A DNA stretch of 63,814 nt, counting the filler, from Lenisia limosa (Eukaryota > Protista > Breviatea): the NCBI GenBank assembly GCA_001655205.1. It is 10 parts of 10 records of this genome, joined end to end, with 100 filler letters (N's around TTAATTAATTAA, not from the genome) between each part and the next. Parts side by side here need not be neighbours in the genome. Positions count along the whole stretch, not along the records: positions 14,625 to 24,914 come from LPNZ01008105.1; 9 more parts are not named here. One strand, 5' to 3'. Positions 1 to 63,814 of this stretch are shown here, in pieces. The notes under the pieces were generated by a model. It searched no databases, had not been told where the DNA came from, and saw nothing but the letters and a program-made list of their open reading frames with translations. The stretch's first letter is position 1; each line of letters opens with the position of its first letter. The position numbers were made by a program, and so were the translations under genes.

Positions 1-35
1 ATATCGTTTCATGGTTATCGTTTGACAATGCACAG

Positions 36-928
36 GTAGCTCTGGAATGCTCGAACTTAATGACCTCGCTATTTCAGCTTACGACGGAACCGGCTCTGAA
101 TGTGCGGGGGAGGTGATAGATAACACGTGCTACAAACATCAGTGTTTATGTCATACATCTTTCCACAATCTCTTCACTATCAATAAAATACTCTTGAAAC
201 TATTGAGAGTGACGGTCATTTAAACTTAGTCAATATGGTGCGCGAATGCAGCAAGACCAAAGTGGACATTCTTCTCACTTCCGACCCTCCCCCATGCGCT
301 GTTGTAGGGCTAGAGTGAGTGCAGCTTAATATAAGCCTTTATTCTATGAAAACGGGAAGGGGAAAACTGCACTTTTGTCCCAATAGACCTCATTTCATTT
401 TTCCTATTTTTGTTGTCGCTCCAATTTGAAGCCTTACTCTATTGGGTTTTGCTTACCACCATGGTAGTTGATCTTGACATTACAGTGCGGTCACAGGTGG
501 GGACGACAAACGTCCTGCAGCAATCCAGGCGCTCATTGACGCGTCTGAGTCTCTCCAAATGGGCCCTATTGACCGAGTTTGGCGGTCGTATTTTTCGGAG
601 GACTGATAAAGCTGTTTATGTTCATCTATTTACCTTTATAGGTTGCCCAGGTCTCAGCCCCGAGCTTCCATTTCACTTCATTTCCTGGTATGGGAGGGAT
701 GTATCACGCTCTACCAGTATATATTGTTTTAACTATAGAGTGACCCCCCCATCCCCCCAACCTCATTACATTCCAGTGGCCTACGACCGTCCTCAGTTCG
801 CGAACAAGGGAAATCTGCCCACTCGTCTCCTTTACCTTGCACCTGTCGGAACTATCGGACAAAAGTGGCTCCATGCCTCGTTCATCACACCCAGGAAGAC
901 TTTCTCTCAAGCCAACATCCAGGTCTGA
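36..928 (+). CDS. 3' part of a multi-exon hypothetical protein (5' end outside window)
   Basis: GT-AG bounded open exons (~36-143, ~436-588, ~641-716, ~739-928); last exon VTPPSPQPHYIPVAYDRPQF...SQANIQV ends at TGA 926-928; no family recognised. Confidence 0.5.
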
Positions 929-1014
929 CTCTTATTTTCATTGTATCAAATTAGGGTTAGTTGTTCAAATGCTTGAAATAGCTTTTTCTGAAAAGTTTCA
1001 CTTGAGCAGAGCGT

Positions 1015-3489
1015 TCACTTGTTTTTTTTTTTGCTCCATTGCAAGTGAGATAACTGTTTTAGGAAGCTTGCAAGGGCCACTCGCTCACAAATCCCTACTC
1101 GCTGTGAGTTTTGGGTTTCTTCTTTAAGTAACCTTAATAGATGTCTTATCCTTTTAAACATATCATATATATGTATATCATATATCATATAATTACTATA
1201 TATCTCTTTGTTGCTTTCCCCCCACAATGACACACCAGGGTAATGGCGAGGGAAGCCAAGGTCAAACCTGCTCTTCCTCCTGCTCAACACGGCTTCGCTT
1301 CTGCTCGATACGGTGGGAGCAACATTGGAAGGCATGTAGAAAAATGGATGCTGACATTTATTAATGGAACATAGATAGCANNNNNNNNNNNNNNNNNNNN
1401 NNNNNNNNNNNNNNNNNNNNNNNNNNNNNNNNNNNNNNNNNNNNNNNNNNNNNNNNNNNNNNNNNNNNNNNNNNNNNNNNNNNNNNNNNNNNNNNNNNNN
1501 NNNNNNNNNNNNNNNNNNNNNNNNNNNNNNNNNNNNNNNNNNNNNNNNNNNNNNNNNNNNNNNNNNNNNNNNNNNNNNNNNNNNNNNNNNNNNNNNNNNN
1601 NNNNTTTACTGTGTTTTTGAGCCTGGGATGATTTTCATCAACGCATACACTGACTAATTTAGGCCGCTAAACCCGGGTATGCCCAACAACAGAAGAAACG
1701 TGGCCGTAAGGGCAACGATGATAGTGAGGGGGTATGAAGATTGTAAAAAAAAAACAAAAAAAAAACAAAAAAAAAACAAGACAAATGGTGAATTGACCAA
1801 TTAGGATGTTGGTTCTGTCTGGAGTCTAAGACTGTTGAACAGCACCTTGTCGTTACTGTTGGAAATGAGGTGTGAGGATTTGCCAGAAATTGGAATGGAA
1901 ATATTGAATAAGGTTCTGATTGAGACAATCACAGTTTTTGAGGGACAAATTTTAGTTGAATCCTTCCCCGTTATAACCCTCAATTTGCTTTGCTCCTGCT
2001 GACATTGAAGGTGTACATTGCCCTTGCGAAGGGAGGCATCACACCCGACCACTGCCTTATCGTTCCCCTCAGCCACCAGGGTATGTCGGGTCAAATGAGG
2101 ATTGTGTCAAACGTGGGCCTTTGTCTTCCCTCACCTCCACAGCTGGGTGCTACCGAGATTATTCGCCCGCAGTCAGAACTGAAGTGGTGAGAATAGTGCT
2201 TATTGTTCATTTGTAATCATCCTTCACTCTCGTCTGTAATAGTATATTGGATACATGGTGACCAGATATTGCTATTTGGAACACGTTTCACCCATGGTAG
2301 GACTCCTACATAGCAGCTTTAGAGAAAATGTACGAAGCCAATGGACAGACCTGTGTAGTTTTCGAGAGGAAAGTCATGGGCAAGAAGCACATCCACAGTA
2401 TTATGCAGGTAAGCTAAGTGAGTTATGGGAAACCACCGCATTTTAATATGCTGGATACACGCTTTTTAACAGCTCACATTCCTCCATTTTCCATTCTTAG
2501 CTCAGGATGACTCTGTAGGTTTCCCCAATCCCTAAGGCGAAGTTAGATAATTCTGTTGAGGTTTGCACCAAATGCTTGCGGGTTAGATATTGCCAGGATG
2601 ATGTCTTTTTTGGATCATTGAACTATTCTGGAAGCGATGTCACTGTTGTTGAGCCAAAATTTCACTATATCTATATATGGACTTTTTATTTTTGTATTAG
2701 CACTGATTTTCCTCACAGTGCTTCCAAGACTTCGGGGACCGCATGGAAATGCCGTTCTTTGACATGAGACCCGAGGCTGATATGCAGACCTCCCTTCCTC
2801 CCAACAACTACTTCCTCGCCTACTTCCCCGGAGACAAGACCAGAATATATCAGAGAATCTCTAACAACAACCATCCTCTTGAACTCGGGCGGTTTGTGGG
2901 ATAGTTTTGGTTTCTCTTTTATGAATTCGAAGTCCATCTTCACAGGAGATCGGCTTATTGTTTAGTGAGGTTGTTGCAGCAGTTATGGGAGAACCGCATA
3001 GAGCGAACTGGCGTGCATGCACCGTGGTGAGTGGGTAACTCTGTGATTTGAAAGGCACTAGTTGAATTTCCATGTCTATGGGCCAATGAAATGTGTATCG
3101 AATCTTTTTACATACCAGGGAGTTGACGCCGCACAAGAGACAAAACATTGTGAGGCACTTCAGAAGAGATTTGCTCTTTACGATCCTAATCTTTAGACTT
3201 GTTCAATTTGGTGATATAAAGGGTGAATATGCTGTTACGAAATGACATAATATTTCATTTAATACATGTGCATGTATCTAACTAGATTATATCAATCTAA
3301 TACAAATTAGACGATATATTTATAGTTCCACTCCAGAATTACATGAAGATGTCCGGCAAGATTACCAAGACACAGCTGGATCGACGAGGGGTGTTCTTTG
3401 GGATCGTACTTTTTATGAAGCCAACAAAAGAAAGTGAGTATCTCAGCTTGGTGCCCTGAAGAGTGGGTTGTGGTTGTTGGTTCGTTCAT
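1015..3489 (-). CDS. multi-exon hypothetical protein; contains an assembly gap
   Basis: Minus-strand exons MNEPTTTTHSSG..., DRKEQISSEVPHNVLSLVRRQLP, AYLHNTVDVLLAHDFPLENYT, GVLPWVKRVPNSNIWSP, SDCGRIISVAPSCG, ...LKQLSHLQWSKKKNK*; several exon phases unresolved. Confidence 0.45.
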
Positions 3490-3511
3490 GGGAAATGCAG
3501 GGCGACCCTAA

Positions 3512-3575
3512 TTGGACCCGAATGCCAGTTGGACCCGAATGCTATTGGACCCGAATGCTAATTGGACCCGAATGC
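3512..3575. repeat. 4 tandem copies of TTGGACCCGAATGC (period 16-17 nt)
   Basis: Copies at 3512, 3529, 3545, 3562, in the intergenic space between the DPH6 stop and the putative ATG at 3489. Confidence 0.9.
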
Positions 3576-3682
3576 GATGGAGCACGTGAAGGTCACACTA
3601 ACAGAAAACATGTTCCACACAAACAACTACCACAAAACAAAAATACCATAACTTCACCATACAAAAACTGAACAGATCAAAC

Positions 3683-6600
3683 TCAGATCAGGTCAAATAC
3701 TAGAGTCACTATCGCAGTAGCCTGGCGTGGGGCTGAGGTCTCTGATCGGTCAGTTTCATAATAGAAGCCATGGTTCAAGGAAATGTCCTCGAGTGCCAAC
3801 CTGAGAGTTGCGACCCAAGACAGCATGCCGAGCAGATGAGGAAAGGCACTACGACGTGAGTCAACTTTTGAACTTAAAGCCACATCCCACCTTTGTTGTA
3901 ACCACCTTGTAATGTGGACCAAACCTGAGAGCAAACTAGGTAATCTGTAGCGTCAGCAATATGCCAAAGGTACCTCAGTTTTTCAGTCAGAGGCCAAGGT
4001 ATCACCAATATGTACACCAATGTACTCGACCATGAATATGCCGAGTGTGCCCACAATGCTCACCTCCGTCTGCCAGCTCATCAACCAGCTCCTTCACTGC
4101 ATCTGAGAGATCTGCTGACCCCTTGAGATCTATGGGGTGAGCGGAAGCGATGCAAATCTAAGACAGGAGAACAATTAACATACAAAGAGCCACTTGGATT
4201 GCTTTACTATTTTCAATTGTTGCTGATTCTACTTCTGCTTCAAATGAGTCTAAGTGGTTAAACTGAATACCAAGTTATGAAATATATATTCGTTGTTTGT
4301 ATGATAATCGTTTTTATCAAATATTAATCAATCCTTTTTTAACATGTTGATAAATGCCCACCTTTTATTAATTGAGACCTCGAGAGTGACACGTCTCCTG
4401 TAAGTTTCTGTAAAGAGTCAGCACCATTAATCTTGAGTGAAATGTTGTCTTTATTGTATGCCGATATTATTCTCAAATGATGACAAATATGTACCCACAG
4501 TAGCAATTGTGACTGCCTCGATAGCAGAGTGTTTCGGCAGATCTTCAACAATAACTGTGGCCAAACTGTACGTTCGCGGTCCCACAAGAGGGGTGTCAGC
4601 TTAATAGTGAACCTCTATTCAGGTGCAATAATTTTTGCCTCATAAGAACCTACCGGAATTAGTTTCTTCGGATTCATCATCACTTGAGGGTTCGCCAAAA
4701 TTACGAAATCCTTCCAAAGTCAGAAAAGTGTGAATATACTGTATGTATGTAAACATTACCGAATTCCCCATAATAACTTTTGAGAGCTATTACCATGAAT
4801 AGGCACCAGGTCACCTTACCGCTTTGTTTAAACTTGGGCACTTTCAAGCCCCACCCTTCAGTTTGAGTTCCGCTGTATAACGACGAGAAAGTCTAAGAGC
4901 GTAAAGGGCAATAAAAGAGGATACTCCTAGCCTGTTTCATCGATATGTTCTTGATCCTACTACGTGACCCAATCCGGCGTACCTTAATGAAAGTTGACGT
5001 CATGCTACCTGAGCAGTTGGCCCAGGGAGACTGCGCAGAACAAAGTAACGTTCCTGTCAAGAGATATTCGGGGCCTGTTGAGTAATCAAAGCCAAGGAAA
5101 TATAAAAAGTTTGCAACCCTTAGTTTCTGTTCGTAACACGGCTGCAACATTCTGGGCTGTTTGTTGGGCCTCCATCGCGGCTACCAAGGCACAGTCTAGG
5201 GTCATATCAAACAATATAGTTGGAGGATATTTTGTCATAAGGGAAAAAAGTTACAGTGTCGCCTACCTTCTGTAATCGTTCTAGATGGAAGGGTCATTGT
5301 TTCAGGTGTTAGCCCAATTTGCCCTGCCAGGAACACAAAATTACCAGCCTAGTTGAGAAGTGATTAGTAGTAAACGTGGTACGTGGCAAAAGCTAAGAAG
5401 AAAGGTACCGACACTCAAAAAATCTAGTATTAGTAGAAACGGCTTACCGTTAAAGCTTGACTGTATGGCCCTATCATTGCTGGTGCCCATTTGCTGATAC
5501 TCTCTACGTGGAGAACCGCCTATTTCGTAAACAGAAAATGGATTAAGGGCGGTCATCCAATATAATATATCGATATGTATATAAGAGCGAATTGATTGTT
5601 TTTATGAATACAAAATTAGCATCCTGTACTACCCTGACAAACTTTGGGGTGAATGCTATGATGGAAATTTGCTTCGACAAGGCAGTTTTGGGATAACTGC
5701 GTTTGAACCAAGGCCCTAAACAATTCAATGGCAAGAAGCACAGGATTTTAAGACATCACAAGAAATGAAGAGGTAATAAACATCAATGTCGATCCCTTTG
5801 TACATACCTTGGAGGGGCAGTCTCTGGATTACTAAAGAACTTCTGATACTCCTTTGATGTGAAAAATAATAACAGAAGAGAAGAAGAGGTACAACGTATT
5901 TAGCTCATAATTACCTGATTCACAATGGGAAAGTCGGCCATTGAAGACACTGCCATTTGAAGGAAGTCCAAGTCTGCCCACGAACGGCCATGCTCCTCCA
6001 ATCGACCTTGACAAATGTCAAATTCGGAAATATCATTTATTACGTTGGAAGAAAACGCCATATTTCCACAATAATCCCACAAACTTCTGATAGCATCCAG
6101 GGCTGTTTTTGTTTGAGCTATTACGGCATCTGTATTGGACGGTTCTGCCCTGTTGAGAGGCTGAACAATGAAAACAAAATCAAAGAAATTGTAGAGATTG
6201 TCATACGTGGAAAGAAAGAGGGATAGTTGGCTGCACCACTGGTTTTGATTGAGTCTGCTCTAAGACTATTTCATCTTGTTCATCCTGCAGATATAAACCA
6301 GAAAAAGTAATTTTGGTCTTAATAACACATAGCTACTACATATCGATATGATATACTAGACATAGAGTATGTCATATTATAATATTACATGTATACCTAT
6401 ATCATATATATACATATATGTATGATATATGTATACTACTTTAAACACAGAATTTTTTTTTTTGTACCTTCTCAAGTAGATCACAGTTTTTGATGTGCAA
6501 GTGGGCTACTGGTGCATATTCGTCGTCATTGACTATCACTTCTGTCACGTCCGTCCTGCTGGGTGACATGGAATATACCGCTGAATGCAAGCAAATGGCA

Positions 6601-7861
6601 AGTATTTATCATAACAGTTTACTATGAATAAAGTAATAATGAGACAATCCAACCCGCCAACAAGGATAGAGACTTCTTATAAAGAGGAGAGTCCAAAGTG
6701 AGAGTCTCAAATTCGCCACCTTCACCACAAACACTCACACCATAGTCATGGTCAAGCTGATGCAGTTTTGGTGATAGCGTTTGAAGAGATTGACCGAGGA
6801 ACCTATATCAATAACACAAGTAATCAAACATGGTACATGGTAACCCTTAATGTACCCTCAAACACATTCGGTTTCATCCCCATTGCTGCAGTTTTGATGA
6901 CAATTGCGTTCATTCCGCTTTCACAGATGCTGTGTAGTAGAGAAGCCTAAGTGGTAACCTTGATGGATATTCCCCTTCTTTTTATTATCCAATAACACAC
7001 ACATAATGGCTACCTGGTTTCTTTGCCAGAGGTAGGCCAATGAAACGAGACCTAGTCTCCGACAGACATGCTCAACCCTGATGCGCTGATACGACGACAG
7101 AACAGCTGAAATATCAGTAGAAGCTAAAACTAATTCTGGTATTGCCATGCTTACCTCCAGCTGAAACGGCTTCAACACCATACTTCTCCTGTGTTTGTTA
7201 ACATATGGATGACTTAATTTATGTTTACATTGTTGATAATAGAAATACAGCAAACTTTACATTCTTTCAGAAGATGATACATATCTTCGATTTCGTCGTT
7301 GTCAGTCTCAGAATACCTGTACCAATCAGCCAACTGTTAAAGCAGAATCTAAGATTAACACCAGTTACCCAGCTCACATAATTTCACGACATTGGCTTGA
7401 CCCCTTCATTGACCGCTGGACAAGAGGAAGGTCCATGGCTTCAGCAATCTTGTCTATGACTGTCCAACCAACGGTTTGGAACATATATGAGTCAACTTCA
7501 TCTATATAGTATCAGAAATCTGTGTCCAAAGTGGGGTGGGTGCATTACCAATGTTGTCAAGAGGTCTCAAGTTCGCAAGACATTCAATGGAGTGCCCTTG
7601 TTTCTGAAGAAGGTTAAGGGTTTGACGGTTATTAATATTGTCTATGATAGAAGCAATAAGATATATCAGAGAAGACACAGGAGAGCACTTGCAACATTCA
7701 AATAGCGAAGCAGCAAATAGTGCAAGGGGCATAAGTAGTTGCTGGTGGGGGTAACAATTTGATTTGCATTACAAAATAATATTCACCCTCAGGTCTACCT
7801 TGCACTCCATTAAACTGAAGATAGAGTCCTTCCCGCCACTTATAAGGCCAACAACTTTCAT
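3683..7861 (-). CDS. DPH6: diphthine-ammonia ligase (diphthamide synthase) with C-terminal RidA/YjgF-like domains
   Basis: Exons translate to MKVVGLISGGKDSIFSLMEC, GHSIECLANLRP, AVLSSYQRIRVEHVCRRLGLVSLAYLWQRNQ, YGVSVCGEGGEFETLTLDSPLYKK, NDDEYAPVAHL (DPH6 core), then QTKTALDAI, LHVESISKWAPAMIGPYSQA, VFLAGQIGL, VIVEDLPKHSAIE (RidA-like); ends ...VTLVFDLI* at 3683. Confidence 0.92.
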
Positions 7862-8087
7862 TTTCATCCTTTACCTAGCAGCCTGTTTCCTAAAATTTCA
7901 ACAATTCACGACAGTTCACGATCAGTGCGATCAGTGTCACGATTCCAACCAGGGCAAGTTTAGATCGCCAGGGATCCCACTGGATTGAGCCCTTCTTTCA
8001 AATTTGAATTGTTTGAATTTCCTCCAAAGAAGAAACGCTGAAGAAACGCTGAAACGCGGGAAAAGAACTGTTATTTGACGGCTTACA
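7862..8087. promoter_or_regulatory. putative bidirectional promoter between DPH6 and IST1
   Basis: 226 nt between divergent ATGs; contains direct repeat AAGAAACGCTG x2 (~8030-8051); function inferred from position only. Confidence 0.5.
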
Positions 8088-10485
8088 ATGGGGAAGTTCA
8101 ACACCCAAAAATTCAAGGTACAACGCTCTTCCCATTATCCCCTTACGTTAATTAGGTAAACTTGAAACTTTCTATCAACAGGCTGAAGCTTGTGATGAAC
8201 AAGAAGGGTTTGCTTCCTCTCTATTCTTCCGACTTACCAAAACAGCGGCACTCATTGACCAAGGCAAGAGAGATGTTGCCGATCTGTTACAGAAGAACAG
8301 GACTGAAGGTGCTATGATCAGAGTATGAAGATTTGGAAAATATAACGATAGTACTTTTCATTTGATATTTTTTTCCCAATTTATGGAAACTCATACATCA
8401 CTAAATAACATACTTTTCAGATTGAAAACCTGTATCGCGAGCAGCAACATGCAGATGCACTCGACGTATTAGAGCTTTTCTGTGAACTTCTCCTTACCCG
8501 CCTAGTACTCATTGAAACGAGCAAGTATGCGGGATGGTTTGTGAGTAAATATTTTTTGGATATCGATATGATATAATATCAATGATCATTGTCGATTATT
8601 ATACATCATATGATACTATGATATGATATAAAATTGTATATAATATACGTCCTTATGAAAGATAATTCTCTTGAAAGGTATACTCAAAATTGAACACTAC
8701 CTAGCAGCATTCGTCATCATCTTTTTTTGGTCCGGAGGATTTCCTTTTGCCACTAACTGGCATAGAACCGTTCCGCCTGAACTGAGAGAATGCATCCACA
8801 CCCTGATATTTGGGGCTGATCGTTCTGAGGTGGGAAAGCGATCGATTGTTAATTTTTAGCCCATCTTTTTCAATCGCCATATTTATATTCTGCAGTGCAA
8901 AGAACTAATGGTTGTCCGCGAGATGTTGGCCCAAAAGTTTGGCAAGACTGAAGCCCACAACGCAGTTACCAATGCCAAATACACCGTCAACGAGAAGGTG
9001 GGTATCCTAGCGCGGAGGGGTTTTCTTTCAATGCAATGCTATTTCAGTGGAAGTTACACTATTCCTTCCCACCCTCTTAGGTTGAGGCCAAGTTGAAAAT
9101 GACCACAGTCGACCATCACGTTGTGGTTGCGTATGGTGAAACCATCGCGGCCCTTTACCGCGTANNNNNNNNNNNNNNNNNNNNNNNNNNNNNNNNNNNN
9201 NNNNNNNNNNNNNNNNNNNNNNNNNNNNNNNNNNNNNNNNNNNNNNNNNNNNNNNNNNGAGGCAGTGTCCATTTTAACATTCGAAAAATATATTTATTCT
9301 ATTTCACATTTACTCATTCAGATTGTTGGAGGTCCAGACATTCCGAACTATGTCAACCCCCCCGCCCCCTTCAACCCCCCTCCCTTCGTGGTATTTGAGT
9401 GTACCCTTTAATGTTGTTTCATTCATCTGTCAACTCTCATGCCTTTAGCCCCCTCCAGGTCACAATGGACAGCAACCTCCCGGTGTAAGCTTGATCATGT
9501 AGCCACACATGATATACTACATTGGGTTTCTTGCTTTAAGGCAGACTTAAAAATCTAAAGCTGGCCGATAAAGTACAGATAGAACTGAGATCGAGCGTGA
9601 ACTGAATGCTTTTATTTTGTGTTACTAAAGACTTGAGAGAAAGAAAACTGTGATGGACATATTTCTGACCAAAACGTCTTTAAATTGGTATCAGAAAACG
9701 TAACTGTAACTTTAGGTTCGGAACTTTTTTTTTTTTGGTANNNNNNNNNNNNNNNNNNNNNNNNNNNNNNNNNNNNNNNNNNNNNNNNNNNNNNNNNNNN
9801 NNNNNNNNNNNNNNNNNNNNNNNNNNNNNNNNNNNNNNNNNNNNNNNNNNNNNNNNNNCCAACCCTGGCCTCCCAGTAAGTCAGGCTGCTCTGGTGTTAC
9901 AACAGATAATGGCATTACTATTCATCATGGATTTATTAAGATATTTGTACCCATACCTGCTGTTTGCTCCGGACTTGGTAACTTGATAGCCATCAAACCC
10001 CCCACCCGCAAGTAACCACCACCCTGATTACGATGCGCCTCCGCGCCCCACTCCCAGCGGTCTTGATAACCCATACGGCCAGCCCACTGTAAGCGAGGTA
10101 CCATGCTCCTTTTCTGGGATCAACTTCTTTTGAGGGAATTAAATGATACTGTTCAATCATTCTCTTTTTCATACCATAGCCCTCAGGTGATGATGATCCC
10201 TACAAGACTGCCCCTGCACCATTGGATAACGACTTCCCTGTAGGAGGGGTTCCCAAGTGTAGAAAGAGAAGCCTGGTATTACTCATCATAATCCTTCCCA
10301 GCCCTCGTACGAGCAATCTCGTAACGACCCTTCTGTCAATAACCAAGACGACGACAAGCCACCTTCACCAGTATGTTCGGCCAGTATAGAAGCAAAGTAG
10401 TCTTATTTTTGATGTACTTCCCCCCTGACGCATTTAGCCCATTGATGACCTTCAATCTCGTTTCGCTGCCCTCAAGCACATGTAG
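8088..10485 (+). CDS. IST1: IST1 homologue (ESCRT-III associated regulator of Vps4)
   Basis: MGKFNTQKFK|VNLKLSINRLKL, LELFCELLLTRLVLIE, VPPELRECIHTLIFGADRSE, KELMVVREMLAQKFGK, Pro-rich linker, C-terminal MIM-like DDLQSRFAALKHM* (TAG 10483-10485); two internal gaps. Confidence 0.9.
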
Positions 10486-10697
10486 AACCCCTGTGTTTGG
10501 TGTGAGTTTTATTTATTCCGGCAGCTTTTGGAAAGAGATTTCCCCCCAGTATTACTATTTTTATCTTCTGGGCACGAGTACAAAAGCATAGAGACAAAAA
10601 AAAAAGCACGGTCATAAGTGAAACACCAGCCACAGTACTGAAAAAAAATATCGGTATCACACCATAGTATACATTGCTTTAATCCAAAATAATGACA

Positions 10698-10870
10698 CTA
10701 TCGCTTCTTTACCACTCCAACGTCAGCGGCTCTGGAAGAATTAGCATGGCGTATTGTTGGAATTGTTTTGTCTACAGAAAGCTCACCTGAGGCACCGGTC
10801 ATGGAACATCCACCCCTTTTTCATGACATGGCCAATGGTACCGGGCTCCTTGGATGGGTCGTCAATCTCA
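10698..10870 (-). CDS. GrpE: C-terminal end of a GrpE/Mge1 nucleotide exchange factor (truncated by contig end)
   Basis: EIDDPSKEPGTIGHVMKKGWMFHDRCLR|AADVGVVKKR* matches the GrpE C-terminal signature (V..KGY..HDR.LR.A.V.V); one GT-AG intron. Confidence 0.8.
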
Positions 10871-10970
10871 NNNNNNNNNNNNNNNNNNNNNNNNNNNNNN
10901 NNNNNNNNNNNNNNTTAATTAATTAANNNNNNNNNNNNNNNNNNNNNNNNNNNNNNNNNNNNNNNNNNNN
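10871..10970. other. artificial contig spacer
   Basis: 44 N + TTAATTAATTAA (10915-10926, stops in all six frames) + 44 N. Confidence 0.97.
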
Positions 10971-11229
10971 GGGGCAATGGCAATTCACTATCATAGCAAG
11001 TATACTGGGGAGTGGCGCAGTTATTCCCCAGATCACGACTAATTTATTGATGTAGGGAGGGGATGCTAATTGAAATACTGTTTTGGAGACCATTATATGT
11101 ATGTATCTTTTCCACACTAATAAAAACAAAACGATAGAAGCCTAAGGGCATTACTCATCAAAAACACAAAAACAAAAAGATAAGGCTCAAGGGCATTACA
11201 CATATTCAAAAAAAAAACACAAGGATATG

Positions 11230-14200
11230 AACGGCGACTTTACCCACCATCAGATAAGAGCCACTCCTGTGCAGATTCCTCGAAAAAGATCGGGGGGTCC
11301 TGGGAGTGTGTTAAAACACTATTTTCAAAGTAATCAATGCAATAATTAGTGCTTCCCTGCGTCCGAAAAAGACCCTCAAAATCGATATTTATATCAAGGA
11401 TTTATCGGGAGATTCAGTCTTTTTCGGACAGTAAGGAAGCCCTATTTCTAATATAAATGAAATAAAAAATGTTAATTGAGGTTTGGTTTTTTATTATAAT
11501 TAGTTTTGAATGGTATAAGCTATTTCAATAATAATTATTTTTTATTCGTAATCGTTAATTTTCACCCCATCCCCCCCACCTCAAGGGTAGACAGCCATTG
11601 TCCAAAGGCGATCACACGAGATGCACGGGCCTGTAGAGTCAAGGTAAACGAGAGAAAATAAGGGTAGTATTATGTAATATCTCAAAGAAACTGGTCACAC
11701 AATCGCGCTTATTACAAATGTAAGTAATGCTTGTGGAGTGTACTCGAAATGTTTGTATGTGTAGAGGTCTTGATTCAGAGTGAAGCTATGCCCCCACTGT
11801 ACTACTGCCTCACCAATAAGGCTTCACTTCGGTTCAAAAAAAGACTGCATTTCTCGATAAACCCTCTAAAAATATCGACATTTTACCAGTCTTTTTCGAA
11901 CCGAAGTGAAGCCCTACTTGTACCACAAGATTTTATATTCCAAATGCATTGTCTGCCTCACCACAGACCTGGTTATCAACGGACCATTTGCAGGGTGTTT
12001 CCACGTCTGAGAGCTGAAGGAGTGTGAAAGGTAGGACTTATAACGGGAAATGGGTGAAAATATATAGTATGATATACATCCAAAACTATTACATAATATA
12101 TTATCTCAGATATGCGGAAGTGAGAATGAAAAACGTTAGTACCCCTCCCCCCCAAACCACAGAAGGTTCCAAGGGCTGCAGGTGGAGCTCCTTTGCTCTT
12201 TGGATCCCCTCTAGAGACTGGAGCGTTCCGTCCTCGGGAAGAGGCCTGGGGGGGGGGGGGNNNNNNNNNNNNNNNNNNNNNNNNNNNNNNNNNNNNNNNN
12301 NNNNNNNNNNNNNNNNNNNNNNNNNNNNNNNNNNNNNNTATTAATCACGAACCGAATAATTTGAAACTCCAAACAAACAAAATAAAAAAACAAGCAATAA
12401 CACCAGCAACCAACGCTAAAACTAGACAAAAGCCAGATGACAAAAACACAAAACAAAAACAAGACCGAGCAAGCCTTTGCGGGGGGGGGGGTAAATTGGA
12501 TTAATTATGTCCTGAAACAGAAACGAAAAACAGATACTATCGACAAAACAATATCCCAGCACCAAATTAAGCCTACATGGAGTGTCCGGTGATTTGACCA
12601 GCGGCCTCGAAGGCGTTGAGAGTTCGGACCAGACAAGACATGAAGAAGAAGCTTGAGCGGGCCTGAAAGGCGTTATAAGCTTCAAAAGAAATAAACCTTC
12701 TTTTTTGGCTCCCACCCTCCTCCTCTAAAGAAAGTTGACAATTAACAATCTCTCTTCTTGTTCTTGTATTATCGTAAAGCTTTGTATCCTATCTTTTCTT
12801 TCTATCCCTGAAAATTGGGATTCCCTAAATTTTCATGGGATTCCCAAGTCGATGCGCCGTACACCCGCATAACCATTATCCCACCCCTCACCTCGTCGTT
12901 ATCCCTAGGTGCGGGCCACGTGCCTTGAGCCTTAAACCAGGCCATGATAAAGCCCAGGCCGGCAAGACATGCTGAAGGTCCCGTGACTGAGAGGGAGTCG
13001 TCGGAGGTCTGTAGCGCCTGCGCGGGGGGGGGGGGGGNNNNNNNNNNNNNNNNNNNNNNNNNNNNNNNNNNNNNNNNNNNNNNNNNNNNNNNNNNNNNNN
13101 NNNNNNNNNNNNNNNNNNNNNNNNNNNNNNNNNNNNNNNNNNNNNNNNNNNNNNNNNNNNNNNNNNNNNNNNNNNNNNNNNNNNNNNNNNNNNNNNNNNN
13201 NNNNNNNNNNNNNNNNNNNNNNNNNNNNNNNNNNNNNNNNNNNNNNNNNNNNNNNNNNNNNNNNNNNNNNNNNNNNNNNNNNNNAATCTAAAACTCCGAA
13301 CATAAAAAAAAAAATAAAAAGAAGAAGCGAAAAAAGAAGAAGAAGCGGAAGCAGAAGTAACTCATGTTTAAACTAGACAAACCCAGATAACACAAATGTG
13401 ACTTAAAAAATGGCTTTGATAAAGGTTGAATGCTGCCCATAAATGACCTGACTTGCCCTCCAACCATGTCCCATTTCTGAGCCTCTTCCTCCTCCTGCTT
13501 CTTTACAGCCTCAACAAGGGCAGTATCTTTGACTGCTTCGGTTTTCTCTTCTGGAAGGGGATGGGGGTAAAATTGGAAAATTAACAAAAAAAAAAGAAGC
13601 CCAAAATCAACTCGCGAAAAGTTGACAAAACAAAAAGCTTTGGATGACCCCATTCCCTATCCTTTTATATTGTAATTTGTCAGAATAATATAATCTCGTA
13701 TTATACAATCCGCGTCCCCTGATATATAATTACTAGTGCNNNNNNNNNNNNNNNNNNNNNNNNNNNNNNNNNNNNNNNNNNNNNNNNNNNNNNNNNNNNN
13801 NNNNNNNNNNNNNNNNNNNNNNNNNNNNNNNNNNNNGACATGTCTCCCTCACTCTCCAGGTCAGAATTACCGGTTCGTCTGCGGCGACGCTGGATCCTTT
13901 CTTCGTCGTCCTGCTCCTAATGCGTCACGGCAAAGATAATTTGGAAATGAAGTTATTCTATGTGTGCTTAATAGATATGTATGATGCTGAAGGACAGGTT
14001 GTATGCATGATGCTGGAGACATGGCTTCACTTAAGTTAAAAAAAAAAGAGACTGAATTTTTCGATAAATACTCGAAAATTATAGATATTTACCGGTATTT
14101 TTCGAACCGAAATGAAGCCCTAGTTAGAAACCATTTACTCCCGTCTCTGATATTTTAGAAGTGTGTTCCGAACCAGTGTCCTATCATTATGCCCGTTATT

Positions 14201-14280
14201 ACATTAACGTGTACAGTTGGCACGCACTCACCACATTGGGCGTAGCATTGGTGGCGGCATCGGTGCTACAGAATGAGTTT
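11230..14280 (-). CDS. internal fragment of a hypothetical gene with long repeat-rich introns
   Basis: Minus exons TDAATNATPNV, EQDDEERIQRRRRRTGNSDLE, EEKTEAVKDTALVEAVKKQEEEEAQKWDMVGGQ, ALQTSDDSLSVTGPSACLAGLGFIMAW, AYNAFQARSSFFFMSCLVRTLNAFEAAGQITGHS, PLPEDGTLQSLEGIQRAKELHL, ARASRVIAFGQWLSTLE, each flanked by AG/GT. Confidence 0.5.
11347..11444. mobile_element. ~100-bp palindromic MITE-like element, subfamily 2
   Basis: TAGTGCTTCCCTGCGTCCGAAAAAGAC...GTCTTTTTCGGACAGTAAGGAAGCCCTA; imperfect terminal inverted repeats, TA at both ends. Confidence 0.7.
11817..11916. mobile_element. ~100-bp palindromic MITE-like element, subfamily 1
   Basis: TAAGGCTTCACTTCGGTTCAAAAAAAGACTG...CAGTCTTTTTCGAACCGAAGTGAAGCCCTA; ~30-bp TIR. 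Confidence 0.8.
12340..12470 (-). repeat. intronic dispersed repeat module B
   Basis: Reverse complement matches 59625-59750 and 56668-56766 (TTTTGTGTTTTTGTCATCTGGCTTTTGTCTAGTTTTAGCGTTGGTTGCT...AGATTATTC). Confidence 0.8.
13549..13640 (-). repeat. intron 3'-end repeat module A abutting the splice acceptor
   Basis: Minus strand GAGTTGATTTTGGGCTTCTTTTTTTTTGTTAATTTTCCAATTTTACCCCCATCCCCTTCCAG|exon. Confidence 0.75.
14021..14122. mobile_element. ~100-bp palindromic MITE-like element, subfamily 1
   Basis: ATGGCTTCACTTAAGTTAAAAAAAAAAGAGACTGAATTTTTCGATAAA...TTTTTCGAACCGAAATGAAGCCCTA. Confidence 0.75.
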
Positions 14281-14376
14281 TTATCAAGTGAAGCGTTGGT
14301 TCATTATCAAAATGAATCAAATGCTAAGTGCAAGGAACCAAGCTTGGAGTATAGAGGGGGTAGTATCTCAAAAAGT

Positions 14377-14470
14377 TGAGTTTCCCTGGTCCCAAAAGAC
14401 CGACTCTCCCGATAAGTCCTCGATAAATAATATTCAAACGGTCTTTTTCACACCGCATAGGGAAGCCCTA
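14377..14470. mobile_element. ~100-bp palindromic MITE-like element, subfamily 2 (diverged)
   Basis: GAGTTTCCCTGGTCCCAAAAGACCG...CGGTCTTTTTCACACCGCATAGGGAAGCCCTA. Confidence 0.6.
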
Positions 14471-14524
14471 CTATTCCCCTCTCCCACTTCTCGCCCTTTT
14501 TCTTAGCCATGGCTCTTTGGCTCT

Positions 14525-14624
14525 NNNNNNNNNNNNNNNNNNNNNNNNNNNNNNNNNNNNNNNNNNNNTTAATTAATTAANNNNNNNNNNNNNNNNNNNN
14601 NNNNNNNNNNNNNNNNNNNNNNNN
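14525..14624. other. artificial contig spacer
   Basis: 44 N + TTAATTAATTAA (14569-14580) + 44 N. Confidence 0.97.
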
Positions 14625-15346
14625 AGAAAGAAGAAAAGGAAGAGAACGTCTCCCGCCAACTCGGTGAAGAATGACACAGACATGCCAGTAAGGGGAGCAG
14701 TGCAAGTGATGTTGGGTCCAGGGGTGTTCAATCCTAAGATATGAGTTGCAATATGACAGACGGCACTGTAACTAATCCTAAGTCAAAACATCTGGTCCGG
14801 TCTCGGTTCAGAATATGTTGTTGATCATGTTAGGTTTAATGCTCTGGCTGAATACCTGAATACACCAATAATTGAAAATGATATAGCTACTGTGAAAGTT
14901 TTCTGTCTGGTGTAATGTCACGTCCACTTCGCAGATCAACACACAACATAGTTGAAGTTTCGCCGAAGCTTACCAGAGGCAGCAACGCAAGGCATTGGGA
15001 ATTCCTTTCCGGTCTTCTGCTTGTAGATAGAAAGCTAAGATATTAGCAACGAGAAGCAAAGGAGACAATGCTTACAGAGTCAGAGGTGGCAACACAAGCT
15101 CCACACGCGTTGTTTTGCACAAAGCAGTCGCATGTATATCTAACAAGTCAATACACACCAATAAAAGCTTGGGAAAAGCACAGAAGAAAATCACCGTTTT
15201 TCACCATCCCTAAACTCGCCCCGCTCGGTGCAAAGAAAGTACTTTACATACCTAGTTCCGCCATCAGAGTTGAAAAGGCTGCAGTCCACGGCAAAGGCCG
15301 AACAGGCACAGAGGGCCAGAATGTATAGAAGTATATTTAACTTCAT
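14625..15346 (-). CDS. secreted cysteine-rich protein, 5' part (truncated by contig end)
   Basis: MKLNILLYILALCACSAFAVDCSLFNSDGGT (signal-peptide-like) | RYTCDCFVQNNACGACVATSDS | ...KEFPMPCVAAS... | ...HILGLNTPGPNITCTAPLTGMSVSFFTELA. Confidence 0.65.
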
Positions 15347-15645
15347 TATAACACTATCTAAGTTAATAACAGCGTCCAGGTGTCAAGAAGTAAAAAATAA
15401 AAACTGAAAAAATAATATATATTACATGTGTAGCTAATGTTATTCATCCCTGCCGTTACTATGCTTCAGCCCTCCTCTTGTGCTTGTCTTGTGCAACTCT
15501 TGTGCACGATAGTGAGACGATAGTTTTGTTGTGAGTAGTTGACTATAGGGATTGGTATCGCAAAGAAACGCCTGTCTCCTGATTACCTCGTATATTATGG
15601 ACTGCTCTGCTGCAGGTTGAATCGCTTCCAACACTGCCTCTGAAG

Positions 15646-18600
15646 ATGAATAGTCCCAGTAGAGAGAGGCGGTTTTCATTAACTGATCGAGATAATGTAG
15701 GATGGATCTAGGAGGGATATCCCATTTCGGAAAGAATACTCTGGTGTGATTTCCTCGCTTCTTACCACCCATCTTCAACACTTCCCTCCTCACTTTTTTA
15801 CCATGGCAGGTTGATCCTGTGGAAGAGGCTCTCTGTGGAGCAGATGAGGCTCTTATTAACAGCCACCTTGCTAAATTAGCGGTGAGTGGTTTTTGTTTAT
15901 TGGTGGTCCATTCGTAATTCAGTTTTTTTCGGCATTTATATTATGTATATATAATACCTGTGTGAGGGGCCTGAAGGATTTTTGCCCATTATTTTTATTA
16001 TTATTATTTAAAATATATATCTCTTCCATTCACACTCAAATTTGTAGGGCAATGAAGTCGCACTTGCGCCCTATGTTGAATTCTGCGCTGCAAATGGCTT
16101 TGTTGACTCATTAGAGGCGTTGTTTATACACGGGGCATCAGCTGCATTACCAGGTGTATGCGGCTTGAGTTTAATTATATTCATGTTGCTAATCTAATAT
16201 TGAATTATCATATCATTAACTAAATTGAATTGCCCAAATGATATGACTCCAAAATTCATTTATCAATCAAGTCATTGGGTACATGTTCCTCTTTGTAAAA
16301 TCAGCTGAATATTAACCACTCAGGTGGTATTTGCAACCCCTCTACACGCTGCATCAGATGGGGGGTACGAAGAGGTGGCTCGAGTTCTATTGAAGAATGG
16401 GGCTACCACTACAGTTGTTGACAAAGTTAGCGGGGGAAAGTCAGTTATGTTTCAAATTCATTCATTTTGTTTATCTCACACATCCTCGTTGAAATCAGAA
16501 TGTTGCGATATGTTTTTAGTGTTTTTCAAATCCAACCACTTTGACAATTATAGAATGGATGGACTGCTGCCCAAATAGCTGCAAATTCTCAGCAATGGCA
16601 GGTTGGTGATATCCGTATTAGTTTTGTTTTTGTTGAAACTTTTTCCTGATAGCAGCACCACGCTGGAAAGAGAGTATTGGGTTCATGTTTATTCGATTAG
16701 GTTTTCGGCGCAATTGCAGATGCGGTTCCTCACTGTCTCCCTCCGAACGTGAGCTGTTTTGTAATATATATTTGTTCTTGCAATGCTGAAAAAATCAGTG
16801 ACGAGCAATGGCTGGATTATTTTCCTCCTTTCATCCTCTCATGCGCTTTTAGGATAAGGCAGCAGCAGTGTTCTCAGTTTGTCGTGAGGCCCATCCTTCA
16901 AAATTCGGTTTTGCGAGTCCACTACTACCGAGTGAAATTGAAATCATGGAGGACAATGTTTGCATCTTAATCAGCGAAATTGTACTTCATTATTTTTTAT
17001 TCGTTGTTTCAACCTCTCAAGATGTTTTTTTTTTCTCTAAGCTCAGTTTTCAGTTTTCACCACTGTTACTTTTTAGTACGTTCTACAAGCCCTTGATAGA
17101 AGCCTTCGCCTTGAACGATGGGTTGAAGCCGGAGTTCTTCTTCGGCATAGTGAAATTTCAGTCTCATCTTTAGTGGGTTCAGTTCCCTTTGACGTTTTTT
17201 TTTATGCATAATGTTGTTTATTGCTAATTTGTTAAGAATATTCACATTTACCTATCTCCCCACCTCAGGACTTACAATCACATCCTGGACTCTTACATGC
17301 CGCTGTCAGGGCTGGTGCTCTCACTGCCACCATCACCCTCATACGCCTCAAACACTCAACAACATATCAAGACTCTGTAGGCTTTTTTTTTTGTTTTCAT
17401 TTTGGGAATCCGAAGATATTTTATTGTCCTTATTTTATCATTTAGTTCGGTCGTACACCCCTTCATATCGCCGCTAAAACTAGAGATCCTGTGAGAAGAA
17501 TCCAGGTTTGTTTGATAACTGAAGGCATAAAAGGAGCATCGACACGGAATATAATATACTATATATCGATATGTATATGGTACAACAAATGATATGTATC
17601 TCTGGATTTGTTTCTGACACATTAGTTTTGTGAGCTATTGTATTCCTCGGGAGCGGATTTTTTTGCCGAAGACAAGGTGAGAAGAGGTTCATCGTATACT
17701 TTTGATTTCATCTCAAATAAAGAATCAGATAGCAGAGTTTTTCTTTGACCTGAACATGTATTATTACCCTGAAAGCGTCATTAATGATTGATTCTTTAAT
17801 TATTTTTCCTTTTCCTTTTTGTTTTGTGTGTTCCAATCACCCAAAACCAGCTTGGAAAGGCACCAGTTGAATTGTTGATCTCTATGGGAGACTACAAATA
17901 CGCCAAAGATCTTGTTATGAACTCCGCAGGCGTGAGCACGGGGATAATATAATAATGTTTAATGACATTATTAAAATTGTGATAATCATGTTGAAAGTCA
18001 ACAATGTTATCTTTGAATGTGGACTATCACGTGGTGTTTTATATTATTATTCACAGATGCACATTCACTAAAATATAGTGATCGGGATAAGTCTTGACCG
18101 ATTTGCTTCATGATTTCCCAAAGACAATCGGTCAAGACTTATCACTTCACTGCAAATGTAAATGTTGTTCTAATATATAGTTATTATAGCGGTGATACCT
18201 TGTATAATTTATTTCTCGATTGATCCAATTATGGTTGAATGACTAAGATGGTTTTCTAAGCCCTAAAATATCTTTAAATGTTTGTGTTATACTCCCTTCC
18301 CCTCGCCAGCCCAACTCAGCATCGCGGGCTTTGCACTTCTTCGCACGAATGCTGGACATTCAGGCTCTTTTGGCTGTTCAGAAGTCTGTGGGGAAGACCG
18401 AATTCGACAAACTGCTTCTCATACGAGACCATGTAAGAGGTGTTTTGTTAATGTGAGAATTGTTTGATTTATATATTGGGTAATTACCTGTTTTGTATTT
18501 TAAGAGTATTATCTATCTTTTATGAACCTTTAAACGATTTTCAAATTCTTAATATAACTTTTATGTAGACTGGATGGTTGCCTTTACACAGTGCTTGTTG

Positions 18601-21600
18601 GCCTGAACACGCTGAGTTCTTCACGCGCAAGTACGATTCGTCAATACTTGTCAAAAAACCGTTTGCGGACTAAAATGAGAACTATTATCTTGCAAAGACA
18701 CACACTATTTTCGGTTGCTTTCGAAAATAAATCATATTATTTGTTGGAAATAAAAATATCCATATTTAATTTCCAAATACAATTTCGTGCTAAAATTTCA
18801 TAACATGTCAAATAAAATATCATTGGGCATCGCACGAAAGGGTCGTCTGATATGACTATCGGCTTGCACAAATGAATCATTTGAAAGTTACTTTAACAAT
18901 TCAGGCTCAATGGCAAAGTATTGTGTCGAAGATGGAACGACACCCTCAACCTTCTTCATCCTCCACCGTACCATTCATCAATGAATTCTGTTTGGTGGAT
19001 AGTTTGGTGTCTTTTTCTACAAGGGGTATGTTCCCTTAGTTTTATTCGTCGTGTGCATAGTTTAGCTTGAATGAGGAAGGGGGTTTGTTTACCGTAAATT
19101 CACAAGACTTTGTCGTGCTTCAAAAATAGTGCTTATCACTTTCTCATGCAGCTTGCGACTATTTTGTTCTGTTTCGTGTATGACCACTAACAATGTTACC
19201 CTGTAGATTCATCATTGTTCACTGCTCACCCCACTAGACGGGGGATTGTCGTCACGTTCTCTGTAAACGCTTCTCCAATCTTATCGACCTGGACACTACG
19301 CAATTGGATGACAGCATCATGAAGTGTTCATGCTACGCTGATACTACGGATCAGTTCACTAACAGGTGCGCATACTGAGTTTCATCTGTGGGTAAAATGT
19401 TAGAGAAAGTCGCTGTCTTTCCATAAATTGAGATTACTCATCTTTTTTTAATGAAATATAATTCCTTTTTAGGATACTTTAATAACAAAACGACTCCTTT
19501 GTTACTCTTTAGTCATTTGAACTTCTGCCGTTCAGAAGCAGGGGATTTCGAGTCGTGTTCGCCTTCTGACCTATCCTCATTACTGGATGACATTCGGTGT
19601 GGTCGATGCACGTTTGTTATAGGAAATGGCGTGACCCTGGCTACTATGGAGGGACAAGGCGAGGTTGGGGGGTGGGGGCTGTCAATGAAGTAAATTCATA
19701 TCATATGTATTATACAATTATTTCAAGAATAGGAAACGGCAAGAAATAACGGTATTGAATGTTGTTGTTTTGTTGATTATTTTAGTGTGCCCTAATCTTG
19801 TTGTGATGGATAACTATTCACAATGAAACTTTGACATCATTTTCCTTCATCATTTAAACAATATCGTCCATATGATATACGTTTTAAACTTAATATTGAC
19901 CATTCCCAGCACTGCATCTCACTGAACAATCTGCTGAAGGAAATTCAACAAGGAGAAAATCGCAAGCAAACCGTTAGAAAACGCCTCTTGTGAGCTGGAG
20001 TAGTGTTTCTTTACGCCTCAGTCAATTCCCTCGCTAACACCATAGATCATCTCGTCCAGATGGCGCTGTCACGCGTGTTGTTGCGCAGGAAGCCCTTGAT
20101 GCCGCCGGTCCGAAGGTGTTTAAGCGACTCGAGCGTCTCTTTACTTTGAGCGGCAAAAAAGAGTCCGTTGAACAAGTTCGAGGGTGTTTTTATGATATAT
20201 CCTCACTGCAGTTTTGATTTTGCTCATCTGTAGACTCCTTCCTAAATGATAACTAATAACTCTAAGTTCGATATATAGTATATTACAACACTATAATGGC
20301 GTATTAATTATAAAGATATGATCGATAGGTGTAGTTTTCCGAAATAGTTTTGCTCAGATTTACTTTGCAGGCGAAAAACAGCCCCATTATCAAGGCTTTG
20401 AAAGACCTTCAGGACCTACCTCTCCTTAAAAGGGGTTCGTTACATCGGTTTTACAATCTCATTGCCACGACCAATTACGACGATGTACTTGAAAATGTTT
20501 GTAATGGGAGCTGGCTGAATGATGCAGTCACCGTCAAGTAACACATCATACCTCTTCATATTTCCTGTTTTCATCAATTTATGATCACAAATACTACACT
20601 TTGAACTTATTTAACAGTGTCCAGGGTTTTGGACTCCTTGACAGCTGCGATCATGACGTTGATGCTGGTGAGCTTTCTTGGCAACTCCGAGCAGGAATCA
20701 TTGATGGAACAGTGCATATTCCGTCGTTGAACACTATGATTGCCCAGCAAATGGCAGAAATGGTTGGGGGGGGGGGGCAGAAAAACTATTCAAATTTTGG
20801 CCATTTATTTGTCCATGTTCCTTTCCCTCTATTAACTTAACTTTGAAGGTTGACTATGCGTGGAGGGGTGAGTTACTTGCATCTCAGCAAACCCCGCCCA
20901 TTATCCATATTCATGGTTATGTCGCCCGTCCAGAGCAAGTCGTTCTTGGCCAGGTATTGTTTCAGAGAATGCAATCGAAGCTCGTTTATGAATAATGTTG
21001 CCTTCAATCCTTATATTTAAGTTGACATGTTCTGACACTGCTAGGACAGTTATCGTAAGATTGTGCTTAATACTGCCCAAGCTGATCGTCTCAAAAGTGT
21101 TGGCTTTCTGAGACGTCTAATTTTCATCGGATGCTCAGCGGAAAGTCTCACAGATTATCATTTCGGCCATATTTTCGACTCTTTGCAAGCGTAAGTGGTG
21201 ATCAACAATATTTTTGTTGCAAGTTTTACCTTGTACTACGGGAAAATCTGGTAATATTGTGCTTTAAGTCATCTTATTGAGTTTTATATTCTTTGCAATA
21301 ATTTGAATACATTGGTTAGGACTAGGAGGTTTTCAGCAGGTCCCTTATTATGTTTCTTTTTATTTTATTTATTTGATGTATCAACATCCACTTTTGAATA
21401 TAAGCATGTTTTAAACTTCTTCTTTTCTAAAAACTTCTGTAACTAACATACATTAGTTCTTTTGGAAGCCGTAGACATGTTGTCGTTGCCCCTGCAGCGC
21501 AAGTCTATAACTATCCCCATTTCTTGGTAAGGTATCAAAGAAGAAAACTAGTAATACGTATATTTATTCTTTTATTTGAGGTTTTATTAATTTTCTGTTG

Positions 21601-22661
21601 ATACCACGATTGGCTCTCCACCCCGTCCAGTAATGTTGATGATGTAGGTTCTCGGATTTAAGGCAGGTGAAATACAAAAAACCGAATCTAAATTCCATCA
21701 TTTTGCTGATACAATTCAAGTGGGTTTGGGGTGCATTTTTTATTTTTTGTTTTCCCCCAAGTTAACGTTTCTCAGGCACTAAGGGACCTGGCATATGGTC
21801 TCAGAGTTCCAAAGGATTATGGCATTCAGGTTTGGACATCTACCCCACTTAATTCAACATTTTCCAGAAAAAGGGGTAATCACAGCGAAATCAACCTTCA
21901 ATTCAATCTCCATTGATAATCTATCTAATATTTTTGGAGGCTCACAATATACGCAAGCTGTAAAAACGAATTGGAGGAGAATGTGTCAAAGCTGTTTAAT
22001 CATACCCCCTAGTAACTCTCTGTTAGATATCTCCACAGTAAATTTCTCCCGAATTGATAACTTAAAACAGCATACTGTCGTTACTGGATTGTAGGTTCGA
22101 GACGCAAATGGAACGACACATGTTGTTACTCGCTACGCACAGCCCCATCAGTCATGTGGCACCGAATTTCCATCGTTAGTTGTTTTATTTTTGTTTTTGT
22201 GGAAGTAACAGTGTGTTTTTATTGTTTTCAAATACTGGGTTTTTCACTTATTGGTGGGTTTAGTACTTCTCTCGAAATGCAAGGCTATAGCACAAAAGGA
22301 AGGGATCCTGAGAGACAACCTGCACAGGTTGGCAAATATAAATGTTCACCTTATAAAAGTTGATTTTTTTTTTCTTTTACTTCATAAAACTATTCTTCTG
22401 TAATTATATCCTTCCTCGTCTAAGTTCTTTTTCTCAAATGTTTGATCCCATCCTTCATCAGAGTCGGTACCAGCTCCACCCTGACGACTTATTCGCGATG
22501 CGCTCTTTGTCGGTTCCAGAGGACACAATGAGCGTTGAGAGCATGGAGGCAGAAGTGGCGTCGTTCATTCCATCACGGTTAGTGTTGCTTATATTCACAT
22601 ATCATCTGTATTCTCCAGTAATTTGACAATTTTGTTTGAATCTTTTTTGTCCTTAATGTGA
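15646..22661 (+). CDS. ankyrin-repeat protein with a C-terminal SIR2-like (SIR2_2-type) domain; start and stop approximate
   Basis: Ankyrin exons: TPLHAASDGGYEEVARVLLKNGATTTVVDK|NGWTAAQIAA, LLHAAVRAG, FGRTPLHIAAK, ELLYSSGADFFAEDK|LGKAPVELL, TGWLPLHSAC. SIR2 exons (phases checked): LLDDIRCGRCTFVIGNGVT, LIATTNYDDVLEN (20461-20496), IIHIHGYVARPEQVVLGQ|DSY, LIFIGCSAESLTDYHFGHIF. The join across ~18640-18900 was not resolved. Confidence 0.75.
18077..18150. repeat. intronic hairpin element (18-bp perfect inverted repeat)
   Basis: GATAAGTCTTGACCGATT (18086-18103), 22-nt loop, AATCGGTCAAGACTTATC (18126-18143); related copy at 29341-29401. Confidence 0.85.
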
Positions 22662-24200
22662 CCGCAGCTCGGCATCACCCGTAGAAGACAGTACTCTGGT
22701 TTCTCCATTCTTAACTCGCGAAATTTCACACACAGTGGGGAAGGATTAATTATATTTATCGTTAATAATGTAGCCACCCTCCATTCTACCGAAATTCACT
22801 CCCTCGCCGCCACAACCCATCAAACCCAAAGCTAAAAGGGGACGACAGCGCAGACGGTCAAAGCATAAGAAGCCAACATCATCTGACTTGCCTCGGGATA
22901 TTAAAGTTTGTGTTTGGGACAAAACAAATTCACTATTTAAGTTTGCACCCATTGAGTTCTTGGTTTCTTCTTCATTTATTATTCTTGTTTTGTTTCTATT
23001 GATGTTTACAGTAGTAGTGTAGACTGTTCAATGTATTTTTCAACATTTTTCCGAAAGCATATGGAGAAGGGTCTTGTTTGGCATTCAAAAGTCACTTCCA
23101 CCCAGTTGGAGATATAATACAATATATTACACGCTACACAGCATAGCTCCACCTCATGGAAGCACTATAATACAAGAGTATACAACCATTTAAACATCAA
23201 ACAAAATCATTAGTTGACCATCTTTTTCGCCTTCCTAGCAGCTTTCAACTGTTTCATTGCGACTTCGAACGGGACTTTCAGGTCCTCACATATAGTCTAG
23301 AGTTGTAAGCCAATAAAAGATACCTAATTGGATAAATAGTGTCGAGGATGATATTGGGGCATCTTTAACAAACTATTACGTTAGATATTTACATCACATA
23401 AACACACATTTTTAAATATATTATGTCGTGAAACGTAAATAAATAAATGTTCAAATAGGGATAGACCACCACAATAACATAATTCTTCACAATCTCAATT
23501 CCAAGAAAAAAATTCATTGTAACCAGTACCACTCCCATCTTACCGTTGCAAGAGTTGTTTCGATTTGCTCCCTCAGATTGCCACCTTGCTTCGCTGATAC
23601 CTTCAACCTACGGTATGTGATATTCAATAGAACAGTTATTAACGTCAAAATTCAGTGACTACTTGCACAACCCATTTAAACATCGCAAGAACAAAAAAGG
23701 TGGGTAAGCGTGAAATATACAATGAGCACAATAGTCGTCTACCCCCTCCGCCCAAAGGCAGCTCATAGTAGCACTATTTGAGGTCGTTATATATATAAAA
23801 GAACAGGAACTCACGTATAAAAGGTGATGAAAACAGGCCTTAAAAAAAAAATTTTTGATAGTAAATCCTGTGATAATGTCTTTTTCGCCTAATACGGCAC
23901 TTTAGACATCATTAAAGATCAAGAGTCCCCTATCGGTTTTCAACTCCCAACAAGCCAATATTGTCCAAGGAGGTCTCCATACACCTAGGCTGCAGCATCG
24001 GCTGTTTTGGCTCCAGTTCCCCGACGACACTGAAGGTAGGAGGAATCACTCTGGAACCGTCTTGCTATCATCCTAATTATTATGATTCATTTCTTAAAAT
24101 TCCTATTATACTATTCACTCATTCATCATCTAACCGCGGCGCCGTATGAGCTTTCGGTATCTTGGGAGGTCGAGATTATATAATACAAAAAGAAAGGGGA
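22653..24200 (-). CDS. 3' part of a hypothetical gene convergent with the Ank-SIR2 gene
   Basis: Exons IISTSQDTESSYGAA, LKVSAKQGGNLREQIETTLAT, TICEDLKVPFEVAMKQLKAARKAKKM, LLNAKQDPSPYAFGKMLKNTLNSLHYY|CKSDDVGFLCFDRLRCRPLLALGLMGCGGEGVNFGRMEG|VKNGETRVLSSTGDAELRSH*; last two joins are phase-consistent. Confidence 0.55.
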
Positions 24201-24229
24201 AGAGTAACTCCATTCTTTTATAACTCGAG

Positions 24230-24914
24230 TGCTCTAGTGTTGAAAAATTTGAAGAAATCACAGATTCATTATTATTTGTCCTTCATTGTTCTACAATTGA
24301 AAAAAATGGAAGAAATTCCAGAATGTGAAGATACACCATGTTTCCAAATGCTCTGGTGTTGAAAAAAATGGAAGAAATTCCAGAATNNNNNNNNNNCCGT
24401 TTCCAAATGCTCTGGTGTTGAAAAAAATGGAAGAAATTCCAGAATATGAATTATTACCACGTTTCCAAATGCTCTGGTGTTGAAAAAAATGGAAGAAATT
24501 CCAGAATGTGAAGATACACCACGTTTCCAAATGCTCTGGTGTTGAAAAAAATGGAAGAAATTCCAGAATGTGAAGATATACCACGTTTCCAAATGCTCTG
24601 GTGTTGAAAACAATGGAAGAAATTCCAGAATAGGAAGATATACCATGTTTCCAAATGCTCTGGTGTTGAAAAAAATGGAAGAAATTCCAGAATATGAAGA
24701 TATACCNNNNNNNNNNNNNNNNNNNNNNNNNNNNNNNNNNNNNNNNNNNNNNNNNNNNNNNNNNNNNNNNNNNNNNNNNNNNNNNNNNNNNNNNNNNNNN
24801 NNNNNNNNNNNNNNNNNNNNNNTGAAGAAATTCCAGAATAGGAAGATACACCATGTTTCCAAATGCTCTGGTGTTGAAAAAAATGGAAGAAATTCCAGAA
24901 TAGGAAGATATACC
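24230..24914. repeat. 62-bp tandem repeat (minisatellite) running into the contig end
   Basis: Unit TTCCAAATGCTCTGGTGTTGAAAAAAATGGAAGAAATTCCAGAATGTGAAGATACACCATGT; at least 7 readable copies interrupted by N runs, plus a degenerate copy at ~24230. Confidence 0.95.
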
Positions 24915-25014
24915 NNNNNNNNNNNNNNNNNNNNNNNNNNNNNNNNNNNNNNNNNNNNTTAATTAATTAANNNNNNNNNNNNNNNNNNNNNNNNNNNNNN
25001 NNNNNNNNNNNNNN
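24915..25014. other. artificial contig spacer
   Basis: 44 N + TTAATTAATTAA (24959-24970) + 44 N. Confidence 0.97.
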
Positions 25015-25209
25015 ATATCAGCAGAAAAAAGCGATTCTTTTTTTTTCAAAAAACAAAACAAACCTATCAAGGATAAAACAAATAACAACAACAAAAGAAA
25101 AGTAATGAGTAATAAAAACAAATAAGAGATAGAACAGCCTTCGTCCAATTGTTCCTCTTTTATCAACCAATTAAACAGTGTATCTCTTTATAAATAGATA
25201 ATTTGGAAT

Positions 25210-26800
25210 AATGCTACACACCCAACTGACCCATCATCAGAGTCGGGCTCATCGTCAATGAAAGCAGATCTGAGGGGAGATGGGCTACGTGAGACTTTAC
25301 GCTCTCTTTTTGGCTCCGGGGATGGCGACCTGTTGTGAATGAGCTATTGTGCTTCAGCGGGAGATTAAAAGTACTCACGATCACCAAACAGAAGATAAGG
25401 GGTATGGTTAGCAAGGTGGCGCAATTGCTCTCATCGAAACTTTTAATGATGATAACCCTACTTAAACACACCGTGAAACTTTTTTACTTGGCCGCTTGCG
25501 AATAATGGTATCATCACTGTCGCTGTCGGACTGCAGTGTTATGGGAGGATGATAGGACGACTTTTATCGCATTATATCAACATTTTAAAATAAAATAAAA
25601 CAAAAAAGCACCAAGAGAGACCGAAAAGAGGGAAAAGGTTAGTGAGAGAATAGAAGTTAAGGTCTGCAACTCACTTCTCCCCCTACCATTTTCAATCTCT
25701 TCTAGAAAAAAGAAGAAAGAAAATAATAAATGACAACAACAAGCGGAAAAGGAGGAGAAAAATTCTAAAAATTGGCTAAAAAGAGGGTTACGGCCGCATG
25801 GACCCGATTATTTGCTCACAACTGGTCGGTCAGTGGTTAAAAACACGTCACAAATAGCAGGCTTGCGTGGTGCCTGCGTCTTGTCTGTAGCTTTGTGGGT
25901 TTGTACAGAATGTGTATTTTTCTCGCTCTCTCAATTAAGTAATACATTTGCATTCTTGTTCTTAAAAAAAGTTGAGAAGCAGAAACCATTTTACGCATAA
26001 TCATATATGTGTCATAATCATTGCATATAGACTCAAAGACTGGTCAAATTAACTCCCAAATCACAGAAACCAATATGCATAGAAATGGAAACCACGCCTC
26101 TAACAAATACACCAACCATATACAACCCTCTGATTGAGGGCTATACTTTACGAAATTAGTTAATTGACACTTCAACTGTAGGAGAATCCTCTTCAATAGT
26201 TGCTTCTGCTTCAGCGAGACTCTGGGGGGGGGGCGGTAATGAAAAATTTATGACACAAAAAAGCCCAAATCGCAATGAAGAAAATACGATGATGTAAAGG
26301 TACTCATTGAAAATAGAATCAATAATCTTGCCACAAAAGAGAGTATACTCACAAACATGAGTACAGACAACAAATCAATCAACCAAAAACCAACCGCGTC
26401 CTTTTTGGGGTTCTCTGAAGAAACATGGTGGACTGAAAGGGTGTTGGGTTGATCCATTTTGGTGATATGGCTGTTATCATCGTCAACCTAGTCTCATTAG
26501 CAGCAAAGCGGCCTCATTTCAAAAGTTGCTAAACAAACAGTATCTCAGTCCCCCCCCCCCCCCNNNNNNNNNNNNNNNNNNNNNNNNNNNNNNNNNNNNN
26601 NNNNNNNNNNNNNNNNNNNNNNNNNNNNNNNNNNNNNNNNNTCAAAAGTGAGAATAGCGGTATTGCTCCCAAGCCCCGCAAAGAAGACCTGGGTGTGGAG
26701 GCGTGAACTAAGTATATTTGGATTAACTCGTGTAAGAGAGAAACTTGTTGGTATCATTGTGGTATTTGGCCGACCATCCACATCATCACGCTTTCACACT
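25210..26800 (-). CDS. low-complexity acidic/Ser-rich exons, probably the C-terminal tail of the LPCAT-like gene
   Basis: Exons RDDVDGRPNTTMIPTSFSLTR, ESLAEAEATIEEDSPTVE, SDSDSDDTIIRKRP, RSPSPEPKRERKVSRSPSPLRSAFIDDEPDSDDGSV; same strand as LPCAT, joins not all verified. Confidence 0.4.
26222..26275 (-). repeat. intron 3'-end repeat module A in a gene-dense contig
   Basis: Minus strand GCGATTTGGGCTTTTTTGTGTCATAAATTTTTCATTACCGCCCCCCCCCCAG|AGTCTC. Confidence 0.7.
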
Positions 26801-26849
26801 TAGACGAGATATTGGATTAACAAAAAATAGCAGTCATTTGAAGTACAAG

Positions 26850-29800
26850 GCTCGGAAACACACCTCTTCAACCACCCATCTGAGGGCGACAGCAGCCCAT
26901 GTGGGGTGAGTATCACATATGGCCGCCCTAAAGTGTCATTTCGAACCAAAACAACGTGGAGGAAATGCTATCGTACCATTTGTCACGAGTAATGGTAAGA
27001 GACTCGCCAAATTGGGTGGAGATCTCTTCGAGAATGTTCTGTTCGTATTTGCGGAGGGGTGTGGGGGAGATCAGTTGCTACAATATGAGAACTTGAACTA
27101 TAGAGATTATTACCAACATACCGCTTGTCTATGGATGCTCTTGGACCCCTTCTTAGCTCTTTTATCTGAACCATGCTGAAGGTGTAAATGCGAAACATAG
27201 CCAATGCCTACGGTCTCCGCGACGTTCTCCTGTGTAACCGAGGTGTCAGCACCCAAGGCGGTGGCGGAGGTCAGAACGGCCTCACAAGTGGATCTGAAGA
27301 TCGTTTCCTTTCCACGAGACAAGACGACGAACGAGGCATGAATCTAATAAAATCAGAGAAGTTCAGCTTCAAACTAGAGTTGCAACACTACGTTTCAATA
27401 GCCCACCATTTCTTCCTTTGAGAGGTGTTCCAGAGGATCGTACATCCAAGACATAGCCAAAGCAAACGAGCGGAAAGACAGCTCACCGCGTCTGCAATCC
27501 TGGGGTATATAACAGGTTGGTCTCACAGGATCATATGAAGCTGCGTTATTATTAGTTTATTTGAATCTCAGAAAGAAGAAAAGGGTCCACCTACCCATTC
27601 TGCTCTCTTCATATGAACACCCGGATTCTTGGACAAAGTCTTCATATACTTCTTCGCTTTTTGAGCTTGACGCTTCCGGCGCTATATCAGTGAGACACGT
27701 CCCCAGCGAGATCGACACATCCTTCTCCTTTGCAACAAGCCAACCTTAGCAGCGGAGAGGTCGGATTTCGGAACTTTGTGAATGTCAAAGACTTGGCGGA
27801 TCTGATGCGTTACTTAAACACCGCACAATAATATACACTTCTCTAATGTGCAAAGTTAACAAATAAAAGAAGATATCTGGCCGAAACACCATCAATTTAT
27901 ATACATGTACTTACCATGTTGGCAAGGCCCATGCCCTCGATGTCAAGAAGCCCCATCATTGATCGACAGTACTCAATATCGGCTGCTGATACCATTGGTG
28001 ACTCAATATCTCCGTCTAAAAAGGAGAGTCAGGAAGAATTACCCTCACAAATGACCATATTTATCACAAAAAATCAGACTCCATTTCTTTTATAACTTTG
28101 TAAAGACAAGTTCTTTTGGCTATCTCATTCCTACCATCTAATACAGTGCAGTCCACACCTAATACACGTGCAATATCCATGACACTAAAACGTAAGGCAT
28201 AGTAACCGGAGGTAAACTTACAACAAAAGAAAGTCCATTGTGTTTCTCGTTTTAGCAGTAGTCATACCTGAGGAACCCATGGCGGCGAGCGTCCATTTTG
28301 CTGAAGCGGCGAAGTAAAACACGTACGTCCTATTGAATGATAAAAGGAATACTATGAAATCATACAATAATTGGAGTGTCTGGTCAGGTGAGTTAACACA
28401 TGGATAGACAAGGTAGCAAAGGTCAAATTGCCATTGACCCTCTCACATCAGGTTCAAGTCCAGCGGTTTTGAGCTCGGCCATGACCCCTGTTTGCGGTAC
28501 TCCAGCACGGCGGTAGGCATTACGCAGGAAGAAGTCGGCATAGGTATGTTCAGTCTTCCCGTGCTGCAAAATGAGAAGATCGTTACAAAATCGGGTATTG
28601 GTAAAACACTGAAAAATACAACAGCAGCCAGGTTTGCAAACTTCATAAAGCCTGGCCATTTGGTATCTGACGTTGTTGGCGTAGAGATTGGGGTTATCAA
28701 GTTCATCTTGAGAAGGAACATACACAGGAAGGTGTGTGACCTATTTTGTGAGACTATTCTCACGAACAAAACATTTGTTATTGATATCATATATATAGAT
28801 ATGGTCATTCACCTTGACTCTGTTGTAGAACTGGGTACAGAGTCTGAAAATCATCATCAAGGGGTTTTGTTGAGTCCAAGAGGCGTCGTAGTGAGAGTTC
28901 GGGTACTGAATAACAATAGGGCGGACGGGCAGACCAATAAACGCTCCTGGAATAGTCAATTCCTTTGGTTGTGACAACAGCAAACCCTCCGCCCACCCTT
29001 TTTGAACATTATCATTTGCTGAGCACTGGTGGTAGTTCCTTCGGGGAACACCAGGACCGGTCGGAAGTTGCCAAGCTAAGTTGTTAACTCAAGTTTAAAG
29101 TAAGTGGCTAATAGCCTACAAATACATAAAGAAATGAAGGATAGCTTCACCATGAAAAAAAGGGCCACAAATTACCTCAGCTCTACGCTTGATCTCTTCA
29201 AGAACGTGTTTGCGGGAGTCATGGTCAGAGCGATCAACAAAGATGGTCTGAATATCATGACTACAATAGAAACTCGACAATAAAATATAATACAGTATAT
29301 GACAAATGCAATATACTATATGATATGATATGCAGACACAGTGACCGGGTAAGTCTTGACCAATTTTCCTTGAATAATCAGAGAACAAATCGGTAAAGAC
29401 TGTAATATATATGATATAATGATATATTATAATACATGTACATATATCATATGTAATACATGTAATATATACAATACATAATATATACATATATGATATG
29501 TGTGTGTGTCTAAGACCCTGAAACCTGAAGAGCCTTGGCTAGTCCTCTGACGATTAAGNNNNNNNNNNNNNNNNNNNNNNNNNNNNNNNNNNNNNNNNNN
29601 NNNNNNNNNNNNNNNNNNNNNNNNNNNNNNNNNNNNNNNNNNNNNNNNNNNNNNNNNNNNNNNNNNNNNNNNNNNNNNNNNNNNNNNNNNNNNNNNNNNN
29701 NNNNNNNNNNNNNNNNNNNNNNNNNNNNNNNNNNNNNNNNNNNNNNNNNNNNNNNNNNNNNNNNNNNNNNNNNNNNNNNNNNNNNNNNNNNACAAGAAGG

Positions 29801-30488
29801 CCATTGCTCCCCATTACCAGCGGGCAAGGAGCTAAATGATAGCACGTGTAGATAATGTCAATCCAGGAAACTAGACGAGTGAACCAGGGGGCCTAAGCGC
29901 AACAAAATTCGGAATAATGCATGACAACTCGCCGCTAAGTTGACACACGAGTATATCCATAATTTAAACGTGTTAAATATCAGCCCATTTTATTTCTTAA
30001 ATATACAAGACAGTATCTCACTAACCACAGTAATCAGCCATAAAAATATTCAGAAAAGAAATTAAATCGGCTCTCTCACCATGGTTGCTGACAATGATCG
30101 GAGCCTCCTCCTCTTGAGTTTGATATGTCACTTCGTGGGGCTTCATGTATCGCACTTGGACCCAGAAATATCCAAAGAAGAAGAACACCAAACGCCCAAA
30201 GACTCTCATAACGCTGATCAGAAACCTACGGAATCCTTTGATGGGTCGAATATTGACCTGTTCCCAGCTCAAGCCGGCAACAGCAAGGAGAGCAAAGATC
30301 CACAGGCCAAAGCCGAAGAACAGAATACCGGCAATGCGAATTGGAAAGACCAATATACCAAGGACGATCATTTTGAAAAGTTCCCATTGCTTATTTCCCT
30401 TTGAAACTGTGATAAATGGGTTGTAGGACTTCTGATTTATAGGGCTATGGCGTAAAGGAGGCATTTCAAGATCAGCCAGAGGGAGCAT
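26850..30488 (-). CDS. LPCAT: lysophosphatidylcholine acyltransferase-like protein (LPCAT1/2 type, EF-hand C-terminus)
   Basis: YNPF..., VFPIRIAG, APIIVSNH|VSWID (NHxxxxD), IFVDRSDHDSRKHVLEEIKRRA, PVLVFPEGTTT, GLPVRPIVIQYPNSHYDASWT, YVPSQDELDNPNLYANNVRYQMA, EF-hand-like RRFSKMDARRHGF and DCRRGELSFRSFALAM, ITRDKWAAICDTHPTWA. Confidence 0.87.
29341..29401. repeat. intronic hairpin element, diverged relative of 18077-18150
   Basis: GTGACCGGGTAAGTCTTGACCAATTTT...AAATCGGTAAAGACT. Confidence 0.7.
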
Positions 30489-30751
30489 TGCGCCCTGTTC
30501 GAATTACTTCCTCAAACTATATATTAATAAAATATAATAATTTTTCTGATTTCTGATGTTGTGTTTGACTAAAAAAAAAACTCAAATTAAAGAGGATCAT
30601 TGATCAGCGTTTTAAAACAAAAATGAAAAAATAGTGTGAAAATACTTGAGAGAATGAGAGAAAACTGAGAAACTGAGGCGAAATTGAACTGAAATCGAAG
30701 GGAGAAACAGAGAGTAACACAGAATAAACACAATATTTGTGGGCATTTGGA
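30489..30751. promoter_or_regulatory. putative bidirectional promoter between LPCAT and the membrane-protein gene
   Basis: 263 nt, AT-rich, between divergent ATGs; positional inference. Confidence 0.45.
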
Positions 30752-33700
30752 ATGTTCTCATTTCCAGGAACTCTTTGCATCCTTTTGGCTCTGCTGCTTC
30801 AGCAAGTAGTCTGTTACGATATCAAGGTCCACAAGTTAACAGATGAGGATGGTGGAGTTCGTAAATATCCGAGTTACATCTTCCGTTACCAAGACTTCAT
30901 ATCAGGGTTGGTCATAAAATAAATGGCGTACGTTAATAAATAGCTTTTGATTCTTATTAGATTGGATTTCTGACCAGGTTGTGTCATAGTGTCCACGTCT
31001 TCCTTTCATGCAACTGTCATTCTATCACCCATACCCTTCTTCACCCCCACAGAAGCCTCCCCCCTTTACCAATCTACACGTCCATATCCAGTGACGGATA
31101 TATGTACGTGGCATACACATCAATCAAGCCACAAGGAGTCATCCTAAAGGTTAATCCTGAGAATGGTAATCAGGCTGCTCGCTTCACCGTTGATTGCACC
31201 GAAGTAGGTCGGGTGACTCTTTTGCTTACGTTCTTCCCCAAGTGATTTTTGTCGCCCTAGTCGACTGTTTCACACACCTATAGATACGTGGTTTGGCATT
31301 AGAGGAAATTGGTGGCGTCAACAAGGTTGGTTATTTTTGTGTACCATATTCGGCCAGATACTACCTTATTTTTTATTTCTCATTGCTTTTTAGTATTATA
31401 TCATATATATGATATCATATATCATATAATATATATATCTATATATATTTACTCATTGATTATTGTTAGCGTTTTGTGTTTTATAGTCGATGGGATTAAG
31501 ACCTGACTGCAGGGGCAGCACAAGAAATCATCTGGCAGCTAAATGACCCTTTAGATCTCATTACTAGTCCGACGAGGGACAGGTTGTGCGGTGGGTGGTG
31601 GATTCGAATCTTCTTTAATGGTAGCTTTCGGATCCCGTTTCTTCATATTTATCAGTTGGACTTTTGTGATAGAGTAGAGTTGTTCACCTCCCGGCCCGTG
31701 TCCCACATGTGACACCCTTGAATATGTACAACTCAAAATGGAAGATGGCTCCACTATCACCCCGGGAACCCTGGTCGATAACAAAATCTATGACTTCAAA
31801 CTTGTGGGTTTTTGAACTAATTGCCAATATGCAACAAGATCCTGATGTGAATCAACGGGCGGTTTTGGACCTCTTTATTATAATTCAATTAATATAAAAA
31901 TAACAAACTTGGTAATCTAATTCTGAAAATCAATTATCTCGCAAAAGAGAGTTTTTTTTTTTCCCCTTCTATTTATCGTTACTGTACAAACTTAGGGAGA
32001 TAGTCGTCTGGTTTTTGGCCTAGTGACTGGTGGAGGCTATCAGTACACGGCGTACTACAAGGTTAGTAATCAGAAAGCATTGAAATCTGAGTGATTTGGT
32101 TTGACTTTTTAGGTTCATAGTATTTCGAATATGTGTTCAGGACTGGAACCTGGTCATGAAGGTGATTCTCTCAAAAGATGGGGTGAGTTTCTAATCAAGA
32201 TCATGACACATATTTCTTCTGAAGCTATCCGCCAACCAATTCAGATTTATCTGGTCCGCCTACATATGACCTTGCGGCGGGAGTAACGAACGGCTGGTGG
32301 TGAGGGGGTGGGAGGAATATGTATACGACTTATTTATTTTTTATTTCTCATTGCTACTAAATAATATGAAATATCGATATATGATATAGTAAGTCTTGTG
32401 CTTTATGCATATAACTGCTCAAGATACTCTCACATTTGTTACGATTCAGCTGGGGATGCAGCCACAGCATGGGACACACGGTGGCACACAATGATGTGGT
32501 TGGAAATTCTGGTGCCATATGTCTGAGTGACGCTTACCCTGGTGGGAGGCCTGAATGACATGATGGAAGTTTGAAATTCTCACTCCCCAGGCAAGGGCTT
32601 CTACTTCAACCATAGGACGAAGATCTACCTTTCAGATGGCAACATGGCGGGTAAAACTAATGGTGGAATAGGTTGGAAGGTGCAGCGCATAGGATGCTGA
32701 TCATTTAGTCCATGATTTGTGTTCACTCTCTTTAGGAGATCTGATATCTTTGGGAGATGAAGGATGGCTTGCTATTGCCTCCACTCCTAATACTGGTGTG
32801 GGGGTATGTGTTAACTTACATACTACTATGTAGTACTATATACATATGATATACTATTGCTCATGTTTTGCCAACTTAGCCAATCAATCAAAAGTGTTTG
32901 TGACAGTCCCATTTACAACCACCTCAGAGAAAAGCAAAGCCTATCCCGATAATGACTTGGTTCTTTTCCATATTGACAAGGATGCAACGGTAGCAGGAAG
33001 AGAATCTTGTTTCTCAGTTTTGTTGTCAATTTCTTCCTAACAACTTATCTTGACAGCCCGGTGACCCCATTTGGCTAACTGACACGACCGGTCGTCATGA
33101 ATACCCACATGTTATCAAACAGAAAGATAATTCATTCTGTGGGATAGGGGTCAAATAACACACTAATGATTTTTGCCTGACCTTCTAGTGGTGATGTGGA
33201 GAAAGAAAGTAAACACTGCGTACCAGTACTTCTTGGCACCAATGGCATCGGTATGTTATTATCTTCAGATTTAGATATGGAAATGCTGATTCTTAATATC
33301 TTATTCTATAAAACCGTCGGAATGGCTATTTTCTGGAATAGAATTAACTGTACTTTGCTATCCTGACTTGTCAGGATTATGTACTAGGTGACAGTACTGC
33401 AATTCAAAACACTGCGCTCTTTAGGTTCGTGAGAAATCTTTTATTATGAACTGCAATATGATCTTAATCCTTTTCGCATCTAATAATGACTATGCAGTGA
33501 AAGAGATCCACCAGTTGCACTACCCCATGGTGGTGTTGCATGGGCATTTCCCTGGACCTTTGATTCCGGTTTCCCCAACCCCACGTATAGCGAAACGGCT
33601 GACCTTTATATTGTCACAGTTGATGGTTTGTTGGACACTGGGAGTCATATCGGCAATCATGTGTCGTTGGGTAACACTTTTCAGCTAAGTTTTCCGATGA

Positions 33701-34496
33701 TGATGACTCTGAAAATGATCAGGTTTGTACACTTGCCTTTTCCATCCCAATTCTAAGAGTTTAGAATTCTGATGATGATGACGGAGGAATTATCAGTTCT
33801 ATTAGCCCTGGTGGTAAGAGGGGGGTGTGCATTTATCACAAATCAACCCTTTATCTTACCTCCAAGGTTCAGCAGGAAGCATCATAGCTGGGATAGCGGT
33901 TGTTGGTTTAATTGGAGCTGGTGGTGCGGCTGCTTTCATTGTTTATAAGGTCTGAACTAGATGACTGCTACCCACATTTTCTAAATAAGTGTTTTTGAGA
34001 TGATACTTCTTTGCTATTCAGGACAGCTTTTTGACACTTTTCAGAAGAGAAGCACCACTGCATCCCCAAGAGACTACGAGTTACATTCTTCCGCTGTTGT
34101 TCCTGGGGTATGTCCGTCTGGGTTGGATTCAAAACAAAGTTACACTTTAGCCATCCAAACCGTCTCGACACCAACCAGCACCAAGCCGTAAACCACCACC
34201 ACCACCTGCTAAGTCTTCGTTCAAACCAGCTTCGGGTAGGGGTTAACCCACTTTTAATGAGTTTCCCATGCTACAGGCCCCCCCTCACGTGCCCCTCCGA
34301 AGCCCTTCAAACCTGCTGTGGCTAAGGCCCCTCCCACAAGGTGAGGTTTTTAGAATGTTTCATCACCAAGATTGCTGGAATTTTCTCTTTTGAACTGATT
34401 CTCCATCCTGCTCATTTTTACAGAGCACCCCCGGGGCGAGCCCCTCCAAGGGCGTCTGGTAAACTGAATTCCAATCTTGTTGGAAAGTTTCAGTAG
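30752..34496 (+). CDS. type I single-pass membrane protein with Pro-rich cytoplasmic tail
   Basis: Signal peptide MFSFPGTLCILLALLLQQVVC; beta-rich ectodomain exons (SSDGYMYVAYT, YTAYYK|VHS, GHEGDSLKRW, WGCSHSMGHTVAHN); TM IIAGIAVVGLIGAGGAAAFIVYK; tail PPSRAPPKPFKPAVAKAPP...RAPPGRAPPRASGKLNSNLVGKFQ*. Confidence 0.75.
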
Positions 34497-34579
34497 AATT
34501 TTGGGCTAATATTATGTTTCTATGTATTGGGGTGGGGGTATATTTGGGTTTTTTTTTTTATTCATTCAATAATGTATTG

Positions 34580-35200
34580 TCAAGATGTCAGAAGATGGTT
34601 GAGAAAGGATGCAATTTCAACAGAGTTCGTCAGCTGAGTATATGGATACCTTAGGACTCCCACTTCCCAAACTTCTCTTACTCCATTAAATAGTTTTCAA
34701 AAAAAGAGATAACTACCAGTATTAAAACTCAATACTACCAAAAGAAATAGCCAGCAACAGCAACACTGACAGAAATAAAAACGGGTATGTAACAGGCTCA
34801 ACACAAATTTGTACAGCATTTGTACCTTGAAGAGTTATAAATGTTAAGGTTGACCCCTCTGTGAAGATTTTGGCTATTTCTAACACCTGATCGAATTGCC
34901 ATGGATGATAAGCATGATATGATGATGTGGGAGGGACGATACTAAATACGCAGGGAGGCTCCATATTTACCAAATCTAATGATATTGTGATAATTCATAG
35001 CTACAGTTGGAGAGGAGGGAGCATAGATATTGCTTTGTAACTCACAGCAGTAACTCAAAGGCGCCGTAATCCTTGCAATATTACTTTACTATGCTATTTG
35101 GAGTAATTCTGAGGATATTTTGAGACCAAATAGACCTAGATGAGCCAGAACTACACAACCTAATACAGCAACCAGGACACCAATGATATAATGTTATTTA
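34580..35200 (-). CDS. small hypothetical gene (start not located)
   Basis: Candidate exons IIGVLVAVLGCVVLAHL, YCKDYGAFELLL, VNMEPPCVFSIVPPTSSYHAYHPWQFDQVLEIAKIF..., GVREVWEVGVLRYPYTQLTNSVEIASFLNHLLTS*. Confidence 0.35.
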
Positions 35201-35428
35201 ATTTAGCTTTCATCAGCCTAATCCACTAGCTAATACCCGAAAAGAGAGTGCGTATTTTTCAGAAAAATGAAGGGATCTTGTTGATCAACTGCCCTTTTCA
35301 ACAAATTGTTTTCATTGAATTCGTAATTTTTGATGAAGTCAAAAGTTAAGTAGCGTTACAACCAGTCAGTTTTATATTCTCAGTTTAGTAGCAAACAAAG
35401 AAGAACAAGAGTACTGCAATTCGTCACA

Positions 35429-36987
35429 ATGTTTGGAAGAGGCTTTGGATTCTCCTGTGAGTTGCCTTTCTGTTCTCTTTTCAGTCTCATATTCATTCGT
35501 TTCCTCTTTCCTTCTCACTTCTTTCCTCAATGTCAATATTACTGACTGTAAACTTATATTTCAGCGTTTAACAATGACCCCTTCTTCAACGAAGATGAGC
35601 CCATTGAGAACATCCATGACGACCATGGCGATGAAATGGTACGTTTCGTCTAAACATTTCTGATAATTGGTCTTTGACTGATAAAGATCTGTACTCCATC
35701 AAGTAAATTAACAATATAGGGTGGTGGCTTTAATGATATGGAACAGCATATGCACCACATGCAGCAACAAATGTTCTCCCCCTTCTCCATGATGGGAATG
35801 GGAGGCATGGGCATGGGCATGGGAGGAATGGGCATGGGCATGGGCATGCCTTTCGGAGGACTGCTTGAAGGTTTTTGGGGTCTTCTTAACGGTTGTGTAA
35901 CTATTGATACTCTAAATTGTTTTTTTCATTTGGAACCAAGTTTCTGTTGTAATCATTTTATTATTCCCAATTTGGTTTATTAACATGAATGCTCATACAT
36001 GTAGGACCAGGCCGTAGGGGACACCGACACAATCAACCTCAGCAACACTACCAACAGCAGCAACAGGTGGAAGTTCATGAGCCTGGAGATGGTATGCAAG
36101 GATTCACCTTTTACATGCGCTTCTTACTATTATTGTGTATGCTGCTCTCATTTATCTTCCATTATTTTTCATTCTTGTTCACTTTTTAGAACGCCCCTCT
36201 CAAAGATCATCACGCCCTTCCAGCTACTCCTTCTCATCATACTCCTCATCATCATCCTTCGGCGGACCGGGTGGCTATTCCCGCACTGTAAGTGTCCATT
36301 TGAAGTGTGGCTCACCCTCAAGGAGACAATGTCCTCCCAAACCGGGCCTAATGGAGTGAGAGAATCCCGTCGCTCCCTTCAAGACTCTCGAAGTGGCGTT
36401 GAAAGAGTTCGCGTCGAAAGAGCGCTTGGTGACAAAGGTGGGTGGGGTGGTGGTCTTCCCTGTAATTCGTATACCATTAACATTTGATGGGTTCATGTTA
36501 TTCTTAACTTCTCAGTTGCTTCCATTTCACGTGAGAAAAAAGACGGGCAAAATATGAGGGAAGTGAGGAACCTCAAAAACATGGAGGAAGGTATGTTGCT
36601 TGAACTTGTGTAGAGTGTGTTGTGGCAACATTGTCATTGCTTAGATGACCTCAATGACTTCAACGACGACTGGAGGCGGGCAGCGGACTCGGGTCTTCCA
36701 TCACGTTCTGGCAGATCAAGACAGAGAATGCAGGCTTTGGTGGGTGGAGGCAAACCATACCGTATGGCTGAAATGATAACTTCCATTCTGCTAACACTCT
36801 AGCCCTCATCCAGACACTCCCGTGCTAGTGTAGAGGAGGCTGAAGACCACGAAGAGCATTCCACTGTAGGATTCAGCGTGTTGTTGAGTAATTTGGTTCA
36901 TTGTATGTGTGCTTTCTCTAAACATTTCATCGTTGGGGAGTGACTATTTAGAACTTCGGAGCGGCGGAGGTTGAAGAAGCCGAGTGA
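35429..36987 (+). CDS. MLF: myeloid leukemia factor (MLF)-like protein
   Basis: MFGRGFGFS, DPFF, Met/Gly-rich segment, SSYSFSSYSSSSS, ETMSSQTGPNGVRESRRSLQDSRSGVERVRVERALGDK, REVRNLKNMEE|DDLNDFNDDW match the MLF pattern (GG++ETRR+++DS.SG+E+M.IG..I.D+...F+EEW). Confidence 0.8.
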
Positions 36988-37117
36988 GTGACCCTAATTA
37001 ACTTATTATTCATTTTATCCCATCTGTTTCGGACATTGTAGGCATTGATATTGTGACAATAGTATACATCATAAATAAGAACACAGAAAAAGACCCAAGG
37101 CCTTAGAAATGAGATAC

Positions 37118-40100
37118 CTAATCCTGTGCCAGAATCCAAACATCTTGGTAGAGAATTCCAAGACCCATACCTCCAAATACATGAACCTGAGGTGTAAAGA
37201 ACTTTCAACAACCCTCAAGCATCAAAGACCCCCAAACCTGTTGCTCCATCACAGCGTCTGTTTTGACAGGAGCTCCTCCGTTATTCTACAGGGTGATGAT
37301 AAGGAAAAGATATTGGGTGCCGTGCAATTAATTTTTTCAACTATTTATTTCGTCTCTGCAATTAATTGGTAATTAATTACAGAAATGAATTGCAATTAAA
37401 TTATATAAATCTGTATTTTTCGCTCGGCACAACCTTTGTTATTAAAATTGATCGGTGCCCTCTTTTTTATTATTTTTTGAGGATAATACTACACCGTCAA
37501 ATAATTTTTATTTTAAAACTGTTGAAAATGCCAATTGATTGGTTTGCAGAAGAGGGTGCAATTATATTGGCCAGTAGTTGTAATTAATTGCTACAATTAT
37601 TTTTACTGAACAGAATAATGTGTAAAAAAATGTACAAATATCATATCATCATGCTATGCGAAAAAGGTGAAATAAAAACTATCGTAAGTCATGCATGCAC
37701 CTTCTCATTTTTCATGATTCCGACTCACCTTTTGGTTTTGACAGTCAGCCTCAAATTGAGCTAATGCTGACTTTTCCGCAGTAACCACAGTGACAGCACA
37801 ATCTGGGGGAGAGGTCATACAAAAAATGGGAGGGGGGACATGAAAGCTCAAAGCACAAAAGAACGAAAGCTGGTCCCAATTTACCAAGTCGAGGTGGAGG
37901 CGAATCTTCATTTTCCTTTGACACCTGAAAAAGTTACCTCCAACAAAAGAAACTAATCCAGTTTTAGTCATATTTCAATTTAGTAGAAACGCTTCTAATA
38001 ATTGCGAAAACTGATAAATAGTATTAGAACACACTTCACCCCCCCCCCTCCAGCTCACCATTATCCATTTCCAGTTCACAAGGTCCAGCATCCACGTTTC
38101 TGGATAGACTTTATTGCAGAATGGGTCAATACCCGAAAACATCAGCATCTTGGTGGTAAATAAAGAGCATTAATGGCAGTCAATAAAAGTGAAAGAAAAA
38201 AAAAAAAAAAGATGCGAACAAAAGATTATTATATGAAGTGACATATCGACCCACCAAGCTTACATGTGAAGGCTCTTCGCCAAGTTTTGGTGACAGAGGT
38301 GCGCAACACGCTCCCGTTCGGGGAGAGGCAATCTCTCCTTCAATTGTTTGTTTTGTCCATTCCTCGGTGTCTGAAGAGAGTCAGTAGGTGGGACTTCCTG
38401 AACTTCACAAATGAATAAAAAGGTTCCCACACACCAGCTGAGAAAATATACGCGTGATCCAAGGGGAACATTGTATGTCCATCATCCCCAAGGCCGGCGG
38501 TGATAATCAGTCTGTTGTTGACAGCAACGCTGCACATTCCGTTTCGCGATCCAGGCATCACGCCTCGCGCCTCAATCTCGCGCCATGTTAAAGTCCGGAG
38601 GCTCAGAGCAAACATCAAACCCTGAAAGGTCATACCCACCCCTCAATAAAAAAACTCAAAAGAGATTACGTACCAGAGCAGCATCTGCGCAGGTTGAAGC
38701 GCCGCCGTAAATGAACAACTCATCACCTTGGCTCGACTTAAGGTGGGACAAGCTGAAGAGGGAGCGAGGGCTTGGTCGGGTGCCTTCTATTCCGTGACAA
38801 AGCGGGCAGTAGAGATATTATCAAGATTCGTTGGTAGTCATGTTGTCTAATATCCTCCCATACTTGTAGAAACTTCCTTCCAGTGCACAGTTTTAAACAC
38901 AGTTTCCAGATTCTGGTCTTCTGGGACAGAACCATCACCCAGTTGTGGAGCAGAGGGCGTGTCTGATTGGGGGGCTGAAAAATGAAAGAGCACACCTTCC
39001 ACATCATTAACTAAAACATCTCTGACCGCCTAAACTCCAGCTTCTCTGTTATTTTATGATATGATATGTGTACCTTAAGAACAACTACAGTCTTCCATCA
39101 AAACAACAACAACAACAAAAAAAAAAAAAAAAANNNNNNNNNNNNNNNNNNNNNNNNNNNNNNNNNNNNNNNNNNNNNNNNNNNNNNNNNNNNNNNNNNN
39201 NNNNNNNNNNNNNNNNNNNNNNNNNNNNNNNNNNNNNNNNNNNNNNNNNGCAATTTTGGCATTCTTCTCCACCTTGTCCACTCCACACAGCTGCCAAACG
39301 GCAAGGTCCTTCATTGTAAGAGAAAATCCGACCCAATACAAGAGATGCTAGAAAAGAAGAAGAATAGAACCGCAGTTATGTCAGAACAAACCTGACTTAT
39401 TTCGCTTCCGCCCCCGATAACGAATATGCCACCTTCATGATCTAAACTATGAGTTGAGGCAGCTTCTGGGACAAGTCACAATCAAGCAAACCCTCAGATT
39501 CCTTGACATAAGCCATGCTATGGTCATAACGTGGTGATGGGGAGCCGGGAAGGCTCAGCTCGTAGAAAGTCATTAGACCAGGGACGTAGACGTGTAACGT
39601 GTTGAAGCACCCTTCTTGGCTCGCTCCTCCAAAGAGCCAAACCAAAGACTAAGAAGTAAGCTGCTATTTACCGGCTTTGATATTGGTAAGCTCAGTAAAT
39701 TTGCAATAATATTCAGAATGGAAAAGTGGCAAAGCATCCCAACGTACACCAGAAGAAACTGCCCTGCTTCCAAGGCGAGGGGAAGGGGCCTCCCCCCCAG
39801 CAATAGCTGCACGCCAAGACCAGTTCATCAAAGCCTTTCTAGAGGAATCGTATCAAACTGAGCTGATATATACCAGAGAAGATAAGTGTTATGGTTGTAG
39901 GTATGATCAAAATTATATTAAATAATAAATGTGTGTATTATCTAAATTCTAGGGAGAGGAGAGAACTGGGAGACAAGGGAGAGAAGGAACAAAGACAGGA
40001 AGGGGATAAAGGGAAACGGTTTGGACCAGTGTACTATAATGTCCAAAACTTCCTTATTATTGAATTATTGAAAAAAAGCTGAATAGCTATCGTTTTAAGG

Positions 40101-40972
40101 TATTTATATTTTGAACATACACATATATATCTTATACATTATAAAATTACTTGTATTGACCGAAGTTGAAGCTTTGTCTCGGAAGTTGAAATGCATAGCA
40201 GCAGCTTTCTCCTGCTTCTGACGGTCTTGTCATTAGCTTTTTGGTGAGTTTAAACTGATACCGCTTCATTCTTTTCACTGTGTGTAATACCTGCGGCTCT
40301 CTTTCATGATCAGTTTTCTCAGAGGTGGCAGCATCATAAACCCCGTAACTATTCACTCACAACAACGAAAACCTGAAGAAAATGATTGCACTTACTCCCC
40401 AGTTTCCAGTTCATGCCAGATAATTCATTTTTTGTCGAAAATGCCAAGGTATGTGACCACCACTCTTGAACTTTTTCATTCCTCTTGAGCAACTTCCTTG
40501 GTTTTTATGTATGCTGTTTTTAGGAGTTCATTTTTTTTTTAGGTTGAAACCCTCGATACTGATATACTCACAAGCAGCACAGTGAATGCAGGAGGTAAGG
40601 GTTTTTTTAATTATTATTTTTNNNNNNNNNNNNNNNNNNNNNNNNNNNNNNNNNNNNNNNNNNNNNNNNNNNNNNNNNNNNNNNNNNNNNNNNNNNNNNN
40701 NNNNNNNNNNNNNNNNNACTGCAAGCTTCCATAAGCAGACTGCCTTTTCCTCCTCCATTGTTACTGGTGAGCAGTTGCTGGCTCGCTCTTCTGTTCATCA
40801 AGTGTTGAACACATTATTAAGCAAAAAATTTTGACCATCTTTCTCCCCCAGCTCCGTCATCTATCTCCAAAATGGAACAGCCTGTTCTGGAGCTGACACT
40901 GGCGGAGGAGTTTGCAACAATGGTTCGAGCCGACGTCTTCATTACACTTCCTGCGGTAAGCGCTTCGTACAT
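37118..40972 (-). CDS. Kelch-repeat (beta-propeller) protein; start approximate
   Basis: Repeated Kelch motifs: WSWRAAIAGGEAPSPRLG, VWLFGGASQEGCFNTLHVY...PGSPSPRYDHSM, EIEGTRPSPRSLFSL, LTWREIEARGVMPGSRNG, ETWMLDLVNWKW, VHVFGGMGLGILYQDVWILAQD*. Confidence 0.8.
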
Positions 40973-41439
40973 TCCCAATATGTAGAAACAGGAACTAATT
41001 AAGTTATCTTTGCCGCCACGATTGTACAATGCAATATTAACCGTCCATACATTTTCAGTAACTCCATGCTAAGTTCCTCGCTATTAACAGTATTGGATAT
41101 TTTTTTGTTTATCCAATTCCAATATGTTCCTGAATGGTTTACCAATGTTGTTATTAATAGCATTATTCATAGTTATTGTTAGTTATTAATAGCACTATCA
41201 ATAGCTATTGTTAGTTATTCTATGACATGATCTATGTTACAATTACCATCAAATTTTGACAGGTCTTTTTGAACGCAGGGAATCCGTGGTAATTAGTTTA
41301 GAATTCAACTGCGCATATTGAATTGCGCAAAACACACAAAGGAGTACAAGAAACTCTCGCCAGGTTTGTACATCTTTTGAATCGGACTTGCTTGGACAAT
41401 AATCGATTATTTTCCTCTTTTTCTCTTCAGATTTTCCAC

Positions 41440-43700
41440 CACTGCACCTTACCTTTCAGTTTCGACGTGTCAGGGTGTGTTGAGGACTTGGACAGTTGGA
41501 CCGAACTTGTCTCCCTCCAATGGGCCCTGCCGCTTACCAAGGGCAGTCATGTCTTCGAGGTGCGTCAAAGGCACTGCCCATAATTGTTTCACATTGCAGG
41601 TGTTTTGGCAAGGCGAAGGTGGAGCAGCTACAGCCGGAACAGCTAGTCCCCGTTCTATGTTTGCTCGTGAGCAGCAAGGGAGTATTTAATCAATATTGAA
41701 AGTTGTATGTATGATGTCTAACTAATGATGCACTGGTGTAATGTAATAACGCATTTATCCGCTCACTCCTGTAGTTGGGTCACCCACATCCATTGGAGCT
41801 GTGGCTTCAGCAGCGTCCATGCCGATTAACACCAATTTAACTGGATGCCCAGCAGACGGTATGGGGCTGTGTTTTTCTGATGATTATTTATTAAAGGTCG
41901 TTGGCACATTATATGATCATGATATATAACATCTAATATAGTATCATATGATATAATATTTCGATTATATTCTGTTGTATATATACAATATATGATATAT
42001 ATAAACTTATACTATGTAATGGATATATCATATCATATATTATACTTTTTGTAGTACTACCACACCATCTGCCTCATGACCTTTTAGCAACATCAATTGC
42101 TTCAACCTGGAACACCAAACCTGGCCCAGCTATTGCTGACATGTTTACAGAGAATATGGCAGTTCTCGCAGGGATTTCACGTGCGTTTGGTGTTAAGGCA
42201 ATTCCGTGTTTATACACCTGACCGAATTAGTTGAACAAGATGGCAAAAGCACTCCGAGTTACAGAACCGCTAATTTACATATAAGTATGTCGAAGGGTAT
42301 AGTATTATAATTCTTTTCCAGTTTATTATTTTCATCAGTTTCTATTGTTCGCATTTGGGTGGTGGAGAACAAGCTACCAATTTTTCTCCTTATGCAGCAC
42401 GTGGCTCAGGTTGATTTTGTAGATGGGCAGACCTACAACCAATCAGCCATTGCTATCTCACGGGTTCCTAGAAGAGTCACAAACAACCGTCAATGGGCAG
42501 GTGTTGTTGAACAAGGAGGTGGGTGCTGAACAAGGAGGTGGTATTAAGTAGTGTGTTTTATGGAGTGATAATTTGCTTTTGTTCATTGTACTCATTGCCT
42601 CAGGCTTTAACTTGGAGTCCTTCCATGGTGTAGGAAGGTAGGTTTCATCTTTTTGGACCACCAAGCCCAATTGTTGAATCTTCCTATTTGTAGTGGTAAG
42701 GCCTGTCTGACCAAAATTGACATTTGGTTCATTGCTGTCCCCACGTCCATTGGAGCAACAGCCTCTTACCACCCTCCAACATATGCCGTTACTTACCTTG
42801 ATATCGGTATCCCTGTGTAAGTGGGTCTGGGGGCCAATGTTGCGCGATAGTATCCGTAATATGATGTTGTTCTTTGTTTATTTGGAACGTCACACCAGTG
42901 ACAAAATAAAATCAGAAGTGATCCAAGGTATATGGGACGGTGTTGTCACTGACTGCTTTAGTACAATAGCATCATTTAAGCCAGATGCCTTACCAACAAT
43001 CCTGCCGAAAAACGTCTACTTCTCATCCGCAATGGGCGTCTTCTGTGATGCTGCTGCCGACATCCCAAAGCAATTCTCGGTGGTTACAGAGGTTTGCAAG
43101 CAATGCTTGAGACACTAGGAGAAAATAGAGACTCTTTTGACGAATTTAGAACCCTGAGGGAATCACAACGTCGCATCTCTTCGCCTGTGAATACGCGTCC
43201 CCAAGGACAACCTACTCAATGTTTGCTTGGCGTATTTAGACAGTTTCATTTATTGACAATTTGACGTGTGTGTGTTTTTTATTTTGTGTGTGTTTTTCTT
43301 ACGTGCTTTCAGATGGAGACAAAACCCCCTATCAAGCTCAGGCAATTTCACTGCAACTGTAGTTACGCACTCAAACTCCACACATTTGTCCCCAGTAAGT
43401 TGAGCCTGCTCACAATCAAGTCATATGGGTAGTACACTATTTTTTTTCTCTGTATTGAGAAGACAACATTGCTGAGTATCTATTCGAAAGCGTGAATTCT
43501 GATTTTTCTGATATTACAGCGCAATAATGACCCGGAGGATGTGTACTGCTCAAATGAGGTCTTTTTCTCCCTCCCTGCTACTCTGTTTTTGTAACTTCAT
43601 TTTCTTTCTAATATGTATTAGCGTTATTATCAGATTATCAGTGGAGGTACACTTCCAAACTTCCAATTGCATTGAATCCGGTTTACACTTGTTACATATT
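41440..43700 (+). CDS. multi-exon hypothetical protein; ends uncertain
   Basis: Exons WTELVSLQWALPLTKGSHVFE|VFWQGEGGAATAGTASPRSMFA, VLPHHLPHDLLATSIASTWNTKPGPAIADMF, ACLTKIDIWFIAVPTSIGATASYHPPTYAVTYLDIGIP, GVVTDCFSTIASFKPDALP, RNNDPEDVYCSNE|DYQWRYTSKLPIALNP. Confidence 0.55.
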
Positions 43701-44096
43701 TCAAAAAAAAAAGGCCCTGAGATTCACAACAAAACACAACAACACATATTTCTATATTATTTCCTGCTTTATTTCAGCAATAATATTTTCAAAACCCAGA
43801 AGGAAGAGAAGGGAAGACAAGAAGACAAGTCATATTTTGGCAACTCGCTCATCGCTGCATTAAGGTGAGTGATCTATTTGTCTATTTGTTACAATATATG
43901 TATGAAAAGCTTCTTCGCGAGCAGTAATACCAAATATAATATTTGAAAAGACTGCTTGTCCCGTTGTTTTCTGTTTTGAAACAACCCACCGTCTTGTTTT
44001 TACTCAAAATGATAATATAGATAATATAGGTATCGCCTTTGACAAATCAATGCTCCTAAATGTCTTTCATTCTCTATTTCCTTTTTCTTCTAGAAA

Positions 44097-47000
44097 ATGG
44101 ATTATGTAAAATGGGTTCGGTCCAGGGATTCCACGTTCGCGGATTCCGCGGATCCTCAACAAGTTAGCTTGACCTGTTTTTCAGATATGGAGGAAGAAAA
44201 GCCTGTTCATGAAGGCGACCGCCTAAGCCTTCTGAAGGACCAAATCAACAGCAACAAATGGGACGCCTACTTCATGCTCAATTCCGATCCTCATTTTGTT
44301 GGTTTATCCTTGGATGGCTTCTTCCTTTGTTTGGAATTATTTTTTGGGTTTAAATTCACATTTTTCAGAACCATATTCTCCCAGCAGCGGAGAGAAGAAT
44401 CCAATATATCACAGGGTTTGGCGGTTCCAATGGTGAGTTCTTTCTTCTGAACTCACTTCTTGATCATTTCTTGACAAGGAGAAATGCCATTTTACTTCTT
44501 CTTTTTTGTCTCTCAACTGTGGTGCAAAACAACTTGACCCCATTTGAAGGGTCCGCTTCTGACCTCAATAGCGTTTCTCCTTGTTCCAGCTGCCTGCGAC
44601 CGCAAGGCCATGTTTGTCACTGACGCAAGGTACATGGTCCAGGTTTGCACGGCTAGACATGAAAACCGGACCCTTGTCCCTTCTTTAACTGGCCATAGTC
44701 GGCAGCGGAGGTGGACCCGACCCTTTATGACGTGACCATTGTCGAGTCTTCTTCCGCCACCTCCGAACAGGTCATTGCTGAGGCCAGTATAATGATGACA
44801 GCGGTTGGCTAAGGGATAATATTGGCTATTGGGACTGTTCTCACACCTGCGTAGATCGCGGATGAAATTGACACCAGGCCTACGTTGGCTCTCAACCCAA
44901 TGATACTCTCGAGTGGTGGGCAAGGCCTTGAGTTTTTTTTTAAAAAAAAGGTTCTGAATTACGGATAAAAACTTCAATTATTTCGAAATTTCATCACTCT
45001 AGTGAACACTCCCCTCTACTCTTATTCTTCCAGATCTCTTCGCTGATTTAAAGAAAGAGTTGACAGATATTTGCGATATCTGCTTTGACGACGATGACAT
45101 CGTCAGGGTCTTTTGGAGTGGTGAAAGTGACGGTGGGTGATATGTCAAAACTCCCCGTCAATATGAACCATTCTTTATTCAGCGTTACTATTTAGATGGC
45201 GGAATCGTGGAAGTGCATGAGCACCCACTGAAGTACTGCGGTAGGTTGCACTAAATTATCAAAGGTTTTATCCTTCAAGCATTTAATAAAATTACAAAAA
45301 TGCGTTATAGTCAATTGTTACCCAAGCCATTCATTTTCATATAGGCACCCCACGTATCACCAAATTGACAAGTGTTTTTGAATCGCTATCTTCTTCCAAA
45401 GCTGATTGTCTCCTTTTGACAGAACTGAGTGTTATCCACTGTAAATGGGGATGAACTATGACGAACACAGTCCTTCTTACTGACTCTACAGACCTCTTGA
45501 ATATTCGAGGAAAAGAAGTACCATTTGTTCCTTATATTGTAAGTCATGTTTTATTCTTTTATTTAGAAATAATTGTTGAAGCATCTGAGTTAACATATGA
45601 TATGTACATTAACACAATCAAATGATACAATAGGGTTCACAATGTAGCGGTGTTTTCTGATCGTGTCTGCCCAGCGTCACACCCTCTTCACTGACTGCCC
45701 AATTCCACATGACTTAAAAAATAGTTTAAATGCCGACCACGTTCATATTAAGCCATACAATGGCGTTTCGGGCTATTTGGAGAATGCCATTAATGAAGGC
45801 TTGGTGAGTATTGTGCTATCCACTCATTTTCTAGACAGTTGGTTTTGAGGCAAAAACTGTCCCTGCCAAGTTGGTGGATCTTTGTGGAGGTTTGCTCGGG
45901 TACAATGCATGCTCAAAAAATACTAATCTTGTCTCTTTGGGAATCAAATTGGACAGTTATGAAGCCAATATATTGTTCTTTCACATTTCTAGATTCAGCA
46001 GTATCTGTTGAGCTTTTTGTTGAAGAGAGAAAGAATATCAAGACCGAGGTGGAACTTGAGGTGAGATCATGCCTCGAAGTAGTTTAATATTTAGGGCATG
46101 ACCATAGCGCATGTTGAAGATGGCGCTGCAATGGTAAATAGGGGCTTCTCTGACTTATTTGCATGTTTTCATAAGCTATAGTGGTTTCAATACCGGTTAA
46201 AATTCTCCAAGAAGGGCTCGCCTATTCGGCTCCCAAAGAAAATGCGAAGAATTTTACATTATAACCTGACAGGCTAATGGATTGGCAACTCTTCACAGAA
46301 TTTTGAAAGATGAGGTTTCCACTTCAGACCGCAAATACCTGCCACTTACGGAAGAGTCCATAGCAGACATTCTAGAAGACTGCAGAAGGTTGGGTAATTG
46401 ACTTGCACATGACCCAGCAGACAACAACCACACTTCGAGTCGCTTTCGTTCGAGACAATTATCGGATCAGGAGACAACGCCGCCGACATCCATCATCGGG
46501 CTAGTGGCGAAATTGCCGTCCAAAGGTTGCTGAGAGAATACCACTTGGTCACTGGTGAAAGCTACCTCACTTTTGTTCCGTTATTGAGACTTGGATCTAA
46601 TAGTTTAGGAGTAATATTTTGTTAACGGATTCCGGGGCCCATTACTCGTAAGCTCACAATCTGCTGCGATTCATTGCTTGTGCATATACTATGTAGCAGT
46701 TTCTGTCCAGTTTGCGTTATTTCCACAGTAATGGGACGACCGACGTCTCTCGAACGATTTGGCTTGGTCCTGGCAAGCCCTCAGCGAAACATACCAACAC
46801 GTTTACTGCCGTTCTCAAGTCCCACTTGGCTCTGCATATGGCAAGTTTCCCTCACGGCACTTCAGGTCTGGTTTCTTGCTTGATTATTTTTCTTAGTCCT
46901 GATTTTCATGGATTCAGATAGGGATTTGGCCTCACTATGTGGTCCTGCTCTCTGGAACCTTGGACAAAAGTGCCCCCATGGTTTGTTTTCTGGGTATTAT

Positions 47001-47781
47001 GCTTTTATATTCCCCGTATTCCAGAAGAAATTACTCCCGATTATGAATATCATCATTTTGTCTCCTTTACACCATTCTGTGATGATTGTGTGCGAACCCT
47101 TGAATCTCACAACCAGGCATCGGGCATGGGGTGACGGCCTATGGAGACGTACACGAAGTACACCTTCACATTTCAAGCAGGAAGAAGAAGCCCACTGTTC
47201 TTGTCCCCAACCATGTCTTCACCATTGGTAGGCTGGTGGTCCCTTTTCCAATTCACCACCTCAGAACCTGGGCTTTACCCTGGGGATTTTGGAGTTCGGA
47301 CTGAAAATGTTGTGGCCGTGGATCAGCATCCAACCTTAAGTGATTTCTATACCCTGAAACCTTTGACGTTGGTGCCGTATGATGTAAGAGTGAATTGTTA
47401 GGAATTATGTTGTTGTGCCTTTTAACTTTGATTCTCTGTGGATGCGTACCAACGCATAGAAATAACATTTTCATCTATCACATGACATTGTAGAGGACGC
47501 TCATCAATTTATCAGTACTTTCATCTGAGGAGGTGGAATGGGTAAATGCGTACCATCAGCATATCCTGCAAAAGGTCAGGTACTAATAATGTGTATATTA
47601 TCTGAAATAATAGTACTATTAATTAGTAACACTATATGCAATGTATCACTGATATCGGTTTTAAAATCGAATTTTGCCCCCCCCCCCCATCTCTTGTCTC
47701 ACCTCTAACTCGTTTCAGCTTTCACAGCGGGTGTCAGCATCAACACTTAAGTGGCTCCAATATGCATGCAAACCACTATAA
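44097..47781 (+). CDS. XPNPEP1: Xaa-Pro aminopeptidase (aminopeptidase P, peptidase M24B)
   Basis: DAYFMLNSDPH, RRIQYITGFGGSNG, FVTDARY, LLNIRGKEVPFVP, AHVEDGAA, FETIIGSGDNAADIHH; metal ligands in TDSGAHY, GTTDVSRT, GIGHGV, VHE, EPGLY, GVRTEN; ends KWLQYACKPL*; start could be ATG 44097 or 44187. Confidence 0.92.
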
Positions 47782-47954
47782 CTATATATCGAGATGTAAA
47801 TAATATTATAGTGTGTGTTTTGATTATTTTCCTTTTTCTTTTTGCATTCGATTGGATGTACTACCTTTGTTGTTAGAATGGTCTCAATTGGGATATACAA
47901 ATTATGCAAACAATACTAGAAGGAAAAAACAACGGACAATAACCATAGATCTAA

Positions 47955-50235
47955 TTAGGAACTTTTAGCGAAAGACTTCAGGCACGAAAGAATGGGTGTG
48001 TGAGTGGACTGGAGGGTTAGCGAGAGGCTGCGCAAAATGGAATATTCTTTTTTTTTGGAATACGTTTTAATTTGTTTTTTTACTTTTTTTTTCTTTTAAA
48101 ACTATTCTTCCCGAAAACACTGAAACTTACATGGGGAAATTTATAAGAAGAGAGACGGTCAAGAGTGAGAGCGGCAAACTCTTCACCCGACATATTGAGG
48201 GTGAGTATCAAGGGTGCGGCGGAGGCGAAGGGGGTTTCTGAGGGGTGAGAGACAATAATAAGTAATATCGCAATGAGAAATAAAAAAATAAGGTTGAAAT
48301 CTGACCGAAGCCGTCCACACCATCACGCTTCTAAGAGATATTGGATAACAACCGGTATGATAAGTAATAGTGAAAGAGGAAAGCCTCATACTTTTAATCC
48401 ACTTTGCGAGGAGTTCGGAATTGAGAGTGGTCAAGTTGGCTGGGGCTGTAACTGGAGCGTGAAGGAACGCAAACCAAGAGAAGTAGTGACCCCCCCCCCC
48501 CCNNNNNNNNNNNNNNNNNNNNNNNNNNNNNNNNNNNNNNNNNNNNNNNNNNNNNNNNNNNNNNNNNNNNNNNNCTGACTAAAGTGTACCGCACAAACCT
48601 GGGTGGTCATCACGGTCATTTTGGGCGTTGCCTGGGATGTGAGCTGCTAAAGGTAAACTCAACACAACACCATCCATTATAAAATCCAAAGAAACATGGT
48701 GCGACTGGAATAAGCGCCAACCTTTGCGTTCGGCCGCAGCCCAAGAACGTTGGATGTCAAGATGGAAGTTGAGAGGGAGGGGGCGTTGAAGTGTCGAAAT
48801 CCGCCTGTTGGGTCAACAAGAGCTTTTATATTATGTTTATACCATATAATGATATCACATAATATCATACCTTATATCGTCTGTCAATGTTAAAACACTG
48901 CAAAAAATTTCCTCTTCAAGGGAAATAAAACAGTACGCAACATATGTAGTTTTGCTGGTCATGTGTGTTCCCCCCTCCCCTCCATACCGCCTGAACACCA
49001 TGGGGTAGGAGTGGTTAAGGAGCTTTCGGAGCTGCTTTGGAGACGAGGTTCGGACAACCCATCCACGGAAGGCTGGGGGGGGGGGGGAANNNNNNNNNNN
49101 NNNNNNNNNNNNNNNNNNNNNNNNNNNNNNNNNNNNNNNNNNNNNNNNNNNNNNNNNNNNNNNNNNNNNNNNNNGAGTCTTGCGTAAAGATTGAAACAAG
49201 CATACTGCCCAAAAACGGAGCCACAGTTTCGGCTTTCACTCCGGCAAAACTAAGGAACTCAGTCACCTCTGCCGCAGACCACAGATCCGGGAACCCTGGA
49301 GTGTCAGATTCAATAAGTACACGAGTGCCTTCTCAGGATTCTATTTTCCTTAAAGCAAACCGCGGAAGAAGACACAGCGACGATCAAGGAAAAGTGGCAT
49401 GTCCGACTTTCTCAAAGCACGGCGTAACTTCTCACCCTCCCAATACGTCCACTCTGCCATTGAGTGGGGAAGTGCACAAGATCCTGGAAGGTCAGATAAC
49501 TTCCATTCCAAACAACAACCCTGGTATTTCATGGCTTCTTCCTGAAAAAGCAAAAGCCTACCCTGGCATCTCTGATTGGTGCATATTTTGGTTGGTCCGC
49601 TTGAGGCATCATCAACATAGGGGCGTACACCCACAGACTTGCTGTCAATCTAAACGATGTGAATTTGGATCTAAAAAATGATGACTTAGCGAGGGGAAGG
49701 AATGCCAGGCCATGACAAATGTTCCCCTTTTACCCTCAAGATGAGCTGCTTGAACTTCCAAGGATGACCATGATCGCAAAGATCGGTCCCGGCCTTCTGC
49801 TTGGATTCTCTCCCAGGCCAACAGAGCTTACAAACCTGGGCAAGTAAAACACAATTTCTGATGATAAAAAAATGAAATCTAGCACCAATTTTGCACTTTG
49901 GCGGAACCAGACACGGACCATACCTCCTCGGCTTCAATGGGGATAAGGAAGCGTTGGTCGACAGTTGAGGGTAACGTGTCCACTTTCGAGGCAGATGGAT
50001 GGAGGTATGCCTGAGAGGTCAGCAAGGTTGACGGAAACTCAAAATGGATGGCCAAACACTCCCTGCATATCGTATGAAATTATATTGTAATGAGAAACTG
50101 TTGTAAGGGTAGTATCAATGTAATCAGCCAACCTGGATAGCTTGAGGGGGCTTGGAGGCGCCCTGCCCTGCTTGAGCTGAGGGAACCGGAACTGCTGTAG
50201 CCGAATAGCGTCTTCGGCCTGGGGGATGGGGGATT
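47955..50235 (-). CDS. 3' part of a protein with a CCCH-type zinc finger region and two SAM-like domains
   Basis: KLCWPGRESKQKAGTDLCDHGHPW, TKICTNQRCQ|GSCALPHSMAEWTYWE (C-x4-C-x3-C-x3-H), DLWSAAEVTEFLSFAGVKAETVAPF (SAM-like), LTTLNSELLAKWIKS...LNMSGEEFAALTLDRLSSYKFP...ILSCLKSF (SAM-like); truncated at contig end. Confidence 0.6.
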
Positions 50236-50335
50236 NNNNNNNNNNNNNNNNNNNNNNNNNNNNNNNNNNNNNNNNNNNNTTAATTAATTAANNNNNNNNN
50301 NNNNNNNNNNNNNNNNNNNNNNNNNNNNNNNNNNN
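50236..50335. other. artificial contig spacer
   Basis: 44 N + TTAATTAATTAA (50280-50291) + 44 N. Confidence 0.97.
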
Positions 50336-50384
50336 CTTAATATTTTGCAACTAGAAAAATTATATAGTGGCAGCATCCTTACTA

Positions 50385-50483
50385 TCTATGGTTTCACTTT
50401 GGTTTCAAAAGAGACTATTCTCGATAAATCCTCGCTATCTATCGATATTTTCCTGGCGTTTTTGTGACCAGAGTGAAGGACTA
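50385..50483. mobile_element. ~100-bp palindromic MITE-like element (old, diverged copy)
   Basis: TATGGTTTCACTTTGGTTTCAAAAGAGACT...CTCGATAAATCC...ATCGATATTTT...GAGTGAAGGACTA. Confidence 0.6.
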
Positions 50484-50487
50484 CTAC

Positions 50488-50586
50488 GAGGGCTTCACTT
50501 CAGTTTGAAAAAGACCGGTAAATTATCGATAGTTTTCGAGGATTTATCGAGAAATCCAGTCTTTTTTGAAACGAAGTGAAGCCTTA
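50488..50586. mobile_element. ~100-bp palindromic MITE-like element, subfamily 1, adjacent to the previous copy
   Basis: GAGGGCTTCACTTCAGTTTGAAAAAGACCGG...CCAGTCTTTTTTGAAACGAAGTGAAGCCTTA; core in opposite orientation to the 11817 copy. Confidence 0.8.
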
Positions 50587-50659
50587 CCTCTCATGCACCA
50601 ATTTTGATAAATGTCATACATTCTCGATATTCACACAATTTCGACAACTTCCATTCTCA

Positions 50660-51850
50660 GTTTCACGTAATAGCAATCACCATTCTCCATGAATACTCCT
50701 GCCGCCAAAACAGCTCCTGCTGCTTCTCCGTTCGCGACCCCCCAGGTATTGGAGGGTTTTATGTAGGATTCTGTGTAATGAATTGATATATTAATGGCGA
50801 AATATGAAACAACTTCATCATCACCACTACCAACCATATCATCATCAATACCATTATCACCAACAACAACAACATCCGTATAACCTATCAGGCCGCTCCC
50901 CCTGCTGCTGACAACCACGACCAGAGAAGAACAGCCAACGTCACCGCTGCCAGACAGGCTGTGGGAGGGGAGGAGGTAATTTTGATATATTGTTAGCGGG
51001 GGAAGGTGACAGGAAACAGCACCAAACACCGTCTAGGAACATTATAAAGTATCTTAGAGACATTTATTTTTGAACACTGTTGATTCAAAGGCAAACAAGA
51101 GGGGATTTAGGTCAAAAACAAGCAAAAGTTGACCAAACCTCTTGACGTATTGTTAAGGAGGGGGTATCAAAGTATTTACCTTCAATCACCTGTCAACGCA
51201 TATTGATGACCACTTGCTTTTTTTAGAACAAGAGAAAGAATAGACATTAGACATCTTGGGAAACAAATAAATACATAGGGATACCATAAACAAATTACCA
51301 TTGCTACAATGGTACTCCTAATTTCCCTCATACTTAACAGGGAGCTGGAGCCTTCCTTGAAAACGCCGTCGTTAACATGGGTATCACTAAGGACACTACT
51401 CCTGTATGCTAGCCTGGCTATATTCTTGATTATTGTCATTTTATTATTATTATTTTCATTATTTTTTTTATGTTTTATATTTTTGTTTACAAATCCCCCT
51501 ATATGCATTACTTCTTTCAGTTTTGGATTATTCTGTTCGTAATAGGACCTTTGCCCCATTATTCTTCATCGAAATATCCTTCACATCCCCCCCCCCCNNN
51601 NNNNNNNNNNNNNNNNNNNNNNNNNNNNNNNNNNNNNNNNNNNNNNNNNNNNNNNNNNNNNNNNNNNNNNNNNNNNNNNNNNNNNNNNNNNNNNNNNNNN
51701 NNNNNNNNNAATGGTACACATTAGAAATCTAAGGAAACTAAAAAATACACAGAGGGATACCGTAAGCAAATTACCAAACTTCTACTACTCCTTCATTCAC
51801 CTCTTAGACCGCTGCTGCCCCTGTCGCTTCTCGTCAACCTGAGGGTGGGA
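50660..51850 (+). CDS. internal fragment of a hypothetical gene
   Basis: AG/GT-bounded exons GRSPAADNHDQRRTANVTAARQAVGGEE, GAGAFLENAVVNMGITKDTTP, TAAAPVASRQPE. Confidence 0.4.
51244..51300 (+). repeat. intronic dispersed repeat module D
   Basis: CATTAGACATCTTGGGAAACAAATAAATACATAGGGATACCATAAACAAATTACCA; near-identical at 58958-59012, diverged at 51719-51776. Confidence 0.85.
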
Positions 51851-51931
51851 GGTATTCTTGTTATTATTATTTTATTAATATGTTTTATTAATATAATATA
51901 TTATAGGTTTTTTTACATAATACATATAATA

Positions 51932-52031
51932 NNNNNNNNNNNNNNNNNNNNNNNNNNNNNNNNNNNNNNNNNNNNTTAATTAATTAANNNNNNNNNNNNN
52001 NNNNNNNNNNNNNNNNNNNNNNNNNNNNNNN
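51932..52031. other. artificial contig spacer
   Basis: 44 N + TTAATTAATTAA (51976-51987) + 44 N. Confidence 0.97.
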
Positions 52032-52239
52032 GGGGAAAAAATAAAATAAAAAATATGCGATTACCGTTCTGATGATCGTGAAACTGCTTCAACTGCAATG
52101 GTTTGTTATTGGATTATCTTATTGTTTTTGGGGTTTGAGACTTGGGGCACGCCCAGAGAGATATATCATACAACAAATAAAATGCCTCCCAAATTACATT
52201 TGTGTGATAATATATTTATACTGTATATCTAGATATCGA

Positions 52240-52612
52240 TATGCTCAAGGTCCAAAATTATGTCGTTATTTCGAATTAATGTCGTTAATTATTTACGGTT
52301 GCCAAATCAGCTATTCCCCTTCAAAACAGTAATATATTTCTGAGATAGACACACTTAATTTGTTTATGAAGGAAAACAAAGAAAAATATACCTTTCAATT
52401 TTTTTTTTGTCAAGATCAGCACTTTATCGTGGAAATTTAATTTTTTTAGTGCCACGCTCGCGCAGTTTTTTTTTAAGTTTATGCTCGCATTTTTCTTTTT
52501 TACGAGTTAAATTGTTGTGAAGTTGACCGTAACATGAAAAAGAGACAGTCACAGAAAATTGAATTAACGACAATAATTCGAATTAAAGACATAGTTTAGG
52601 ACCTCGAGCATA
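52240..52612. mobile_element. ~370-bp MITE-like element with ~50-bp terminal inverted repeats
   Basis: Left ATGCTCAAGGTCCAAAATTATGTCGTTATTTCGAATTAATGTCGTTAATT; right AATTAACGACAATAATTCGAATTAAAGACATAGTTTAGGACCTCGAGCAT (~6 mismatches); TA at both ends; non-coding AT-rich interior. Confidence 0.75.
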
Positions 52613-52939
52613 TATCATACTATATGAAAAATTCAGCCGCTTTTGATGACAAACAATCAAAACTGTCGGAGTTTATCAAAAGCGTCAGGGTTTCTGCGCC
52701 TAAGTATATGCATATCTAGTGTGTATGAGCTATTAGCATATTTAAATATGATATAAGACGTATTATATATATCATATAACTGTATGGCTATTTCTCAAAA
52801 ATAACAATTACCAAAGCACTTTATCATCACTTTCAGGTGACGCGTGTTGTGTCTATGGACTTAGGCCATACTCTGGTAAGACACTCAAAGTTCAAAGTCC
52901 TGACAAAATTCTTTCACTAATTAAAAAGGGTCTTTGTTG

Positions 52940-54182
52940 TACCACCAGCCGGCCGAGCCAGTCCTATCTTGCTGAAGTTCCAAGGCTCTCATGACGTCTT
53001 CACTTCAATCAAGTTTAGGTCTTTGTTTCATCCAAGTTTTACCTTGGTCAATATGGTCATCTCATCTCATTTTGTGTTTCTATTATCTTTTGATGTTTCC
53101 CTTTCTTTCATGATATGTACCCCATTTTCAGCAAATGAATACATTTGGACATACAACAGGAAAAACCCAAGAAATAGAATAGAAATAGAAGGAGCTTCAG
53201 AAACGAGGCTATTCAAGGCGACTACTTTGCGCCAGGGTACTAACAAGAAAAAAGCTCTTCAAATTGGAGCAGGATCACCATGAGCTAAAAAAAAATAAAA
53301 GAAGAAAATGGACGAATAGCGAATAATAAACAAAGAGCGGCGCTTACTTGGTCTATATTGGTCTAAAGAAGTCGGGTAGGGGGCAGGGGCGGGAGTAGAC
53401 GTGGGAGTGGGGGCTTTGGTCGGGTTTTTCGAGTTGGATGACAGGCCATCAAGCATTTGCTGCTCGAATTCCAATAACATACGGGCGCCATCGGGGTCAA
53501 CTTGGTTCTGAGCAGGTTAGAGATGTGGTGCATTATTGAGAAAGAATGGACACACATGATAATCGCAAACCTTGTCCCCTTGGAGGATCTTATCACCACT
53601 TGTTGACTTGGTGAGGCTTTTTAATGAGGGTGCAGTGTTCTGTCTCGCGGCTGAGGGGTAAAAAACAGAAGAGAGAAAGCTGGCAAATGTTGATTTGCTA
53701 TTAAGAGCCTTGTTTCATATAGAAACACTAAAGACAGCAGGCACAAGCCTACCATTAGGAGTCGGCTGGATCTGGGGGTACGCCGACGGCTGTGATGACG
53801 GCCTGGCCTGTGATGATGGCCGCTGCGGCGGGTGGTGCATAGACACACCCTGATGTGGCGACTGCAGGGGGTGGACGCCCATACCCACGCCAGGCTTGGA
53901 CTGAGATAACGGCGGCATACTGGCCATGATGGTGCCCGGCTTGGGCTGGACAATCTGGGTGGTGCCCATTGGCTTTGGCTGAGTCATTGGTTGGCCGTTG
54001 GTCTTCTGAATGGTCAGCTTATACCAATCCACAATTGGGGCTATTAGAAACACAGAAGTTGCAAAAGGAAATTCATGGTATCAAGATTCGGCTTTGCCAA
54101 AGACTTGAAAAAAGTGGTATTGCCAATGTGCCACAAACCGTTGGCATTTGTTGAGTCATGGGGGTGGGCTGGAGGGGCTGGG
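52940..54182 (-). CDS. fragment of a Pro/Gln-rich hypothetical protein
   Basis: Exons TIQKTNGQPMTQPKPMGTTQIVQPKPG...QPSAYPQIQPTPN, DGARMLLEFEQQMLDGLSSNSKNPTKAPTPTSTPAPAPYPTSLDQYRP, EDVMRALELQQDR. Confidence 0.55.
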
Positions 54183-54282
54183 NNNNNNNNNNNNNNNNNN
54201 NNNNNNNNNNNNNNNNNNNNNNNNNNTTAATTAATTAANNNNNNNNNNNNNNNNNNNNNNNNNNNNNNNNNNNNNNNNNNNN
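54183..54282. other. artificial contig spacer
   Basis: 44 N + TTAATTAATTAA (54227-54238) + 44 N. Confidence 0.97.
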
Positions 54283-54388
54283 CCTTCCCACCTTCCTTAA
54301 TATGGCAATACATCCTTCCCACCTTCCTTAATATGGCAATACTTCCTTCTCACCTTCCTTAAAAGGTAACATCTCCCTCTCACCTTCC
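54283..54388. repeat. 31-bp tandem repeat at contig start (~3.5 copies, decaying inward)
   Basis: Unit CCTTCCCACCTTCCTTAATATGGCAATACAT. Confidence 0.9.
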
Positions 54389-54599
54389 AGGGTATCTTCC
54401 ATCCACGATTCCTCCTCGGTCAAGTTATCCTCAGAGGTGCGGACCCTAAACCAGTCAGTGTCAGCTGTTTGAGAATATAAAAATATAATTGTTTGCATTA
54501 ATCGAGAAATTGTTTCAATAATCTAGGTACGAATCAATAATACTGATTATATACTTTTTTTTCTACAAATGGGATGGGATTTGTACACCAGGCAGGTTC

Positions 54600-56300
54600 T
54601 CACGAAGTTGACCAGTAAATCTTAACCGACAGGTTCCGATTTCCCTTGGGAGCAATCGGCCGGAACAAGCCACAATCAATGTAGCATTACATCGAAAACC
54701 CCCAACATGTGTTTAGTCAAGTTGACTGGAATGCAAACGATGGCACAATTCAGCTCTTCACGTTGGTCACGAACAGTCTTCATCGCTGCGCGGGTGTGGA
54801 ATGAGAATCAATTACAGGATACAGTCCACATCTTACGTTCATGGTGTTAATGTCGTATCGATAACCCAAAATATAATATAGATGATCGGATTTCGTATCC
54901 TTTTCCAAGAGGGAAGCAGCAAGCCCTTTACTTGCGTTGACGGAATCGAAAGTGTCCACTCGTGCGCCAAGACTAGATAGGGCCTGGGGGGGGGGGGNNN
55001 NNNNNNNNNNNNNNNNNNNNNNNNNNNNNNNNNNNNNNNNNNNNNNNNNNNNNNNNNNNNNNNNNNNNNNNNNNNNNNNNNNNNNNNAGCAAACAACACA
55101 TGAGGGTTGAACAAAAAAATAAAACAAAGGCAGGTCGCTGAGGGGTTATACAGTGAATATTATAGGAGCTAGTGACATATATAATAGAGGTGTATGTATT
55201 CCAACCATACCCCCCCACTCCGGATAGAGCATCATTGACCGGGGACTGTAACGACACAAAAGCCACCTTTGCTTTCTCCAGGTGCCGAGACCCCACTGTT
55301 CTGTGGAGGTAAGGATTTAGATAACTAGAGAGCAATGACTGTTCTGTGGAGGTAAGGATTTAGATAACTAGAGAGCAATGACTGTTCTGTGGAGGTAGTG
55401 GGATTCAGATTACTAAATTTGTTCCGAAAAAGCAACCCATTTCTCCCCCCTCCCCCCACTCGGCGGTGCCTTTACAGGGGACTGAGAACCAGAAGCGAGA
55501 GCCTTCCTCCTCCGTTCTGAATGATTAATTTACTAGTTAGGCATGATCTATATACAAATAGCGTGTTATATTGGCATGTTGAATGGGTCACATCAACATA
55601 TGACATCATATTACTAGTATTATGTATGTATAAGTACACATTTGATGGATGGGACAGGAAAACTCTAGATGGTTTTATTAATGCAAATGGACTATGGCAG
55701 CCTCAGCAATTCTCAAACAAATCGGACAACTTAACACGGTCACTGTACAAACATAAGTGTTAGATTGTTGAGTGACCGGAATAATATATACTATATGTGC
55801 TCATAACAACAGCAACAGCAACGAACCTTGGGCTAATATGCGGCGGAGGGTTGGCCTGGATATTGCACCACTGTTCCCCCGAGACGTAATTGGCGTTGGT
55901 CTCAGGCCCCTCGGAGGGCAGCTTCCACACCACTTGCCCGCTCCATCCAGGAACTTCTTTCTCCTCGTCAACCTGTGGCCAGGGAGGGAAGTAAAAATGG
56001 AAACATGTGGGGGATGGGGGTGAATGGGAACAATAAGGATAAAGGAAAAGGAAAGGAAGAGAGCATCAAAACAGAATATAGAAAAGGAAAGGATCGAATA
56101 GACATTTCTCCTCCCCACCCCACCATCACTGCGCCATATTCATCACAGCGCCAAATCCCTTCACGTGATATTCCGGTTTTTTACGGACGTAGGGAAACCC
56201 TACCAATATCCCTCAGGGACTTAGACGTTCCATCATCTGCACCCTCACCTGGTACGTCCCAAGGCCGGACGATTCTGCTTGGAGCGAAGGGGGGAGATTA
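54600..56300 (-). CDS. fragment of a hypothetical gene
   Basis: Candidate exons VDEEKEVPGWSGQVVWKLPSEGPETNANYVSGEQWCNIQANPPPHISPR, TVGSRHLEKAKVAFVSLQSPVNDALSG, ALSSLGARVDTFDSVNA, DHLYYILGYRYDINTMN. Confidence 0.4.
55296..55397. repeat. 43-bp exact tandem duplication (2.4 copies)
   Basis: CTGTTCTGTGGAGGTAAGGATTTAGATAACTAGAGAGCAATGA x2 plus a partial copy; contains the minus-strand acceptor CCTTACCTCCACAG. Confidence 0.92.
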
Positions 56301-56344
56301 GACTGGGGAGTGGTGAGGATAGAAAATATTATGAGCAAACAGAA

Positions 56345-56444
56345 NNNNNNNNNNNNNNNNNNNNNNNNNNNNNNNNNNNNNNNNNNNNTTAATTAATTAA
56401 NNNNNNNNNNNNNNNNNNNNNNNNNNNNNNNNNNNNNNNNNNNN
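56345..56444. other. artificial contig spacer
   Basis: 44 N + TTAATTAATTAA (56389-56400) + 44 N. Confidence 0.97.
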
Positions 56445-56554
56445 CTCCCCACCCCGCCCCAGGACCCTAATTATCACCCGAATGATTTTTCCCTCTGAGC
56501 TTTTTTTTGTTTTGTTGTTATCAACACTCGAGTATGTGAGGATTTTTAGAACAG

Positions 56555-56870
56555 TTCAGTCTTTTTTTTTGAACCGAAGTGAAGCCCTAGTTATCAGCCA
56601 ACAGCAACAGAGTTGATCTGGGGTTTTTGTGATTTCATAAGTGTTCCCTTCTTACCCCCCCACTCTCTTTGTGTTTTTGTCATCTGGTTTTGTCCAGTTT
56701 TAGATTTGGTTGCTCGTGCTTGTTATTGCTTGTTTTTTTTTTTTTGTTTGGAGTTTTAGATTATTCTATTGATAGTACCCTTACACCAATATCCTTCGTT
56801 TTACTCCCCCATTGCGAGAGTTGATTTTGGCTTTTTTTGTTTCATAAATTATCCAATTTTACTCCCCCAG
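56555..56870 (+). repeat. composite intronic repeat: half MITE + modules A'-B-C-A ending at a splice acceptor
   Basis: TTCAGTC...GAACCGAAGTGAAGCCCTA (56555-56589), then GAGTTGATCTGGGGTTTTT, module B, AATATCCTTCGTTTTACTCCCC, and GAGTTGATTTTGGC...CAATTTTACTCCCCCAG|exon. Confidence 0.75.
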
Positions 56871-58933
56871 TGCCATAATCATCAACCACATGATCCCGGG
56901 AGGCAACTACTATGACAACAGGTTCCTTTGGACTACTGTTGCCACTGCTGCTTTTGCCGAGATTGCGGATAAGGTAGGAAAAAAGGCACAACAAAAGGAA
57001 TTTAAGAATAATGGCATCTGATATGATTTGGTTGTTATTATTCCGGGTTTTTTGGGCAATAGGGAAGCCTTAATATTTTTTGAGCGAAATGACGTATTTT
57101 TTACCCTGTAGTTTAGTTCGGAAATCCGATTTGCACTGGGCGGTCATCTTCACTCTAATGCGATTCGCTACTACTCCAGTGGGAGAGGGAGTAATACCAT
57201 TTCAGGGTGATGGGATGCGGTATTGCAGAACTGGCCTGGGGCTTTGTTTTGTTATTTTCAACCCTCGTGCAACCGAGTTGATTTTGGGCTTTTTTGCTTC
57301 ATAAATTTTCTAGTTGTTTCTTAAATTTTCCAATTTTACTCCCCCCTCCCTCTCACTGGCTCACAATGCAAAACATCACACATCCCGATAGACTTCATAG
57401 AAATTTCCTTCGTTTTACACCACCCAGAAATTGTCTCGCATGTTGGCCCGGCCATTAGCCCCGTTTTCGGTACCAATCCAGGATTCCGCTCCATGACGCT
57501 TGATCCGACGTCCTTCATCATGGTGCGTGAGGAGGTGTTTGGTTTATCGAGTTTTTCGAGAGTTTTTTTGAGGGTTTTGCAAGAGTTTTGCGAGGGGTTT
57601 TCGAGGGGTTTTCGAAGGTTTTCGAGGTATCATCGGGAGTTTATTGAGGGTTTATGGAGGATTAATCGAGAAATAAATTGTTTTGGTAAGGGAATTCCTT
57701 CATTCTGGTATTTATCAAGGGCTTATCGAGGGTTTATCGTTTTTAAGGGACTTCCTTCATTATGGTGAAGGGAGAGGGTTATTTATCAAAGATTTATCGT
57801 TTTAATGGAAATCCTTCATTATGGTGAATGGGGAGTGTTATTTGCTTTATCTATGGTGCTTTATCATTGGTTTTTCGAGAGTTAAAGACATAGCTGTAGC
57901 ACTCTGGCCTGGGCTTTGTTTGTTGTTGTTAACAACGTTGTGTGTTGTCAGTCAACAGAGTTGATTTTGGGCTTTTTTGTTGTTTCATTTATTTTCCAAT
58001 TTTACCCCCCCCCCCAGAAAGACTTCACGGCCTGGGCGTTCGACATAGAAACCGCCAACATGCTGGCGCGCGAGCCTGGCGCAAATCTAGGTCAAATTGC
58101 AGACTCAATGTGGCAAAGACTCTATGGCTTTGCTGATACTTTTCATGTNNNNNNNNNNNNNNNNNNNNNNNNNNNNNNNNNNNNNNNNNNNNNNNNNNNN
58201 NNNNNNNNNNNNNNNNNNNNNNNNNNNNNNNNNNNNNNNNNNNNNNNNNNNNNNNNNNNNNNNNNATCCACACACACTCACTCCCCTCTGCAGGTTCCTG
58301 ACGTCACCCCTCAAAGCGCCTCGAAGATGATTAAAACGCTAAAGTCCAACCCAGGCATGGCTTTCACCTACGGGATGCTCATGTGGGGGGTGGGGGGTAT
58401 TGTTGGTAGGGCTTCACTTCATCGAAAAAAAAGGCTAAATTTCTCGATAAATCCGCGAAAACTATCGATATTTTACCAGACTTTTTCTAATCGAAGTGAA
58501 GCCCTATTTATTAGTCATCTGATCTACTGGGGGGGGGGGGGGNNNNNNNNNNNNNNNNNNNNNNNNNNNNNNNNNNNNNNNNNNNNNNNNNNNNNNNNNN
58601 NNNNNNNNNNNNNNNNNNNNNNNNNNNNNNNNNNNNNNNNNNNNNNNNNNNNNNNNNNNNNNNNNNNNNNNNNNNNNNNNNNNNNNNNNNNNNNNNNNGA
58701 TAAATCGTCAATAAATATCGATATTTTCGTACCTCACAAGCATATTAATTCACCCAATCTTTTGTTTTTCAACTCTGAGCACGCAGCTCTGTGTGCCTCC
58801 CGCTAACCCCATAGGAACGGAAATTACCTGGAGAAGAAGTACTATCGCCTCTGTGACATTGAGGCAATATCCGAGGCGGAGTACAAGACATGCATTGCCG
58901 CTTTTGTTAGTGCTGAGTCGCAAGGCAGTATTG
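56871..58933 (+). CDS. 3' half of an acid sphingomyelinase-like phosphodiesterase (SMPDL3/ASM-type metallophosphoesterase)
   Basis: AIIINHMIPG (H.P.G motif), FSSEIRFALGGHLHSN (GHxH), VGPAISPVFGTNPGFR (P..SP...NP.FR), DFTAWAFDIETAN...WQRLYGFADTF, VPDVTPQS, RLCDIEAISEAEYKTC. Confidence 0.8.
58407..58506. mobile_element. ~100-bp palindromic MITE-like element, subfamily 1
   Basis: TAGGGCTTCACTTCATCGAAAAAAAAGGCT...AGACTTTTTCTAATCGAAGTGAAGCCCTA; TA at both ends; inside an intron. Confidence 0.82.
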
Positions 58934-59137
58934 GTATGGGGCGAGAGAAATAATACGCATTAGAAATCTAGGAAACAAATAAATACATAGGGATACCATA
59001 AACAAATTACCATACTTGGGGGGCACGAGAAAAATGCTATGTGCACAGAGTTGTAAGGCAAATTATTGGGTGAAGTAGTATAAGCGTGATGGTGTGGACG
59101 GCTTATGACCTAGTTTTTTATTTCAATCTTACCTCCT

Positions 59138-59237
59138 NNNNNNNNNNNNNNNNNNNNNNNNNNNNNNNNNNNNNNNNNNNNTTAATTAATTAANNNNNNN
59201 NNNNNNNNNNNNNNNNNNNNNNNNNNNNNNNNNNNNN
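59138..59237. other. artificial contig spacer
   Basis: 44 N + TTAATTAATTAA (59182-59193) + 44 N. Confidence 0.97.
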
Positions 59238-60774
59238 GTCGAGGAGTACTGGGTCAACATGCTGCTGGTAACGGTATTTGGGACAACTTTGAATGTTTTT
59301 TTTTTGTAGAAGTGGTTTTATGATAACTTGTCCTTTGTTTTGTTGTTTTACGAGGATAACTTTTCATGTACATTTACATACACAAATATATTATAATACA
59401 TAGTTTTTTTGTTGTTGTTGTTGTTGTTGTTTTATTCAATACTATTATCGCATTTCCCTGTCGCCAACAGAGTTAATTTGGGCTTTTTTGTTTCATAAGT
59501 TTCCAATTTTACCCCCCCCCCCCTCCACCTCTCGTTGGTTTGAAACTGTTTCATATTTTGTTATCTCAGGGTTTTGTTGCTCTCTTTTGATTCTCAATCA
59601 AAAACAGTATTTGCTGGACTCGTCAAAGGCTGGCTCGGGCTTGTTTTTGTTTTGTGTTTTTGTCATCTGGCTTTTGTCTAGTTTTAGCGTTGGTTGCTCG
59701 TGTTTGCATTGCTTGTTTTTGTTAGTTTCAGATTATTCGATTCGTGATTAGTACTTTACGCCAGTATTCTTCATCGAAATTTCTTTCGTTTTACCCCCCC
59801 CCCCTAGACCTAGCTATTGNNNNNNNNNNTAGGGGGGGGATCATGTCTTTGTAAACTCTCATTTCATAACTATTAAGAAAACAATCACATTGTCAATATT
59901 TAGCGATGATTTTTTGATTTTTGAAGAGTAAGCCCAAAATTCATCTTTTCAGGAACAAGAGTCGCTGAGGAACGGCCTTGCTGAGCTGGAGGCCTGGAAA
60001 AATAGGGGTGGGAGGGGGGTGAGAAAAAAGTAGAGAAAAAACAAAGAAACGGGGGGAAAGCAGGGGNNNNNNNNNNNNNNNNNNNNNNNNNNNNNNNNNN
60101 NNNNNNNNNNNNNNNNNNNNNNNNNNNNNNNNNNNNNNNNNNNNNNNNNNNNNNNNNNNNNNNNNNNNNNNNNAAATCCTTGGAATTACCGGTTATTTTC
60201 GGCCCGAAGTGAAGGGGGAAGGGGCTGATGGAAGGTACTAGGTTTTGCATATGGCATAGTTATTGCTAATTTAAACTTGCAAACCCTCAAATATTCTGAT
60301 TTAACTTTGCCCAAAGGTGTCGATGATTTTACACACCCCTCAGGTCGCGAGGAAATTGAGCAGTTTGAGGAGGAAGAAGAAGACAATTCGCCCGAAGCCC
60401 TCGAAGCCAAAGAGATGCTCAAAGCTCTTTCAGTGAGGGGTGAAGGTGGAACTTTTATGAAATATATATTAACAAAACTCAATACTATCCCGTCATAATT
60501 GCCAAAAGTTCAAACCGTATTGATAATTATCAAACCATTATTGTGGGGCTTCGTCAGTCTTAAAGATGAAACAAATCCTTTTAGCCTTTCAGATGAAATA
60601 AAGCCTTTAAGATGAAACAAATCGTCATCCTTTCAGATGAAAATGGAGGCCGAAGAAGCCGGCATGGAGGAGTTCTCTGACGATCCTGAGAATGAGCACT
60701 CTTGCCGGACCCCCAGCCCTATGCCAGAATATGAGCCCGATTCCGAGGATGACGATGTCGTTGCAAGCTTTTCA
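59238..60774 (+). CDS. fragment of an acidic hypothetical protein
   Basis: Exons VEEYWVNMLL, EQESLRNGLAELEAWK, REEIEQFEEEEEDNSPEALEAKEMLKALS, MKMEAEEAGMEEFSDDPENEHSCRTPSPMPEYEPDSEDDDVVASFS. Confidence 0.5.
59469..59808 (+). repeat. composite intronic repeat modules A-B-C ending at a CCCTAG acceptor
   Basis: GAGTTAATTTGGGCTTTTTTG...CAATTTTACCCCC; module B; ATTCTTCATCGAAATTTCTTTCGTTTTACCCCCCCCCCCTAG. Confidence 0.75.
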
Positions 60775-60791
60775 GTAGGGGGGGGGGGGGG

Positions 60792-60891
60792 NNNNNNNNN
60801 NNNNNNNNNNNNNNNNNNNNNNNNNNNNNNNNNNNTTAATTAATTAANNNNNNNNNNNNNNNNNNNNNNNNNNNNNNNNNNNNNNNNNNNN
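60792..60891. other. artificial contig spacer
   Basis: 44 N + TTAATTAATTAA (60836-60847) + 44 N. Confidence 0.97.
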
Positions 60892-61021
60892 GGAGGAGAA
60901 TTTTGGAGGTTTGGGGGTTGGGGAGGGGGAGGGGGGTAAACTGTCATATTTTTCGAGGGAAAAGTCCCCGTATCTTTTTTCAATGGAAAGTCTTATATAG
61001 TTTTTAATGAAGTGTTCTACT

Positions 61022-61122
61022 TAGGGCTTTCCCCACGGTCCCAAAAAAGACTGAATTTCTCGATAAATCGTCGATAAATATCAATTTTTTAACTGTCTTT
61101 TTCGGAACGTGGTGAAGCCCCA
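61022..61122. mobile_element. ~100-bp palindromic MITE-like element, subfamily 2
   Basis: TAGGGCTTTCCCCACGGTCCCAAAAAAGACTGAATTTCTCGATAAATCG...CTGTCTTTTTCGGAACGTGGTGAAGCCCCA. Confidence 0.75.
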
Positions 61123-61414
61123 ATTTTAATATTTTTCGAAGTTCCTTATCTTTTTGAATGAAACGTCCTTATATTTTTTGAATGTAAAGTCTTATATTTT
61201 TAGAGCATGATTGTCCCTCAGTCATCTATTCCCCTGATAATGCAGACACCCAGAAGGTTATTGAGGTAGGTACCCGGGTAAATAATATGGTACCCGGATA
61301 GCATCACAGAGTTTTGTTTCTCTCTTTTGTCTATTAGTTCAAAAATCGTATTTTACCTTCGATTTGGGCTTTTTTTGTTCATGAATTTTCCAATTTTAAC
61401 CCCCCCTCTCCCAG

Positions 61415-63814
61415 TATCTGGCTGCAGAAACCGGAAGACAGATTTCGGACTTTATTGGCACTGACAGCAGTGACAACGCGACTATCGCCGTGGGGGGGGG
61501 GGGCGTGGATAATTATAATATAGTAAGTATGCTGGGGAGGCACGCAGAAAGCTGTGTGCACAGAGTTGTCAGGCAAAGGATTGGGTGAACTGTTATTATA
61601 CTATATTCCAATAACTCTTAAAAGCGTGATGGTGTGGNNNNNNNNNNNNNNNNNNNNNNNNNNNNNNNNNNNNNNNNNNNNNNNNNNNNNNNNNNNNNNN
61701 NNNNNNNNNNNNNNNNNNNNNNNNNNNNNNNNNNNNNNNCATATTTATATATCATCATATGTATTATTATGATGCGTACCGGTTTCAAAATACTAAAAAA
61801 AAACGTTAATCACCTCTTTAGGCCTCTCTTCGCCTTGGCAATGTCGGATCAATTATCAGTTTTGACTGTGAGAGAGGGATATAAGGTTACTGAATCTAGA
61901 TTGAACAGTAAAGTTGTCCAGAATGGAGGGGCAAGAGGGGGCAAGTGGTTTTTTACAGATTTTTTTTTTAATTGAAGGCGGTTTAAGAGTTCGGGTGNNN
62001 NNNNNNNNNNNNNNNNNNNNNNNNNNNNNNNNNNNNNNNNNNNNNNNNNNNNNNNNNNNNNNNNNNNNNNNNNNNNNNNNNNNNNNNNNNNNNNNNNNNN
62101 NNNNNNNNNNNNNNNNNNNNNNNNNNNNNNNNNNNNNNNNNNNNNNNNNNNNNNNNNNNNNNNNNNNNNNNNNNNNNNNNNNNNNNNNNNNNNNNNNNNN
62201 NNNNNNNNNNNNNNNNNNNNNNNNNNNNNNNNNNNNNNNNNNNNNNACGAGGCTGAACTGGCCGGCAGCAACGAAAGGTGAGTGACGTTGCATTCCACTA
62301 CTATGTAACAGTTCATAGTACGAAAAAGCAAAGGGAGGCAATGATTGTTTCTCCCTTAATCTCATGCTTTCAACGTCTTTTCCCTAATATTTCCATTGTA
62401 TCTTTCCTTTGCATGCATTGATACAGTGTAACCTCAATTGCTCTTACATTTCCTGGGGAGATGATGAGGCAATTTCTCTGACCCCAATTCTCCTTATATA
62501 TCCAGGGGGGACGATGATGATGACGGACCTGATGCAACCCATCAACCCACTCTTCATAACAAGGTGAGTATCTCCAATCCTGTACTGATTTCACCTTGTT
62601 CGAAAATGCCCAATTCAATATCGATATTTTTGGAGGATTGTTCGAGACATATACCAAGGTGAATCCCTAGTCCTGTAGTTCATCAGAGATGATTTAGGGT
62701 TGTTATTTCGTTTCATCTATTCTCCACCACCTCACCCCCCTATATAACTATATCATTCCATAGTTGATTTGGGCTTTTTTTTATTTCATCGTGTACCTCA
62801 CACAGTATAGCACCCACATGCATGCTAGTAGTATCACAGGCTTTGTTTGTTCTGTTGTTTTTAACTCGTGTGTATTTTCAACATGCTAGGTTACTCTGCC
62901 ATATAACCGCTGNNNNNNNNNNNNNNNNNNNNNNNNNNNNNNNNNNNNNNNNNNNNNNNNNNNNNNNNNNNNNNNNNNNNNNNNNNNNNNNNNNNNNNNN
63001 NNNNNNNNNNNNNNNNNNNNNNNNNNNNNNNNNNNNNNNNNNNNNNNNNNNNNNNNNNNNNNNNNNNNNNNNNNNNNNNNNNNNNNNNNNNNNNNNAAGT
63101 TTTCAGAAAGTGTGTGGTGGGGAAAGAGGAGTATTGTTGTGAAGTTACCATCCAGTCCGAACCGATACGGTTTCTTCCGATTTGCCTGAAGTTTACAATC
63201 TCGACATCATTTCGCTGCGTGGCCTTTTTGGCGTGGTATGTGGAGTAATATACGCAATTTGTCGTGCCAGGCGGTACCAAATTTTGCCTTTTTTCACAAG
63301 GAATTCTATTCATTACCTGAGAAACAAATATATAGTACATAGCAATTGTAACATAATACACATCCTCCCTACGGTTCGAAAAATGTACTATATCAAGGAT
63401 TTGTCGTCTTTTACAGTATAAATGACTTTTTTTTTCTTTGTTTTTCACTCGATTCCAGCTTTACGTCTTCCTGGCTCTGAACAACCTCAAAACCGAGAGA
63501 GCTGAAGGTGGGACATGCGGTTTATTATTCTAATTATTTTCGTTTTTTATTTTCCGTTTTTTTCTTCTTTTCCTACCCTCCGCCCCCTCTCCATTGTTAT
63601 GACTCCCTTGCTTTATTCTTATATATAAACGACTGGTCTGGGCTTTATTTGTTTTGATGTCGTTGATTTTGGGCTTTTTGTATTTCCCAGATTTTCCTTT
63701 TCCTGTTTTTTATTTTCCCCCAATTTTACACCCCTCAGGCGCCTCGCAAAGTCTGACACGACTTGGAGCCTTCACCTCGGCCTATTACATCGCAAAAATG
63801 GCATTGATGTTCAT
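61415..63814 (+). CDS. internal fragment of a hypothetical gene with repeat-rich introns
   Basis: Exons YLAAETGRQISDFIGTDSSDNATIA, ASLRLGNVGSIISFD, GDDDDDGPDATHQPTLHNK, DTVSSDLPEVYNLDIISLRGLFGV, LYVFLALNNLKTERAE, ASQSLTRLGAFTSAYYIAKMALMF. Confidence 0.5.

Follow-up and report, generated by a model that had tools for sequence, protein, structure and literature searches.

Among the immune modules common to bacteria and eukaryotes is the SIR2_2/SIRim domain, a non-classical sirtuin enzyme type that serves in both bacterial and animal immunity; ThsA, DSR1/2, SIR2-HerA, SIR2-APAZ and FAM118A/B are the proteins with established properties. In ThsA (Thoeris), SIR2 is paired with a ligand-binding domain of the SLOG or Macro type, and a signalling nucleotide activates the protein. 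We know of no functional test of SIR2_2/SIRim proteins from eukaryotes other than vertebrates. The family is recognized by a GxG motif, an xxNxD motif, the lack of a zinc site, NADase activity and immune-type fusions (10.1101/2024.09.18.613514; PMC12700824). A study of 2024 described eukaryotic SIRim proteins that carry immune-type domains, among them ankyrin repeats, as fusion partners, and combinations of SIRim with repeat arrays are typical of immune-type architectures (bioRxiv 10.1101/2024.09.18.613514).

The locus reported here lies in a window of 63,814 nucleotides of Lenisia limosa DNA (all coordinates are positions along the whole window). It is an intron-rich eukaryotic gene that most likely encodes one protein of about 920 residues, made up of ankyrin repeats and a SIR2_2/SIRim domain with its NAD-site residues intact. 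Because repeat-fused eukaryotic SIRim proteins have already been described, the gene is a divergent version of a known kind, and the novelty implied by the preliminary description of this DNA was overstated, ankyrin being among the known eukaryotic SIRim fusion partners (bioRxiv 10.1101/2024.09.18.613514). In common with SIRim clades A-E (Bonhomme et al. 2024, 10.1101/2024.09.18.613514), it is eukaryotic and intron-bearing, has GxG and xxNxD motifs and no zinc site, and is fused to a domain type frequent in immune proteins; its own order is repeats at the amino terminus and SIR2_2 at the carboxyl terminus, and the Walker A pattern (G....GK[ST]) is absent throughout the 919-residue model. The NLR-like SIRim proteins (clade A architecture) have a central NACHT/NB-ARC NTPase, which is lacking here (no Pfam match to NACHT or NB-ARC on the exons scanned).

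The nearest analogue of the mechanism that we propose is DSR2, which likewise has a SIR2_2 NADase domain and trigger-binding solenoid repeats in a single chain (PMC11850899, PMC11263360). DSR2 differs in being bacterial, in having SIR2 at its amino terminus, in the HEAT-like alpha-solenoid form of its sensor and in its MID domain, and we saw no sequence relationship to it at exon level (PADLOC, PDB). The SIR2 domain of ThsA belongs to the same Pfam family, SIR2_2, with its catalytic Asn in a TTNYD-type motif and its catalytic His in an HG-type one; however, neither SLOG nor Macro was recognized in our gene by Pfam or PADLOC, exon by exon (short exon queries have low power), and phmmer gave no match to solved ThsA chains. 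FAM118A and FAM118B share a eukaryotic SIR2_2 domain, the lack of a zinc module and presumed NAD processing, but they form a vertebrate-specific clade of single-domain filament formers that are at least 41% identical to one another, with FAM118B structures derived by cryo-EM (PMC12700824), whereas the present gene carries ankyrin repeats. Four SIR2 exons compared by phmmer with all PDB chains (E up to 10) matched no sirtuin-like chain, so a close relationship to FAM118 is improbable, though the test is a weak one, given short exon queries and a PDB set that may lack FAM118B. Classical sirtuins (PF02146), which belong to a distant common fold family, have GxG, Asn and His in the identical order, but they carry TQNID and a CxxC...CxxC ribbon after HG, in contrast to TTNYD and no ribbon here.

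Gene model and transcript evidence

The exon structure, transcription and splicing of the gene are established. Thirty exons on the plus strand, separated by 29 GT-AG introns, lead from an ATG at 15646 to a TAA at 22747-22749 (Table 1), in agreement with the earlier reading of a spliced eukaryotic gene with over 20 spliceosomal introns; the end formerly placed at 22661 falls in the last intron. Spliced poly(A) RNA contigs support about 20 of the 29 introns, and the nine joints without RNA support belong to the 5' exons between 15696 and 17077 and to the interval 20115-20849 (three of the nine have in-frame alternatives). By codon usage, 26 of 28 exons favour the frame of the model. RNA depths along the gene are 2-23, indicating low expression, and DNA depth is uniform, at about 34x. 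Rfam gave no match.

Table 1. Features of the ankyrin-SIR2_2 gene, in positions along the window
Feature	Positions	Strand	Description
Exon 1	15646-15696	+	Putative start codon MNSPSRERRFSLTDRDN; inferred, without RNA cover
Exons 2-6	15810-15881, 16048-16155, 16324-16425, 16554-16601, 16701-16748	+	First ankyrin cluster, about three units
Exons 7-8	16853-16957 (or -16981), 17077-17172	+	Degenerate helical spacer
Exons 9-14	17269-17376, 17446-17505, 17626-17676, 17851-17931, 18310-18432, 18569-18660	+	Second ankyrin cluster, about four to five units
A6 run, end of exon 14	18653-18658	+	A7 in RNA contig 1
Exon 15	18905-19025	+	First linker exon; 3' end 18989, 19001 or 19025, phase identical
Exon 16	19238-19365	+	Second linker exon, TGDCRHVLCKRF...DQFTN, Cys/His-rich
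Exon 17	19513-19663	+	Start of SIR2_2 domain
VIGNGVT (exon 17)	19616-19636	+	GxG NAD-binding loop, residue 488
Exons 18-19	19910-19989, 20046-20115 (or -20183, alternative model)	+	Helical small subdomain
Exon 20	20371-20537	+	Contains IATTNYDDVLE
IATTNYDDVLE (exon 20)	20461-20493	+	xxNxD motif; catalytic-type Asn, residue 588 of the 919-residue model
Exon 21	20618-20762	+	Inferred 48-residue insertion between Asn and His motifs; possible cassette exon
Exon 22	20849-20953	+	Contains IIHIHG
IIHIHG (exon 22)	20900-20917	+	Downstream HG motif; catalytic-type His, residue 679
Exons 23-26	21045-21190, 21457-21526, 21648-21719, 21776-21829	+	Remainder of predicted Rossmann-type domain
LIFIGCSAESLTD (exon 23)	21117-21155	+	IGCS..D motif
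Exons 27-30	22095-22174, 22264-22327, 22462-22577, 22668-22749	+	C-terminal tail; stop TAA 22747-22749

At the 5' end, exon 1 has a canonical donor and joins exon 2 in frame with a weak codon score (+0.4), and both a switch in AT skew near 15430 and a divergent minus-strand open reading frame (ORF) from 15346 fit a gene start at 15646. An RNA contig covers 16700-16748, and its loose end matches exon 7; the joint 17172>17269 is present in RNA, and one 581-nucleotide contig holds all joints of exons 9-14. Within the SIR2 half the joint 19663>19910 is seen in RNA, the next (19989>20046) is deduced from depth per bin, and exon 21, which has no RNA cover, has a leave-one-out codon score of +12.9. 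RNA contig 3 contains the joint 20953>21045, and a 721-nucleotide contig (RNA contig 4) includes all joints of exons 23-26, with the frame continuous, and supplies those of exons 27-30, beyond which the 3' untranslated region extends to at least 22881. The tail encoded by these last exons (about 113 residues) is Ser/Thr/Pro-rich and of low complexity. Two details of the preliminary description were corrected in the model: the exon at 21457-21526 is properly read as SFGSRRHVVVAPAAQ..., and the exon carrying GNG starts at 19513.

The junction between the ankyrin and SIR2 halves

An uninterrupted ORF in the genomic sequence is likewise established: given the exon 17 acceptor at 19513, the unaltered genome sequence yields a single ORF of 919-931 residues with one terminal stop. 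The RNA contigs chain exon 14, the last ankyrin exon, through exons 15 and 16 to exon 17. RNA contig 1 contains the joint 18660>18905, 75 nucleotides of RNA contig 2 lie within exon 15 (by depth arithmetic), and a piece of the latter contig covers 19238-19363 in exon 16 without differences from the genome. At the exon 17 acceptor (19511-19512), the RNA run has four of the five sampled 31-mers of 19506-19565; a start at 19513 is also consistent with leftmost-placement logic and keeps the frame continuous. The resulting linker of about 80 residues is Cys/His-rich; exon 16 has a single open frame (codon score +4.8), and exon 15 looks non-coding in every frame by codon score.

Whether the halves are one gene or two, a doubt raised earlier over 18640-18900, is a question that public RNA contigs were able to answer and that hinged on the acceptor at 19513 and on the length of one homopolymer. 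Because the contigs chain exons 14-17 and the ORF is continuous with this acceptor, it is largely resolved in favour of a link; the part of the doubt that stands concerns the homopolymer. RNA contig 1 has ACC between 18658 and 18905, that is, A7 followed by CC, at a depth of 8, whereas the two sources of DNA, namely the window and contig X2, agree on A6. With A6 the ORF is open, and with A7 the ankyrin ORF stops at 19264, so that this difference between RNA and DNA leaves a residual chance that the halves are not translated together in some transcripts or strains.

Were A7 the true length in expressed copies, whether through an allele, divergence between strains or heterogeneous transcripts, one transcription unit would have two products: the ankyrin ORF would end at 19264, and the SIR2 part would be untranslated or internally started (for example, at ATG 18982), or the transcript would be a decay target, with the effect of an ankyrin protein and a decoupled or silenced SIR2 module. 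We consider this quite unlikely. The depth of 8 behind A7, the frame analysis, the non-coding look of exon 15 and the difference between RNA sample S1 and DNA sample S2 all speak for it, but the extra A may be a reverse transcription or PCR slippage copied in duplicates, and A6 is present in both the window and X2. With A6, moreover, about 90 open linker codons join the halves exactly in frame, which is unlikely by chance; exon 16 codes only in the fused frame; and in the spliced mRNA the SIR2 frame, followed from its upstream stop to GNG, has an ATG only within the fused frame.

Several other arrangements were tried and set aside. Exon 17 starts at 19536 or 19542 break the frame in every combination and are rejected because the RNA run holds four of the five k-mers of 19506-19565. 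Combining A7 with skipping of exon 16 restores the frame, but the skipping has no RNA support and is unnecessary with the acceptor at 19513. A separate SIR2 gene starting from an intronic ATG at 19451 lacks RNA cover over 19366-19510 (depth arithmetic), and with the frame closed we abandoned the ideas of a non-standard genetic code and of +1 ribosomal frameshifting.

Domain assignment and searches for relatives

The domain calls are established at exon level; profile and homology searches were run on single exons. For the ankyrin half, the Pfam Ank profile (PF00023) matches the exon at 16324-16425 with E=1.8e-6 (28.3 bits against a cut-off of 21.1 bits) and the exon at 17446-17505 with E=0.0027 (18.4 bits, below that cut-off). 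Scoring against an ankyrin consensus with shuffled controls gave two strong units (P<0.0005) and five nominal ones (P 0.01-0.04) in two clusters, which bears out the seven to eight repeats in two clusters reported before; in the first cluster the values were P=0.024, P<0.0005 and P=0.0115, and the intervening exons 7-8 were non-significant (P=0.90 and 0.55). About seven recognizable units span residues 40-380, approximately, and with one repeat that clears the Pfam cut-off inside an array of adjacent 33-residue units the protein falls among the ankyrin repeat proteins (PF00023/PF12796).

The SIR2_2 domain occupies residues 460-800, approximately, and its motifs (GNG, TTNYD, HIHG and IGCS..D), all four of which were located on the plus strand as previously described, follow the SIR2 order. 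Two exons match Pfam SIR2_2 (PF13289) collinearly: the TTNYD exon at profile positions 2-20 (E=0.027, 15.0 bits) and the HIHG exon at positions 34-65 (E=0.0049, 17.4 bits), each below the gathering cut-off of 24.5 bits, with a simple sum of 32.4. No exon matched classical SIR2 (PF02146), with E values up to 1 considered. Of the 100 named Atlas clusters nearest to the TTNYD exon, 85 are SIR2_2, and the clusters nearest to the HIHG exon are SIR2_2, AbiH and DUF4917; no family was found for the IGCS exon. The zinc-ribbon Cys tetrad is absent from the 919-residue model and none follows HG, as had been noted, the sole CxxC of the protein being CGRC at residue 482, upstream of GNG. These sequence features, including TTNYD in place of TQNID, support the earlier placement of the sirtuin-like half in the SIR2_2/SIRim group rather than with the classical sirtuins. 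The spacing between its Asn and His is 91 residues in the model, whereas the Pfam profile has about 40; splicing 20532>20849 instead, which is also in frame, brings the calculated spacing to 41.

A phmmer search with the TTNYD exon among 1.84 billion representatives yielded only a spurious match to a repeat protein and no true relative, and PADLOC and NCBIfam gave no matches on single exons. The search for homologous proteins gave no candidate, the search for related loci in bacterial and archaeal genomes found none, tblastn against plasmids returned one spurious match only, two exact-pattern scans of metagenome contigs for the spliced cDNA locus found none, and no contigs encoding two of the window's ORFs are on record. 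A decaying locus, namely a pseudogene that is still transcribed and has kept its SIR2-like motifs by chance or because it arose recently, would account for the lack of detectable close relatives of the TTNYD exon, for the A-run discordance and the non-coding look of exon 15, and for the low RNA depths. It is nevertheless a reading to which we give hardly any credence, considering the 919-residue ORF over 30 exons with no internal stop, the outcome of the codon test, the intact catalytic-type motifs and the accurate splicing at about 20 sites.

Predicted function and alternative readings

Our preferred reading (probability about 0.62) is that this one 30-exon gene encodes a protein of about 920 residues, with ankyrin repeats, linker, SIR2_2/SIRim domain and tail, that would act as a regulator-effector. 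By comparison with known SIR2_2 proteins, the predicted domain would bind and cleave NAD+, as an NADase or in an ADP-ribosyl transfer of a related type. Control of this predicted enzyme would fall to the ankyrin array as the part for protein-protein interaction, which might bind a partner or ligand, keep the enzyme switched off or promote oligomerization, and the result would be a one-chain sensor or regulator joined to an effector, with a logic comparable to that of DSR2 (SIR2 plus a solenoid sensor). A part in immunity or cell death is plausible, and it is by analogy only that we infer the function of an NADase immune sensor-effector. A direct ankyrin-SIRim fusion with no NOD module would offer a simple two-part architecture for testing repeat control of an NAD-consuming effector, and would extend the catalogue of domain shuffling around SIRim.

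A stronger version would make the protein a NOD-less immune receptor of a unicellular eukaryote, whose ankyrins recognize a pathogen or viral protein and free the SIR2_2 NADase by a DSR2-like logic that was assembled independently, the A6/A7 run being an on/off frameshift switch or a null allele of a costly suicide effector; we regard it as very unlikely.

The regulator-effector reading must also be weighed against a fusion protein that is not immune, in which SIR2_2 serves in housekeeping or signalling (it might process NAD weakly, ADP-ribosylate a partner, or build a scaffold or filament of the kind suggested for FAM118) and the ankyrins serve in localization or partner binding. This is a serious alternative, if an unlikely one, and the evidence does not discriminate between immune and non-immune readings. 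FAM118A and FAM118B are individually weak NAD processors that form filaments (PMC12700824), human SIRim has a signalling action that does not lead to cell death (10.1101/2024.09.18.613514), ankyrin repeats are interaction modules of a general kind, and the even DNA depth means that the DNA run gives no sign of collapsed paralogue copies. On the other side, the catalytic-type residues are intact, and fusion of SIRim to repeats is typical of immune-type architectures (10.1101/2024.09.18.613514).

Transcription, splicing and reading frame

The analysis was confined to the piece at 14625-24914 of the window. Transcript evidence came from two public runs of one study, both containing the gene stretch, one of poly(A) RNA contigs (X1) and one apparently of DNA (X2), and the contigs of both were aligned to 16700-22699. 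Fifteen GT-AG joints are listed in the RNA alignment, and four further joints were recovered from contig pieces together with exact bin-depth arithmetic (see table). About 20 of the 29 introns of the ankyrin-SIR2_2 gene have RNA support. The gene is genuinely eukaryotic and spliced, which bears out the preliminary description with its more than 20 spliceosomal introns.

Whether the ankyrin and SIR2 halves belong to one gene or two is largely answered by RNA contigs that run from exon 14 to 15 to 16 and onward, and by a continuous genomic open reading frame (ORF). RNA joints are placed at their leftmost position in the alignment. A piece ending at 19363 is then expected for the acceptor whose AG (19511-19512) has a T in front of it, and not for those at 19535 and 19541, which follow a C. 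In a k-mer search, 4 of 5 sampled 31-mers of 19506-19565 were found in the RNA run (about 25 of 30 would be expected if exon 17 starts at 19513, and no more than 3 of 30 if it starts at 19536). On this joint fit and these 31-mers, we place the start of exon 17 at 19513; the rejected start at 19536 leaves every combination frame-broken. When exon 17 is set to 19513-19663, the window can be read without any change as a single ORF of 30 exons from ATG 15646 to TAA 22747-22749, with a terminal stop only and 919-931 aa (depending on three same-phase donors ending exon 15). For 26 of 28 exons the modelled frame came out best in a codon-usage log-likelihood test with leave-one-out training on the gene itself; exon 16 scored as coding (+4.8) in the fused frame alone, and exon 15 resembled coding sequence in none of its frames.

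RNA contig 1 has seven A then CC at 18653-18658, which would shift the frame to a stop at 19264 and separate ankyrin and SIR2 translation into two products; we consider this unlikely, given that the X2 DNA contig, like the window, has six A there. Because RNA and DNA are from different samples, the discordance may reflect allelic or strain variation, slippage in reverse transcription or PCR, or real heterogeneity.

Nine joints are without RNA cover, and three of these have in-frame alternatives (see table). With exon 20618-20762 included, the Asn-His spacing is 91 aa (about 40 in the Pfam profile); its codon score of +12.9 is the second highest in the gene, and we therefore retained it, although it may be a cassette exon. 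In the G-run 20757-20770 the window has one G fewer than the main X2 DNA contig. The gene model is unaffected, since the run belongs to the intron inferred at 20763-20848; the longer run would make 20618-20953 a single open frame.

Motifs, RNA contigs and alternative exon structures of the gene
Feature	Position	Strand	Evidence or remark
VIGNGVT	19616-19636	+	three-frame translation
IATTNYDDVLE	20461-20493	+	three-frame translation
IIHIHG	20900-20917	+	three-frame translation
LIFIGCSAESLTD	21117-21155	+	three-frame translation
RNA contig 1	joints 17172>17269, 17376>17446, 17505>17626, 17676>17851, 17931>18310, 18432>18569, 18660>18905		581 nt
RNA contig 2	exon 15 spliced to 19238-19365, then further downstream		278 nt
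Separate RNA contig	joints 19663>19910, 19989>20046
RNA contig 3	joint 20953>21045
RNA contig 4	21190 to 22668		721 nt; seven exons spliced; extends ~130 nt beyond stop
Exon 7 alternative 3' ends	16957 or 16981		in-frame, no RNA cover
Alternative to joint 20115/20371	20183/20358		in-frame, no RNA cover
Exon included, or skipped via donor 20532	20618-20762		in-frame, no RNA cover

Ankyrin and SIR2_2 halves

Database domain tests were run exon by exon for both halves. Exon 16324-16425 matches Pfam Ank (E=1.8e-6, 28.3 bits, cut-off 21.1 bits), and exon 17446-17505 matches it more weakly (E=0.0027). Scored against an approximate 33-residue designed ankyrin consensus with 2000 composition-matched random controls, two exon-sized units were strong (p<0.0005), five nominal (p 0.01-0.04) and four non-significant; the seven significant units form two clusters, in agreement with the 7-8 repeats in two clusters described earlier. 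Several exons correspond to single repeats. Exon boundaries follow the ankyrin units over 16048-18660, with several 96-108-nt exons, each one 32-36-aa unit and all phase 0, a pattern that fits expansion of the array through exon duplication.

All SIR2 peptides quoted previously are present. The TTNYD exon (exon 20) and the HIHG exon (exon 22) match SIR2_2 (PF13289) at profile positions 2-20 (E=0.027) and 34-65 (E=0.0049); each alone is under the cut-off of 24.5 bits, and the collinear pair sums to 32.4 bits, both exons returning one family among 24,736 searched. Among ESM-Atlas feature neighbours, SIR2_2 accounts for 85 of 100 for the TTNYD exon, and the HIHG exon has as its neighbours SIR2_2, AbiH (ranked among SIRim, that is SIR2_2, proteins; 10.1101/2024.09.18.613514) and DUF4917 (a few of whose ESM-Atlas cluster members also carry PF13289). 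The exon-by-exon Pfam tests gave no classical SIR2 match, and the protein's sole CxxC is upstream of GNG; with the two collinear matches, this upholds the earlier assignment to SIR2_2 rather than classical sirtuins. A motif scan of the protein model found no Walker A motif. The ~80-aa stretch linking the halves is rich in Cys (6) and His (4), with no family match in the by-exon tests; the last ~113 aa of the protein are Ser/Thr/Pro-rich. Exon-sized queries found no close relatives, so the SIR2_2-type domain appears divergent from everything within their range.

Predicted activity and related fusions

The gene is transcribed and accurately spliced, and its genomic ORF combines ankyrin repeats and a SIR2_2-type domain in which GxG, Asn and His are intact. 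By analogy with known SIR2_2 proteins, this domain would bind and cleave NAD+ (PMC7272460, PMC11850899, PMC12700824, 10.1101/2024.09.18.613514), and the repeat array would control that activity. The nearest analogue in logic is DSR2, which couples SIR2 to a solenoid sensor (PMC11850899). An immune or cell-death role is putative; a signalling or scaffold role resembling that of FAM118 is an equally plausible alternative.

According to Bonhomme et al. (10.1101/2024.09.18.613514), 19% of eukaryotic genomes encode SIRim proteins; these fall into five clades and frequently carry immune-type domains as fusion partners, the clade A fusions being SIRim-NACHT/NB-ARC-ankyrin or TPR. Such fusions are already known. 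Unlike those of clade A, the predicted protein has its ankyrin repeats at the N-terminus and lacks a NOD module, and its SIR2_2 domain is divergent.

Flanking genes and repeats

AT skew changes over near 15430 and near 23400. A divergent minus-strand ORF (15194-15346, no Pfam match) starts at 15346 with the signal-peptide-like sequence MKLNILLYILALCACSAFA... and shares ~300 nt of upstream region with ATG 15646; minus-strand 23213-23296 (no Pfam match) seems to be the final coding exon of a gene converging on this one, ending ...KVPFEVAMKQLKAARKAKKMVN then stop, at 23213. Together these indicate that the gene is bounded by opposite-strand neighbours. Rfam gave no match in the piece 14625-24914.

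Intron 12 (17932-18309) contains, at 18086-18143, an inverted repeat of 23 nt around a 12-nt spacer, which coincides with a break in the X2 DNA contigs and a rise in summed word depth from ~34 to ~3300. It resembles a foldback or MITE-like element of very high copy number. A tandem array at 24297-24706 (62-nt unit, 6.7 copies, 88% matches, N gaps within) has long repetitive ORFs on both strands.
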